Shown here piece by piece: positions 1 through 56,124 of a stretch of 56,124 nucleotides of DNA. The translations under genes and the position numbers were made by a program. The notes below the pieces were generated by a model. The model was given only the letters and a program-made list of their open reading frames with translations. It made no database searches and was not told the DNA's origin. Position 1 is the first letter of the stretch. Each line of letters begins with the position of its first letter. Origin of the DNA: a virus (lineage: Duplodnaviria > Caudoviricetes); the IMG/VR virus record IMGVR_UViG_3300047478_000286, positions 1 to 56,124 of that record. The stretch is one strand, 5' to 3'.

Positions 1-717
1 CCAGGCAACCCTGGTGGAGCTGGCGTAACGCTGGTCGAACAAGCGCCTGTAATTGCAGTAGGCGCAAGTGGGGCAGGAGCAGTTCCAACAAGGTCTACGT
101 CAGGAATGGGTTGTTTGCCATTACAAACAGTTGCCGGAACACCAAAATACTATATAACAAGAGTTTTCTCAGGCAACACTGTTGGTTGCAGACATAAGCT
201 TTATGACCGCTTGTGGCACGCTAATGTTGCCACATCATCACTTGGAACTGTAACAATAGCCTCACCGCCAAGTTACGCAGCAAGACTTCCTGGGTCTAAC
301 TATGCCGGTTTAGAATTATTTTTAGAAGTGACCACAGCAATTGCAGCGGCAACAACTATCACAATTACTTATACCAACCAAGACGGCGTAACTGGTAGAA
401 CTGCGATTGCCACACCTTCTCTTACAGGTTTCACAATCGGAAGGCATGTTTATATTGGCTTGCAAGAAGACGATACCGGAATACAAGCTATAGAATCAAT
501 TGTTGTTGGTGGAACTGCTGGCGCTGGCGCTATTAACGTTTGCGTTGTTAGGCCGCTTTGGTTTGGAAAATGCTCAACAAACTCCGGTGAGATACAGCCA
601 TTTGATAGAACTGGGATGCCAGTAGTCTTTCCAACAAGCTGCATTCAACTAGAGGTAACAGCAGACAGCACGAGCTCTGGGCTGCCAACTATGTTCGTCG
701 AAGTGGCGGCACTCTAA
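1..717 (+). CDS. Putative virion/tail-associated beta-rich protein, 5'-truncated; paralog of 717..1562
   Basis: Frame of the 106..717 ORF is open back to base 1. Shares TITxTYTNQDGVTGRTA and GLQEDDTGxQAIExIVxGGT with the next ORF. Confidence 0.6.
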   Translation, partial: PGNPGGAGVTLVEQAPVIAVGASGAGAVPTRSTSGMGCLPLQTVAGTPKYYITRVFSGNTVGCRHKLYDRLWHANVATSSLGTVTIASPPSYAARLPGSNYAGLELFLEVTTAIAAATTITITYTNQDGVTGRTAIATPSLTGFTIGRHVYIGLQEDDTGIQAIESIVVGGTAGAGAINVCVVRPLWFGKCSTNSGEIQPFDRTGMPVVFPTSCIQLEVTADSTSSGLPTMFVEVAAL

Positions 718-1562
718 TGTCTTTTACAACCTGGGCGCAGCTTACAAGTAAAGGCGCAATAGCATGTAATATACACAAAACCAACACGGTTGGTGGTGTA
801 ACCGCGTCTTCATGGGTATCTACAGCAACAGCAGCAGGTAACCCCCCAGCCCCACCTGGTAGCGGTAGCGCTGCAATACCAGGCGGCACAGTCACAGGGG
901 CTATTCCACAAAAAGGAAGTGGAACAATTAATTTCCCAAACCCAAAGATTAATGAGAACCCATATATAGTTGAGGCAAGTATAGCAAACTCATTAGGGAT
1001 AGCTTCCGGCGACAATGGCATGATACACATGCTTTACGATAAGCTTTGGCACACAACCATTGCACCATTTAATGCGCTGGGAACAATTACAGTGTCGGGA
1101 GCACCGAGCTACTCGGATAGAGTCGGTGGCGATTTTTCTGGAACGTTGATAATACTAGAGTCAACGGGAACAACTTCCGCTACGGCTACAACAATTACAG
1201 TCACATATACGAATCAAGATGGCGTAACCGGCAGAACCGCAATGGTAAGCCCAAGTCTTGCAACAACGCAGACTGGAAAGTGGATTATATTGGGCTTACA
1301 AGAAGACGATACTGGCGTTCAGGCAATAGAAACAATCGTTATTGGCGGAACTGTGCCAACAAACGGCGGTATGAACGTTGCGGTCGTAAAGCCAAAAATG
1401 TTTGGTGTTTGCAGAGAAAGCTCAAGCGCAAGATATGACGTTTTGGGTTACGAAAGCTGCAACACAAAATTAATTGGAGAAGAAGCTTTATTCGTAGCGA
1501 CCCTTTGCAACGGCACAAGCACTGGTCTTCTAAACGCTCAATTTAATTTAGTTTACGGTTAA
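717..1562 (+). CDS. Putative virion/tail-associated protein (paralog of upstream gene)
   Basis: 281-aa G/T/S-rich ORF with TAATG overlap. The structural role is inferred. Confidence 0.6.
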   Translation: MSFTTWAQLTSKGAIACNIHKTNTVGGVTASSWVSTATAAGNPPAPPGSGSAAIPGGTVTGAIPQKGSGTINFPNPKINENPYIVEASIANSLGIASGDNGMIHMLYDKLWHTTIAPFNALGTITVSGAPSYSDRVGGDFSGTLIILESTGTTSATATTITVTYTNQDGVTGRTAMVSPSLATTQTGKWIILGLQEDDTGVQAIETIVIGGTVPTNGGMNVAVVKPKMFGVCRESSSARYDVLGYESCNTKLIGEEALFVATLCNGTSTGLLNAQFNLVYG

Positions 1563-1565
1563 GAA

Positions 1566-3215
1566 ATGTCACTGAGGATAAATAATAGAGCCTCAAGACA
1601 AAATACACTTGCTGGGTATATAAAAGCAGGTGCGAACACAGATGCCCAAAAAACAGTATTAAGCAAAGTATTTACCCCCGTTTCTGCTGTAGGTGTCACG
1701 CTAGAAGCGCAGTCCTCAACAGTAAGCAGCACAAGCGCAACGGCGAATGCGCAAATACGCTTAAATTCAACGCCCACAGCTTTAAATCAAACTAACTTAA
1801 CGCTCACTACTGGGTTAAATTTAAACGCAGCTAGCGCGACTGTATCAAGCTCAAATTCTGGCTTAACAACGTCAATAAGGCTAACCAGCTCAACAGCGGC
1901 TGAAAGCTCTAGTTTGGCGAATTTATCAGTAGCTGGCGGCCTTTCGTTTGAAGCAATAAGCGCAACAGTAAGCACAGCGACGACGGATTTATTTACCGCA
2001 ATTCAGCTTTCTGGCGACTCGTCCGCCACAAGTCAGACAACAATAACTAACCTAAACACTCAAATATTATTAAATATAAGAGAGCAAAGCGGTGACACGG
2101 GTTTTGTAAAGCCAAACTCAATAGAAGTGGGAACAACTGGCGTTGCTTTTTCAACAAGCGCAAACAATGTTCTCGAAGAAGATGGTGTGACGGCAGATGT
2201 GACGCTTAATAACGGCGGAAGGTCAAGACACATCAAATTTCCGCTAAGAGACCTTGCTATACCGAAAGGCTCAAAGATTACCGGCTTAGAGCTTAGCGTC
2301 TTCTGGGGCTCAACAAATAGCACAAGTGCTGGCAGCATGATTAACACCTCAATCATGAATGCCACAGTTGGCTCTAGCACTGTAAATGGCGCAACGTTTA
2401 TTTTTGGCTCAACAACTACCGGCGTATTTGAAGAACAAAGCACTGGACTAATTACCCCAAATGACCCAGGTAAATACAACTACCCAGGTGAATTAACAAG
2501 TGACGTAGCAACCGACAAAGCTATTTCGGTATATGTAACCAACTCTAGCGGCGTAAGTTTTAGAGTTTATAAGATTGACAATATCAAAGTCAGAGCAACT
2601 TATGAAAATTCTGGGCAGCAAAGTCAGTCTAACCTTTTAACAGCTATAACATTTGCCGCAAACTCTGTTGCTGAGAGCTTAACGACCGCTGAAATACTTG
2701 TTCCAAGCCAGCAAGAGTTGTCCGTAACTTCGGGCGCAACAAGCTCCACAAATGCCAACGTCAGCACAGATATAACATTACAAGCAAATACCAATGCTGT
2801 TAGCTCAAGCTCTTCAAGCGTCCAAACGCAAATACTACTTGGCGGGTTGCAAACCTCTGCTTTAGCAACAACTTCGCCAACATTGACGAGTGCGATAAGA
2901 TTAGTCGCATCAAGCGCGGCAACCAACTCTTCGGCAGCAAGCGCGCAAACCGGGATTAGTTTAAACTCCGCAACTGGTATAGTTAATGCTACAAGTTCTA
3001 ATCTAAGCACCGGAATATTGCTAAATGCGCAAGGTCAAAGCTTGCAAACGAATTTAACAGTGGCGGGTCTTTTCACAAGACAATCCATAAACTTTACAAA
3101 CGGTTTTGTGGTGTTCCCCGACAACACAAGCTACCCAATTACATTCCAAGAATATAGCAACATACTTGTTAACAGTGGCGATTATGCAAAAATAATCGTA
3201 GAAGGTCGTCTATGA
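1566..3215 (+). CDS. Ser/Thr/Ala-rich repetitive protein, putative tail fibre/structural
   Basis: 549 aa with a recurring xxTxIxL motif about every 21-23 aa flanking a central domain. Confidence 0.55.
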   Translation: MSLRINNRASRQNTLAGYIKAGANTDAQKTVLSKVFTPVSAVGVTLEAQSSTVSSTSATANAQIRLNSTPTALNQTNLTLTTGLNLNAASATVSSSNSGLTTSIRLTSSTAAESSSLANLSVAGGLSFEAISATVSTATTDLFTAIQLSGDSSATSQTTITNLNTQILLNIREQSGDTGFVKPNSIEVGTTGVAFSTSANNVLEEDGVTADVTLNNGGRSRHIKFPLRDLAIPKGSKITGLELSVFWGSTNSTSAGSMINTSIMNATVGSSTVNGATFIFGSTTTGVFEEQSTGLITPNDPGKYNYPGELTSDVATDKAISVYVTNSSGVSFRVYKIDNIKVRATYENSGQQSQSNLLTAITFAANSVAESLTTAEILVPSQQELSVTSGATSSTNANVSTDITLQANTNAVSSSSSSVQTQILLGGLQTSALATTSPTLTSAIRLVASSAATNSSAASAQTGISLNSATGIVNATSSNLSTGILLNAQGQSLQTNLTVAGLFTRQSINFTNGFVVFPDNTSYPITFQEYSNILVNSGDYAKIIVEGRL

Positions 3216-3295
3216 TGTGTATGTCAAAAGACACTTAGGGTTGGTCAAGTATGCCTTGTTTAATAGTTTTTTAATTAATCTGCAAGGAAATAACC

Positions 3296-4045
3296 GTGAG
3301 AACTCGACGCAAATATGAAAACCAAAACCCAATAACAAAATCAGAAAGAAGAGAGGCGAAGAGGAACGGAAAAAGAAACGCCCAAAATCTTACGGTAGTC
3401 CCAATACTCGGTTATGAGCAAGAAATAGAACCAATTCAAGCGCTTAACGAGGCTCAACAAGAATACATTAATTCAATAAAAGAAAACATCATCACGTTTG
3501 GCATAGGCCCGGCCGGAACCGGAAAAAGTTATGTTGCCGCATGTTCCGCCTATGACATGTATAAATCTAAAAAAATAAAAAGAATTATAGTTAGTAGACC
3601 TGTTGTTGAAATGGGTGAAAAGCTTGGATTCCTACCAGGCGAGTTGGAAGATAAATTTGCACCATATCTTGAGCCAATTAAAGCTATTCTTTATGACAGA
3701 ATAGGAAAAGGTGAAACCGACTATATGATTAAAAACAAAAAGATAGTTGCGATGCCATTAGCATACATAAGAGGTATGTCTCTCAAAGAGTCATTTGTTA
3801 TGCTGGATGAGGCTCAAAACTGTTCTGTCGTTCAAATAAAAACATTCCTAACAAGAATCGGCAACGATTGCAAAGTAGTGATTGACGGTGACCTAGACCA
3901 GAAAGATATTGCGGGTCAGTCCGGATTAGGTTGGGCGATAGATAAGTTAAAAGATGTAAAGAAAATTAACACCGTAGAATTTGAAATAGATGATATTGTC
4001 CGCTCAGGTATCTGTAGAGATATTGTAAGAGCATTCTCAAAGTAA
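3296..4045 (+). CDS. phoH: PhoH family ATPase
   Basis: GPAGTGKS Walker A, LGFLPG, RGMSL, LDEAQN, GDLDQKD, DIVRSG. Confidence 0.95.
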   Translation: MRTRRKYENQNPITKSERREAKRNGKRNAQNLTVVPILGYEQEIEPIQALNEAQQEYINSIKENIITFGIGPAGTGKSYVAACSAYDMYKSKKIKRIIVSRPVVEMGEKLGFLPGELEDKFAPYLEPIKAILYDRIGKGETDYMIKNKKIVAMPLAYIRGMSLKESFVMLDEAQNCSVVQIKTFLTRIGNDCKVVIDGDLDQKDIAGQSGLGWAIDKLKDVKKINTVEFEIDDIVRSGICRDIVRAFSK

Positions 4046-4052
4046 CACAAAC

Positions 4053-4079
4053 ATGGCGGGGTTTTTGCTCCGCCATTTT
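4053..4079 (+). terminator. Rho-independent terminator
   Basis: ATGGCGGGGT/GCTCCGCCAT stem plus T run after phoH. Confidence 0.7.
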
Positions 4080-4211
4080 CTATTTATTTATGCTACAAAA
4101 AACAAGCTTAGATAAACTCCGCAAGCTATTGATTTAATATAGTGAAATAGAAGAATGCGGCCAACTCTTTGCGTTCTATTATTTATAAGCATTTAAAAAT
4201 AAATTTAAGTA

Positions 4212-4229
4212 TAAGTAAAAACTGACTTA
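4212..4229. promoter_or_regulatory. 18-bp palindromic operator-like site overlapping a TATAAT
   Basis: TAAGTAAAAACTGACTTA; TATAAT at 4228-4233. Confidence 0.75.
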
Positions 4230-4264
4230 TAATTGCGTCTTCTTATTCTTATTGAGTTAAGCAA

Positions 4265-4981
4265 ATGTTGGTAGAAGAGTATTACGGTAGTGACTTTGAT
4301 ATACTGGATTTCGAAAAATTAGCGGTAAATACTTTCGACGAAGATGTGCTACAGAAAGAGCTGGGTCTTTTTAAAACAAAATGGTTTTCATACAGACATC
4401 TACACCCTACAAATGCCACGTATCTATACGGGCATCATTACTTAGCTGAATTTAGAAAAACATACAGGAAGTGTTTCGACAACAATCGAGGCAAATATAT
4501 ACACTGGGCTAAAGGCGGCAGTGTAAACAAGAAAGTGGACCCAATAAAAGCATCACAAGGAATTGGAATTTGGAAAGGGAGACAAGCAGCTGACTCTATT
4601 GGCGCTCCATACGACTTCTACATCCGGTCTGCGTTTGATGTTCTTATAGAAGAAAATATATGGAAGCACATACCAAGACCTGTTCACTTCTACTCAGAAG
4701 AGCTGAAAGAAATTATTGCCATGATGTGGCAAGAAACACTAGACGCGGACATAAAAGAGCCGCAAATTTCGCATTTAAGCGACGATAATATTTTTGCGCA
4801 GAATCTCAAGCTGGAGATTGGTTTTTGGCTCTGTGAGCGCATAAAGCGGAAATTAAACCCAATTTACGCTCTAGCTAACTTTATTTTTGAAAGACAGCTC
4901 ATAACCGAGCAGCAAGCGTTACAATTCTTTAATCAAGACGACATTACGAAAGCGTATAAATTCTTTTTGAATAATAAGTAA
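4265..4981 (+). CDS. Hypothetical protein heading the replication operon
   Basis: 238-aa ORF behind operator/-10. Confidence 0.8.
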   Translation: MLVEEYYGSDFDILDFEKLAVNTFDEDVLQKELGLFKTKWFSYRHLHPTNATYLYGHHYLAEFRKTYRKCFDNNRGKYIHWAKGGSVNKKVDPIKASQGIGIWKGRQAADSIGAPYDFYIRSAFDVLIEENIWKHIPRPVHFYSEELKEIIAMMWQETLDADIKEPQISHLSDDNIFAQNLKLEIGFWLCERIKRKLNPIYALANFIFERQLITEQQALQFFNQDDITKAYKFFLNNK

Positions 4982-4992
4982 TAGCTAACTTA
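4975..4992. promoter_or_regulatory. 18-bp palindromic operator-like site
   Basis: TAAGTAATAGCTAACTTA, contains the upstream stop codon. Confidence 0.7.
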
Positions 4993-5023
4993 ATAATTTT
5001 TATATTTCTCATATAGGTAAATC

Positions 5024-5347
5024 ATGAACAAACCAACATTAAAATTAAACAATGAGCCAAAACTACCACACGAAGTTGAGCGTGAAAAGCAAGCCCAACA
5101 CGCGAAAGTGTTTGAGCGTAAAGTTAAGCAGCCTCAGACAATCACGGGTCACGAAGTTGCGTTAGCGAAAATGGTCAAAGAACGCAGAAGAATCAAGGTG
5201 ACATTTGTGAACTGTGAGTCAGTCGAAGGCGAGCTTTTAGAATTCGACAAATTCTCAATCAGAGTTGCTCTTGATTCTGGCATCTGTGAGTGGTTCTTTA
5301 AAAGCAACTTGAAGTCATTCTCAGAGGTAGGAAAGAATGTCAGATAA
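5024..5347 (+). CDS. Hfq/LSm-fold protein
   Basis: IKVTFVNCESVEGELLEFDKFSIRV resembles Hfq Sm1; WFFKSNL resembles Sm2 MVYKHAI. Confidence 0.65.
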   Translation: MNKPTLKLNNEPKLPHEVEREKQAQHAKVFERKVKQPQTITGHEVALAKMVKERRRIKVTFVNCESVEGELLEFDKFSIRVALDSGICEWFFKSNLKSFSEVGKNVR

Positions 5348-6665
5348 GTTTGTGTCTTTTGATGAAGAATTCCAAACTAAAATAGCGGCGCTTATCCTTC
5401 GGGATAGCGTCTTTAACAGGAGAGTTGACGGGCTGATAGAGCCCTCTTATTTCGAAAACGGCGGACACGCAATAATTGTTAATTGTGTTTTAAGGTATTT
5501 CCAAAAATACGATACTGTTCCAGCTGTCGCCGTTTTGCAGCAGTTAATTAAAGAAGACAAGGCTGCAAAGATAATCAGGGAAGAAATGATTCCAGAAATA
5601 AAGGAATCAATAGTGGCACTTCTAAAAGAAGACATCACGGACGGTAAATATGTAGCAGATAAAGTTGCTGAATTCGCAAGACATAAGGCAATGGAAGACG
5701 CTGGCATTAAATACGCAGAGCTTGTGGAAAAGGGAGACCTAGACAAAGCTGCTAACGTAATTGAAAAAGCTTCTAACGTTGGGACGACTGAGGGTCAAAA
5801 AACTTACGACCTGTTCGGCGACGATGAGCTGGAAGATAGAGAACGGGTAAGAAACGAAAAGGTAGCGGGAATATCAAAACGAAAGGCAATATCAACCGGC
5901 ATAAGAGCATTAGATAACGCACTATTTCATGGCGGCTGGTATAGAGGCGAGTTTTATGTTTTTATGGGCCCTCCAAAATCTGGAAAGTCCTTCTGTTTGG
6001 CATGGTTTTCTCAGATTGGCGCTCTTTTGGGTTTTAATGTTCTTTTTATTACACTGGAAGTCTCAAGAGAGATAACCTGTGAAAGAATGGACGCAGCAAT
6101 AACTGGCATACCAATCAAAGAGTTAAAGACAAGAACAATTGAAGCGAAAGAGAAAATAAAACTTGCCGTTTCGTCAAGAGGCAAGGTTGGAAAGCTGGTG
6201 GTCGAAGAGTATCCAACCGGAACATTTAGACCAAAAGACCTAAAACGCTCTTTAGAAAAACACAGAGCGAACGGTATTGTTTTCGACATGGTTGTTGTTG
6301 ATTACTGCGACATTATGGCATCCAATTTAAAACAGACCGATAACATAGAAAGGTCAAAATCTATATATGTAGATATGCGAGCCATATCTCAAATTGAAGA
6401 TGTCGCCTTAATATCTGCAATGCAAACAAACAGAGACGGGGCAAAAGCAACAACAGCAAAAGCAGAACATGCCGCCGAAGACTTTAACAAAATAAGGATT
6501 CCAGATTTGGTTATTTCCATCAACGCAACAGAGACAGAAAAGGCAAACAAAGAAGCTAGACTACATTTCGCAGCTTCGAGAAACCAAGAAGGCGGCTTTT
6601 CTGTGCATATAAATCAAGACTTAGAAAGGGCCTGTTTTATTAAATCTGTAATAAAGGTAGAGTGA
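5337..6665 (+). CDS. dnaB: DnaB-like replicative helicase
   Basis: GPPKSGKS, FITLEVS, VVVDYCD, SAMQTNR. Confidence 0.9.
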   Translation: MSDKFVSFDEEFQTKIAALILRDSVFNRRVDGLIEPSYFENGGHAIIVNCVLRYFQKYDTVPAVAVLQQLIKEDKAAKIIREEMIPEIKESIVALLKEDITDGKYVADKVAEFARHKAMEDAGIKYAELVEKGDLDKAANVIEKASNVGTTEGQKTYDLFGDDELEDRERVRNEKVAGISKRKAISTGIRALDNALFHGGWYRGEFYVFMGPPKSGKSFCLAWFSQIGALLGFNVLFITLEVSREITCERMDAAITGIPIKELKTRTIEAKEKIKLAVSSRGKVGKLVVEEYPTGTFRPKDLKRSLEKHRANGIVFDMVVVDYCDIMASNLKQTDNIERSKSIYVDMRAISQIEDVALISAMQTNRDGAKATTAKAEHAAEDFNKIRIPDLVISINATETEKANKEARLHFAASRNQEGGFSVHINQDLERACFIKSVIKVE

Positions 6666-6668
6666 GGA

Positions 6669-6686
6669 TAAGTAACACATGACTTA
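6669..6686. promoter_or_regulatory. 18-bp palindromic operator-like site
   Basis: TAAGTAACACATGACTTA, covers the primase ATG. Confidence 0.75.
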
Positions 6687-7770
6687 TGAAGCTGACAGCA
6701 TAGGTGACTTGATGGAAAACTTCGATATGGAGGCTTACTTGGATTGGCAAGGGTTGACATATCGACGCACAAGAGGGTCAAGTGGGAATCAGTTAAATTT
6801 AAAAACTTGCCCCTTTTGTGGCGGAAGCAAATGGAAAGTTTATATAGGCACAGACGAGGGGCATACTGCTGGAAACTGCAACTCCGGCTCATGTGGTGTT
6901 CGTTTTGGATACTGGTCTTTCGTTAGAGCAAATCTTGGCGACGTCGCAACTACAGAAGTTGCTAGACACATAAAGCAGTTTGTTTCCGGCTTGGGCTGGA
7001 AGCCTAAAGAAAAGATAAAAATATCAGTCGTAGAAAATGGTGACTTGGTAATGCCAGATTCCGTTTCGATACCTCACAACGGCAGTAATGCAAAGTATTT
7101 AGCAAAGCGGGGTATCACATCAGAAACGGCAAGTTATTTCAATCTGAGATATTGCACAAGTGGTGGTTTTAGATACGAACTTAATGGCAAAAAGTTAATT
7201 CAAGACTACTCAAGCAGAATTATCATACCTATATATGACCTTGATGGTGTTCTTGTGTCTTTTCAAGGGAGGGATGTTACTGGAGAGCATGACAAAAAGG
7301 TTCTTTTCCCACCGGGGTTTGCTTCGACCGGTAAATATTTCCTCAACGCACACAATGCTCATTTTTCAAGCGAGGTTGTTATTGGAGAGGGTGCTTTTGA
7401 TGCCATGTCGCTAAAGCAAGCTTTGGAAATGGACTCAAGGTTTGCTTCGGTTGTTGCTTTGGCATCGTTTGGAAAGAATATATCAATGGGTAATGAAAAC
7501 GACCAGTTGACGCAACTTTTCCAATTAAAAGCCAAGCGACTGAAAAAGATTACGATATTCTGGGACGGCGAAAGAAAAGCTACAAAAGCAGCGGTCGATG
7601 CGGCTCTAAAACTAAAATCTTTTGGCTTTAAAGTTAATGTTGTTTTGCCACCAAAAGACCTTGACCCAAATGAAATGACACCAGAGCAAATATGCTACCA
7701 CTATGCGAATTCGGTAGAAGTAACTAAAGCATCAGCTTTGAGCATTTTAACCAAGTTGAGCCAATACTAA
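6679..7770 (+). CDS. dnaG: DNA primase (Zn finger + TOPRIM)
   Basis: CPFC...CNSGSC; IIIPIYD..G.LVSFQGR; EGAFDA; WDGE; DPNE. Confidence 0.88.
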   Translation: MTYEADSIGDLMENFDMEAYLDWQGLTYRRTRGSSGNQLNLKTCPFCGGSKWKVYIGTDEGHTAGNCNSGSCGVRFGYWSFVRANLGDVATTEVARHIKQFVSGLGWKPKEKIKISVVENGDLVMPDSVSIPHNGSNAKYLAKRGITSETASYFNLRYCTSGGFRYELNGKKLIQDYSSRIIIPIYDLDGVLVSFQGRDVTGEHDKKVLFPPGFASTGKYFLNAHNAHFSSEVVIGEGAFDAMSLKQALEMDSRFASVVALASFGKNISMGNENDQLTQLFQLKAKRLKKITIFWDGERKATKAAVDAALKLKSFGFKVNVVLPPKDLDPNEMTPEQICYHYANSVEVTKASALSILTKLSQY

Positions 7771-7819
7771 TTGATTAATATAACAATACATTAATTCTTT
7801 AAATTCTTATTCAAAAATT

Positions 7820-8416
7820 ATGAGCGACGTTAACAAAAGCATCGGTGGTCAAAATCGTTATACATTCACATGCGATTATGTGGAGCAAAAAAGATATTAC
7901 GGGGTCTGTCTTTGGCTTATGAAGTCATTTGAAGAAGGTAAGTTACAATTTGACGAAAGACGAGAGGATTGTGGCACAGCAATGAAATGCGCAAAGTGTC
8001 CGGCTATGAAAATGAGAGCCGAAGAAATCGCAGCAGACAAAGCGATTTATTACACAGACCCAGAGAATCCGCCAGCGCCATCCACTTCAAAAGTTGACAA
8101 AACAAGCCCCTCTTATATTAGAGGCTGGAATCAAGTCGGCTCTTCCATAGGCAGAGAAGATTCAAATATAAAACAAACAATACCAACAAAGGTAGCAGCG
8201 AAGCCGCAACCAAAACAAGCACAAGCTGGTGTTTTAAATGCAGATGTTGGGGCATTAATATCGGCAGAGCTTAAAAAAGAAAAATTAAGAAGCGAAGCTA
8301 TTCAGGAGTTAAAAAGGCTGCGAGACGAAATACAAGAAGTTATGAAAACAAACCCTACCAAAGCTAGAGAGCTATTGCTTAAAGCCAAAACAATCAAAGA
8401 CACATTAACGGCATAA
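7820..8416 (+). CDS. Hypothetical Cys-containing protein
   Basis: 198-aa ORF in operon. Confidence 0.75.
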   Translation: MSDVNKSIGGQNRYTFTCDYVEQKRYYGVCLWLMKSFEEGKLQFDERREDCGTAMKCAKCPAMKMRAEEIAADKAIYYTDPENPPAPSTSKVDKTSPSYIRGWNQVGSSIGREDSNIKQTIPTKVAAKPQPKQAQAGVLNADVGALISAELKKEKLRSEAIQELKRLRDEIQEVMKTNPTKARELLLKAKTIKDTLTA

Positions 8417-8418
8417 TT

Positions 8419-10287
8419 ATGACACCACAAGAACTATGTAACCAAATACTTTTGCTGTCAGAAGAAAAGGCACAAAAGACCGTTGAAAAGTTAAATGAGC
8501 GTTACCGTGCAGGTAACGCCTCAATGCCAGATAGGCTTTATGACGCTTTACTTTTAAAGTTGTCAGAAAAGTTTCCAGACAATGAAGTGTTCGGCGAGAG
8601 AATCGTTGAATCAGATATTGGTATATTTGGCTCAAAAACAGTTCCATTGCCAGCGCGTATGCTTTCAACACAAAAGGCGTATAAAAAAGAAGAGATTGAA
8701 AAGTGGGCTGATGGAATTATCACTGTCGGCAGGGAATTCGGCATACATGATGTCTTCTTTAAAGTTACACCAAAGTTAGATGGGTTCGCCGCATATCATC
8801 AAAAGGGAAAGTTATACACTCGCGGAGATGGTAGAAACGGGACTGACATCTCATGGGTAGTTAATAGATTGTGTGACCATATTCGAATTGACGGCCCGGG
8901 CGAAATTGTGGTTGAGAAAGAATACTTTGAGAAACATCTTTCTGGCAAATATGAAAATACTCGCAATGTGATTGCCAGCTTTATTAAAGAAGGTGAACTA
9001 GAGCCTGAAATACTTGATGCAGCTTTGTCTGGTGCTATCGTGTTCAAGCCCTTTTCCGAACTAAATGGTTGGGGCGCATTCACTTATGAAGAGCTGTTGA
9101 GCCAGTTAGAGTTGATTTGGGAAACCAATAACACTTATGGCAACTATGACACAGACGGTTTGGTTATAGAAGTAACTTCTGACGCAATAAAGGCAAAAGT
9201 AGGTCACACAAATCACCATCATCGTTGGCAGATTGCCTTTAAAAAGAATACTGAATTCCACGATATTGAAGTAACCGACCTCGTTTGGCAAACCAGCAAG
9301 AATGGGCGGCTGACTCCGGTAGTGCTACTTACCCCAACAAAAATCAGCGGCGTTACTATTTCTCGCGCCACAGGTCATCATTACGGTAACGTAAAGAACA
9401 ACATGATTGAGAGAGGTGCGGTTGTTCGTGTATGTCGCAGTGGGCTTGTAATACCGTATATTGAAAGAGTTATTACTCCGGCAAAGCTATTTGTTACTCC
9501 AGGCTTCTGTCCAAGCTGCGCAGCCGACACCGAAATAGACGGCGACAACCTGCTATGTTCAAACGACCCAATAAGTTGCCCAGCGCAAGTAGAAGGTATG
9601 ATTGAGTTCTTTTTTCAAACTTTGGGTAATATTGATGGTTTCGGGCCAAAAGTGATTGAGCAAATTTGCGAAAAGTCCGGGGCAAGTAGTTTGTCTCACA
9701 TATACTCATTTAAGTTAAGCGATTTGAAAAGATGCGGCTTTGGAGAAAAAACCGCTTTGAATTTGTTCCAAGAGTTGTCCGGTAGCTTAAGCAGACCAAT
9801 CGAAGACTGGCGCTTCCTTGCTGCCTTCTCAATCCATAATGTCGGAAAAGGCGGTTGTGAACGTTTACTTCAAAAGCACAAGCTAGAAGATGTATTCGGC
9901 TTAACAATCGAAGACATAAAGAAAATCGACGGCTTCTCGGACAAAAAGGCTGAAAGTTTAGTTAGGTCATTGAAGAATATTAAATCGGAATTTGACAAGC
10001 TTTATGAGCTAGGTTTTAACTTACAAGAAACGCCTAGAGGGGAAATTAAGAAATACACCAAAATATACGGCAAGCAAATCGTATTCACTGGAAGTATGCA
10101 AACCGGCTCTAGGGAAGAAATGAAGAAAAAAGCAAAAGAGCTTGGTGCGATAGTTGGCGAATCGGTGTCGTCTAAGACAAATTTCCTAGTATGTGGGGCG
10201 AATGTTGGAGCAAACAAGACTAGCGCAGCCGAAAAGCATGGTGTAATGGTATTGACTGAATCCGAATGGCTAGAGTTAATAGCTTAA
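8419..10287 (+). CDS. ligA: NAD-dependent DNA ligase
   Basis: KLDG, TRGDG, DGLVI, CPSC..C..C zinc finger, HhH, C-terminal BRCT. Confidence 0.95.
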   Translation: MTPQELCNQILLLSEEKAQKTVEKLNERYRAGNASMPDRLYDALLLKLSEKFPDNEVFGERIVESDIGIFGSKTVPLPARMLSTQKAYKKEEIEKWADGIITVGREFGIHDVFFKVTPKLDGFAAYHQKGKLYTRGDGRNGTDISWVVNRLCDHIRIDGPGEIVVEKEYFEKHLSGKYENTRNVIASFIKEGELEPEILDAALSGAIVFKPFSELNGWGAFTYEELLSQLELIWETNNTYGNYDTDGLVIEVTSDAIKAKVGHTNHHHRWQIAFKKNTEFHDIEVTDLVWQTSKNGRLTPVVLLTPTKISGVTISRATGHHYGNVKNNMIERGAVVRVCRSGLVIPYIERVITPAKLFVTPGFCPSCAADTEIDGDNLLCSNDPISCPAQVEGMIEFFFQTLGNIDGFGPKVIEQICEKSGASSLSHIYSFKLSDLKRCGFGEKTALNLFQELSGSLSRPIEDWRFLAAFSIHNVGKGGCERLLQKHKLEDVFGLTIEDIKKIDGFSDKKAESLVRSLKNIKSEFDKLYELGFNLQETPRGEIKKYTKIYGKQIVFTGSMQTGSREEMKKKAKELGAIVGESVSSKTNFLVCGANVGANKTSAAEKHGVMVLTESEWLELIA

Positions 10288-10407
10288 GTGCGGTCTAAAA
10301 AGGCTATCATTGATCGGGTGGATGATGAAGTGATAATTTTGTAGCCATAAAAGCCAACAATTATCACTTAATATATACACACTGATTAACAAAACAAACG
10401 TGAGCAA

Positions 10408-11118
10408 ATGAACAAATTAATTAAAAAAGATGTTGAAGTGGTAAGAAAGTCTATTACCGCGCTTACTCAAATATTAGCAGAGAAAAAAATAAGAGTCACT
10501 CAGCAGGGTGAAGATGCTTTTGTTGAGTCAAGAGACGGTGTCCCTGTAAGAATCAATATACCGTATATTCCTGACAATATTTCAGAAACTCTTTTGGCGG
10601 CAATTAACGGGTTCTTAGACCACGAGGTTGCTCACGTTCTTTATACAGACTTTAACGCAACAATTAGACACAAAATCCCACCAAACAGCGGCATATACCA
10701 ACTTTACAACATACTGGAAGATGCCCGTATAGAACTACGGATGCAAGAGAAATTCAAAGGTTCTAAAACAAACCTAACAAAAGTTGGCAACTTTGTTCTG
10801 GATAGCGTATGGAAACCGGGATTTGATGCAGCTATGAAAGAAGGCAGCGAAGAGCGAATCTTTCTAGCTCTTCTTGGCCCAGCGTTGAGAGCTATGGCAG
10901 GTCAAGAAATGTTTGCCAATTTTATGGAAGATAAGTGGGTGCATATTAGTTCAACAATTGAAAAACTTTCGCCACTGAAATCCAGAATTGCAAAGATGCA
11001 AAGCACCGATGAAGTTTGTGCCATTGCTAAAGAAATGGCAAAGATACTGAGTCAAAAAGACGAGCCAAAAAAAGACGAAGAGGGTGATGGCGAAAATTCC
11101 AAAAAAGATAAGTCTTAA
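10408..11118 (+). CDS. cobT: CobT-like protein, N-terminal part (ends at in-frame TAA; frame continues to 12477)
   Basis: GFLDHEVAH and NILEDARIE motifs; same frame as 11518..12477. Confidence 0.75.
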   Translation: MNKLIKKDVEVVRKSITALTQILAEKKIRVTQQGEDAFVESRDGVPVRINIPYIPDNISETLLAAINGFLDHEVAHVLYTDFNATIRHKIPPNSGIYQLYNILEDARIELRMQEKFKGSKTNLTKVGNFVLDSVWKPGFDAAMKEGSEERIFLALLGPALRAMAGQEMFANFMEDKWVHISSTIEKLSPLKSRIAKMQSTDEVCAIAKEMAKILSQKDEPKKDEEGDGENSKKDKS

Positions 11119-11211
11119 AAAGAAAAAGCAAAGTCAGAAAGCAGCAAAGGCAGCAAAAGCTCCGAAAAAAGCAAAAGCAAATCAGAAACCAAAGAAGAGC
11201 AGGAAAATGAT

Positions 11212-11280
11212 GAAGAGCCTGAAGAGCCTGAAGAGCCTGAAGAGCCTGAAGAGCCTGAAGAGCCTGAAGAGCCTGAAGAG
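11212..11280 (+). repeat. 9-bp tandem repeat (GAAGAGCCT)x7+, EEP in the cobT frame
   Basis: Seven perfect units plus GAAGAG. Confidence 0.95.
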
Positions 11281-11348
11281 AGTGACAATAGCGGCCCGGA
11301 AGAAGACGAAAGTGGAGAAAGCGAGGGCGATAATACCGATGATTCCGA

Positions 11349-11419
11349 TTCTGATGACGACAGTGACGATGACGAAGGTTCTGATGACGACAGTGACGAT
11401 GACGAAGGTTCTGATGACG
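11349..11419 (+). repeat. 30-bp tandem repeat in acidic linker
   Basis: TTCTGATGACGACAGTGACGATGACGAAGG x2 plus a partial unit. Confidence 0.9.
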
Positions 11420-11517
11420 GCGATTCTGATAACGACAGTGACGATGAAGAAAGCGGTGAAAAGAGCGAGAGCGAAGAGGGCTCGTTTGATATAGACAAGA
11501 TTGACAAAGGTGATTTT

Positions 11518-12477
11518 ATGGACGAATTCGCCAAATCAATTAAAGAGCTTTGCAGAAAAGAAAAAGTAGGGTCCGATTACACAATTTACACCACAGATAA
11601 TGACAGAGTTATCCCGTTCAAAACTAAAGGTATAGATGGGTTGGCGGATTTTGAGCAGAAGGTGTCTGGTGTTTCTGGTGTCCTCAAATACACTCTTGAG
11701 CGCCTAATTAAAGCGAAATCTGTTAGCAGAAGAATTGGCGGCAGAAAAAGTGGCTCAATAAACTCAGCGGCTCTGTATAGACTAAAAACGGAAGACTTTA
11801 GGGTTTTTAGACAAAAAGAGGAAAGCATTACCAATGACGTTGACGTAAGCTTGGTTGTAGATTGCTCTGGCTCAATGAGACATCAGGATAAAGTAAATGG
11901 CGAATATATAAGCAGAATAACTGTGGCAATGCAGTCAGCTTATGCCATGTGCGATGTGTTAACTAAACTAAATATCAACTGTGAAGTTATAGGTTTTACT
12001 ACAAACGCAAGCTTTGCCACAAGAGAGTCAGAGTCGCCAACTTACGGCTTTAGCAGATATGAGCCGCTGTATATGCCAATATTTAAAGAATTTGGCGAAA
12101 GGTTTTCTATTGAGCAAAAACAAAGAATTTATGAAATTCAGAGCAATATCATTGGCAGAGGTATACTTAGAAACAACGTTGACGGTGAATGTATCAGAAT
12201 AGCAGCTAAAAGATTAATATTCTTAGGCAAATCAAAGAAAAAAACAATGATAGTATTCTCAGACGGTAGGCCGGAAGCTTACGGTAGCGGCGCAGACCAG
12301 CACAGAGACCTCTTAAAAGCAGTTAAAGAAATCACCGCTTCGGGGATTAACTTAATAGGCATCGGAATAGGAGACAACGCGGTTAGAAACTATTACCCAA
12401 AATGCTCAGTCGTGAACAATATAGGCGAACTGCCTAATGTTTTACTGAAGGTTCTTTCTGACACGCTACTTAAGTAA
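11518..12477 (+). CDS. cobT: CobT-like protein, C-terminal vWA domain
   Basis: MIDAS DCSGSM, NVDGE, FSDGRP, GIGIG. Confidence 0.8.
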   Translation: MDEFAKSIKELCRKEKVGSDYTIYTTDNDRVIPFKTKGIDGLADFEQKVSGVSGVLKYTLERLIKAKSVSRRIGGRKSGSINSAALYRLKTEDFRVFRQKEESITNDVDVSLVVDCSGSMRHQDKVNGEYISRITVAMQSAYAMCDVLTKLNINCEVIGFTTNASFATRESESPTYGFSRYEPLYMPIFKEFGERFSIEQKQRIYEIQSNIIGRGILRNNVDGECIRIAAKRLIFLGKSKKKTMIVFSDGRPEAYGSGADQHRDLLKAVKEITASGINLIGIGIGDNAVRNYYPKCSVVNNIGELPNVLLKVLSDTLLK

Positions 12478-12492
12478 GTAACCGATTACTAA
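12475..12492. promoter_or_regulatory. 18-bp operator-like site between convergent genes
   Basis: TAAGTAACCGATTACTAA, begins at the cobT stop. Confidence 0.6.
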
Positions 12493-13316
12493 AATAATTC
12501 CGTAATTTGCATGTTATAATTTTCATTAAGCTGTTTTACCTTTTCCAGGTTTTTGTGGAAATTATATATCTTACCAAGCTCATCTATTGATGCGTCATTT
12601 TTTAAGCAGTTGGCTCTTCTTGAGGTTATTAATATATTACCCTTTACATAACCAAGAGAATTGTCAATGCGGTCAACGCTAACTGAATTAGGTTTATTTG
12701 CGCCAACATTGAATTGTATTTTCATGCCTAAAATCGGGCATGTTTCTGGTATGTCAATATCACTCTCTGTTAGGTTGAAATCTAAACCTTTTTTTGCAGC
12801 TCTAGTTTTTAAGGCTCTTAATAGGTATCTTTTTATGTTATTTTGTTTTGATTTTAAGGTGGATTGGCATGAACACTTTTTGCATTTATGCAAAACCCCC
12901 CCAACATATCTTTCAGAAGGGGTAAATTCAGATAGCGGCTTTGTTATCCCGCATATTGCACAGGTTTTTATATGAGGGCTTTCTTTGAAAAATTTTTTAC
13001 TAATTTTGCCTTTAAAAGGTATGTCGTTCCTTTTAAGTATATTAAACACCGTTGACCAGCAAATGTTTTCAGAATTCATTATCTCAACAATTGGCGTATT
13101 GTTTTTGTATTTCTCAATTACCGCTTTTTGGTCGCACCTCTTATTTGGTTTTTTGATTGGGGCGTTTTTTATAGAAACACCCCCAGCTTTGAGAATTCTA
13201 TACGTTCCGGTATATGAAAGCTCGAATTTTTTACCTATTTCTTCTATTGTTAGGGATGTTTCTAAATACATTTTTATAACATCTTGCCTTTCCTCAATTG
13301 TCGTGTGCTTTCTCAT
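12489..13316 (-). CDS. HNH-type homing endonuclease with N-terminal HTH-like repeats and Zn motifs
   Basis: CAIC..K...EF..CKKC; CPILG; SVDRIDNSLGYVKGN...SRRANCLKN. Confidence 0.8.
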   Translation of the reverse strand: MRKHTTIEERQDVIKMYLETSLTIEEIGKKFELSYTGTYRILKAGGVSIKNAPIKKPNKRCDQKAVIEKYKNNTPIVEIMNSENICWSTVFNILKRNDIPFKGKISKKFFKESPHIKTCAICGITKPLSEFTPSERYVGGVLHKCKKCSCQSTLKSKQNNIKRYLLRALKTRAAKKGLDFNLTESDIDIPETCPILGMKIQFNVGANKPNSVSVDRIDNSLGYVKGNILITSRRANCLKNDASIDELGKIYNFHKNLEKVKQLNENYNMQITELF

Positions 13317-13463
13317 TTTTTGCGTCTCAGCAGGTTAAATTAGTAATTATTTTATCATATTTAAAAATGAAGATAAACACAAAATAGCCAATCACACCCT
13401 GGAAATAGAAGTATAATATAAACATATCAAACACTTAAACGAAAAAACAATTGGAGAAATGCT

Positions 13464-14744
13464 TTGAAAATAACATGCAAACTATGCGGAGACCTGATAC
13501 ATTCTGTGGAGTTACACCTCAGAGACGCTCATAAAGAAGTCGCCTTAAAAGAATACAAAGAAAGGTTTCCAGAAGCGCCATTGTTTTCTGAGAGAGCTAT
13601 TGAGCTAATGAAGGCTAAGCGAGACGCTATAGCTGTCGCTGAGCAACCCTCAAAGGCCGAAGCGTCAAAACGCACAACAAAAGATAAGTCATTACCTACT
13701 TATGACAAGTCTGGTAAAGTTGCATTAACTAGCGTTTTTGGCATCACACGTAAGTCTTCTTTTAAAGCTTGGCAATCAATGTCTGGAGATGACATCATGG
13801 TATCCAAGCTGGACGCTGAAGGTGAATTTTCCGACCTTATCCCAAAGCTGGACAAAAATTACGTATTCTTACCAGAGCTTGTAAAAAATGTAATGCTTGG
13901 TATCGAAATGAACATACCAACTTATCTTTGGGGACATGCTGGAACTGGTAAATCCTCATTGATTGAAAACGTTTGCGCCGTAACGAATCGTCGGTATATA
14001 CGAGTGCAGCACACAATGAACACCGAAGAGTCACACATTGTTGGTCAGATACTTGCGAACAAAGATGGCACTTATTTCGAACCAGGCCCTCTTGCAATAG
14101 CAATGAGAAATGGCTTTGTTTATAACGCCGACGAGTATGACTTCGCCCACGCATCGGTCTTAGCGATTTATCAAGCGGTCCTAGAGGGTAAGCCTTTAGT
14201 CATTAAGGAAGCCCCACCAGAATGGAGAGTTGTGCAGCCACATGAAAACTTCAGATTCTTGGCTACTGGAAACACTAACGGAAGCGGTGACGAAACTGGA
14301 CTGTATAGCGGAACGCAAATGGGCAACTCAGCTAACTATTCGCGCTTTGGCATAACACAGCACGTTGAATATATGCTGCCAAAACTTGAAATACAGGTTC
14401 TATGCTCACAAGTTGGGTTGCAAAAAGAGCACGCGAAAAGAATGGTAGATTTTGCTAAGGCCATTAGAGAAGCCTATAACAACTCCAAAATGACCACTCC
14501 AATCGGAACAAGGGAGTTGATTTACAGCGGAAAAGTTGGAATGGCAAAAGGATGTTGGGTTACTGGAATAAGACTTGCGTATATCAATAGGCTCGCTTCT
14601 GTGGATAGAGAAATTGCAAACGGTGTCGCTCAAAGAATATTTGATGAAGCAACCTATGTTCCCTCAAGTGACGATGAAGACGATGATACCGATGCAGTGA
14701 GTTCAATAACCCCAGTCGATGCAGATTTGGATATATTGTTTTAA
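13464..14744 (+). CDS. cobS: CobS/MoxR-like AAA+ ATPase with N-terminal Zn finger
   Basis: CKLC..H..H; GHAGTGKS; PGPL; ADEYD; FRFLATGNTNG; TTG start after GGAG. Confidence 0.88.
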   Translation: MKITCKLCGDLIHSVELHLRDAHKEVALKEYKERFPEAPLFSERAIELMKAKRDAIAVAEQPSKAEASKRTTKDKSLPTYDKSGKVALTSVFGITRKSSFKAWQSMSGDDIMVSKLDAEGEFSDLIPKLDKNYVFLPELVKNVMLGIEMNIPTYLWGHAGTGKSSLIENVCAVTNRRYIRVQHTMNTEESHIVGQILANKDGTYFEPGPLAIAMRNGFVYNADEYDFAHASVLAIYQAVLEGKPLVIKEAPPEWRVVQPHENFRFLATGNTNGSGDETGLYSGTQMGNSANYSRFGITQHVEYMLPKLEIQVLCSQVGLQKEHAKRMVDFAKAIREAYNNSKMTTPIGTRELIYSGKVGMAKGCWVTGIRLAYINRLASVDREIANGVAQRIFDEATYVPSSDDEDDDTDAVSSITPVDADLDILF

Positions 14745-14747
14745 ATT

Positions 14748-15332
14748 ATGGCAAATATTGGATGCTTCGGCTCTGTAATTTGCCATGACTCAGAAAGCGA
14801 CACTTGTAAGGCATGTCCGCAAGTGTCGCTTTGCGGTGAGCTTGTAGGCAAAAACTTTAAAGAAATATCGGACAGCCTTACTGACAAAGGTAAAAAGGCA
14901 AAAACAAAAGCCGTCAAGAAACAAATATCAAGCGGCACAATCACTGAATTTTCCCAAGCTGACTTAAAAAAAGCTGGCGAAAGAATTGCGCTAACAAAAT
15001 ACGAAATGGCGGCGATAGCAAAAACAGCAACAAAAAAAAGAATCAAAAGACACCTAGCGAGTTTAAAGCGCAAAGGTATTTCCGGGAGCTATGTCAGAAA
15101 TGTTCTTGTTAGTGGCAAAAACCCATTCCAAGAAGAGAAACCTGAACTGTTAAAATTAGCATGTGAAAATATGTTAACCAATAATCTAACATTAAACAAA
15201 ACCCAATTAGTTGAAACGCATGAAAGGAAGGGAAAGCAAAGAAAGACCGCTCTTGCCCAAGCTGACACTGCTATAAATGTATTACAAGAATTAAATGTTA
15301 TTAATAAATACCTTAATTTTACAGGTGTATAA
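14748..15332 (+). CDS. Hypothetical protein with Cys cluster
   Basis: GCFGSVIC...CKAC...C; 194 aa. Confidence 0.75.
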   Translation: MANIGCFGSVICHDSESDTCKACPQVSLCGELVGKNFKEISDSLTDKGKKAKTKAVKKQISSGTITEFSQADLKKAGERIALTKYEMAAIAKTATKKRIKRHLASLKRKGISGSYVRNVLVSGKNPFQEEKPELLKLACENMLTNNLTLNKTQLVETHERKGKQRKTALAQADTAINVLQELNVINKYLNFTGV

Positions 15333-18300
15333 ATGAATTACTTTTACGTAGCCCGTTCTGACTTTTCTCTGGGGCAAAGTTTGCTGGGTCCAAAAAAGAT
15401 AGCTTATATAGCAAAGCGCGACAACGTTAAAACCGTTGCCTTGTGCGATACGATGACAATTTCCGGCATGACAGATTTTGTTTCCGCCTGTAACTCAGAA
15501 GGTATCAACTATATCATTGGCTGTAGGCTGTGCGTTGTTATGGACTTGGATTACAGAAAACCCAAACGCTCAGACTTGGCACTACCGAAACCCAATCCTG
15601 AATTCTACCCCAAAGTTTATGTAAAGAACGAGCAGGGCATGTTTGAGCTTATGCGCCTTCTTTCTTTAGCGAATAGCGATGAATCCGGCAGGTTTCATGA
15701 CAAAGCAAGAATCAATCTTAATGACCTGATTCAAGTCCTGAAAATTGGGAATCTGGCGTTCTCAACTGGGGATTTGGGTTCTGTTTTTATGGTAAGGGAA
15801 AAAGAATATAACTGGCAAACTATTATGAAATATATAGCCAGCGAAATTCCTCACGAGAATTTGTTTTGTGAGCTTTTTAACGCTGATAGCATACTCTATG
15901 CTAAGTATAATAAAAACGCGCTTGAGTGTGCTGTAGCTAACAATTTAAACATAATTACAAGCAACTTAACACTATACGATGAACAAGCGGACATGGTAGC
16001 TCTGGATGCGCTTTCTGCTATCGTTTCAAACAACAAAATCACAGACAGTTGGCGTAGTATTCAACAATTAAACTGCCTACATAGCAAATCCGACCCACAG
16101 ATGCACAAAGAATGTGGTGAGCTTTTTGCAAAACTTTGCGCAGACTACCCGCCATCGCTTGATTTAAGTTTGTCGAATCAAGCCTTGATAGACTCATGTA
16201 GCTACAAGTGGCAACAGCAACCAATATCTCTGCCAAAGATAGTCGCAGACGAAACAAAAGAGCTTGAAAGATTGGTGGTTGAGGGTTGGAAAAAAAGAAT
16301 CAAAAAACCAATTATGGGCTACAAGCCACCAGACGACCTGATTTACAAATACAAAGCAAGGTTACACTATGAACTTGGCACACTCAAGAAGCTTGGCTTT
16401 GAGCGTTACTTTATTCTAGTCAGCGATCTGGTCAGATGGTCAAAGCAAAATGGAATAATGGTAGGCCCTGCAAGGGGTAGTTGCGCTGGTTCTCTTGTTG
16501 CGTATCTGCTAGAAATTACAGACATTGACCCGATACGATTTAATCTTATTTTCGAACGTTTTATAAACCCTGAGCGACTAGATTTACCTGACGCTGACTT
16601 GGATTTTATGTCAACAAGACGAATGGAGGTAATTGACTATCTTATTGAAAAATATGGTAAAGAAAAAGTTGCAGGCATTTCAAACTATGGAACGCTAGCA
16701 TCAGCCTCAGCATTTAGAGATTGTGGCAGGGTTTTTAGTTTGACACCTGAGCAAATGGAGGCGACAAAATATGTCCCAAAAGAAAATGGAACGTCCTATG
16801 AATTAGAGGTCGCAGCGGAAGCTGTTCCCGAAATACAGGCGCTCAAAGAAGCGCACCCTAAAATATGGAGTATAGCTACGAAACTTGAGGGCGTTATGCG
16901 CTCACTAGGTAAACACGCAGCCGGAGTTGTTGTTGCGGACGAGCCTTTGGTAAATAGATGTGTTGTCGAATCGAGAGCTGGGGCACAGACGGTAAACTGG
17001 GACAGAATGAGTGTTGAAAGTTGGGGTTTGGTCAAGGTAGATATTTTAGGGCTAAACACATTAGATACTCTAAGAATAACCTTGGACTACATTAAAGAAA
17101 ACAGGGGTGAAGTTATTAATCTCTTGGACATACCATTGGGCGATGAAGAGACTATGGAAGCCTTTTCCAGAGCGCAAACAGTTGGTATTTTCCAATTGGA
17201 AAGTTCAAGTATGCGGTCAATCTTAAAGCGGCTAGCGAAGGGCGGCAGATTAACTTTTGACGATATATGCGCAACAACAAGTCTTAATCGCCCAGGCCCT
17301 CTTGAGTCTGGAATGTGCGAAGCTTACATTAAATGGCGACAAGGTATTGAAGACCCAGAGTATGCGCATCCAAGCATGATACCCGCGCTAGAATCAACTG
17401 GCGGAACTATGGTGTATCAAGAACAAACGATGCAAATAGTTAGAGACCTTGCCGGATTCTCGATGGCAGAAGCCGACCTTGTAAGAAAGGCGATTGGTAA
17501 AAAAGACCACGATAAAATGAAGAAAATCAAAGGCGGCTTCATTGAAGGTTGTATTAGAACCTCTCATATCACAGAAGCTCAGGCTGATAAGATATGGCAA
17601 GATATTGAAAAGAACGCCTCTTACCAGTTTAACTTAAGCCACGCCGTTAGCTATTCAGTTATTAGTTATTGGTGCGGTTATTTAAAAACACACTATGCGC
17701 CTGAATTCTTCGCAGCAACGCTAACAACGATTGACGATGAGGGTAAGCTGCAATCAATACTTTTTGACGCACAAAGGCATAAAATTAATGTAATGCCACC
17801 AGATATAAACATATCAAGTCACAAGTTTGTTATCCAGAAAAAAGATGAAGGTTATCAGCTTGTAGCTCCATTTAATAAACTTAAGGGTGTTTCCGACAAA
17901 ACAACGGCCGCAATTTTAGAGGCTAGAGAAAAAGTTGGTGGAAAGTTTAAAAGCATCAATCACTTACTGGAAAACGTGGCAAGAAGAAGTTGCAATGTAG
18001 GGCACGTTAAGGTCTTAGATACAGTTGGGGCTTTTGCGAATATAGAGCCTGGTCAATTACCAGTCAAACACCCAGATAGAATAAAAGACCAAATCGAGCT
18101 ACTGCCCGGTTTGATTAATGACTTGGTTAAGACAAGTAAAGTAACAAGTCTAAGTGACATAACTCTGCCAGCGAGTGCTCTGATAAGAGGTATCAGGAGT
18201 TGCGACAAATGCAGTTTAAAAGAATTGCAACATTGCATACCTGTCGCTGGCAACAAGATAACTTATATGGTAATTACTGACGCTCCAAACACTAGCGAAT

Positions 18301-18713
18301 CAAACGAAGGTAAAATGCTACAGGGCGATAGTTGCAATACACTTATCACGGCAATAAAAGACGCTGGCCTAAGAAAGACAAATGGTTATTTTACTTCGCT
18401 TGTAAAAGTAAAAAAGCCAAAAGAGCTAAAGATGTTTGCAAATGAAACTCTGATACCATGTGGAAAGCTTTTAAGCGAAGAGATAAAGATGGTAAACCCC
18501 GGAGTTATAGTCGCGCTAGGCGGCGCAGCGATTAGATACCTTTTGCCAGAACTAAAAGGCGGCTGGGAAGAGCTTGCTGGTAAGGTTTACTATTCCAAGA
18601 CGCTTGATTGCTCGGTTGTTTGCGGACCCAATCCTCAAATGGCGTTTTTCCGCGAAGAGATACCCGGCATATTGCAAAACGTTTTTGAAAAGGTATATGA
18701 AATGACAACTTAA
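15333..18713 (+). CDS. dnaE: DNA polymerase III alpha with C-terminal UDG-like domain
   Basis: PHP-like N-terminus, GPARGS.AGSLVAY, FERF.NPER..LPDADLD, HAAGVV, KVDILGL, YQFNLSHA. Confidence 0.95.
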   Translation: MNYFYVARSDFSLGQSLLGPKKIAYIAKRDNVKTVALCDTMTISGMTDFVSACNSEGINYIIGCRLCVVMDLDYRKPKRSDLALPKPNPEFYPKVYVKNEQGMFELMRLLSLANSDESGRFHDKARINLNDLIQVLKIGNLAFSTGDLGSVFMVREKEYNWQTIMKYIASEIPHENLFCELFNADSILYAKYNKNALECAVANNLNIITSNLTLYDEQADMVALDALSAIVSNNKITDSWRSIQQLNCLHSKSDPQMHKECGELFAKLCADYPPSLDLSLSNQALIDSCSYKWQQQPISLPKIVADETKELERLVVEGWKKRIKKPIMGYKPPDDLIYKYKARLHYELGTLKKLGFERYFILVSDLVRWSKQNGIMVGPARGSCAGSLVAYLLEITDIDPIRFNLIFERFINPERLDLPDADLDFMSTRRMEVIDYLIEKYGKEKVAGISNYGTLASASAFRDCGRVFSLTPEQMEATKYVPKENGTSYELEVAAEAVPEIQALKEAHPKIWSIATKLEGVMRSLGKHAAGVVVADEPLVNRCVVESRAGAQTVNWDRMSVESWGLVKVDILGLNTLDTLRITLDYIKENRGEVINLLDIPLGDEETMEAFSRAQTVGIFQLESSSMRSILKRLAKGGRLTFDDICATTSLNRPGPLESGMCEAYIKWRQGIEDPEYAHPSMIPALESTGGTMVYQEQTMQIVRDLAGFSMAEADLVRKAIGKKDHDKMKKIKGGFIEGCIRTSHITEAQADKIWQDIEKNASYQFNLSHAVSYSVISYWCGYLKTHYAPEFFAATLTTIDDEGKLQSILFDAQRHKINVMPPDINISSHKFVIQKKDEGYQLVAPFNKLKGVSDKTTAAILEAREKVGGKFKSINHLLENVARRSCNVGHVKVLDTVGAFANIEPGQLPVKHPDRIKDQIELLPGLINDLVKTSKVTSLSDITLPASALIRGIRSCDKCSLKELQHCIPVAGNKITYMVITDAPNTSESNEGKMLQGDSCNTLITAIKDAGLRKTNGYFTSLVKVKKPKELKMFANETLIPCGKLLSEEIKMVNPGVIVALGGAAIRYLLPELKGGWEELAGKVYYSKTLDCSVVCGPNPQMAFFREEIPGILQNVFEKVYEMTT

Positions 18714-18716
18714 AAA

Positions 18717-18734
18717 TAAGTAACTGAATACTTA
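18717..18734. promoter_or_regulatory. 18-bp palindromic operator-like site next to a CC-box promoter
   Basis: TAAGTAACTGAATACTTA, then TAACC-N13-TATAAT (18736-18759). Confidence 0.75.
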
Positions 18735-18803
18735 CTAACCGACAAAATCGAGTTATAATATACACTTTAGAAGCTATCAAAACACACAACACGAGGAATT
18801 TTT

Positions 18804-19298
18804 ATGTCCAAGCTAACCTTAAGCGAAGCGGGTTTTTCTGCGCAAATCATGCAAGATGTATCATTTACAGAGGCGTTAATAAACGAAGCGTTTGTTAGTC
18901 AGGCAGCTTTGTTTGCGTATTATGCTGACCAAAGCAGAGTTGCTACCAAAACAGCCGACAACTTGAAAATGCGCATTGACATGGTCGCTTCTTCATTGGA
19001 CGAAGCGATAAGAAACAAAGCCGCAACAGACGGCGCAAAAATCACAGAAAAGCTTGTAGAACAGGCAATTTGCCGTGACGACAAATACATCAAGGCTGTT
19101 GAGGAATACAACAACGCGAAGTCAACTGCCCAAATGTTACGTGATACATTAGAAGCATTGAAAATGAAAAAAGATATGCTCATACAGGTCGGAACAAATA
19201 TCCGTGAAGAAAAAAGGGTTACAGCCGTGTATGAAGCACCCGATTTAATGAAACAAAGGCGCGAAAGTATTTTGAAAAAAACACAAGAGCCTAATTAA
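18804..19298 (+). CDS. UvsY-like recombination mediator (putative)
   Basis: All-helical 164-aa protein whose pattern resembles T4 UvsY; lies before ssb/recA. Confidence 0.5.
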   Translation: MSKLTLSEAGFSAQIMQDVSFTEALINEAFVSQAALFAYYADQSRVATKTADNLKMRIDMVASSLDEAIRNKAATDGAKITEKLVEQAICRDDKYIKAVEEYNNAKSTAQMLRDTLEALKMKKDMLIQVGTNIREEKRVTAVYEAPDLMKQRRESILKKTQEPN

Positions 19299-19388
19299 AA
19301 GAATTTGTTAGCGATAACAAGTAAACCCGCTGAAAAGTCGCAAGACGAAAAGGCATCAAATAAAACTAAATAAACCAAAGGTAAAAAT

Positions 19389-20324
19389 ATGTCAAGTTTA
19401 AAAGATTTAATGCTAAAGAAAAAACAACAAATCGCCCAATCAACAGGCCGCTTTGCTAAAGCAGTGAAGCCAAAAATGGGAACTTCTCGCTGGAGAATCT
19501 TACCATCTTGGAGACAGCAAGAAGGCTGGGAAAGAACCAATCCAGACCAAGACATTAATCAGTTTTGGCATGATTTTGGGCAACACTACATTAAAGATCA
19601 AAACGACGAGCTGAAGGCTGTTTATATTTGCTCAAGCAAAACGTTCGATACTCCATGTGCCGTATGCGATACATTACGTGATGGATATTCAAAAGCAACA
19701 ACCGACGAAGACAAGGATTTAATCAAGAAGGCTTTTGCCACTGGTCGTGTTTTGGTAAATGCGCTTGATATTCAAACAGACCCAACAACTCCGGTAGTGC
19801 TTGAACTTTCGCCAACGACTTTCGACTTGTTTTTGAATCTTTACATGCAAAACATTGACCCTGCTAACGAAGATTTTAATATCGTCACTGACCCAAATGA
19901 CGGTCTTGATATTAACATTACTCGTGAAGGCACTGGGCTCAATACAAAATACAGCATAAGCCCGGTAATTAAAGGCTCAAAAGCTGTGCCTGCTGATGTT
20001 CTCTCAAAAATGACTGACCTTGATGCTTATGTTGCCCAAGAAACCTCACAAGGTTTAATTAAAGCAAGCCAAGAAGCAAGTAAGTTGGTTCACTATGCAG
20101 CAGCGACAGCCGGTGCAATTGGCAGTGATGCTTTTGAAACTAGCGATGTGCCTCATTTTGAGTCGCCAAAGCCAACAAAAGCCAAAAAAGCAAGCGTTGC
20201 AGAAACAAAAGCCGAAGACTCTTATGACGATGGCGTTATAGAGGGTTCATACGAAGCAGTTACAGCCGATTCAGAAATGCCAGAAGAAGAGTTAAACGCT
20301 CTTTTAGAAGGCTTGGACGACTAA
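19389..20324 (+). CDS. gp32-like single-stranded DNA-binding protein
   Basis: RILP, H..C...PCAVC, G.DI.I.R.G.GLNTKY, acidic tail. Confidence 0.8.
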   Translation: MSSLKDLMLKKKQQIAQSTGRFAKAVKPKMGTSRWRILPSWRQQEGWERTNPDQDINQFWHDFGQHYIKDQNDELKAVYICSSKTFDTPCAVCDTLRDGYSKATTDEDKDLIKKAFATGRVLVNALDIQTDPTTPVVLELSPTTFDLFLNLYMQNIDPANEDFNIVTDPNDGLDINITREGTGLNTKYSISPVIKGSKAVPADVLSKMTDLDAYVAQETSQGLIKASQEASKLVHYAAATAGAIGSDAFETSDVPHFESPKPTKAKKASVAETKAEDSYDDGVIEGSYEAVTADSEMPEEELNALLEGLDD

Positions 20325-20328
20325 AGGT

Positions 20329-20346
20329 TAAGTAACAGCTTACTTA
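20329..20346. promoter_or_regulatory. 18-bp palindromic operator-like site
   Basis: TAAGTAACAGCTTACTTA (perfect 7-bp arms). Confidence 0.8.
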
Positions 20347-20378
20347 GATAGGGCGTTAACACAACGCCCTATCATTTT
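20347..20378 (+). terminator. Hairpin/terminator after ssb
   Basis: GATAGGGCGTT/AACGCCCTATC 11-bp stem plus ATTTT. Confidence 0.6.
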
Positions 20379-20390
20379 ATGAGGCTTAGT

Positions 20391-21359
20391 ATGAAGTATT
20401 TGATAGTAGATGGTAATTCGCTTGGTCACGCCGCAAATGACTCAACACCGTTACATGTAGGTGGTGAACCTATACATGCTGTGTATGGTTTTATAAGGTC
20501 GCTAAGGGCACTTATGCTCAAATATCCAGAGCATAAGGTGGTAGTATTATGGGATGGAAAGTCACAAACTAGGCGCAATCTGTTCCCTCTTTACAAGGCG
20601 AATAGAGAAGCCGAAAGTAAGAGTCCGGAGCAAGAAGCAAGAAGAGCTGGTTACAAAAAACAAGTGCCAAAAATAATGGACGCACTTGAGCTACTAGGCG
20701 TTAGACAACTTCTTGACTACACGGAAGAGGCTGATGATTTAGCTGGCTACATTGTAGAAAAAATCCAAGCAGAAGAAATTGTTTTGATAACCGGCGACGG
20801 TGACTGGAAGCAATTAGTTTGCAGACCTAATGTTATTTGGCAAGACCATAGAACAGATGCAATTTGCAACTATGATAACTTCGAAGCGGTGACGGGTTAC
20901 AAAAACGCCCAAGCTTTCTTAGAAGGCAAGGCGCTAGTTGGCGATACTTCTGACAACATTCCAGGTGTAGGTGGCATTGGTAAAGAAACGGCCCCGATGA
21001 TACTGAAACAACATGGTTCAGTTGAGACGTTTTTGAATTTTTGGACTAGAAAAATAGGCGAAGGTGAAAAAGTGCCTAAATGGGTTAGCAACTTTGTTCA
21101 CAATCTTGCGCCAAAAGAGTCAACCAAATACGGGAAAATGTTACCCACCCAAGAAGCATTCGCGCGAAATATGCAGCTTATGAAGTTAGCTGGCTACAAA
21201 CCAAATAAATCAAATCTACTTAACAAAGTAGGCTCATACGACAGGCAAGCTTTTAGAGACCTATGCCAAGAGTTTATGTTTAACTCGATATTGGCTCAAT
21301 TTAATAGCTGGATTGTCCCTTTTGAAAGGGCTTCCAAAATAACGGAGAGTAAGAAATGA
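20391..21359 (+). CDS. 5'-3' exonuclease / flap endonuclease (T4 RNase H-like)
   Basis: LIVDGNS, YKANR, EADD, TGDGDW.QL, GDTSDNIPGV.GIG; GAGG RBS. Confidence 0.92.
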   Translation: MKYLIVDGNSLGHAANDSTPLHVGGEPIHAVYGFIRSLRALMLKYPEHKVVVLWDGKSQTRRNLFPLYKANREAESKSPEQEARRAGYKKQVPKIMDALELLGVRQLLDYTEEADDLAGYIVEKIQAEEIVLITGDGDWKQLVCRPNVIWQDHRTDAICNYDNFEAVTGYKNAQAFLEGKALVGDTSDNIPGVGGIGKETAPMILKQHGSVETFLNFWTRKIGEGEKVPKWVSNFVHNLAPKESTKYGKMLPTQEAFARNMQLMKLAGYKPNKSNLLNKVGSYDRQAFRDLCQEFMFNSILAQFNSWIVPFERASKITESKK

Positions 21360-22360
21360 GTATAGAAGATTTAATGGCGCAACTTGATAAGGAAATTGGC
21401 AAAAACTCAAGCGGACAAAAGGTGGAAAATTTCATCAATACAGGTTACCCACCTTTAAACAAAATAATGTCGGGCAAGTATGATGGCGGTCTTCCATTCG
21501 GACGCATGATTGAAATTTATGGCGCTTCTGGTTCTGGAAAAACTGCGATAGCAACTCAGTGCATGATTAACGCCCAAAAGCTTGGTGGTATTGCTATTTT
21601 TATAGACTGGGAGCGTAGCTTTGACGTAGATATGGCGGTTTCAATGGGCCTTAACCCAGAAAGACCTTACTGGATTTATGACAAGGCAAAAACATGGGAA
21701 GCTGGCAATATGTTAGCAGCCAAAGCGTGTAAGCTAATTAGACAGTCAAGAGCAATACCTGACAGCGCACCAATCATTGTTGTGTTTGACTCAATAGCAG
21801 CCGCTATACCGCAGTCGAGCAGCGAAAAGGAAATTGACACACTGACAATGAACGACACCTCTGCGCTAGCTCGTGTTACCTCAACAACTTTAAAATACCA
21901 AGCGCAGTTTGCCGAAGAATATAACGCAACCTTTTTATATCTAAACCAAATTAGAGAAAAGCTGGGAATCCTTTTCGGCCCAAATACCACCACGCCAGGT
22001 GGCCGGGCCATGGAATATTACGCAACTGTTAGGCTACAAATATCCAGAAAGGCTTTGCTAGATAAAACAAGCGAAGATGGCGGGATGACGGGCCAAAACA
22101 TCACCATTAAATGCACGAAGTCAAAGATGACTGCGCCATTTAAAACGTGTGAGTTGTTATTGTCATTTGATGATACCGGCAAGGCTGATTTTGATATGGT
22201 CACAAGCTTAATTGATTATCTGGCAGAGCAGGGGATTATTGAAGTAAGTGGAACAAGAATAGTCTGGGAAGGTAGTAAGCTTTACAAAAAAGAAGTTGCA
22301 AAACGTATACACGAAAGCGGTGAATACAAAAAGCTAGTTGATATGCTAAAAGACGCATAA
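21356..22360 (+). CDS. recA: RecA/UvsX recombinase
   Basis: GGLPFGRMIEIYGASGSGKT, FDSIAA, NQIREK, TTPGGRA. Confidence 0.93.
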   Translation: MSIEDLMAQLDKEIGKNSSGQKVENFINTGYPPLNKIMSGKYDGGLPFGRMIEIYGASGSGKTAIATQCMINAQKLGGIAIFIDWERSFDVDMAVSMGLNPERPYWIYDKAKTWEAGNMLAAKACKLIRQSRAIPDSAPIIVVFDSIAAAIPQSSSEKEIDTLTMNDTSALARVTSTTLKYQAQFAEEYNATFLYLNQIREKLGILFGPNTTTPGGRAMEYYATVRLQISRKALLDKTSEDGGMTGQNITIKCTKSKMTAPFKTCELLLSFDDTGKADFDMVTSLIDYLAEQGIIEVSGTRIVWEGSKLYKKEVAKRIHESGEYKKLVDMLKDA

Positions 22361-22415
22361 AGCCTAGTAAAAGTAATGTTATCATCTACGCTTTTTTAAT
22401 AGGCGTAGATGATTC

Positions 22416-22799
22416 ATGCGACAAATCAAATTCAAGCCCCCAATCAGGGGCTTAACAGACATCAAAACAAACACATTCAGAGCTGGCTTAGCTTGGTTTA
22501 AAAGACTAAAAGTTGGCGATGAATTACAACTTTTAAATACCAAAACTCTTGAAGTGTTTGCGACAGCGACTGTCGCCGAACTACATAGCGGCACAAAGGA
22601 AGAAATGGCAGAAATTCATGGTGCTTTTAATCACTCAATCCAAGCCCTGGAAATTACTGATAATATAGCAGCTACTATATTAAAGCGATTAAAAAACAGC
22701 TCAGGCACAAGAGCGTTCGAAAGCACAAACTACATCACCGTAATTTACTTAAAAGAAATAAAATGGCAAGAAGATGGGAAAAATTTGAAAGACACCTAG
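22416..22799 (+). CDS. Hypothetical, possibly ASCH/PUA-like
   Basis: NTFR...LKVGD pattern. Confidence 0.55.
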   Translation: MRQIKFKPPIRGLTDIKTNTFRAGLAWFKRLKVGDELQLLNTKTLEVFATATVAELHSGTKEEMAEIHGAFNHSIQALEITDNIAATILKRLKNSSGTRAFESTNYITVIYLKEIKWQEDGKNLKDT

Positions 22800-23146
22800 A
22801 CGAAAAGAAGCATCATTTAGGCGACTGGATGCGAAACATTGAAACAGGCGAAGTTATCTATTGCGGCATCAGACAAAACTATAATCAAGGTGACTCAAAA
22901 AGTTTGATATTCCGCAACACTAATTCGGTGTGCGTAGACGTAGACATCATTGAAGCGGCGAAAGCCAGGGATGTGCGTGTAATTGTTTTTAAAGTTAAAA
23001 GCACCAAGACCAGATACGCCACAACCGTAGCAACACTTGAAAAGTTCGGCGTGTTACATAGTTATAAACATAAAGACCAAAAGCCGCAACTGGCATTGCC
23101 GGTTCACAAGTTTGTTGTGCAAGACAAATACACCTTAAAAATGTAA
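22763..23146 (+). CDS. Hypothetical protein
   Basis: 127-aa ORF. Confidence 0.7.
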   Translation: MARRWEKFERHLDEKKHHLGDWMRNIETGEVIYCGIRQNYNQGDSKSLIFRNTNSVCVDVDIIEAAKARDVRVIVFKVKSTKTRYATTVATLEKFGVLHSYKHKDQKPQLALPVHKFVVQDKYTLKM

Positions 23147-23161
23147 GTAATTAGTGACTTA
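23144..23161. promoter_or_regulatory. 18-bp palindromic operator-like site
   Basis: TAAGTAATTAGTGACTTA, begins at a stop codon. Confidence 0.75.
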
Positions 23162-23309
23162 ATATGAATATACAAGAAACCCTACCAAAAATGCCGCTAA
23201 TTGTTTTAGCAATGGCGGAAAAAATGAGAATAGAGGCAGAAAAAGTTGCCAAATTCAACCCTAATTCTGAACAGTATAATAAGCAAGACAAAAAACAAAA
23301 CACAACACT

Positions 23310-24389
23310 ATGAAACCATACTTAATAGTAAGCGACATTCACTTTCATGACTTTAGCGCCTTCTCTGAAATACTCCCAAGCGGTGTTAATTCAAGGCTTC
23401 AAACTTCACTGAATGAAATTAAAAGGGCGGCAGACACCCTGAAGAAAGTTGGGGGCAACACAATATACTTCACAGGTGACATATTTCACGTTAGAGGCTC
23501 TATTTCTCCAAAAGTGCTAAATCCGGTTCGTGATTTTTTCGAGAACGTTTTAAGTAAAAAAGGTTTTACTGTTAGAATGATTCCAGGCAATCATGACTTG
23601 GCGGACAAAGAGTCAAACACATTAGGTAGCATGATACAGGCGCTAGAAGGTTTTGGCGTTGAGATAAACAATAATAAAAATGGTAATTATTATTCCGATG
23701 ATAGGGTGTTGATGATTCCCTGGCATTCAACGGTAGAAGGTTTAAAAGAGACTATGCAGGCTTCCATGTTGGCGCTGAGTGCGAGTGGGGCGATGGCATC
23801 AACAAGTCTTTCAGAAGTAGACCTAATGATACATGCGCCAATTGATGACGTTATATATGGCTTGCCAGAGCATGGTTTGACTGCGGACTATCTTGGCTCG
23901 CTTGGTTTTAAAAGAGTATTTGCAGGTCATTATCATAATCATAAAGATTTTGGAAATGGGGTTTATTCAGTGGGTGCGTTAACCCATATATCGTTTTCAG
24001 ATGTCGGAAGTAAAGCTGGTTTCTTAATAGTGAGCGATAAGGGGGTTTCTTATAGCTCAACACATGCGCCAAAATTTGTCGATATTGACGAGGATAATTT
24101 TTCCGACTTGCCGTTGTTAGTTGATGGCAACTTTGTGCGCTGCAAAATTAAAATCAGTAAAGAATCTGAGGTGGAAAAATTAAGAGCACACATAATGGCA
24201 AACGGAGCTGCCGGTGTTGTTATTAGTCAAATAAAAGACACCACAACCGTTAGACCGACAGAGGGCACTGGAGCTATTGGTGGCTCGTTAACGCTGGAGC
24301 AGTCAGTTGCGGCGCATGTAAAAGAGAAAGGCTACTCGCAAGATGTTGCCAAATTATGTATGGAAATTTTATCAGAGGCGGAGAGTTAA
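23310..24389 (+). CDS. sbcD: SbcD/Mre11-like nuclease
   Basis: SDIH, GDIFH, GNHD, GHYH; upstream of sbcC. Confidence 0.85.
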   Translation: MKPYLIVSDIHFHDFSAFSEILPSGVNSRLQTSLNEIKRAADTLKKVGGNTIYFTGDIFHVRGSISPKVLNPVRDFFENVLSKKGFTVRMIPGNHDLADKESNTLGSMIQALEGFGVEINNNKNGNYYSDDRVLMIPWHSTVEGLKETMQASMLALSASGAMASTSLSEVDLMIHAPIDDVIYGLPEHGLTADYLGSLGFKRVFAGHYHNHKDFGNGVYSVGALTHISFSDVGSKAGFLIVSDKGVSYSSTHAPKFVDIDEDNFSDLPLLVDGNFVRCKIKISKESEVEKLRAHIMANGAAGVVISQIKDTTTVRPTEGTGAIGGSLTLEQSVAAHVKEKGYSQDVAKLCMEILSEAES

Positions 24390-24390
24390 T

Positions 24391-24609
24391 ATGAGATATT
24401 TTATAGTCGTTTTTCAACTAAACAGCAAAGACAGAAGTGGGTGGATGAATCTCAACATACAGCATGAAAAATACCCAAACAATAATTGGGTTTTAAATCA
24501 TGCCGCAACAAGAGTTGAATGTGAGCCAAGAGATTTGTGCATAGTTAATATTATGGAACTGACCGAAGAAGATTTTCTAAGCTACACCTCGCAAGAGTGC
24601 TGTGAGTAA
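24391..24609 (+). CDS. Small hypothetical protein
   Basis: ATG after GGAGAG. Confidence 0.6.
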   Translation: MRYFIVVFQLNSKDRSGWMNLNIQHEKYPNNNWVLNHAATRVECEPRDLCIVNIMELTEEDFLSYTSQECCE

Positions 24610-24651
24610 ACGGAATTAATAAAGCAAACATATTTCAACCAAAAAATTCAA

Positions 24652-26589
24652 ATGAAAATTAAAAAGCTAACAATTAAAAATTTCAAAGCAATCGGTGAAG
24701 CGGAACTTAATCTGTATGACATAGGTTTGGTTTTAATCAATGGTGTTAACGACACAGACACCTCTTCTTCATCAAATGGCGCTGGCAAGTCTACAATCAT
24801 TGAGGCTATTTCATGGTGCTTGTTTGGAGAAACCGCTAAGTCATTAGGGGCAAATGACGTTGTAAACAACAAGGTTGGCAAAAACTGCGCGGTAGAAATA
24901 ATCGCAGAAATAGAAGGTGTTGTTTACAATATCACGCGCCATAGAAAATGCGCAGGGATTGCTGATGGCTTGTATGTTGCTCGCGGCGCAGATGAGTTAA
25001 CAAAAGGAACAACCGCGCTTACACAAGAGCTTCTTAATGAATTGATTGGCTGTAACTATGATATTTTCAAGGCAGTTGTTTATTCCGGTCAAGACGCTAT
25101 GGTTGACCTGCCCGGGATGTCAGACAAATTTTTGAAAGCAGTTGTAGAAGATGCTGCCGGACTAGATAAACTGCAAAGTGCATCGGACATAGCCATCGCC
25201 AAGAACAAAGCCCAGTCTGAGCAGGTTGTGCTTTGCTTAAAAAGGCGAGATGGCGCAATGATAGCTGTGGAATTGTTAGAAAACGACCTGCAAAAAGAAA
25301 AAGAACGCGCGGCAGGGAAAAAAGCAGCAGACGAAGAAAGACGAGCTGAGGTATATAAACAATTGTTCGAGGTCGTAGAAGAAATAAAAGCGATGCCAGC
25401 ACTGCTTGGCGAAGATAAACTTAAACGCCTAGAAAACAATAAAGCGAAAATTGATAGTCAAATAAAAACAGCCCAGGGCGATGAAAAAGAAAAGCTGTGG
25501 CAAATGCAGCAAACAGAAAAATCACTTCAAAGCCTTAAAGATGTTGCCAATGTTAACTTAACACATGCCACAGCGAAAGTTGACAAATTACAGCGCAATT
25601 TAGACCTGATTAATTCCCGTATCGGGCAACCTTGCGGAGAATGTGGTAAAACTTATCACGCCGAAGATATTGAAGCGGTTGCTGAAAAAGAGCGTGGTTT
25701 GGTTGAAGTTGCAAAATCTCAAAGAGAAGCTTTAGAGGCTGATGTTAAACGAGCTGAAACCGCTATCAATGACGCTGTAGCAGCACGAAAATCTTTTGAA
25801 GCTAGTATGACTGATGTTAGCGATTTACTAAGCGTCAGAGCGAAAATTGACAAGTTAATCAACAACGAAAAGCACAACGCACAACTAAAACAAGAAAAAG
25901 AGAAAGCTGTGGCAAGGCTGAATAAAGACATTGAAAGTATTGAAGAAAAAATAACCAAAGACGACTTCGAATTTCAAAAATACTCCGCCGACCAATTAGA
26001 AGAAATTGATATGGCGAAGTGTAATCTAAAAGTAGCAAACGAAGCATTAGAAGCCGCAGAAAAACAGTTAGAATTGACAGCAGCAGCAGTTGAAGTGTTT
26101 GGAAGAGCTGGCGTTAGGGGTTTTATTCTTGACACTGTGACACCTTTTTTAAACGAAAGAACAGCACAATACTTAGGTGCTTTAACAGATGGTAACATTA
26201 CAGCAAACTGGACTACGTTGAGCAAAACAGCAAAAGGTGAAATTAGGGAAAAATTCACAATTGATGTTGAGAAAAAAGATGGCGCAAAAACATTCGCCGG
26301 TTTATCTGGTGGCGAAAAAAGAAAAGTGAGACTGTCTACCGCGTTTGCTTTGCAAGATTTAGTAGCATCAAGGGCGACAAAACCTATTGGTTTCCAGTTC
26401 CTAGATGAAATAGACACGGCTTTAGATAGTGCTGGAGTGGAGCGACTTATGGGTATACTTGAGGAAAGAGGTAGAGAAAAGGGAACGATACTTGTTGTGT
26501 CGCATAATGACCTAAAAAGCTACATAACAAACTCAATAACCGTAACGAACAAGGGCGGTATCGCCAAAGTAACACTGGAAACCGAATGA
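24652..26589 (+). CDS. sbcC: SbcC/Rad50-like ATPase
   Basis: SNGAGKST, coiled coils, CGEC hook, LSGGE, FLDEIDTALD, VVSH. Confidence 0.92.
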   Translation: MKIKKLTIKNFKAIGEAELNLYDIGLVLINGVNDTDTSSSSNGAGKSTIIEAISWCLFGETAKSLGANDVVNNKVGKNCAVEIIAEIEGVVYNITRHRKCAGIADGLYVARGADELTKGTTALTQELLNELIGCNYDIFKAVVYSGQDAMVDLPGMSDKFLKAVVEDAAGLDKLQSASDIAIAKNKAQSEQVVLCLKRRDGAMIAVELLENDLQKEKERAAGKKAADEERRAEVYKQLFEVVEEIKAMPALLGEDKLKRLENNKAKIDSQIKTAQGDEKEKLWQMQQTEKSLQSLKDVANVNLTHATAKVDKLQRNLDLINSRIGQPCGECGKTYHAEDIEAVAEKERGLVEVAKSQREALEADVKRAETAINDAVAARKSFEASMTDVSDLLSVRAKIDKLINNEKHNAQLKQEKEKAVARLNKDIESIEEKITKDDFEFQKYSADQLEEIDMAKCNLKVANEALEAAEKQLELTAAAVEVFGRAGVRGFILDTVTPFLNERTAQYLGALTDGNITANWTTLSKTAKGEIREKFTIDVEKKDGAKTFAGLSGGEKRKVRLSTAFALQDLVASRATKPIGFQFLDEIDTALDSAGVERLMGILEERGREKGTILVVSHNDLKSYITNSITVTNKGGIAKVTLETE

Positions 26590-27458
26590 TGGTAAAAATA
26601 CTACCTTTAAAGCCCGTAGTTAGGTCGCTTCTTTCACAAGATACGCCGCCAACTATTGGGCAATTGCATGAAATGGTAAAAAACAAAAAACTAACCGAAG
26701 AAGATGCTGAATATATTGTTCAAGCTTTATACGACAGGTTCAGAAAGCAGTCGGCTTCAAGAGAAGCCAGAGAGGAAATAAAATCTTTTTCAGAAACGCT
26801 AACTGAGCACAGCCCAAAACCAAGCAGTTTTGTAGAAACATTCGCCACAGGGGGAGTGTTGCCGCGCTCTGAAATAACAAAGGGCATCGCGGAAGAAACG
26901 CTAGAAATGGCAAAAAAGAAATTCTTAATGACATTTGATGACGCAGAACGTGCCATGGAAAAAGAGTCATTCTACTTTGGTAAAATTTGTAATTACGCCA
27001 GAAACTCAGAAGATTTAAAAGAGCTTAAATTGGCAATACAGGAAGACGAAAACCTAAAATGCTTTAGTTTTATCATTGATGACATTGGCTATATTGCAGG
27101 CGAAACGTATCCGCAGCCATGCTCAAGAGACCCCGCTGATGATATTTATTCATTGCGGGATGTAAATATTTACCGTGTGAATTCTTTTGAGTCGGAATAT
27201 GAAAGAAAAAAAACCGATTATGAGGTTGCAAAACAGATTGTTTTTTCAACAATACGTCAGGAATTTAAAAAACCTGTTGCATATCCAAAAATAAGTCTTT
27301 GCAAGCTAAGAGAAGCTGGCGGTTTTATGGAAAAAGTTTGGTTAGCTACCGAAAAACAAATTGAAATAAAAAGAAACGCGAGGGGCGCAACGAAACAAAT
27401 CAATACTGAATGGCTGGAGAATATGAAAAACCAATATAAAGATTTTGGCACATTTTGA
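26586..27458 (+). CDS. Hypothetical protein ending YKDFGTF
   Basis: 290 aa; C-terminal similarity to next gene. Confidence 0.75.
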   Translation: MMVKILPLKPVVRSLLSQDTPPTIGQLHEMVKNKKLTEEDAEYIVQALYDRFRKQSASREAREEIKSFSETLTEHSPKPSSFVETFATGGVLPRSEITKGIAEETLEMAKKKFLMTFDDAERAMEKESFYFGKICNYARNSEDLKELKLAIQEDENLKCFSFIIDDIGYIAGETYPQPCSRDPADDIYSLRDVNIYRVNSFESEYERKKTDYEVAKQIVFSTIRQEFKKPVAYPKISLCKLREAGGFMEKVWLATEKQIEIKRNARGATKQINTEWLENMKNQYKDFGTF

Positions 27459-27467
27459 GGAACGAAG

Positions 27468-28586
27468 ATGGCTTTTGAAGAATATACTGACAGCTTTCGA
27501 ACAAAAAAACTAACAGAAGAGATAACCCAAAAAACAATAGAAAAAATAAAATACTATTTACTTGCTGACAATAATCTTTTGCACGCAGTCAATCAAAAGA
27601 TAAGAAACACGCCGGAAGGCTCACAAGTTTGGCACGATATGTCGCCGGAAATGCTTAAAGAATTTTTCCTAGCATACCCAAGACAGTTCGAAATTTACAG
27701 AATAACATCGTCATTGCCTGCTGTATATGGTAAGGAAAAAGATACGATAAAAGTGGGCATCAAGTTCGCAGGGTCTGGTGGTTTGCGCATGGTTAAAATT
27801 GACAAGCTTGCGTCATGCCCAAGTGCCATAAAGCATTTATGGGCTCTCACTGAGGCAGCTGCAAGTTTCGTTGACAAGGCAAAAATTGAAGAGGATATAG
27901 GTAAAGTAGATGTTTCACATATTGCTGCCGCAACTGTGTCGAGAAGTAAGATTTCTGACGATATGATTATGGCACACCCAGACGAGATGTATAGAGCTAT
28001 GTATGGCGACCCTCCCGTTATGCCTTCGTTCCTCCACAGAAGGGCACGCGTAACAGGGGATAAATACGAAGAAGCAGCATTGTATGGTGAGAGTTGTTAT
28101 GAAAAGCTTTTACACTACCTAAACATAAAAGAACATTTGCCAATAGTGAATGACATAATCGCAGCAAAGCTTGCCTCACATAAGTTTGATATGTCATGGT
28201 TTAAGTTTAAGTTGAAAGACAAAGATTTAGTAATGCAAGAAAGTTGGGGTGTGGTTAATGGAATTAGCGGCTTGTTTAGCGACACACCAACCGACAGAGA
28301 CGCAGGGCCAGTCACCAGTTGGGGAACTACACCTAGCGGGGCGAATATTGTGTTTGACATAAGACTCACTAGCGGTAGAGTTGTCTCAATCCCCTTTTAT
28401 GATTTACGTGAAGCCTCGCATATTAGCGTGGTTTTGTGGAACGCAATAGAAAAAGATAAAAGGTTTAAGTCAGTAACAGCGAAAGACCTGGCGGACATTA
28501 AAACACAACAAACAATCAAAGCCGAAAGGCAACAACAAGAGCTTATAGCGGCAAAGAAATACTATAAAAACTTTGGCACATTCTAG
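27468..28586 (+). CDS. Hypothetical protein ending YKNFGTF
   Basis: 372 aa; GAGG RBS. Confidence 0.75.
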   Translation: MAFEEYTDSFRTKKLTEEITQKTIEKIKYYLLADNNLLHAVNQKIRNTPEGSQVWHDMSPEMLKEFFLAYPRQFEIYRITSSLPAVYGKEKDTIKVGIKFAGSGGLRMVKIDKLASCPSAIKHLWALTEAAASFVDKAKIEEDIGKVDVSHIAAATVSRSKISDDMIMAHPDEMYRAMYGDPPVMPSFLHRRARVTGDKYEEAALYGESCYEKLLHYLNIKEHLPIVNDIIAAKLASHKFDMSWFKFKLKDKDLVMQESWGVVNGISGLFSDTPTDRDAGPVTSWGTTPSGANIVFDIRLTSGRVVSIPFYDLREASHISVVLWNAIEKDKRFKSVTAKDLADIKTQQTIKAERQQQELIAAKKYYKNFGTF

Positions 28587-28587
28587 G

Positions 28588-28605
28588 TAAGTAATGACTT
28601 ACTGA
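28588..28605. promoter_or_regulatory. 18-bp operator-like site
   Basis: TAAGTAATGACTTACTGA. Confidence 0.6.
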
Positions 28606-28638
28606 TATATACTGTTGCTTTAAATTAAGGCGGTATAT

Positions 28639-29205
28639 ATGTTAAAAATAGTGGCGTTAGACCCAAGTTACAACAACACCGGAGCTGTGTCGGCGACGAT
28701 TGATAAAGACCTAAAGTTAAGTGTGCATAAGCTTTATTTAATACAGCCAGAAAAAACAACAAACAAAGAAAGGGCTAAATTAAAAATCAGAAAGTCTAAT
28801 GATGACATTCGACGGGCAAGATTCGCAAGCGAGGAAATACATAACCTTGTAAAAAATTGCGACATCGTTTTTGCGGAAATACCGGTAGCAGGGCAGAGCG
28901 CAAGAGCTGCATTTTCTTTTGGTATTGTTTACGGAATACTGGCAGGCATTAAACAACCGTTAGTAGAGCTAACACCACAAGAAGTAAAAGTTGCGGCAAC
29001 TGGTATAAAAACAGCAACAAAAGAAGAAATGATGGCATGGGCTTATGAAAAATACCCCCATTTAAACTGGCGTAAAATCAAAAGAAACGGCGAGCAAGTG
29101 CTTAAAAAAGATTCAGAGCATGAGGCTGATGCTATTGGCGTTTTGCATGCAGGTTTAGCAAAAAAAGAATTTTTAAATTTTTTAAAAACTTATATAAGCA
29201 GTTAA
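28639..29205 (+). CDS. ruvC: RuvC-like Holliday junction resolvase
   Basis: VALDPS...TG, FAE, TPQEVK, ATKEEM, HEADA. Confidence 0.8.
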   Translation: MLKIVALDPSYNNTGAVSATIDKDLKLSVHKLYLIQPEKTTNKERAKLKIRKSNDDIRRARFASEEIHNLVKNCDIVFAEIPVAGQSARAAFSFGIVYGILAGIKQPLVELTPQEVKVAATGIKTATKEEMMAWAYEKYPHLNWRKIKRNGEQVLKKDSEHEADAIGVLHAGLAKKEFLNFLKTYISS

Positions 29206-29251
29206 TAACTGACTTATAATTCCAAACCCAATTTATTAACTAGGAAAATTT

Positions 29252-30178
29252 ATGACAAAGGCTGTTAAATATAATATAGAGATAGACTACTCGCGGGATA
29301 ATTTATTTGACGAACTTGGCTTGGTTAGGCTCAGAGAGTCATACATGATTCCGGAAGAGCAGTCACCACAAGAAAGGTATGCCTACGTTAGCGCGTTTTT
29401 TGCGTCAAGCCAAGCTCATGCTCAGAGGCTGTATAATTACGCTTCCAAACATTGGCTGTCGTATTCGACTCCAATATTGGCACATCATGAGAGTAAAAAA
29501 GGATTAGGGATAAGCTGTTATGTAAATTATCTTGAGGATAGCTCTCAAGGTTTGGTTGATAATCTGAGTTTGTCGAATTGGCTCTCAATGTATGGCGGTG
29601 GTGTTGGGGTGAATATAGGCATTCGTGGTGCTGATGGGAAATCTGTTGGTGTAATGCCACACATGAAGACTTATGATTCATGCTCTATGGCGTATAAACA
29701 AGGCTCAAGGCGAGGAAGTTACGCAGCTTACTTGGACATAAACCACCCGGATATTGTGCAATTCATCGAAATGAGAAAGCCCACTGGCGACCCTAACATG
29801 AGAACGCCGAACTTAAATCATGGTATAAATGTTTCCGATGAATTTATGGAGATTATCAAACGCTGCATGGAAGACCCAAACGCAAGTGACGATTGGAATT
29901 TGGTGCAGCCGCATAACGGCAAAATAACAGAAGTAGTTTCGGCAAAAGAATTGTGGCAAAAAATACTAGAAACAAGAATGCAGACAGGCGAGCCATACTT
30001 GTATTTCATTGATACCGTGAATAGAGCATTACCACAGTATCAAAAAGATGCGGGTTTGCGTGTTAATGGCAGCAATCTGTGTATTGAGCTTTGTGAAGCA
30101 ACGAGCGCAGAAAGAACGGCGGTTTGTTGCCTGTCTTCTGTGAATCTTGAATATTGGGAAGCGTGGAAAGATGCCTGA
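29252..30178 (+). CDS. nrdA: Class I ribonucleotide reductase alpha, N-terminal part
   Basis: STPIL, ISCY, GGGVG, RRGSYAAYL..HPD, GEPY, SNLCIE, AVCCLSS; no ATP cone. Confidence 0.88.
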   Translation: MTKAVKYNIEIDYSRDNLFDELGLVRLRESYMIPEEQSPQERYAYVSAFFASSQAHAQRLYNYASKHWLSYSTPILAHHESKKGLGISCYVNYLEDSSQGLVDNLSLSNWLSMYGGGVGVNIGIRGADGKSVGVMPHMKTYDSCSMAYKQGSRRGSYAAYLDINHPDIVQFIEMRKPTGDPNMRTPNLNHGINVSDEFMEIIKRCMEDPNASDDWNLVQPHNGKITEVVSAKELWQKILETRMQTGEPYLYFIDTVNRALPQYQKDAGLRVNGSNLCIELCEATSAERTAVCCLSSVNLEYWEAWKDA

Positions 30179-31043
30179 CGTTTTGGAAATGCTAGACAAT
30201 GTATTGGAATTTTTTATCACCAACGCCCCAGACACTATAGCAACCGCAAAGTATTCCGCATATAGGGAAAGGTCTGTTGGAATTGGGGCGTTGGGGTTTC
30301 ATGCTTTGTTGCAACAAAAAAGCATACCATTCGAAAGTGCTTTAGCCAAAAGCATTAATATGAAAATTTTCAAACACATACAGGCAAGCTTAGATGCTGC
30401 GAACCTTGCGTTAGCTGAAATTCGCGGTAGCTGCCCGGACGCGGAAGATTATGGCGTTAAAAAACGAAACACCCACACAATGGCAATAGCACCAAATGCG
30501 TCAACCTCAATTGTTATGGGGAACACAAGCCCAAGCATTGAGCCATTCGCAGCAAACTTTTATCGCCAAGATACAACTTCCGGAACTCACTTCAACAAAA
30601 ACAAATACCTAGAAGCGATAATTCTTGATAGGTCAAAGGATGAAAAAGAAGGGTTTTATGAAGAGATATGGTCTTCAATCGTCGCACATGAAGGTTCGGT
30701 GCAGCATATCGAATGGCTAGATGATTGGCAAAAAGATGTTTTCAAAACCGCAATGGAGATAGACCAGCGTTGGATTATTGACTTGGCGGCAGACAGGCAG
30801 CAGTTTGTAGACCAGTCTCAAAGTTTGAACATTTTCTTTGAGCCCGATTCAAGCGTTCAATATATACATGCGGTTCACTTTATGGCATGGGCGCGTGGGG
30901 TGAAGTCGCTGTATTATTGCCGCAGCAAGAAGTTGAGAAAAGGAACTGACAAGGTTGGTTTGAAAGTTAAAAGAATGAAAATCGAAGATGAAATTAACAT
31001 GGCAGAAATCGCACAAGGCGGTGGATGTTTGGCTTGCGAATAG
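30171..31043 (+). CDS. nrdA: Class I ribonucleotide reductase alpha, C-terminal part (different frame)
   Basis: RSVGIG, AIAPNASTS, DQSQS.N, KSLYY, terminal CLACE; ATG overlaps upstream TGA. Confidence 0.85.
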   Translation: MPDVLEMLDNVLEFFITNAPDTIATAKYSAYRERSVGIGALGFHALLQQKSIPFESALAKSINMKIFKHIQASLDAANLALAEIRGSCPDAEDYGVKKRNTHTMAIAPNASTSIVMGNTSPSIEPFAANFYRQDTTSGTHFNKNKYLEAIILDRSKDEKEGFYEEIWSSIVAHEGSVQHIEWLDDWQKDVFKTAMEIDQRWIIDLAADRQQFVDQSQSLNIFFEPDSSVQYIHAVHFMAWARGVKSLYYCRSKKLRKGTDKVGLKVKRMKIEDEINMAEIAQGGGCLACE

Positions 31044-31051
31044 GTGGGAAA

Positions 31052-32023
31052 ATGAAAAAGATAAAACTAACACATGAAAGACCATACTTTAAACCGTTTG
31101 CATACCCCTGGGCATACGATGCGTTTCTTAAGTCTGAGCAGATGCACTGGCTGTTCACAGAAGTTCCATTGGCAGAAGATGTAAATGACTGGAAAAATAA
31201 GCTAAACCAAGAAGAGCAAAGGTTTCTAACGCACTTATTTAGATTTTTCACCCAGGCTGACTTGGATGTTGCCGGTGCTTACGTTAAGAATTACCTACCT
31301 AACTTTCCGCAACCGGAAGTTAGGATGATGTTGAGCAGCTTTGCTGCGAGAGAGGCGGTGCATGTTGGGGCATACAGCCATCTTATTGAAACTTTAGGTT
31401 TGCCAGAGACGACTTATAATGAATTCTGGCAGTATAAAGAAATGCAAGCCAAGCACGATTATTTCCTTGAGTTTTATGGGCAAGACAGGATGACTATGGC
31501 GCAGCAAATAGCCGTCTTCTCGGCTTTCACGGAAGGTATGCAGCTTTTTAGTAGTTTCGTTATGCTTTTGAATTTCACAAGATTCGGCAAGATGAAAGGA
31601 ATGGGGCAGATAGTTAGCTGGTCTATTCTTGACGAGAACCATCATTGCGATTCGATGATTCAGCTATTCAGAACCTTTGTGAGAGAAAATGTAGAAATAT
31701 GGAATGATGAACTGAAGGCGGAGTTGTATGGTGCAGCTAGAAAAATGGTAGAGCTGGAAGACGCTTTTATTGACTTAGCTTACGGCGTATCAGAAATGGA
31801 AGGGCTGGCAAAAGAAGATGTGAAGTTGTATATCCGCTATATAGCTGACCGTAGGCTGATTACTATGGGGCTTAAAGGTAATTACAAAATAAAACAAAAC
31901 CCGCTACCCTGGGTGGAGCAAATGCTGGGCGTGACACATGGCAACTTCTTCGAGCAGCGAGTTACAGAATACTCGAAAGGGGCGCTCACAGGCAGTTGGC
32001 AAGATGTCTGGGCGGCAAAATAA
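31052..32023 (+). CDS. nrdB: Ribonucleotide reductase beta subunit
   Basis: FFTQAD, REAVH..AYS, EGMQLFSSF, DENHH, NFFE.RVTEY. Confidence 0.93.
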   Translation: MKKIKLTHERPYFKPFAYPWAYDAFLKSEQMHWLFTEVPLAEDVNDWKNKLNQEEQRFLTHLFRFFTQADLDVAGAYVKNYLPNFPQPEVRMMLSSFAAREAVHVGAYSHLIETLGLPETTYNEFWQYKEMQAKHDYFLEFYGQDRMTMAQQIAVFSAFTEGMQLFSSFVMLLNFTRFGKMKGMGQIVSWSILDENHHCDSMIQLFRTFVRENVEIWNDELKAELYGAARKMVELEDAFIDLAYGVSEMEGLAKEDVKLYIRYIADRRLITMGLKGNYKIKQNPLPWVEQMLGVTHGNFFEQRVTEYSKGALTGSWQDVWAAK

Positions 32024-32038
32024 GTAATAAAATACTTA
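32021..32038. promoter_or_regulatory. 18-bp palindromic operator-like site
   Basis: TAAGTAATAAAATACTTA, begins at the nrdB stop. Confidence 0.75.
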
Positions 32039-32046
32039 TAGTAACG

Positions 32047-32072
32047 AAAAGGGGTTTAAAACACCCCTTTTT
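32047..32072 (+). terminator. Rho-independent terminator
   Basis: AAAAGGGGT/ACCCCTTTTT. Confidence 0.75.
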
Positions 32073-32143
32073 ATTGCCTGATTAACCGCAACTCTGCTTA
32101 TACAATAAGCATGTCAAAACAACAAACACAAAAAGAGCTTAAG

Positions 32144-32476
32144 ATGAAAAAATTATTATTAACAATGACGATTTCCGCTTGTTCGTTCACTGTAACAGCG
32201 GATGAGGGGTATAAAATGTTTAAAAACCCAAACCACATTGCCTGTTTAGAAGAAAAGCATTTACAAATGGCGATGCAGTTTGGCGGCGCTCACGAAATAG
32301 CCGGGGTAAAAAGTTTAATTGATATGCAATTGTGCTTCCCGCTGCCGGTCAACGAAAGAGTGGCCTACAAAGAGCTAGAGCGTGGTGAAGTTATTTCAAA
32401 AATAATGATAGCTCTGTCAGGGCCTGAGAGAGTTGTTGAGGTTCCAGCTTACGCATTAACAGACGCAATAAGATAA
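32144..32476 (+). CDS. Secreted hypothetical protein (paralog A)
   Basis: MKKLLL signal peptide; HEIAGVKSLI.MQLCF. Confidence 0.75.
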   Translation: MKKLLLTMTISACSFTVTADEGYKMFKNPNHIACLEEKHLQMAMQFGGAHEIAGVKSLIDMQLCFPLPVNERVAYKELERGEVISKIMIALSGPERVVEVPAYALTDAIR

Positions 32477-32494
32477 AACACAAAAGAGCTTAAG

Positions 32495-32827
32495 GTGAAA
32501 AAATTATTATTAGCAATTGCACTTTCAGCGCCTATAGCTGCAACAGCTAGCGGTAAAGGAAAGATGTTTGAAGAACCCTATAACATAGGGTGCGTTAACA
32601 AAGCTTCTTTGGAAATGGCATTGAAATTTAGAGGTTCTCACGAAATAGCTGGGGTAAAAAGTTTAATTAATATGCAACTATGTTTTGAGCTTGCCATTCA
32701 TGAAAGCGTCACTTATGAGGCGCTGGAGCGAGGGGAAGGTATTTCAAAAATACAAATATCACTACAAAGAGAACTTGCTCCACCAATTACAACTACAGCT
32801 TATGTAATCAACCAGGCAATAAGGTAA
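32495..32827 (+). CDS. Secreted hypothetical protein (paralog B)
   Basis: GTG start, signal peptide, same motif. Confidence 0.75.
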   Translation: MKKLLLAIALSAPIAATASGKGKMFEEPYNIGCVNKASLEMALKFRGSHEIAGVKSLINMQLCFELAIHESVTYEALERGEGISKIQISLQRELAPPITTTAYVINQAIR

Positions 32828-32831
32828 AAAC

Positions 32832-33014
32832 ATGGATATAAATCAATTTTTAACATGGTTTTTTGAAGACCACAACTTTTTAGCAGCAGTTTTGCTGCCT
32901 TTTTGGACGATGCTTTATAGCGCATGGAAAGGCTACGCATTGCAAGCGGCCCTTTGTTTTGTGATTTGGATATTCTGGACAATTGGCAGTATTACAAAAA
33001 AATCATCACATTGA
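32832..33014 (+). CDS. Small membrane protein
   Basis: Two hydrophobic segments. Confidence 0.55.
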   Translation: MDINQFLTWFFEDHNFLAAVLLPFWTMLYSAWKGYALQAALCFVIWIFWTIGSITKKSSH

Positions 33015-33021
33015 GGCGCAA

Positions 33022-33306
33022 ATGAACTTAATAAGCTGTGACAATTGCGCAACCGTATATGATGCAGAAAAGCTATTGTGGCCTGAAGATTTGTTCGATG
33101 ATAGCGGCTCTGTTGTTGATTTAACAAAAGCGGCTTGGGACGGCGACAGGCACGTTGCAAAATTATCATGCTCACATTGCGGAGAGGATATTCTCAAACC
33201 AACAAAACCTATACCAAAATGTTGCGTTTGTGGCACGACTGAAAACTTAACAAAAGACGGTTGGCATGGCTATCGCTGCGCCAGCGCAGACTGCGTTATG
33301 TTTTAG
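33022..33306 (+). CDS. Cys-rich Zn-binding protein
   Basis: CDNC, CSHC, CCVC; GAGG RBS. Confidence 0.65.
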   Translation: MNLISCDNCATVYDAEKLLWPEDLFDDSGSVVDLTKAAWDGDRHVAKLSCSHCGEDILKPTKPIPKCCVCGTTENLTKDGWHGYRCASADCVMF

Positions 33307-33307
33307 A

Positions 33308-33325
33308 TAAGTAACGATTTATTTA
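33308..33325. promoter_or_regulatory. 18-bp operator-like site (one mismatch)
   Basis: TAAGTAACGATTTATTTA. Confidence 0.55.
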
Positions 33326-33344
33326 CAAACCATAGGAAAACAAA

Positions 33345-33731
33345 ATGAAGAAATTAATATTGGCAGTATTGTTAGCAACAACATTAGCAAACGCTAACGC
33401 GGCATGTGTTCGGGCCGATTTAACCGGCAGATGGGTTATGTTTACCGACGACTCAGCAATGCAAGGTTTTGCAATCACAAGATGCGTTGTGACATTTCCG
33501 GCAACTGGAAGCGTTAGCACAGCCGCAACTTGCACCCCAGTAGGTTACCCAGCCAAAAGCGCCACAGTGACTATGGCAATTACATCAGCTTGCGATGTAT
33601 CAGGCAGGTTGGCAATAAGCACTTTGGGCACTACCAGCTTTATAGCTGCATTAAATTCCAGCAAGAATGTTATGAGCGGCGGTTGGTATTATTCCAAAGA
33701 GCTGGGCGGCTCATTTTCAGGCACTAAATAA
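33345..33731 (+). CDS. Secreted beta-rich protein
   Basis: Signal peptide ending ANA; ADLTGRW motif. Confidence 0.75.
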   Translation: MKKLILAVLLATTLANANAACVRADLTGRWVMFTDDSAMQGFAITRCVVTFPATGSVSTAATCTPVGYPAKSATVTMAITSACDVSGRLAISTLGTTSFIAALNSSKNVMSGGWYYSKELGGSFSGTK

Positions 33732-33740
33732 GGGGTAATT

Positions 33741-34133
33741 ATGAAAAAGTTATTATTAGCGGTAGTGGTTAGCTTACTTTCTGGTTGCGCTACGATGTAT
33801 CAAGGCTCAACGCAAGAAGTCACGGTTCTAACCAGGAACGACAACAGCCCAAACATCACTCAGTGCAAGCTTATTAACGAAGAGGGTCATTGGGAGACAA
33901 GAGCCAACTCTACTGTGAGAATTCACAGAGATGGTAATGAAATGCAGGTGCTTTGCAGTAACGAAGCTCAAGCTGGCGAGGCACATGTGAGCCCTGAGTT
34001 TTCGGGCGGGTATGTGTTTTTGGATTTTTTGTTGGATTTCGGTATAGTTTCCGGCACGATTGATGGTTTGAACAACGCTTTCTATAACTACCAATCCAGT
34101 ATTGACGTAAACATGGGGAAAAGAGGTAGATAA
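33741..34133 (+). CDS. Lipoprotein
   Basis: Lipobox LLSGC. Confidence 0.8.
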   Translation: MKKLLLAVVVSLLSGCATMYQGSTQEVTVLTRNDNSPNITQCKLINEEGHWETRANSTVRIHRDGNEMQVLCSNEAQAGEAHVSPEFSGGYVFLDFLLDFGIVSGTIDGLNNAFYNYQSSIDVNMGKRGR

Positions 34134-34134
34134 A

Positions 34135-34494
34135 ATGTCAGAAAATAGAAATTTTGGTTCATTAAATCAGCAAGAAAAGTTAGACCTATGTGCACCAATT
34201 ATGGATTCGCTGGCGCGCATTAATAGGCGTGTCGATGATTGGGTAGTTACTGATGTAGACATTCCTGGGTTTGGCTCCAATTGGCGGATTAATTATGATG
34301 CCCCAGTTATTTTCAAACGAAGCGTGGCGCAAAATGCGATGCTAGGCGCAAATAAAGAAGAAAGCCTCACAGGTGAAGAAAAGAGCCTAAACTCAATGCC
34401 TGAGATTTTGGGTCTATCGAAGCAAGACAGGCAGTTAATGTTGCTAACGGAGATATTAACAGAGTTGCGGGAGATAAAGTCAAAAATTCAATAG
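34135..34494 (+). CDS. Hypothetical protein
   Basis: GAGG RBS, 119 aa. Confidence 0.7.
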   Translation: MSENRNFGSLNQQEKLDLCAPIMDSLARINRRVDDWVVTDVDIPGFGSNWRINYDAPVIFKRSVAQNAMLGANKEESLTGEEKSLNSMPEILGLSKQDRQLMLLTEILTELREIKSKIQ

Positions 34495-34501
34495 CCCATT
34501 T

Positions 34502-34523
34502 AGGGGCGCAAGCCCCTTTTTTT
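34502..34523 (+). terminator. Rho-independent terminator
   Basis: AGGGGC-GCAA-GCCCCT plus T run. Confidence 0.85.
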
Positions 34524-34591
34524 AGCCATAAACACCTCTAATTCGCAATTAAAATATACACACTAACAAAACAAATAACGAGTGACTAAAA

Positions 34592-34888
34592 ATGGCAACA
34601 ATTACAATACCAAGTTCAGTGGCAATGAAAAGTCCACTAACAAATAAAGCTTTAAAAAATGTTGGTTTGCTTTTAATTGTTACGTTAACACAACCGGCAT
34701 TTGCGAAAGAAGAACATAAACCATTGCCATACCCGTTAAATGTTGACGCTATGGTTAACGGGGGTTGTTATTCAGAGCAACAAATAGGAATTGGTGTTTT
34801 CAACGAAAGTTGTAGTGCAGACCTTGAATGTTATCCAATTAACAGCGCCAGCTATAAACTCAAGTTGAGAGAAAAAAGGAAAAAATAA
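34592..34888 (+). CDS. Hypothetical exported protein
   Basis: Hydrophobic segment ending AFA. Confidence 0.6.
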   Translation: MATITIPSSVAMKSPLTNKALKNVGLLLIVTLTQPAFAKEEHKPLPYPLNVDAMVNGGCYSEQQIGIGVFNESCSADLECYPINSASYKLKLREKRKK

Positions 34889-34934
34889 ATAATTATTAAT
34901 TTAAAATTTTATAACAATTAACTAAGGTGAAAAT

Positions 34935-35180
34935 ATGAATAGTGAAAAAAGAGATTGTTTGAATTTCGCGTTTGGGCTTTTTATAGGCTTTTCGTTAACA
35001 GTGGTAGTGTTGTTGACGATACATGTGTTTTCAGATAAACGGGCTCACCAAGAGCCAAAAATTCATCACAAAACAATGTGCATTAACGGTTGGAAATACG
35101 CTTATGACGGCGAATATTTAGCGCCCATTTTGTCACACGAATGGCGTGGATTTATACCATGTGTGGAGTCCGATATATGA
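34935..35180 (+). CDS. Small membrane-anchored protein (paralog 1)
   Basis: TM + C..G..YAYD...PI..C. Confidence 0.65.
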   Translation: MNSEKRDCLNFAFGLFIGFSLTVVVLLTIHVFSDKRAHQEPKIHHKTMCINGWKYAYDGEYLAPILSHEWRGFIPCVESDI

Positions 35181-35401
35181 AACGTTGGCAAGAAAAATTA
35201 TTAGACGTGTGTTTGATTGTTTCCGTAATAGCGCTTATTGGTTTGCTTGTATTTACCGTAACCAAAATAACACCACATGTCGAACAAGAACAGCAAGAGC
35301 CACACATGACATGCTTTGGTGGGCGTGTTTATGCCTATGACGAAGGGCACACAATACCCATTTACAACAGTGAAGGTAAATCTGTTAAGTGCCCCAGGTA
35401 A
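35177..35401 (+). CDS. Small membrane-anchored protein (paralog 2)
   Basis: ATGA overlap, GGAG RBS, same motif. Confidence 0.65.
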   Translation: MKRWQEKLLDVCLIVSVIALIGLLVFTVTKITPHVEQEQQEPHMTCFGGRVYAYDEGHTIPIYNSEGKSVKCPR

Positions 35402-35558
35402 AAAATACCCATGCGACTAATTAATACAACCGGAGATTTCTCAGTATACTTTAGCTGTGAATTGCAAGAATACTTTGTTTATAAAGCAGAAAAGCTTTTA
35501 AGGCTAAATGTTTACAACTTTTCAATTGCAAAAAACTATCTTACTTGAGGTTATTATT

Positions 35559-35870
35559 ATGAAAAAATTACTTACGATTTTATTATTAACGGCATCTTTC
35601 GGCGGTTACGCGAGTCCGATTATGCAAGGCGGTCAAGCGTTAAGACCGCAAACGCATAACCCTTCAACAACCTACTATTTAAAAAAGTTGCATAGGGCGA
35701 ATAATCAGCAAGCAAAGGCAAAAGTTCCAGACGGGTGCTGGATAGCTTACAATAACGCGCAAATAACAAACCGAGTTAAAGCAAAGGTAGGTCGGCCAAC
35801 TATATTATCTGACGACATACTATACGCTATACTATACGGCATCGGATACACGCCATTTGCTTGCCAGTAA
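35559..35870 (+). CDS. Secreted hypothetical protein
   Basis: GAGG RBS, MKKLLTILLL signal peptide. Confidence 0.65.
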   Translation: MKKLLTILLLTASFGGYASPIMQGGQALRPQTHNPSTTYYLKKLHRANNQQAKAKVPDGCWIAYNNAQITNRVKAKVGRPTILSDDILYAILYGIGYTPFACQ

Positions 35871-35898
35871 GTTAAAAAATCACATTCGGAGTGCTAAG

Positions 35899-36384
35899 AT
35901 GAAGGTTATAAAGCTGTTTGTTTTAATAATGGTGTGGCTTATTAGTTTGATTTTCTTTGCGAGCTTTGTTAAATCCGCTTTCCCAGAAAGCCCAATGATT
36001 TATTTTACTGTTGGGATTGTTGCTTGTGTTGTTTGGACTTCGCCTGTTTACTTTTGGTGCTTAAGCTCAGAAAATCAATCGGCGCACTATGCAGCTAAGG
36101 CAAAAAAGGGTTTAATTGTATTAATTACAATCTTTGTTGCTTTAATTGGGTGGCTGCTTTTTTTAATTGGATGGCTGTTTGGTTTGATTTTTATTCTTAT
36201 CTTGGCTGGACACGTTGCAAATGAAGACCCAAGCACCGCTGGCTTTTTGGGTGTTTTTGCGCTTTGTGTGTATACCCCAATATACTTTGAATATTTCCTC
36301 GGTGATTCAGAAGAAAGAGGAGACCATAGCGCAGAATTTAAGGGAAAGACGCTGGAAAATCGCAGGGCAAAAGAATGGCGTTAG
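35899..36384 (+). CDS. Multi-pass membrane protein
   Basis: 4-5 hydrophobic helices; GGAG RBS. Confidence 0.7.
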   Translation: MKVIKLFVLIMVWLISLIFFASFVKSAFPESPMIYFTVGIVACVVWTSPVYFWCLSSENQSAHYAAKAKKGLIVLITIFVALIGWLLFLIGWLFGLIFILILAGHVANEDPSTAGFLGVFALCVYTPIYFEYFLGDSEERGDHSAEFKGKTLENRRAKEWR

Positions 36385-36401
36385 TCGCTTTAGCCGCAAA
36401 G

Positions 36402-36419
36402 TAAGTAATTAAAGACTTA
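36402..36419. promoter_or_regulatory. 18-bp operator-like site overlapping TATAAT
   Basis: TAAGTAATTAAAGACTTA, identical to the 37511 copy. Confidence 0.8.
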
Positions 36420-36451
36420 TAATACTAACAAATCAACACATTGGAGCACAC

Positions 36452-36590
36452 ATGAGCACAGAAAGAGTTTTCTACCCATTTCCAAGTATCGGGCAATTCC
36501 GTAATGTCTGTAAAGATGCGCCGAAAAAAAGAAGTTGGGAAGCATGTTTCCGGCCCAGCTAAACAATGGTTCTTACAACAAGAGGTATAA
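36452..36590 (+). pseudogene. Collapsed remnant of a putative Rnl2-like RNA ligase gene
   Basis: GGAG RBS + MSTERVFYPFPSIGQFRNVCK, joined out of frame to KKEVGKHVSGPAKQWFLQQEV*; resembles the termini of phage RNA ligases (from recall). Confidence 0.45.
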
Positions 36591-36592
36591 AA

Positions 36593-36817
36593 ATGAATAT
36601 CGCAGAATTGATTCAAGAGTTACAACAATTCGACCCAGAGCTTGAAGTGGCAATATTGGACGGTCTTAACGGGGCTGGTGTTCCACGCACAATAAACTTG
36701 GGCCCGGTATTATTTGACGGCGAAGCTAAATACGAAGGCGACGAGAACGCGGAATATAAAGACATCGACACGGAGCCAGGTAACCCAATTGTAATTATGG
36801 GTTACGGTTTTTATTAA
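36593..36817 (+). CDS. Hypothetical protein
   Basis: MNIAELIQELQQFDPELEV, a common phage N-terminal pattern. Confidence 0.7.
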   Translation: MNIAELIQELQQFDPELEVAILDGLNGAGVPRTINLGPVLFDGEAKYEGDENAEYKDIDTEPGNPIVIMGYGFY

Positions 36818-36821
36818 GCGC

Positions 36822-37016
36822 ATGGGCAACTTGACGCTACCTGAGCGCAGATACGCAATTTTTGTTAGCGCAACCACTTTCAAAGAGTATGCGATTGTGG
36901 TTTCCGGCAAGGATATGGAAACAGCCCCTAAATGGGGTGGCTTTGTAAGATGGCTGGGTGGAATTAGACCAGCAATAAATTACAAACTAAATGGTAAAAT
37001 ATACAACAAGTTATGA
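36822..37016 (+). CDS. Hypothetical protein
   Basis: 64 aa, ATGA-type coupling. Confidence 0.5.
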   Translation: MGNLTLPERRYAIFVSATTFKEYAIVVSGKDMETAPKWGGFVRWLGGIRPAINYKLNGKIYNKL

Positions 37017-37510
37017 ATAAAGTTTACCTGATAGCAGACCTGCATCTAGGGCACAAAAAAGTTATCGAATTTGAAAGTGCAGCTAGACCTTTTAAAACAA
37101 TCGAAGAACATGACAATTGCCTAATTGAACGTTGGAATTCAGTTGTTGATAAGCGAGACACGGTTTGGGTGTTGGGTGACTTACTGTTCGGCAGAGATTC
37201 ATTCGAAAAGCTAAAACAACTTAAGGGTGTGAAAAAGCTAATACTAGGTAATCATGACGTGTATCCAACCGAGCTTTATTTAGAGCACTTTAGTAAAATC
37301 CAAAGCTCGGTGAAGTTAGATAAATGCCTATTAACACACATACCAATACACCCAACACAGTTCAGGCCAGGTATTGAATACAATATACATGGGCACATGC
37401 ACAGTAGAGTGTTAAAAGACCCGCGTTATTTTTGTGTTTCTGCCGAGCAAGTAAATCTAACGCCGGTGCCTTTTCATCAACTTGTTAATTTTTTACATTC
37501 CACCGCTTAG
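37013..37510 (+). CDS. Calcineurin-like metallophosphoesterase
   Basis: ADLHLGH, LGD, GNHD, THIP, NIHGHMH. Confidence 0.9.
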   Translation: MNKVYLIADLHLGHKKVIEFESAARPFKTIEEHDNCLIERWNSVVDKRDTVWVLGDLLFGRDSFEKLKQLKGVKKLILGNHDVYPTELYLEHFSKIQSSVKLDKCLLTHIPIHPTQFRPGIEYNIHGHMHSRVLKDPRYFCVSAEQVNLTPVPFHQLVNFLHSTA

Positions 37511-37528
37511 TAAGTAATTAAAGACTTA
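37511..37528. promoter_or_regulatory. 18-bp operator-like site overlapping TATAAT
   Basis: TAAGTAATTAAAGACTTA. Confidence 0.8.
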
Positions 37529-37574
37529 TAATAAACGCAGTTAAAACAAAACAATAAAACCAAAGGAAATAAAA

Positions 37575-37847
37575 ATGAAACCAATCCCAGTTGAAACCGA
37601 GTCAGAAGATACAAAGTTAGTTACCGCTTACGTGTCAAAAGATGGCAAGTTGTGGCTCGAAAAGAGCGAAAGAGATGCGTGTAACAGGGCTTTATGTGTA
37701 GTAGAACTCACCAAACATGTAGGAAGCTACTTAATAAAAAATGACGAAGATGAATATGGTGGCGCAATTGCAACTGATAGAGATGTTGCGGATTACATCG
37801 CCAAATACTTCGGCACAATACAAGAAATTGTAAATCGGGTTAAATAA
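37575..37847 (+). CDS. Hypothetical protein
   Basis: AAGGA RBS, 90 aa. Confidence 0.7.
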   Translation: MKPIPVETESEDTKLVTAYVSKDGKLWLEKSERDACNRALCVVELTKHVGSYLIKNDEDEYGGAIATDRDVADYIAKYFGTIQEIVNRVK

Positions 37848-37873
37848 GCGAATTAAACAAAAAGGAATAACAA

Positions 37874-38773
37874 ATGGTAAAATTCAAAGAAACAGTCCCG
37901 ATGCACCAATATTACAACCTCTTGGTTGATGTGCTACATCGCGGCACAAAAATGATGGACAGAACTGGAACGGGTTGTATCGAGAAATTCGGCGCACAAA
38001 TCCGATTCGATTTACAAGAAGGATTCCCGCTTGTTGCCGGTAAGTCAGTGCCTTTTAAGTTAGTTGCCTCAGAGTTGTTGTGGTTTTTGTCAGGCTCGAC
38101 AAACAATAATGACTTAAAAAAGCTAAACAAAAACTCTATGCCAACAATTTGGGAAGAATGGCAACTTCCAGACGGAAACTTAGGTCCAATCTACGGCAAA
38201 CAATGGCGCAATTGGGGCGGTGGCGAGTGTGAATGCAATGAACCTGTAGACCAAATCAAAACACTGGTGCGTGGGCTGCAAAACAACCCATTTTCACGCA
38301 GACACGTTATTAGTGCCTGGAACGTTTCAGACTTACCTGAAGAAAAGTTTAATCCACAATTAAACGTCCAACACGAAAGAATGGCTTTAGCGCCTTGCCA
38401 TATTCTTTCGCAATATAACGTTTCTGAATATGATGGTGTTAAATTTTTAAACTGCCACATGTATCAACGTTCAGCAGACCTTTTCTTGGGCGTTCCTTTC
38501 AACATTGCAAGTTACGCTTTGTTAACACACATGTTGGCGCACGTTTGCGATATGCAAGTTGGTGACTTAATTATTAGCTTTGGGTCAGCGCATATTTACA
38601 GCAATCATATTAACCAGGTTAAAGAGCTTCTAAGTCGTGACCTTGCTGCGCTTACATTTCCAAAAGTGTTTTTACGTGAAGGCGTAGAAGACATAGACGA
38701 CTTTAAAGTGTCGGACATTAATCTTTTTGGTTACAGCTCCTTTTCAACAATTAAAGCAGAGGTTGCGATTTAA
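37874..38773 (+). CDS. thyA: Thymidylate synthase
   Basis: DRTGTG, ELLWFL.G, LGPIYG.QWR, MALAPCH, YQRSAD..LGVPFN.ASY, HIY.NH. Confidence 0.96.
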   Translation: MVKFKETVPMHQYYNLLVDVLHRGTKMMDRTGTGCIEKFGAQIRFDLQEGFPLVAGKSVPFKLVASELLWFLSGSTNNNDLKKLNKNSMPTIWEEWQLPDGNLGPIYGKQWRNWGGGECECNEPVDQIKTLVRGLQNNPFSRRHVISAWNVSDLPEEKFNPQLNVQHERMALAPCHILSQYNVSEYDGVKFLNCHMYQRSADLFLGVPFNIASYALLTHMLAHVCDMQVGDLIISFGSAHIYSNHINQVKELLSRDLAALTFPKVFLREGVEDIDDFKVSDINLFGYSSFSTIKAEVAI

Positions 38774-38774
38774 C

Positions 38775-38921
38775 ATGACACCGACAATTATTATAAAATT
38801 GATTCTGGCTTTTATAGGTTATTGCGTAGCTTTTTGGTTTATAGCTGACGTATTTAGTTATAAATTAATTTGGGCTTATGTATTTTGGCAAATAGCAGAG
38901 CGGCTAATGGAGATAAAATGA
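38775..38921 (+). CDS. Small membrane protein between thyA and folA
   Basis: 48 aa, hydrophobic, fills the gap with an ATGA overlap. Confidence 0.5.
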   Translation: MTPTIIIKLILAFIGYCVAFWFIADVFSYKLIWAYVFWQIAERLMEIK

Positions 38922-39400
38922 TTACGCTTATAGCGGCGGTTTCAAAAAACAACGTAATTGGTGACAGCACTTTGAAGACTATGCCTTGGAAATGCTCAAA
39001 AGAGCTGGCGTTTTTCAAAGAAAACACAATGGGCAAGATAGTTGTAATGGGCAGAAAAACTGTTAAGCAGGTCGGCAGGCTACCGGGCAGAGATTGCATT
39101 ATGCTAACTCGCAACCCAAAGCAAATTATGCTTAATTTGTTTCGCCCTTATGACTTGCATACCTTGTTGGAAATGGAGCGCGGCAGTCCGGAGCTTCACT
39201 TCGCAATCTGTGGCGGTGCAGAGATTTACAAGCAACTTGAGCCTTATGCGCATCATGCCTTGATTTCTTACATGAATTTCGACGCGAAAGGCGACACATT
39301 CTGGGAAGAGCTTGACGCAAAATGGGTTGAAACATCGACGCATCGTTTTGATGAATTTATAGCAATAGCTTACACCAACTGCAACCCTTTGTTTTATTGA
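38918..39400 (+). CDS. folA: Dihydrofolate reductase
   Basis: LIAAVSKNNVIG, MPW, VMGRKT, LPGR, CGGAEIY, GDTF. Confidence 0.92.
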   Translation: MITLIAAVSKNNVIGDSTLKTMPWKCSKELAFFKENTMGKIVVMGRKTVKQVGRLPGRDCIMLTRNPKQIMLNLFRPYDLHTLLEMERGSPELHFAICGGAEIYKQLEPYAHHALISYMNFDAKGDTFWEELDAKWVETSTHRFDEFIAIAYTNCNPLFY

Positions 39401-39410
39401 TAAAATAACT

Positions 39411-39428
39411 TAACTAACAAATTACTTA
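39411..39428. promoter_or_regulatory. 18-bp operator-like site (one mismatch)
   Basis: TAACTAACAAATTACTTA. Confidence 0.6.
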
Positions 39429-39444
39429 CAAAAGAGAAATTAAT

Positions 39445-40092
39445 ATGGCACGTAAAATGGAACATATCTTAGCAATGTCAAGAACAGCGGCTGATAAAAT
39501 CGCAGGCTACAAAAGCGGCTTCTTCCCATTCTCGGAAGGGGCTGAAAGATTCCCAGTCGAGATTGATGACCTTTGGGTTGGTTCCAGAGACATCCTTGAG
39601 CAAGATACTGAATACGCACAAATCATTCCCTACGCCATAGTAGAGAGATTCGGCAACGTTTTGGTATACAGAAGAACCAACAAAGGTGGAGAATCACGCT
39701 TGCATGATAATTGGTCTATCGGATTTGGTGGACACATTAGCGTAGGCGACATTTCTGTATCGAAAGATGGCAATCTAATTGACTTAGAAACAACCGTAGC
39801 TAACTGCACTCTCAGAGAGCTTAATGAAGAGCTTAAAATTGAGGCAGGTATGTCGTTCGAAGCTTACGGGTATCTGAGAAGCTACAAAACAGAAGTGGAC
39901 GAGGTTCATTCTGGCTTTGTTATGATTGCAAGAACAGAATCAATGGTTGTCGAGCAAGAAGATGCAATTGAGATTGTTGGTTGGCGCTCGCCCGAAGATT
40001 TGTATAAATCGGCCGAGTTTGAAAAATTAGAGTCTTGGTCGAAGATTGTCATAAAGTATGTGGCAGAGAATGGTGGGCTGCCAAAGCCATGA
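39445..40092 (+). CDS. NUDIX-like phosphoesterase
   Basis: QIIPY, ESRLH..WSIGFGGH, RELNEEL, VH.G, LESWS. Confidence 0.8.
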   Translation: MARKMEHILAMSRTAADKIAGYKSGFFPFSEGAERFPVEIDDLWVGSRDILEQDTEYAQIIPYAIVERFGNVLVYRRTNKGGESRLHDNWSIGFGGHISVGDISVSKDGNLIDLETTVANCTLRELNEELKIEAGMSFEAYGYLRSYKTEVDEVHSGFVMIARTESMVVEQEDAIEIVGWRSPEDLYKSAEFEKLESWSKIVIKYVAENGGLPKP

Positions 40093-40697
40093 GTGGCGGC
40101 GGAATAGGTATTATTGGAGCGCCCAAAACGGGCGTTTCAAGTGTAGCTTTTGAGGTTTGTAATCTTATTAAGTTGCCGCTTTTAATTTGTAACACGCAAA
40201 CCTTTTTTGACATATTGAATATAAACAGATTTACCTGTTCGTTTTCGGAAAAGCTTTTTGTTTACAAAACCTGTCTGGATGCTATGGAAAATAATTATTT
40301 ATTCTGCGACGGTTTGTTTGTTGCTGAAATAATACCGATGCAACTGGCAGCAGAAATTGTTATTGAAGCTGGAAAAGGCGGTTTGAGCCCTTATGAGTCT
40401 GCCGCAGTTACTGACTTCGTAATTAGATGCGAGACGGTTTGTAACTTATACTTTAGGTCAATAGTGTTGGTGCAGCCAGGTATAGTTTGTGAAGGCGCTG
40501 AGGCAGAGAAGCAGGCAAATATTAACTTGGTTCTTTCTGGAATGTTAACCGATGCTAACAAAAGACTTTACATGCAAAAAAGTATTTTAAACCAAACTTT
40601 ACTGGACAATAAACAAAGAGCGGCGACGGTTATAAAGCTTGCTGCTCTTGACGAAAGCCAATTAATGCAACAAAGAAAAAATTCGGTAGTGCATTAA
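40089..40697 (+). CDS. Degenerate P-loop (nucleotide kinase-like) protein
   Basis: IGIIGAPKTGVSS, with Walker A Lys replaced by Val. Confidence 0.6.
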   Translation: MSGGGIGIIGAPKTGVSSVAFEVCNLIKLPLLICNTQTFFDILNINRFTCSFSEKLFVYKTCLDAMENNYLFCDGLFVAEIIPMQLAAEIVIEAGKGGLSPYESAAVTDFVIRCETVCNLYFRSIVLVQPGIVCEGAEAEKQANINLVLSGMLTDANKRLYMQKSILNQTLLDNKQRAATVIKLAALDESQLMQQRKNSVVH

Positions 40698-40707
40698 TTT
40701 AAAATTG

Positions 40708-40725
40708 TAAGTAAATAATTACTTA
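40708..40725. promoter_or_regulatory. 18-bp palindromic operator-like site
   Basis: TAAGTAAATAATTACTTA (perfect 7-bp arms), followed by TTACC-N13-TATAAT. Confidence 0.8.
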
Positions 40726-40783
40726 AAATTACCTATAATTTAGTTGTATAATGTGATTGAGAAACTTTTAAGAGGTCTAAGTG

Positions 40784-40948
40784 ATGGAATTAGTTGATTT
40801 TTTTGTTGGCATGTTTACAGAGGCTGAATTTTGGTTTTCTGTAGCTGTTTTCTTTTGGTTCCTAAATATGGTGTCTTTGACAGTCATGTTTGTTGTTTGT
40901 GTTTGGGCGTTTATCGTTTGGCGCAAAAGAGCAAGAAAAGAGGCTTAG
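40784..40948 (+). CDS. Small membrane protein (54 aa, not in ORF track)
   Basis: GAGG RBS; hydrophobic stretch with basic tail. Confidence 0.6.
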   Translation: MELVDFFVGMFTEAEFWFSVAVFFWFLNMVSLTVMFVVCVWAFIVWRKRARKEA

Positions 40949-41098
40949 CATTCGAATAAAGTTTCTCGTAGTATGATTTTTAGAAAGTTAAAAAATTGTT
41001 GGTATGTAATACACTCAGTCTATTTAATTCTGGGTGTATTGACTTACCTAAAACGCAATACGACAATCAAAACCAATCACTAATACGAGAGAAAGATT

Positions 41099-41641
41099 AT
41101 GGGTGAGTTAGCAGTAAATTTTTTTATAGGTTTATTTGTTGTAAATGGTTTATTTACGATAATGTCAATAATGGTTTTCTATATAAGAATAGAACATGTA
41201 TATAAGATGCCATTTGTTAATTACGTTACCACAACGATGTTTGTTTGTGTAATTTGTGCCTTGATTGGTTCGATATGGAGTATACCGATGTCCATTTCAG
41301 GTGCAATAATTGGATTTTATTTTTATCACATATTTATGATTTACATACCGCCACAGCCTAAAGTTGGAAAAATATATGCCGGAATGCTCACTACATTGGC
41401 AATCATTATCATATTAATGATATACAGTCATAGAGCAAAGGCGGACGTTTATCGACAATATTTACCAGATGGCTCGGTGCATTACAAGTCAACACTGGAA
41501 CAGCCGCTTTATTTTCCACCAGCTCAAGAGTTGACTGGCGGTTATGATAAAGACGTTGTTGAAAGGTATAACAGCAACACAGAAAGCCCAGCGGACGAAA
41601 TGCTTGAAAGAATTGACGAAGCATTAGAGGCGGGAGAATAG
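41099..41641 (+). CDS. Membrane protein with DUF4124-like C-terminal segment
   Basis: Several TMs, then ADVYRQYLPDGSVHY. Confidence 0.65.
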   Translation: MGELAVNFFIGLFVVNGLFTIMSIMVFYIRIEHVYKMPFVNYVTTTMFVCVICALIGSIWSIPMSISGAIIGFYFYHIFMIYIPPQPKVGKIYAGMLTTLAIIIILMIYSHRAKADVYRQYLPDGSVHYKSTLEQPLYFPPAQELTGGYDKDVVERYNSNTESPADEMLERIDEALEAGE

Positions 41642-41716
41642 CGAGAACTTGGTTTGTGAGGACTTACCAAGTTTTAGTGTGATGACAGCCCGGAAAGACG
41701 GGCATTTTTTATGCTC
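41634..41716 (+). ncRNA. c4-like antisense RNA
   Basis: Hairpin AACTTGGT/ACCAAGTT with TTGTGAGG loop, then GATGACA-GCCCG-GAAAGA-CGGGC; recalled as the C4 RNA signature. Confidence 0.55.
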
Positions 41717-41870
41717 AAAAATCGACGCTGTGAGCTGTTTTTAAATTATCTTTAATATGTATCAAGTTAATTAAAAAAACGCTTAAAACGCTTTAAATTC
41801 GATATTTTAAATAGAACCGTTATCTGCTTTGTATAATGTATCAACAGCAATAAAGCACATGGAAATAATC

Positions 41871-42311
41871 ATGACAACCGAAATACCAACTCTTTTTGAA
41901 GAGTTAAGTAGAAAAACTTTTGAAGAGATTGAAAGGTTAGTAAACAACAGGGAAAAGGGCTTAATAACCAACGCGGAGTATAAAGCTTCAATCAATACGG
42001 TTTTCAATATCGCATCGGGTCTTTTAGGTGAAGATTTCTTCGAATTAATCAGCGTTGCAGGTGAAGAGTATCAGGTAGATTATAGCTTTTGCCGTAATCG
42101 TATATTTTCAAATGCAAGCAAGATTGTTTTCATTGCCCGAACAAAAGGTAAGTCACGATATACTTACAGCGTAATTGCGGCAAACTTAACAAAAGCTAAT
42201 CATGTTGAGGGTGAGCTTGATGGTATCGCAGACACAGAAGCCGCTACGGAAATAAAGATTGGCACAATAATACAGACTTTAAAAAAACAAGGCTATTTGG
42301 AGTTAATGTGA
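41871..42311 (+). CDS. Hypothetical protein
   Basis: Downstream of GAACC-N13-TATAAT. Confidence 0.7.
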   Translation: MTTEIPTLFEELSRKTFEEIERLVNNREKGLITNAEYKASINTVFNIASGLLGEDFFELISVAGEEYQVDYSFCRNRIFSNASKIVFIARTKGKSRYTYSVIAANLTKANHVEGELDGIADTEAATEIKIGTIIQTLKKQGYLELM

Positions 42312-42622
42312 AAGATATAGAAAAAATTACAGAGTCGTTAATACAACTTTCTAAGGCGACAGATGCGCTGGTCAGCACGGTTGTTAATGACAGAACGAAT
42401 AACTTAAAAATGTTTGAGGCTCAAAACGCAACAATACAGAACACGCTTGCCTTGCTTTCAAGAACGTTGACAAGACTGGATTTTGCGGAAACCAAAATAG
42501 AAAACCTTGAAGCAAAAATTACAGCAATGAATGAAGGCAGCCCTATCAAAAGAACACCCGGCGAAATTAAATCAGCAGCAAGGGAAATGTGGGAAAAATA
42601 CAAGCGTGGTGAAAATCAATGA
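42308..42622 (+). CDS. Coiled-coil hypothetical protein
   Basis: GTG start with GGAG RBS. Confidence 0.65.
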   Translation: MKDIEKITESLIQLSKATDALVSTVVNDRTNNLKMFEAQNATIQNTLALLSRTLTRLDFAETKIENLEAKITAMNEGSPIKRTPGEIKSAAREMWEKYKRGENQ

Positions 42623-42834
42623 AACCATACAAAAAAAGGGAAAATGTTTTTATCTACGTAGATGGGGAAAAGATGGTTGCTCACGATGCCGCCATCAAAT
42701 ATAAAATATCTGACTCTGCGATTTTATACAGATTGAAACGCGGGTTAAGTGATGAATTATCTGTAAAAATGCATCGCATCAAGTGTCAAAATTTACACAT
42801 TTGGGGGCGATATGAAATTGCTGGTATGCGCTGA
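42619..42834 (+). CDS. Small HTH-like protein, possibly an HNH endonuclease C-terminal remnant
   Basis: YVDGEKM..HDAA.KY.I....ILYRLKRG.S. Confidence 0.45.
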   Translation: MKPYKKRENVFIYVDGEKMVAHDAAIKYKISDSAILYRLKRGLSDELSVKMHRIKCQNLHIWGRYEIAGMR

Positions 42835-43354
42835 CACGGAAACCACTGGGGTTAAAGTGGAAAAAGGTGACAGAGTAATTGAGCTTGCAATGGTCGGTTA
42901 TGACCTCGACGCAAAGAAAGTAATGTTTACGTTCTCCAAGCGGTTTTACGTAACCAAGCAAATCGACCCTAAAGCAAGCTTAGTGCATCGCATCTACAAC
43001 CCTGACCTTCTTAGTTGCAAACCGTTCGATGAATACGCGGACACAATCAATAAGATTTTTAAAATAACAAAGGTGCTTGCGGGGCACAACATTATCAATT
43101 TTGATATTCCTTTTATTTTGGCTGAATTTGATTACGTCAAAAAGAAAATATCCAATGTTGAGATGGCGATGCTTGACACAATGCAAGAATCAAGATGGGC
43201 AACGTGGGATGGTAAAAGCCCAACTTTGGGTGAGTTGTGTTACGCATTTGATGTTGATTATGACCCAACTAAGGCGCACTCTGCTTTGGCTGACGTTAGA
43301 TACAACCTCGCTTGTATATTAAAAGGCATAGAAGCTGGAGTTTATAAATGTTAA
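42812..43354 (+). CDS. dnaQ: DEDDh 3'-5' exonuclease (Pol III epsilon-like)
   Basis: DTETTG, DRVIELA, GHNI.NFD, LDTM, AHSALAD. Confidence 0.9.
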   Translation: MKLLVCADTETTGVKVEKGDRVIELAMVGYDLDAKKVMFTFSKRFYVTKQIDPKASLVHRIYNPDLLSCKPFDEYADTINKIFKITKVLAGHNIINFDIPFILAEFDYVKKKISNVEMAMLDTMQESRWATWDGKSPTLGELCYAFDVDYDPTKAHSALADVRYNLACILKGIEAGVYKC

Positions 43355-43542
43355 TAATTGGGCTAATTGCCGCACTTGCAAGTATACCTTTGTTTTTATT
43401 GGTATATGGCTTAATAGGTCTATTGATGTTGACTGGTTATGTATCAATAGTATTGGAAGGCTTGATAGATTTTTTTGGCTCGCTGCTAGACAGCCAATTA
43501 GAGGTGGTGGAGAAAATATTTCCAGGGAGGGATAAAAACTAG
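43348..43542 (+). CDS. Small membrane protein
   Basis: Hydrophobic 64 aa with GGAG RBS. Confidence 0.55.
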   Translation: MLIIGLIAALASIPLFLLVYGLIGLLMLTGYVSIVLEGLIDFFGSLLDSQLEVVEKIFPGRDKN

Positions 43543-43552
43543 CAACGTTTAA

Positions 43553-43570
43553 TAAGTAACGCATGACTTA
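43553..43570. promoter_or_regulatory. 18-bp palindromic operator-like site
   Basis: TAAGTAACGCATGACTTA. Confidence 0.75.
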
Positions 43571-43619
43571 TTTGCCATGAAAATGGTATACTTTATTTTT
43601 TTAACCATAAAGAGAGAAA

Positions 43620-44966
43620 ATGATGAAATTTTTGAAAGTGTTTTTGGCAGCTTATGTTGCTGTCATGTCTTTTGGTGCACATGCACACGGGACAAATAAC
43701 ATTAATTACCGCGAGTTTGACCATCGTTGCGTAAACACAGCATTGGGTGTAAATCGTAAAATGCTTTACTTCGGTGAGACTTGTGCTCCAGGTGAAACAG
43801 CTACGCACGTCCAATATGACCGGATGTTACCAACTGCGCCACCGCCTCCTCCACCACCTACACCACCAGCCCAAGTATTGCCGTTAACTTATTGCGCACA
43901 ACCGGCATACAACAAAGCGATTGTTCACGTTACAACCGCTGGTGCGATTCCTAACGACAACCTGAGTGATTCAGCAGCTATCCAGTCTGTTATTGACTCA
44001 ACTTCTGCAAACCTAACCACAGCGTTTATTCCGGCTGGAACGTGGAACATTGAACCAAACGTTGTAAAGTTAAAAACCAACACAACTTTAGTTCTTGACC
44101 CATTAGCAGTTATCAAAATGGCTCCTACTAGCGCAGGCAGCTACTCAGTGCTTGATGTTACTGGTGTTAATAACGTAAACGTTTCTGGTGGAACTATCGT
44201 GGGTGACCGTTTAGCTCACACTGGCACTACTGGCGAATGGGGTATGGGTTTCTATATCCGCAACAGCTCACAAATCAACATCGAAAACGTTGCGGTTAAA
44301 GACGCTTGGGGCGATGGTATCTATGTAGGTAACGTCTCTGCTAACGTTAAACTTTGTAAAGTTGTTGTAGATAACGCACGCCGTAATGGTTTGTCTATCA
44401 CCTCTGCTAACAACGTTTTTATTGACCAATCAATCTTCAAAAACACACACGGCACTTTGCCTCAGTCTGGTATTGGTTTAGAGCCTAATGTTAATGAAAC
44501 TGTTAGCAACGTAACCATCAAAAGCACAGAAATGCACGGCAACTACGCCTCTGGTTTCTACGCTGGTTGGGTTCAGTCTGCTACTGGTGCAAGCATCACT
44601 GGCGTTATTTTAGATGGCAACAACATCCATGACAATGGCTTAGATTTATCTACTTCATTTGCTTATGGCATTTTGTTAGACAAACAGGTTAACGCTGTTG
44701 TTAAAAACAACACAATCAAAGACAACAAAAATGCCGGTATCTATGTTGATAGCAACACCACTGGTTCACACATCTTTGGTAACACTTTAACAAACAATGG
44801 TGGTTTCGGTATTCCTTTGGATAACACCGTTTCCAACTCACTTATTGAAAACAACACCATTACAGGCCACGCAACTTGCGACATTATTAGCTGGTCGTCT
44901 GGGGCTGGTAACGTTTGGCGTGCAAACACTGTCGTTAAACCTTGCGGCACTGTTCAACAACCTTAA
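43620..44966 (+). CDS. Secreted right-handed beta-helix (pectin lyase-like) protein
   Basis: Signal peptide, poly-Pro linker, GAIPND..SDSAAIQ..ID, FIPAGTW, WGDGIY, NARRNGLSI, Asn-rich repeats. Confidence 0.85.
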   Translation: MMKFLKVFLAAYVAVMSFGAHAHGTNNINYREFDHRCVNTALGVNRKMLYFGETCAPGETATHVQYDRMLPTAPPPPPPPTPPAQVLPLTYCAQPAYNKAIVHVTTAGAIPNDNLSDSAAIQSVIDSTSANLTTAFIPAGTWNIEPNVVKLKTNTTLVLDPLAVIKMAPTSAGSYSVLDVTGVNNVNVSGGTIVGDRLAHTGTTGEWGMGFYIRNSSQINIENVAVKDAWGDGIYVGNVSANVKLCKVVVDNARRNGLSITSANNVFIDQSIFKNTHGTLPQSGIGLEPNVNETVSNVTIKSTEMHGNYASGFYAGWVQSATGASITGVILDGNNIHDNGLDLSTSFAYGILLDKQVNAVVKNNTIKDNKNAGIYVDSNTTGSHIFGNTLTNNGGFGIPLDNTVSNSLIENNTITGHATCDIISWSSGAGNVWRANTVVKPCGTVQQP

Positions 44967-44970
44967 TTCC

Positions 44971-45082
44971 TGAATAGATTCATTTAAGCAAAAGGCGTGT
45001 TAAGTGTTTGATTTGCTTAACACGCCAATGTTGATGAATAGATTCCTGAATAGATTCGTGAATAGGTTCACGAATAGCTTAA
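44971..45082. repeat. 12-bp repeats flanking an inverted repeat that carries an IHF-consensus site
   Basis: TGAATAGATTCN at 44971, 45035, 45047, 45059, 45071; GGCGTGTTAAG/CTTAACACGCC (44994-45026); TAAGTGTTTGATT. Confidence 0.75.
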
Positions 45083-45109
45083 ATCCCTTAACAATTAATT
45101 GGTAATATT

Positions 45110-46207
45110 ATGAAAAAAATTTTTACACTAATCGCGTTGGTTATGCTTTCAAACATGGCGCAAGCTGCGTTCGAAGCTGGCAACGTTCCATCACCAAAAA
45201 TCGCTGCACCAGCGGGCCCACGCTTCCCTGGTTCACGCATTAAACTTAACGCTGCTTTACCTGACTATGACTTTGCTGAAGGCAAGCAACGTTTAGGCTG
45301 CTTGTGGTCACTTGCACAGAAAGTAGACCCCATAGTTGAACCTAACGTATTCCCTAGTAACCATTTACATGATTTTTATGGCAACCCTACTATAAATCAA
45401 TTCAGCACTGCCGCTTCTTTAGCTTTACCTACTGCTGGCTCTAGCTGCTCAGGTGGTAATGAATATCAGTCGTCTTTTTGGTTCCCTTCAATAGTTGACA
45501 CTAATGATGTCGTAACGCCTGCTTCTGGCTCAACTCCTGCTAAATATCGTTACGTTGGAACTAGCGGCGCTTTGGTATACTACGCAAGTGCTGTAGGTTT
45601 AGAAGGTCGCAAAGTGCAGCCTATCCCATTTGGTTTGAAAATGGTTATCGGCAAAATGCACAACACTAACCCAGCTGAAAACCTGTCTGACTGGTCTTGC
45701 TCTAACGCAACAGGCACGCCCTTTACACGCGTTGGCGCTCAAAAGACTATTCCAACTTGCGTTTATGGCGAAAAGTTGCGTGAATTATTACGTTTTAACC
45801 AGTGTTTGAAGTTGAAGCCAAACGGTCAGCCTTACTTGGATACCGACGCTGTTAACTTCCCCGCTAACGACCACCGTAGTCATTTAGTGCCTACTAGAAC
45901 TGGCAATTGGCAAACTAACCCTGCACAAAACGAGTGTCCTAGTGGTCACATGCTGATTCCACAAGTAACTTTGATTCGTGACACTGTTGTTCCTGCTGGT
46001 AAAACAACAGCCGGTTATCGCTTAGTAACTGACAATAGCAACATGAGCAACCCAGGTGGAACCGCCCATGCCGACTATTTCATGGCGATGAAAGCCAAGT
46101 GGATGAACATGATCGTTGAGAACTGCATCAACGACCACAAGAACTGCGGCATCGGTCTGATGGGTATTGACCCTGCTGATGGTATCAGTAAAGCTCTGAT
46201 TCAATAA
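45110..46207 (+). CDS. Secreted DUF1996-like protein
   Basis: Signal peptide; DPIV.P...SNHLHDFYGN, SSC...SSFWFP, P.GLKMVIG, CPSGH..IPQ, HADY. Confidence 0.8.
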   Translation: MKKIFTLIALVMLSNMAQAAFEAGNVPSPKIAAPAGPRFPGSRIKLNAALPDYDFAEGKQRLGCLWSLAQKVDPIVEPNVFPSNHLHDFYGNPTINQFSTAASLALPTAGSSCSGGNEYQSSFWFPSIVDTNDVVTPASGSTPAKYRYVGTSGALVYYASAVGLEGRKVQPIPFGLKMVIGKMHNTNPAENLSDWSCSNATGTPFTRVGAQKTIPTCVYGEKLRELLRFNQCLKLKPNGQPYLDTDAVNFPANDHRSHLVPTRTGNWQTNPAQNECPSGHMLIPQVTLIRDTVVPAGKTTAGYRLVTDNSNMSNPGGTAHADYFMAMKAKWMNMIVENCINDHKNCGIGLMGIDPADGISKALIQ

Positions 46208-46249
46208 AGCTACAATGCTCGCTTAGATAATAAGCAAGCAGTTAAATAC

Positions 46250-46280
46250 AAAGGCTATCTGTAATGGATAGCCTTTTTTT
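46250..46280 (+). terminator. Rho-independent terminator
   Basis: AAAGGCTATC/GATAGCCTTT plus T run. Confidence 0.85.
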
Positions 46281-46367
46281 ATGCTCATTGCCTAGCTAAA
46301 TGAGTAAAATATACATTGTGGAAAGCAATTAAAGTTTTCTTTTTTATTAATCTTTGGAGTTACTAAA

Positions 46368-47078
46368 ATGGCTGTAGGAATTGTTGAATCTATAAACGAA
46401 AAATCGGAAGGCTTGGACGACCTTGAGTTTGAGAGCTTAATGGATTTTTTATCAGAAAGTGAGAGTGAGGCTGCTATCGAAAAGACAGAAGCTTTGGAAG
46501 TTGCGCCAATTGAAGACATCGTTGCCGCTGTTGAGTTGGATAGCGAACTTGTTGCCGCTGTTGAGCTTGCCACAGAAGTTGTGCCTAGCGTTAAGAAAGA
46601 ACGCAAAGCGAAAGTGGCAAAAGAAAAAGTCGTAAAAGAAAAAGTCGTTGCGGAAGAGAAAGTGATACCAAGAGACTTTTACGCTCTTTTGAAAAGCGAT
46701 GTCGAGCCAGGTGTCGATATAAAAGTTATCGAAGCTGGGACACACGAGCTGATTGAGCAGATGAATAATAAAGTTGGGGCAAAATGCGCAAACTTATTTA
46801 CTGCCGCAAATGGTTTGGGTGGATTCTCTGTATTTGTGCGTATTGGCTTGGAATATGTCTTAACGGCAAAACAAATTGAAAAAGACGATTTCGTTGCCTA
46901 CTTTATGGACGAGGCAAGAAATTCCGTAAGCTCATACGCAAAATCAACCGCGCAGCCGCAAGCTACGAATTTACTTAGCTTGTTTGTTGCTGTAAAGATT
47001 TTGAACAAAACCGACAAGGAATATGCTGTTAACCCTGAAAGCCTTTTGTTGGAAAAGGTAAGGAAGTTATTGCCTTGA
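46368..47078 (+). CDS. Hypothetical protein, acidic N-terminus
   Basis: Promoter TTGCC-N12-TAAAAT and GGAG RBS. Confidence 0.8.
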   Translation: MAVGIVESINEKSEGLDDLEFESLMDFLSESESEAAIEKTEALEVAPIEDIVAAVELDSELVAAVELATEVVPSVKKERKAKVAKEKVVKEKVVAEEKVIPRDFYALLKSDVEPGVDIKVIEAGTHELIEQMNNKVGAKCANLFTAANGLGGFSVFVRIGLEYVLTAKQIEKDDFVAYFMDEARNSVSSYAKSTAQPQATNLLSLFVAVKILNKTDKEYAVNPESLLLEKVRKLLP

Positions 47079-47317
47079 GAAAACCAGACAATTTAAACGA
47101 GTTGGAGCTGTTGCTTGCGGTCACTATGAATCACGTAGTTTATTACCTTGACCAGCACCCAGTTATGCGCTTCTTTGCAAGACTAGGCTTGTTTAACAAG
47201 TTTATTTACGACAAATCTATGGCGTTAGCGTATGAAGAGTTAACAACTGTAGATTTCGATGGCGGTAAATGGCAATTTAAGTATGGCGCTAAAATGAAAA
47301 ATAAGGAAAAGCGATGA
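47075..47317 (+). CDS. Hypothetical protein
   Basis: TTGA overlap. Confidence 0.55.
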   Translation: MRKPDNLNELELLLAVTMNHVVYYLDQHPVMRFFARLGLFNKFIYDKSMALAYEELTTVDFDGGKWQFKYGAKMKNKEKR

Positions 47318-47529
47318 AAGAAGGCGTGAAAATTTATAAATACTCTTTTTTGCTTAACGAGAGGGTTGCTATTGGGACTCTTGCGCCGGACGAGAGTTCT
47401 GCCAGAGCCCAGGCTTTACAGATGTTCGGCAAGGATTCGGTGCTGGACTTGTGCTCAGTAACCTTTAGTCATGTAACCGGAGAGTTCGGAGTTATTGGCA
47501 AAGCAAAAGAAAGCGGTGTAATTGTATAA
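47314..47529 (+). CDS. Hypothetical protein
   Basis: ATGA overlap, AAGGA RBS. Confidence 0.6.
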   Translation: MKEGVKIYKYSFLLNERVAIGTLAPDESSARAQALQMFGKDSVLDLCSVTFSHVTGEFGVIGKAKESGVIV

Positions 47530-47544
47530 GTAGGCATATACTTA
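47527..47544. promoter_or_regulatory. 18-bp palindromic operator-like site
   Basis: TAAGTAGGCATATACTTA, begins at a stop codon. Confidence 0.7.
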
Positions 47545-47584
47545 TATTATGGTAAAATAAAACCTCAATTAATCCGGAGGTTTT

Positions 47585-47845
47585 ATGAAAGTTGTAGATG
47601 AAGTGGTAAAGGTTGCTATTAGCGCCTTAGTTAGAGCGTTGGGTCATGGTGGTGTGTTTTCAAGAATTAAGGCGTTAGTTGTTACGGCTGACAATCAATT
47701 GGAAGGCGCTAACGGTGTGGTTAAAAAGGATTTTGTTATTAATTCTATGAAAATCGTTTTCCAAGACCTCGCTGTTCCAGTTGGGCAGGCTATTTTGAAT
47801 TTATTGTTGGAGTTAGCGGTAACTTACGTTAAACGCTCTAAGTAA
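47585..47845 (+). CDS. Hypothetical protein (weakly holin-like)
   Basis: GGAGG RBS; G..KK..V and NLLLELAV patterns. Confidence 0.65.
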   Translation: MKVVDEVVKVAISALVRALGHGGVFSRIKALVVTADNQLEGANGVVKKDFVINSMKIVFQDLAVPVGQAILNLLLELAVTYVKRSK

Positions 47846-47928
47846 CCCTCTAAACACCTGCTTTAAACGCTATAATAGTAAATAACAACTTAGTTATTTA
47901 ATTATTCTTTTTTAGCAGGTGTTTCTTT

Positions 47929-48354
47929 ATGTCAGGCAAAATCTATTTAGGTAATTCGGAAGAGTGGGGCTCGGTTTACTTAAGCTGGCACAAGTGGGAT
48001 TGTGATTGGTATTGGGCTTTTGGTTACTTGGGTAACGTGAATTGCCACTATCACTTTGACGACTATCTTGACGGCAAACATTGGAAAGTTGAAAGTGTTT
48101 TTACATCTACCTGGATAAAGCAAGAACTTTGGTGGCTTATGCTTGACTTGTTCAAACAAGCCTACGCGTTAAAAAGAGTGGCGGAAGTTTACAGACATGG
48201 TGGGCGTGTTTCATCCAAGCCCGGCATTACTGACGCCATCAAAAGCCAAGATAAAGCCGCCATTATTAACGCTGACCTTAAAATTGTGTTAGATAAAATC
48301 AAAGAAGTTGTAATTGAGGCTAAATTAAAACTTTCACAAGCGGGTGCGGAATGA
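47929..48354 (+). CDS. Hypothetical Trp-rich protein
   Basis: WDCDWYWAFGYLG; own promoter. Confidence 0.75.
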   Translation: MSGKIYLGNSEEWGSVYLSWHKWDCDWYWAFGYLGNVNCHYHFDDYLDGKHWKVESVFTSTWIKQELWWLMLDLFKQAYALKRVAEVYRHGGRVSSKPGITDAIKSQDKAAIINADLKIVLDKIKEVVIEAKLKLSQAGAE

Positions 48355-48439
48355 CGCACACAATAGAATGCCCTAATTGCGGGCACTTGCAAAAAATAGA
48401 AACTGGGGACTTACCTAGCAATATCTTCAAACAGTAAGG

Positions 48440-48865
48440 ATGAACAAAATGGAAACGCACCACAAATTTTACATAAAAACTTATAAAAACGGCGTTATTG
48501 TGCGCGAGGTATTTCACGCAGCGCATGGGCGACCATACAATATGGACTTCAATAAAGACAAAGGCTACACAAGAGCGCAGGCAGCTTATCTAATTGGCGT
48601 TTGGAATAATCAAGCCAGGAGATATAACGAAACTGAGCCAAGAGTGGACGCTGGTGTGTATAGCTTGTTGTGGGAAAAAGAAAATGAAGTTGTAAATGCT
48701 CTCTTACCGGCATTGAGACAATACAGAGGCAACATGACGGACGATTTCATTGCTGGCTATGATAAAGAAGAGGCCGAAAAAGTTGTTGGGGGCTTGTTGG
48801 CGCAAATAAAACATTTGAATTCAAGGTTGGCTGCGATAAAAGTGGCTTTAGAGGGTTTGAAATGA
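48440..48865 (+). CDS. Hypothetical protein
   Basis: 141-aa ORF. Confidence 0.65.
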   Translation: MNKMETHHKFYIKTYKNGVIVREVFHAAHGRPYNMDFNKDKGYTRAQAAYLIGVWNNQARRYNETEPRVDAGVYSLLWEKENEVVNALLPALRQYRGNMTDDFIAGYDKEEAEKVVGGLLAQIKHLNSRLAAIKVALEGLK

Positions 48866-49071
48866 AAGCTTATCAAGAAAACTGGGTTGAATCACTTGTT
48901 GAATTCAGAACACCTTGGAATAAAGCGAACGCAATAAATAATATCTTAGGCGTTTGTTGCGAAATTATAGGCGATGACACAGGTGACACGGACTTTTTGG
49001 CTAAAGAATTGGCGACAATATTGCGACAAATGTGTATGGAAAAACTGACCGCTTTATTAACAGAGGACTGA
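48862..49071 (+). CDS. Hypothetical protein
   Basis: GAGG RBS, ATGA overlap. Confidence 0.6.
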   Translation: MKAYQENWVESLVEFRTPWNKANAINNILGVCCEIIGDDTGDTDFLAKELATILRQMCMEKLTALLTED

Positions 49072-49074
49072 ACG

Positions 49075-49239
49075 ATGGCAAAAAAGATGTGTGAGATTTG
49101 CGGAGAGAAACCAGCAACCGTGCCCGATAGGGAGCAAATTGGACAACTCGTAAACAGGGTGTGCTTGTCCTGCCACTCGCTGCGACTTGCTGGCAACATG
49201 AAGCGCATTTTTGAACTGCACGAGAAGCGCAGAGAATAG
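49075..49239 (+). CDS. Small zinc-finger protein (54 aa, not in ORF track)
   Basis: GAGGA RBS; CEIC...CLSC. Confidence 0.65.
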   Translation: MAKKMCEICGEKPATVPDREQIGQLVNRVCLSCHSLRLAGNMKRIFELHEKRRE

Positions 49240-49290
49240 AGCAAAGGTTTCTAACGCAAAGCTAACTAGATTATTAACAGGTGGTAAAGA

Positions 49291-49644
49291 ATGAGTATAT
49301 TTGACATTGAACGGATTACCCGGCACATCCCAAAGGGCGACGGCTATAACAGCGAATATGCTAACGATTTAAGTGATGCTGCCGATTGCATAAAACAACA
49401 AGCAACCGAGCTTAAGGCGTTGCGTGAACTGAATTTAGACCTTCAAGACCAGGTGCGATTATTAAATGCTCATATTGCCTCTTTGGAATACGACTGGGAT
49501 GTTATTAAAGAAACTATCACGACACTCACCCATGCCAGGTCATTTATTACTTCAAAATTAATTTCTATGCACCCTGATGGCGTAGCCCTGTATGACGAAA
49601 ATATAGAGACGTTAAAACAATTAATCAGAGAGGGCGGCGAATGA
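49291..49644 (+). CDS. Hypothetical protein with shared QQAxELxALR module
   Basis: Module repeated in the next two genes. Confidence 0.7.
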   Translation: MSIFDIERITRHIPKGDGYNSEYANDLSDAADCIKQQATELKALRELNLDLQDQVRLLNAHIASLEYDWDVIKETITTLTHARSFITSKLISMHPDGVALYDENIETLKQLIREGGE

Positions 49645-49982
49645 GCAATAACTATAAATCACCTTCGGAAGTTCCAACGTCAAAGCTGATAGAAAGGCTT
49701 AACGAATTAGCTATCCACGTTGCAAACGGTAATCATAGTGAATTTTATATGCGCATACCGGTTGAATGTGACCGGGATGCAGATATTGTTTTAAGTGAAG
49801 CGGCGAATAGGATTGAACAACAAGCCGCCGAGATTGAGGCGTTGCGTGGGTTTGCTTTGTGGTCAATAAATAACTATGACAATCAAACGTTTATTTACGA
49901 CTATCTTGATAAAGCTATTAATGCCGGGCTAATCGACGAAAACGGCAAGCCAACAGCCTTACTAACAGGGGTTAAAGAATGA
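49641..49982 (+). CDS. Hypothetical protein with shared QQAxELxALR module
   Basis: ATGA overlap. Confidence 0.7.
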   Translation: MSNNYKSPSEVPTSKLIERLNELAIHVANGNHSEFYMRIPVECDRDADIVLSEAANRIEQQAAEIEALRGFALWSINNYDNQTFIYDYLDKAINAGLIDENGKPTALLTGVKE

Positions 49983-50239
49983 TTGAAGAATACTGTAGAT
50001 GTCCAGGCTGCGGCGTATGTAGCAGCCATGCAAAAATAAAAGCAATTAAGTTAATTTCAGCCAATAAAGATAAGATTATCGAGCAACAAGCCGCCGAGCT
50101 TAAGGCGTTGCGGGGTTTTGCCGCAGCAGTTCTTGAAAAAACATTAAGTTTAACAGTAAAGAACGAGGCGTATGACTACGGATTATTAAATGATGATTAT
50201 GAATCAACGCCACTATTAACAGGGTTTAAAGATGAATAA
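49979..50239 (+). CDS. Hypothetical protein with shared QQAxELxALR module
   Basis: ATGA overlap. Confidence 0.7.
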   Translation: MIEEYCRCPGCGVCSSHAKIKAIKLISANKDKIIEQQAAELKALRGFAAAVLEKTLSLTVKNEAYDYGLLNDDYESTPLLTGFKDE

Positions 50240-50525
50240 CATCGAACCATTATGGGATTCAAAAAAAGCTCGTAAAGCTGGGTATTGTATTGTGAGCCGA
50301 AAAAAGCCGACTTTGGCTGCGCGAATAGACCGCAAGGATTGGAAAGAGTATATGGCATCGAAACACCCCGGAGGGATGGATTGGGTTAAGTTCCTAGCTA
50401 AAGATGCCGCAGATTATTACAGGCGTTGCTACAGCAAAGACATTGTGGTGGTTCCGGCGTCGTGGACAAAGAAGCTGCCGAATTCAAATGACGGGTCTAC
50501 CGAGTTTATGCCCTACGTAGAATAA
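50232..50525 (+). CDS. Hypothetical protein
   Basis: 97-aa ORF. Confidence 0.65.
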   Translation: MNNIEPLWDSKKARKAGYCIVSRKKPTLAARIDRKDWKEYMASKHPGGMDWVKFLAKDAADYYRRCYSKDIVVVPASWTKKLPNSNDGSTEFMPYVE

Positions 50526-50538
50526 ACAGGAGAAAACA

Positions 50539-50766
50539 ATGAGCAAAGATGATAACGTAATACCAATAGGCGGCTACACAAGATTACCTATTAGCCCCGA
50601 CACTGTGCTGGAGGCGGCGAAAGGGAAAGTAGAGCATTGTTTAGTGTTAGGCTTTGGCAAAGAACAAATGCTTACCTATGTTGCCTCTTCTAGCGGCGAA
50701 AAGCGGTGGCTTTTAATGGCAATAGAAGAATTTAAACACAAACTTTTAGCTGGCGGATACGACTAG
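50539..50766 (+). CDS. Hypothetical protein
   Basis: AGGAG RBS. Confidence 0.7.
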   Translation: MSKDDNVIPIGGYTRLPISPDTVLEAAKGKVEHCLVLGFGKEQMLTYVASSSGEKRWLLMAIEEFKHKLLAGGYD

Positions 50767-50788
50767 CCTTTTTTTTTGAGTATAATAA

Positions 50789-50806
50789 TCAGTAACAGAT
50801 TACTTA
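50789..50806. promoter_or_regulatory. 18-bp operator-like site just downstream of a CC-box promoter
   Basis: TCAGTAACAGATTACTTA after TAGCC-N12-TATAAT (50764-50786). Confidence 0.7.
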
Positions 50807-50829
50807 TTCTTTTTTCGGAGTTACATAAA

Positions 50830-50991
50830 ATGGCAAAAACATACATTGTGATTACAGAGGGCGGGCTAGACTCTTTGCCGATTGATAACAAGGAAGAAGC
50901 TGTTTTATGGGGCAATGAGACAAATTGCCCCTTCTCAGTTGTTGAAGACGGTTGTTTGATTGTTTATATCAGCGACTTCCCTTACTTATAA
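50830..50991 (+). CDS. Small hypothetical protein
   Basis: GGAG RBS. Confidence 0.55.
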   Translation: MAKTYIVITEGGLDSLPIDNKEEAVLWGNETNCPFSVVEDGCLIVYISDFPYL

Positions 50992-51005
50992 CACAAGAGG
51001 TTTGT

Positions 51006-51347
51006 ATGCAAAAAGAACTGTATTTAGAATTTTTAAAAGACGTAGCTGAAAAAGGCAGCGTCCAAGAAGCAGCTAAGGGCTGGGAAGTTAATTGCAATAG
51101 CGGGTGGTTGTCTTATGGAAAAAGTGACAAGGACATCCCTGGATTTTTCGACGGTTACGCGTATCGACGCAAACCCAAACCCCACCCACATGCCGAGTTA
51201 ATGGCAGAGTTTGTCAAAGACGCGCTAGAAACGTCAGAGCCCTGGGAAAGATGGGAGTATAGAGAGAAAAATAGCACGATTTGGAATAAACTTTCTTATA
51301 TGCCGTGTTGGGTTGTGAGCATGGATTATAGAAGAATACCCAGGTAG
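51006..51347 (+). CDS. Hypothetical protein with duplicated YRRxP motif
   Basis: GAGG RBS; YRRKP and YRRIP. Confidence 0.7.
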   Translation: MQKELYLEFLKDVAEKGSVQEAAKGWEVNCNSGWLSYGKSDKDIPGFFDGYAYRRKPKPHPHAELMAEFVKDALETSEPWERWEYREKNSTIWNKLSYMPCWVVSMDYRRIPR

Positions 51348-51351
51348 CCTC

Positions 51352-51831
51352 ATGGAATCGGATAACAGCAAAGAAGAAAGAACGGCGCTAATAGCGCAAT
51401 TAAAAGCCGAAGTCATGGCGCTCAAGCAAGAGGAAAGGGAGATTAACGAGTATTTGGCGAAAATACATGAAAAACAAGTAAGACTAAGAGAGATTCTTGG
51501 GTCTGGCTTTTCGGGGCCAGGGATTAAGCAGCGTAAGTTTAATGAATACAAAAACGCTCATTACCCTGTTTACCAAAAAGATACTCGTGGTTTTGATTTT
51601 GACACTGACAGCACGGTAAGGATAGTATACGTTGATGATAAGTGGGTATACACCAAAACAGACAGAATTGGAGCCGCTGTTAATAGATTTAATATCAAAA
51701 CAGGCATCAAAGCGGGAACTAGACCCAATCAAAGGTCTCCAGACCAAATTGACATTGAAAAGGCGTTAAATATTTGGGCTGCATTCGGCCCAGAAATACC
51801 AGATTTTTATAAACCATCGGAGAAAAAATGA
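51352..51831 (+). CDS. Hypothetical protein
   Basis: 159-aa ORF. Confidence 0.7.
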   Translation: MESDNSKEERTALIAQLKAEVMALKQEEREINEYLAKIHEKQVRLREILGSGFSGPGIKQRKFNEYKNAHYPVYQKDTRGFDFDTDSTVRIVYVDDKWVYTKTDRIGAAVNRFNIKTGIKAGTRPNQRSPDQIDIEKALNIWAAFGPEIPDFYKPSEKK

Positions 51832-52364
51832 AACTTACAAGACAAGAAATGTTGCAATACCTGATTCGCTTTTATGCGATTCTTGAAGAAAGGCACTCAG
51901 GGCATGTTTTTAAACAAACAGGCTTAAAGTTAGTGAAAGAAAACACAAAATACCCAAGCAAACTAAATGCTGGTAATTTTAACTTGTTGCCGTTGAATAA
52001 CAAACATCAGTCTTTTGCCTTGCGGATTGCTTTTAAATCTTATTTGTATGCCGCGTTGGATTTTAAAACTGGCAGCAAGCAAACGCAGGCCGATATTGAA
52101 GCAGGGCTTCATGGCTTTGTTAAGCTAACGTTTATTGGTGGCCCTACAATTCAACAGCCAGACTATAAACTTAAAGGGTTACCTGTTACATTAGATGACT
52201 TCTCAATAGCGGCAAAAGACTTGCCTTTTAAATTAACATTTAATGCTTATGTCGATGCCGATAATTTGATTGCTTTACTTGAAACAATTAGCAACATTGA
52301 GTATGTGCCACCTATCGTTATTAGCCCAGTTGTTTTAATAAAGAAAGCAGCGCAGGTAAAATAA
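51828..52364 (+). CDS. Hypothetical protein
   Basis: GGAG RBS, ATGA overlap. Confidence 0.7.
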   Translation: MKLTRQEMLQYLIRFYAILEERHSGHVFKQTGLKLVKENTKYPSKLNAGNFNLLPLNNKHQSFALRIAFKSYLYAALDFKTGSKQTQADIEAGLHGFVKLTFIGGPTIQQPDYKLKGLPVTLDDFSIAAKDLPFKLTFNAYVDADNLIALLETISNIEYVPPIVISPVVLIKKAAQVK

Positions 52365-52379
52365 GTAAATAAATACTTA
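52362..52379. promoter_or_regulatory. 18-bp palindromic operator-like site
   Basis: TAAGTAAATAAATACTTA, begins at a stop codon. Confidence 0.75.
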
Positions 52380-52429
52380 CAATCCTTAAAACAAGGTGTA
52401 TAATCACCTTGTGTTTTAAGCTCCTATGT

Positions 52430-52452
52430 GCCCTCGCCTAGAGGGCTTTTTT
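52430..52452 (+). terminator. Rho-independent terminator
   Basis: GCCCTC/GAGGGC plus TTTTTT. Confidence 0.75.
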
Positions 52453-52636
52453 ACAGGTTTTGTTTTAGTATCCGGCAGCGTTTCCGTCCTGGTGTATACA
52501 GTTAACCTTTGAAATATATAAACCTTTTTGTTAAAACACCGCTTTAAACAGCCGCTTACATAGCCATTTTGAGCCGTGTAAGTAGCTTATAATAATCATT
52601 AAGCAATTAGTTATATATCTTTTTCGGAGCCACACA

Positions 52637-53077
52637 ATGAAAACCAATCTATTAAAAACCTACAACAACTCTATAGACGAATACAACTACGCAATATTAC
52701 TGCAAAGGTTTAAAGCTTTTGAATTAAAAACGGGCCCAAGAATCGGGGACTTTTTAGTTTTAGAAAACGGCAACGTAAAAAGATTTACACATGACTGGGG
52801 CGCAGAAATTCAAACAACTTTATGGGGTGAAGCTGGTTCATTCTACATAGGCGGGGAAGGGTGCGTAAGTTTCTCTGGCGGTTTGGATTGTGCTTTACCT
52901 AAATCAAGCATGGAATTGACAACTGAAGTTAAAATGGGCTCGTTCTGGTTTTTCTACAGGAACGAAGTGAAGGCACATAACGGCTTGAATGTTTTAATAC
53001 CCTGCGCTGTTTGGTGCTACACAGCAACAGACTATCAAGATAAGTTAATTCATCCAGAAATATACCCTGCCATTTAG
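52637..53077 (+). CDS. Hypothetical protein
   Basis: Own promoter (52561-52593) and GGAG RBS. Confidence 0.8.
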   Translation: MKTNLLKTYNNSIDEYNYAILLQRFKAFELKTGPRIGDFLVLENGNVKRFTHDWGAEIQTTLWGEAGSFYIGGEGCVSFSGGLDCALPKSSMELTTEVKMGSFWFFYRNEVKAHNGLNVLIPCAVWCYTATDYQDKLIHPEIYPAI

Positions 53078-53149
53078 CCGCTAGTCGCCGCGTTTTGCTG
53101 TTTACAATAGCTTTCAGTTAATTGATTTTATTATCTTTTTGGAGTGCAA

Positions 53150-53602
53150 ATGAAAACCTTGACACAATCTTTCGTTAATTCTTTAAGCGCCATTAATACA
53201 GTTTCAGAATTAAAATACTTTATTGATTCAGATGACATAACTCACCATGACAGCTGTTTGTCATCGGAAAATTTCGAAGATGCCCCGTATCCAGTCGAAG
53301 AGTATGTAGGTTATTACTTTATGAATAAAGTGCCTATGTGTTTGGAGCCGAACGCTGAGCTGTTTGCCGCTATAGAAAATGTCGTGCAAAGGGTTTTTGG
53401 TGGAAACCTCAGAATTCAGCCTGAGTATTATGGTTTTGATGGATGCAGCAATGTTAAAGAATTGTGGGAAGCTTGTATGGAATTTAATGTCGTCTATGTA
53501 GGTTACGAAGAATGTAAAGAGCTAGTTGATGGTATTGTTGCTCATTACGGATTTGATTTAGTCAAATACTTTGATTTAGATGAAGTATTTGGAGTAATTT
53601 AG
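53150..53602 (+). CDS. Acidic hypothetical protein
   Basis: Own promoter (53075-53108) and GGAG RBS. Confidence 0.75.
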   Translation: MKTLTQSFVNSLSAINTVSELKYFIDSDDITHHDSCLSSENFEDAPYPVEEYVGYYFMNKVPMCLEPNAELFAAIENVVQRVFGGNLRIQPEYYGFDGCSNVKELWEACMEFNVVYVGYEECKELVDGIVAHYGFDLVKYFDLDEVFGVI

Positions 53603-53617
53603 CCGCTACTCGCCTTG

Positions 53618-53635
53618 TAAGTGACTGTATACTTA
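53618..53635. promoter_or_regulatory. 18-bp operator-like site overlapping the -10 of a CC-box promoter
   Basis: TAAGTGACTGTATACTTA within TAGCC-N5-TCGCC-N13-TATACT. Confidence 0.7.
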
Positions 53636-53678
53636 TTACACGTTGTAAATAATTCTTTTTATTTTTTGGAGTTACAAA

Positions 53679-53987
53679 ATGTCAAAATACCAAGTCCTTT
53701 CACCTGCAACTAAAGCCCTACCTATCGTGAAGACATACTTCACCACAGCCATGTTCGACGCCATTGAACTGGACTATTTTGCCGACGATTACGAGGAAAA
53801 CGAAGCCTTGATTCAGCAAGCTGTTGAGCAAAAGGTTATAGCGATGCCCCTTTTGCAAATAGCAAACTTTGCAGCAGCAGCTGTTACCGGACATGAGATT
53901 AAATACAGCGTCGATACCGACACTTTCTACATCGAAGAAAGAGACACCACAACCGACTCTTTCACTGAAATTGACTACTTTTTTTGA
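53679..53987 (+). CDS. Acidic hypothetical protein
   Basis: Own promoter and GGAG RBS. Confidence 0.75.
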   Translation: MSKYQVLSPATKALPIVKTYFTTAMFDAIELDYFADDYEENEALIQQAVEQKVIAMPLLQIANFAAAAVTGHEIKYSVDTDTFYIEERDTTTDSFTEIDYFF

Positions 53988-53999
53988 GGCGAATTTGAA

Positions 54000-54260
54000 A
54001 TGATAAGTAATGAAATGCTACTTATAGGTATTGTTGCAGGTTTTGCGTTAGGTCTACTTTACACAAAATTACCAACAAAAAAAGAAAAAAGACAAAACTT
54101 GGTAAATGCACTTGTTGATGTTAGTAAACTTGCCCTATACCAACTTTACATTGAAAATCAACAACTTGCGGAGGGCGCTGAGCCGATAAGAACCATCCAA
54201 ACCAGAATAAATTTTGAAGAAGAACAACTCCAGGTAAAAATCCAAATTGAGGTGCAGTAA
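54000..54260 (+). CDS. Membrane-anchored hypothetical protein
   Basis: N-terminal TM. Confidence 0.65.
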   Translation: MISNEMLLIGIVAGFALGLLYTKLPTKKEKRQNLVNALVDVSKLALYQLYIENQQLAEGAEPIRTIQTRINFEEEQLQVKIQIEVQ

Positions 54261-54676
54261 TGAAAATCAAAATTTTAGCCTTAGCTTTGCTTAGCGTCAC
54301 CGCCCAAGCTAAAGAAAGAGCGGTTAATATAGAGCTAGGCTCTGAAAGCATATTAACCATTTACCCCGACACTTTCGCCTATGTTGATAACGTCGGAATT
54401 GTGAAAGTTCGCTATGTAACGCCTGAAAAAGTGCATATAAACAATATCGCAATAATCGCAGAAGAGTGCGCCGCTGGCGAAGGTAGAGTCGGTATTGCCG
54501 AACTAAATGCCAGGTCACGCGAAGATATGGTATTTATGGACTGGTCTTTCGACGCAAATAACGCCCTGAAATACGCCGCCGCATTTATCTGCAATAGTTT
54601 TGATGAACTAAAGCAAGCCAAAGCAACACCAAAGGCCGGAAAATTAAACAACCCAACTCAATATTATCGTTACTAA
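54260..54676 (+). CDS. Secreted hypothetical protein
   Basis: GAGG RBS; signal peptide ending AQA. Confidence 0.75.
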   Translation: MKIKILALALLSVTAQAKERAVNIELGSESILTIYPDTFAYVDNVGIVKVRYVTPEKVHINNIAIIAEECAAGEGRVGIAELNARSREDMVFMDWSFDANNALKYAAAFICNSFDELKQAKATPKAGKLNNPTQYYRY

Positions 54677-54689
54677 TTAGGTAATCGCC

Positions 54690-54932
54690 ATGTCAAAACA
54701 TCACAAAGAAATGTATACCGAAATGGAAGCCCTTGAAGAGCGTTGCGCAAAAGAACCCAACAAAGCCTCGCCTAAAAAACACACAAACAAGGCGCTTTTT
54801 ATAGTGCGGGAGCTTTTGATAGTGTTGTTGGCTTTACTGATTGTAGTCGCAATTTTCATTAAACCTGTGCTTTTGCTTCATTTTGTAGGTTGCTATATTA
54901 TTTTAAGCACTTTAAGCAACGAAAATAAGTAA
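54690..54932 (+). CDS. Small membrane protein
   Basis: C-terminal hydrophobic helices. Confidence 0.6.
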   Translation: MSKHHKEMYTEMEALEERCAKEPNKASPKKHTNKALFIVRELLIVLLALLIVVAIFIKPVLLLHFVGCYIILSTLSNENK

Positions 54933-54984
54933 GCGCACACATATTGCTAATAAACTTTAAAAACGTCACTACGAGCTTAAAAAC

Positions 54985-55686
54985 GCGCTTAAATTGCATG
55001 TTTTCAATTTATTCTAAGCGCTATTTACAAATTCCAGCAGAGACGGCTTAAATTTTAACCGTTTCTTGCCTATGTTTTGATTTAAGACTCAGCTAAAATG
55101 TTTGTTAAAATAAGTTTTTTTAAAAAACTATGTAACAATACTTTTGCTTTCTTGTTTTAAGAAAGCCGGTTCAGCATAACGGAGGGACGATACCGCTGGC
55201 GACTGAACTGGAAGTGCCACAAGTGAGACTCAAGGTGGCAACGTGGGCTTGATAATTTTGCTAGAGCGTGAGGGGTTTTAACCGTTTTCCGGTTAACGTA
55301 AGTCTGGCATTCCTCATTTTCAAAGCATGGCGGTTTTACCGTTACTGATTTTAGAAAATAGAGTTAAGGCGAATAGGTAAAAAAACAAGTAAGTTTTATT
55401 AAGAGTTTTCTCTTTTTTATTTGTTTTCCCTATGGGTCTTAACTTGTCCTATTTTCTAGCATGTCTTTTTTAAAAGCTATTTTTAAATTTATTTAATGTT
55501 TCGCAAGGCCCTTAATTGGGCTTTTTTGTTTCTTAAGCTCTAAAAAAATTGCGCCGCGCAAAGCTAAACTTTTTTAAACAAAACCTACATAGCAGATTCA
55601 AACAAACCCGGTTAATAGCTGTTGTCGTTTAGCTTGTGGAACAAATAAGCTTTTCTCAGGCTTACCCGTTGCAGCCAATGCTTGAG
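54985..55686 (+). ncRNA. Candidate large structured non-coding RNA (boundaries uncertain)
   Basis: No ORF of 60 aa or more; at least 10 adjacent helices, with wobbles reading as G-U on the + strand. Confidence 0.5.
55505..55527 (+). terminator. Terminator-like hairpin
   Basis: AAGGCCC/GGGCTTT plus T run. Confidence 0.6.
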
Positions 55687-55743
55687 TTAGCCATTGACTA
55701 TGTTATATTTTCTTAACTTTAATTAACAAATGCCGGAACTAAT

Positions 55744-56055
55744 ATGAAAACCCAACAAGACAACTACAACGCAAGCTGTATAAAAATATTAAAGCCAGAA
55801 GAAGCCCAACAAAAATTCGGCTGGTTAATGGCACAAGAGCTGGCACAAAAATATTCAAAACCTTTAGAGTTCATTGAGCGTGGCATTGAGGCTTGTCGAA
55901 GGTCTTCCACTGCCATTGAGTTTTTTATTGCGCGTTACTTGGAAAAACAAGAAACACCACTACCACGTAATGAATTGTTAGAAGTGGCTTATTTAGAAGT
56001 CATGGCGGAACACAGAGAAGCGTTCCAAAAGTCAGGCCCAAAACGCTTAAATTAA
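55744..56055 (+). CDS. Hypothetical protein
   Basis: 103 aa with GGAA RBS. Confidence 0.7.
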   Translation: MKTQQDNYNASCIKILKPEEAQQKFGWLMAQELAQKYSKPLEFIERGIEACRRSSTAIEFFIARYLEKQETPLPRNELLEVAYLEVMAEHREAFQKSGPKRLN

Positions 56056-56124
56056 AAAGCTGCAAATTTGCGTTCTAAGCGTCGAAAAAAACGAAGAGCT
56101 ACGATGAAACGACTTAGAAAGAGA

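Follow-up and report, generated by a model that had tools for sequence, protein, structure and literature searches.

The ORF-free gap analysed here spans positions 54933-55743 (811 nt, 35% GC) of the window, by which we mean the whole stretch of DNA under study, a linear IMG/VR virus record taken in full (56124 bp, estimated to be 51% complete). As a preliminary description of this DNA had claimed, it is the longest stretch of the window without a + strand ORF of at least 50 aa: there are 12 gaps of at least 120 nt, and the runner-up measures 272 nt. The frames of the gap are densely stopped, and none stays open for more than 68 codons. Two small + strand ORFs flank it, and their 80-aa and 103-aa products have one relative each, at 55-58% identity. 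The features discussed below are as follows (a dot marks features without an assigned strand).

5024-5347, +: predicted Hfq-fold protein, 107 aa, with an N-terminal helix extension (family profile and AlphaFold model)
54690-54932, +: upstream ORF, 80 aa, predicted membrane ORFan without a family match
54960-55080,.: segment with a second-context copy in run X2 (151-nt unitig, depth 2, 89% alike)
54986-55020,.: inverted-repeat element CGCTTAAATT...TTCTAAGCG, copy 1, with 7-bp arms GCGCTTA/TAAGCGC at 54985-91/55015-21
55037-55069, +: predicted hairpin (-11.6 kcal/mol), then a U-rich tail, CTATGTTTTGATTT
55082-55111, +: TG-extended promoter-like site TTAAGA-18-TAAAAT, with a predicted start near 55118
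55092-55147,.: AT-rich palindrome (55092-55145 has 16.7% GC) with the promoter-like site inside it
55146-55350, +: GC-rich cluster of five short hairpins, 47% GC, folding at background
55278-55296,.: perfect palindrome TTAACCG-N5-CGGTTAA; 4 of the 10 TTAACCG sites of the window lie in the gap
55352-55458,.: rod, a 107-nt imperfect inverted repeat with 41 pairs, 28% GC
55461-55504, +: A/U-rich spacer, 18% GC, between rod and terminator
55505-55533, +: predicted intrinsic terminator with a stem of 7 pairs (4 of them G-C), a loop of 6 nt, and the tail TTTGTTTCTT
55549-55561, -: short GC hairpin with A7/T7 flank, terminator-like
55682-55709, +: promoter-like site with TG, TTGAGT-16-TATATT, preceding the 103-aa ORF
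55744-56055, +: downstream ORF, 103 aa, PHROG 18265, function not known
56044-56081,.: second copy of the inverted-repeat element CGCTTAAATT...TTCTAAGCG; it overlaps the 103-aa ORF at its stop codon

Genomic context

Near-identical DNA occurs in the freshwater metagenomes of four studies, and there are no RNA runs among the public runs listed with the stretch. Nearly all large ORFs lie on the + strand. By profile and family assignments, the region from 1 to 43 kb is a replication and nucleotide-metabolism module. Its replication genes encode a DnaB-like helicase and a primase, an NAD-dependent ligase, a DnaE-type polymerase, and a gp32-like protein; its exonuclease and recombination genes encode a 5'-3' exonuclease, a RecA-like protein, SbcCD-like proteins, and a DnaQ-like exonuclease; PhoH, CobS/CobT, ribonucleotide reductase, thymidylate synthase, and DHFR complete the set. 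Small ORFans make up most of the right arm. Identity between the DnaE polymerase and any GenBank phage does not exceed about 41%, and when the polymerase was used as a query in IMG/VR, the sole other contig of the same phage was a 7.8-kb, 100%-identical one. The phage is a new lytic freshwater lineage without a cultured relative.

Several details of the window stand apart from the gap. The large subunit of ribonucleotide reductase is split into overlapping ORFs at 29252-30178 (308 aa) and 30147-31043 (298 aa), one matching the N-terminal and the other the C-terminal part of the barrel domain; a frameshift, a true split, or a sequencing error could be the cause. Perfect tandem repeats (9 nt x 7.8 and 30 nt x 2.4) at 11211-11453 lie within an ORF and encode an acidic repeat region adjoining the CobT-like genes. 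At the right end, a further ORF starts at 56104 (ATG after GAAGAG), 21 nt before the window ends, and runs off it (56104-56124). We considered the 103-aa ORF as a Mu Ner-like gene and rejected this assignment; the homolog in Vibrio phage VBM1 lies among hypothetical genes, with no transposase nearby.

Composition and signals of the gap

A GC-rich core had been singled out in the gap, and it is real: 55166-55345 has 50% GC, a value within the highest 1.2% among all 180-nt windows (mean 40.3%, sd 4.6), with blocks of 17-28% GC on both sides. The + strand of the gap region is G+T-rich.

The inverted-repeat element, searched as CGCTTA..TAAGCG, has two matches in the window against 0.14 expected, located after two successive small ORFs; no further copy was found in the 56 kb. 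The hairpin at 55037-55069 is a possible weak terminator of the upstream operon. The promoter-like site at 55082-55111 scores 9/12, and the extended -10 motif is common in the window (49 sites against 40 expected); we regard this promoter call as weak. The sequence at 55505-55533 has the clear form of an intrinsic terminator. Together, the promoter-like site and the terminator bracket a unit of about 415 nt (55118-55533) that contains no + strand ORF of 30 aa or more. In other gaps of this phage, a terminator directly follows the stop codon and a TATAAT-type promoter comes next.

A reading of GCTTAAA as a MotA-box-like motif was dropped, as the motif is not enriched across the window (36 sites against 30 expected). 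Two other gaps contain short tandem motifs, AAAACGCTT x 2.4 at 41776-41797 and AAACAGCCGCTTT x 1.9 at 52534-52557, that resemble ACGAGCTTAAAA x 1.9 at 54971-54993. The three may represent a shared protein-binding or promoter-proximal motif.

Folding compared with shuffled sequence

Folding energies were expressed as z-scores against dinucleotide shuffles of each strand, with 200 shuffles for sub-regions. As background, 177 coding windows gave a mean z of -0.5 (sd 1.4), with 15% below -2. The whole 801 nt reached z -2.8 on the + strand and -4.1 on the - strand. The rod (55346-55464) folds far better than chance, at z -5.34 (+) and -5.25 (-), and none of the 200 shuffles was as good on either strand. 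Its energies are -34.0 kcal/mol on the + strand and -24.9 on the - strand, with internal loops and bulges. The left part (54960-55150) is also above chance, at -2.63 (+) and -1.96 (-). In contrast, the GC-rich cluster (55146-55350) has z -0.69 on the + strand, a level that 48 of 200 shuffles match, and -1.67 on the - strand, matched by 11 of 200; 55536-55705 is at background level (+0.84/-0.89). The promoter-to-terminator unit (55118-55533, 416 nt) has z -4.0, because the rod drives its signal.

The preliminary description had seen the gap as tiled with helices over 550-700 nt. The helices are all present in the sequence, although ATAGG/CCTAT was placed one base off and lies at 55372-76/55429-33. 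Such a tiling is not supported: a z-score at background had been named there as a refuting result, and the GC core and the right third fold no better than background. It had also been argued that G-U pairs favour a + strand RNA. In minimum-energy folds of ten hairpins we do count 13 G-U pairs on the + strand against 6 on the - strand, but this difference arises because the + strand is G+T-rich, and composition-controlled z-scores do not favour the + strand.

What is in excess in the gap is perfect Watson-Crick pairing. Stems of at least 7 bp with loops of at most 40 nt number 11, against 5.0 +/- 2.3 in shuffles (11 was reached in 7 of 200) and 2.3 +/- 1.7 in other 811-nt windows (0 of 135 reached it). 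When G-U pairs are allowed, there is no excess (40 against 36.4). By raw energy, none of the 12 best local structures of the whole window falls in the gap on either strand, and no signature of tertiary motifs is evident in the hairpins, whose loops are U-rich. The significant structure thus consists of strand-symmetric inverted repeats, with the rod as the strongest, and is not an RNA-specific tiling of helices. A candidate sRNA on the - strand at 55536-55705 was also rejected: one 200-nt window had z -2.9, but the value was -0.89 with 200 shuffles.

Searches for known families and homologs

The claim that the gap belongs to no known RNA family held up. Both strands of all 56124 nt were searched with the covariance models of Rfam 15, including GOLLD, ROOL, OLE, tmRNA, RNase P, introns, and riboswitches, and 0 of 4227 families matched at the gathering score. 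With permissive filters, 12 matches appeared at E values up to 10; the best scored 18.8 bits against cut-offs of 44-117, which is noise. ARAGORN found no tRNA or tmRNA genes at default settings, and a "tRNA-Lys" called at 55254-55340 with an 80% threshold was discarded, its acceptor and D stems being mismatched.

Comparison with other genomes gave no homolog of the gap. A blastn search against phages and plasmids had no match, and neither did three exact probes from the gap in IMG/VR, where the flank proteins also had no relatives. A search of IMG/VR with the inverted-repeat pattern returned four chance matches in unrelated, otherwise dissimilar contigs. Relatives of the 103-aa ORF were found at 20 metagenome loci (JGI), and neither blastn nor nhmmer showed a resemblance of any of these loci to the gap. 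Among PHROGs, nothing matched the four longest stop-free frames of the gap at E values up to 1.

The rod has no second copy in the window. The pattern of its termini occurs at 120 or more GTDB loci and at 2 IMG/VR loci; none of the 141 instances among the matches listed is like the rod inside, the best internal score being 14/87. The gap thus does not behave as a MITE or repeated palindrome, given no second copy in the window and no internal likeness among the matches listed. Nor did a search for a retron msr-msd find a reverse transcriptase among the scanned ORFs, nine larger ORFs having been scanned in part or not at all; the next gene downstream of the gap (in sequence to 56124) is the PHROG 18265 ORF and not a reverse transcriptase.

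Strain variation around the gap

Strains were compared solely from contigs, leaving out 18-27-nt matches to unrelated high-depth contigs (X5 record 15, X6 record 19). In runs X5 and X6, divergence from the window amounts to 2-7% in five pieces that extend no further right than 54979, with 35 differences in 961 nt (9/124, 5/216, 10/189, 6/182, and 5/250). By contrast, 0 differences were counted over the 525 nt of the pieces at 55233-55439 and 55531-55848, and the identical stretch takes in 105 nt of the next ORF. As these pieces are diverged on the left and identical on the right, the boundary between the two states lies within 54979-55233. Selection on an RNA explains the identity on the right no better than a recent exchange of the module does. 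Contig depth in runs X2 and X3 rises about 1.3-1.4-fold from the left to the right side of ~55141-55293 (window 55141-56124), which fits a second strain that shares the right-hand module.

The X2 unitig carries its copy of 54960-55080 with 13 differences, directly preceded by 13 bases of 56111-56123. Because this one unitig joins both, a co-occurring variant would have the segment in a second context. For the main strain, the unitig extending beyond the window's end has no second match to the gap. Contigs that reach past this end include X3 record 12 (2807 nt) and X2 record 8 (609 nt).

Homologs of the 103-aa ORF in two metagenome loci, L007 and L003, each lie between two direct repeats of about 50 nt, spaced 441-442 nt apart. 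On L007, a 640-kb metagenome contig (9338-9455, 9881-10372), the repeats are 51 nt long and 441 nt apart, and the homolog adjoins at least six GTGGTTCCCCTA iterons and a 406-aa ORF. The L003 repeats are 49 nt long with 90% identity.

The Hfq-fold protein

The preliminary description had proposed that an Hfq-like protein of this phage could be a partner of the RNA, and for the ORF at 5024-5347 the Sm fold of Hfq is borne out. As a single sequence, the protein scores 18.9 bits against Pfam Hfq, below the cut-off of 27. It has 26 relatives at E values up to 0.001 among 1.84 billion representatives, and Pfam Hfq recognises 18 of the resulting 27 family members, with a best E of 2.2e-09; the family profile matches solved Hfq chains with a best E of 4.9e-07. 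The AlphaFold model has a pLDDT of 85, and Foldseek matches it to Hfq structures with target-normalised TM scores of 0.8-0.94. The assignment of an Hfq fold thus holds, and RNA binding and ring formation are putative. There is no family for this protein in PHROGs, and literature searches under the exact phrases used returned no phage-encoded Hfq.

The hfq-like gene lies about 50 kb from the gap, and its stop overlaps the DnaB-like helicase ORF at the first ATG of the latter (5337). Because of this overlap and distance, a role in replication is at least as likely as partnership with an RNA.

Discussion

Our tentative reading, with a probability of roughly 0.4, is that the gap, which lies in the ORFan-rich arm, is a composite of control and boundary elements without ORFs and not one large folded RNA. 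It is probably transcribed on the + strand. The sequence features, their statistics, and the strain mosaic are observed directly; transcription, processing, and recombination are all deduced here from the sequence. The inverted-repeat element and the U-tailed hairpin (54960-55080) would close the upstream operon, just as the related inverted repeat would close the next gene. The promoter-like site in the AT-rich palindrome (55082-55147) would then open the ORF-less unit of about 415 nt, in which a GC-rich stretch is followed by the 41-bp A/U-rich hairpin, the A/U-rich spacer, and the terminator at 55505-55533. Transcription of the + strand could start from this promoter or represent the tail of the upstream operon. 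The hairpins of the gap would act in cis: the rod, as double-stranded RNA akin to RNase III substrates, may serve in processing or stability, and the terminator would insulate the next module, for which the second promoter-like site (55682-55709) would restart transcription at the 103-aa ORF. The repeated inverted-repeat elements could act as linkers for the exchange of modules between strains.

Several observations count in favour of this control and boundary region. The large ORFs share the + orientation, and other gaps show a terminator and then a promoter. A + strand promoter-like site and a terminator enclose 55118-55533, which lacks + strand ORFs of 30 aa or more and has a rod-driven z of -4.0. 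The excess of perfect Watson-Crick repeats comes without an excess of G-U pairs, and the GC cluster folds at background. The doubled inverted-repeat element, the repeats that bracket the ORF homolog in L007 and L003, the X5/X6 mosaic, and the X2 unitig all point the same way. Other observations count against it. Punctuation needs less room, as the other gaps of at most 272 nt show, and this one is about three times longer. The 50% GC island and the local excess of TTAACCG are given no role, the inverted repeat has two copies in 56 kb and forms no dense PeSL-like family, the promoter call is weak, and the second context is one unitig of depth 2. The identity on the right could also reflect selection on an RNA.

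A second reading, which we find conceivable but somewhat unlikely, is an ORF-less gene for a trans-acting ncRNA of about 0.4 kb (55118-55533, + strand) that would work in the manner of an sRNA. The 5' part of such an RNA would be GC-rich; a long hairpin would come next, and the 3' module would consist of an A/U stretch, the terminator hairpin, and the U tail. In enterobacterial sRNAs, the Hfq-binding module is an A/U-rich stretch next to a U-tailed terminator. The spacer and terminator of the gap resemble such a module, and this 3' part could by analogy be bound by the Hfq-fold protein of the phage, which is a genuine one by fold, or by host Hfq. An ORF-less unit running from promoter to terminator also has the shape of a moron; it includes a GC island within AT-rich intergenic DNA, its z-score is -4.0, and a compact phage keeps some 500 nt here beyond the need of its other gaps. 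Yet the GC part folds at background, the + strand is not preferred once composition is controlled, and no homologs were found, hence no covariation. The gene for the Hfq-like protein overlaps the helicase gene 50 kb away, and the strain pieces at 55233-55439 and 55531-55848, whose 0 differences in 525 nt would suit a conserved RNA, extend over 105 nt of the next ORF, in keeping with recent exchange. That an orphan structured RNA of about 0.4 kb and the phage's own Hfq-fold protein form a riboregulator and chaperone pair without a database counterpart strikes us as improbable.

A replication origin or other DNA-level site is likewise an unlikely explanation, and it could take two forms. One is an R-loop origin of the T4 type, with a promoter running into an easily melted AT-rich element; the other is a hairpin or cruciform that loads replication proteins, with the TTAACCG palindromes as protein-binding sites. 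The gap is the longest non-coding stretch, and its structure is strand-symmetric and enriched in perfect Watson-Crick pairing. It has AT-rich blocks of 17-18% GC at 55092-55145 and 55461-55504, a promoter-like site within the AT palindrome, and 4 of the 10 TTAACCG sites, one pair of which forms the perfect 7-5-7 palindrome. The phage encodes T4-like replication and recombination proteins (gp32-like, RecA/UvsX-like, SbcCD-like, helicase, and primase), and a relative of the 103-aa ORF adjoins the iteron array in L007. Against this, the gap has no iterons, its sole tandem repeat being 12 nt x 1.9, and contains none of the 14 DnaA-box near-matches of the window. It therefore does not look like an iteron or DnaA-type origin, though AT-rich blocks are present. 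The clearest iteron-like array lies elsewhere, at 45034-45077, GC skew is confounded by the co-oriented genes, and about half of the genome is present. That array (ATGAATAGATTC x 3.7, with a 12-nt period) lies in the gap that separates a beta-helix protein (43620-44966) from the DUF1996 ORF downstream (45110-46207), in a stretch with a negative GC skew, unlike the rest of the window.

We consider it very unlikely that the gap is a decayed gene or the remnant of an inserted element, such as a MITE-like palindrome, with no present function. The GC island is coding-like in composition, and the arms of the rod look like a diverged inverted duplication flanked by TA; but the four longest stop-free frames lack a PHROG match at E values up to 1 and the frames are densely stopped, no rod-like interior was seen among the termini-pattern matches listed, the window holds no second copy, and the region is identical between strains. 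A large RNA of the GOLLD/ROOL class with a complex fold over 550-700 nt is hardly credible: a long ORF-free gap with many short helices in a phage would suit it, but 0 of 4227 Rfam families matched, with sub-threshold scores of 18-19 bits at best against cut-offs of 44-117, folding is at background in two of the three parts, neither strand is preferred, and the U-rich loops carry no recognisable tertiary motifs.

The observation of a large ncRNA in the preliminary description is thus partly confirmed and its interpretation partly supported. The non-coding nature of the region, the GC-rich island, the presence of real hairpins, and a predicted + strand terminator all stand; the helix-tiled RNA of 550-700 nt and the G-U argument do not. 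From a biological perspective, should the ORF-less unit yield a functional RNA, the phage would possess an orphan riboregulator, in a lineage without a cultured relative that also encodes an Hfq fold. The case also calls for caution, as a long gap with many hand-drawn helices can fold no better than shuffles, and a seeming strand bias in G-U pairs can stem from base composition alone.

Comparison with known systems

Large RNAs of the GOLLD/ROOL class occur in phages (PMC12286853). The gap shares with them a long ORF-free stretch in a lake-water phage, and differs in that it has no covariance-model match and folds for the most part at background. Compared with a moron or a terminator-ended sRNA, for instance an Hfq-dependent one, the likeness lies in a promoter-like site, the lack of an ORF, an A/U stretch, a U-tailed terminator, and the Hfq-fold gene of the phage; unlike them, the unit is long for an sRNA at about 415 nt, and the Hfq-like gene is linked to the helicase gene and not to the gap.

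The T4 origins oriF and oriG are R-loop origins in which a promoter is adjacent to an AT-rich, easily unwound element. Here too, a promoter-like site lies by an AT-rich element in a phage whose recombination and replication genes are T4-like, but no MotA-type middle promoter was recognised, and a terminator closes the unit.

T7 and lambda have RNase III processing hairpins between early genes. The rod is similarly a long, imperfect, intergenic hairpin of 41 pairs, in a co-directional early region and just upstream of a terminator. Its cleavage would be a prediction by analogy, and no sequence similarity to those hairpins is expected.

The control and boundary region that we favour recalls the PeSL (promoter-early stem-loops) of T4-type phages, repeated promoter-plus-stem-loop cassettes that flank ORFans and mediate their shuffling (PMC2839356). 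PeSL occur there in dozens of copies, in gaps of about 100 bp (PMC2839356). The 811-nt gap belongs to a window with two copies of its element, plus one deduced from a single unitig, and exchange at these sites is a prediction. The repeat here is also an inverted repeat with 7-bp arms and a 21-26-nt spacer that is not fused to a promoter consensus, in contrast to the cassettes as they are described there. What the two systems have in common are repeated intergenic stem-loop motifs by sigma-70-like promoters that flank small ORFans in a variable arm (PMC2839356), and the motifs of the gap coincide with the boundary between diverged and identical strain sequence.
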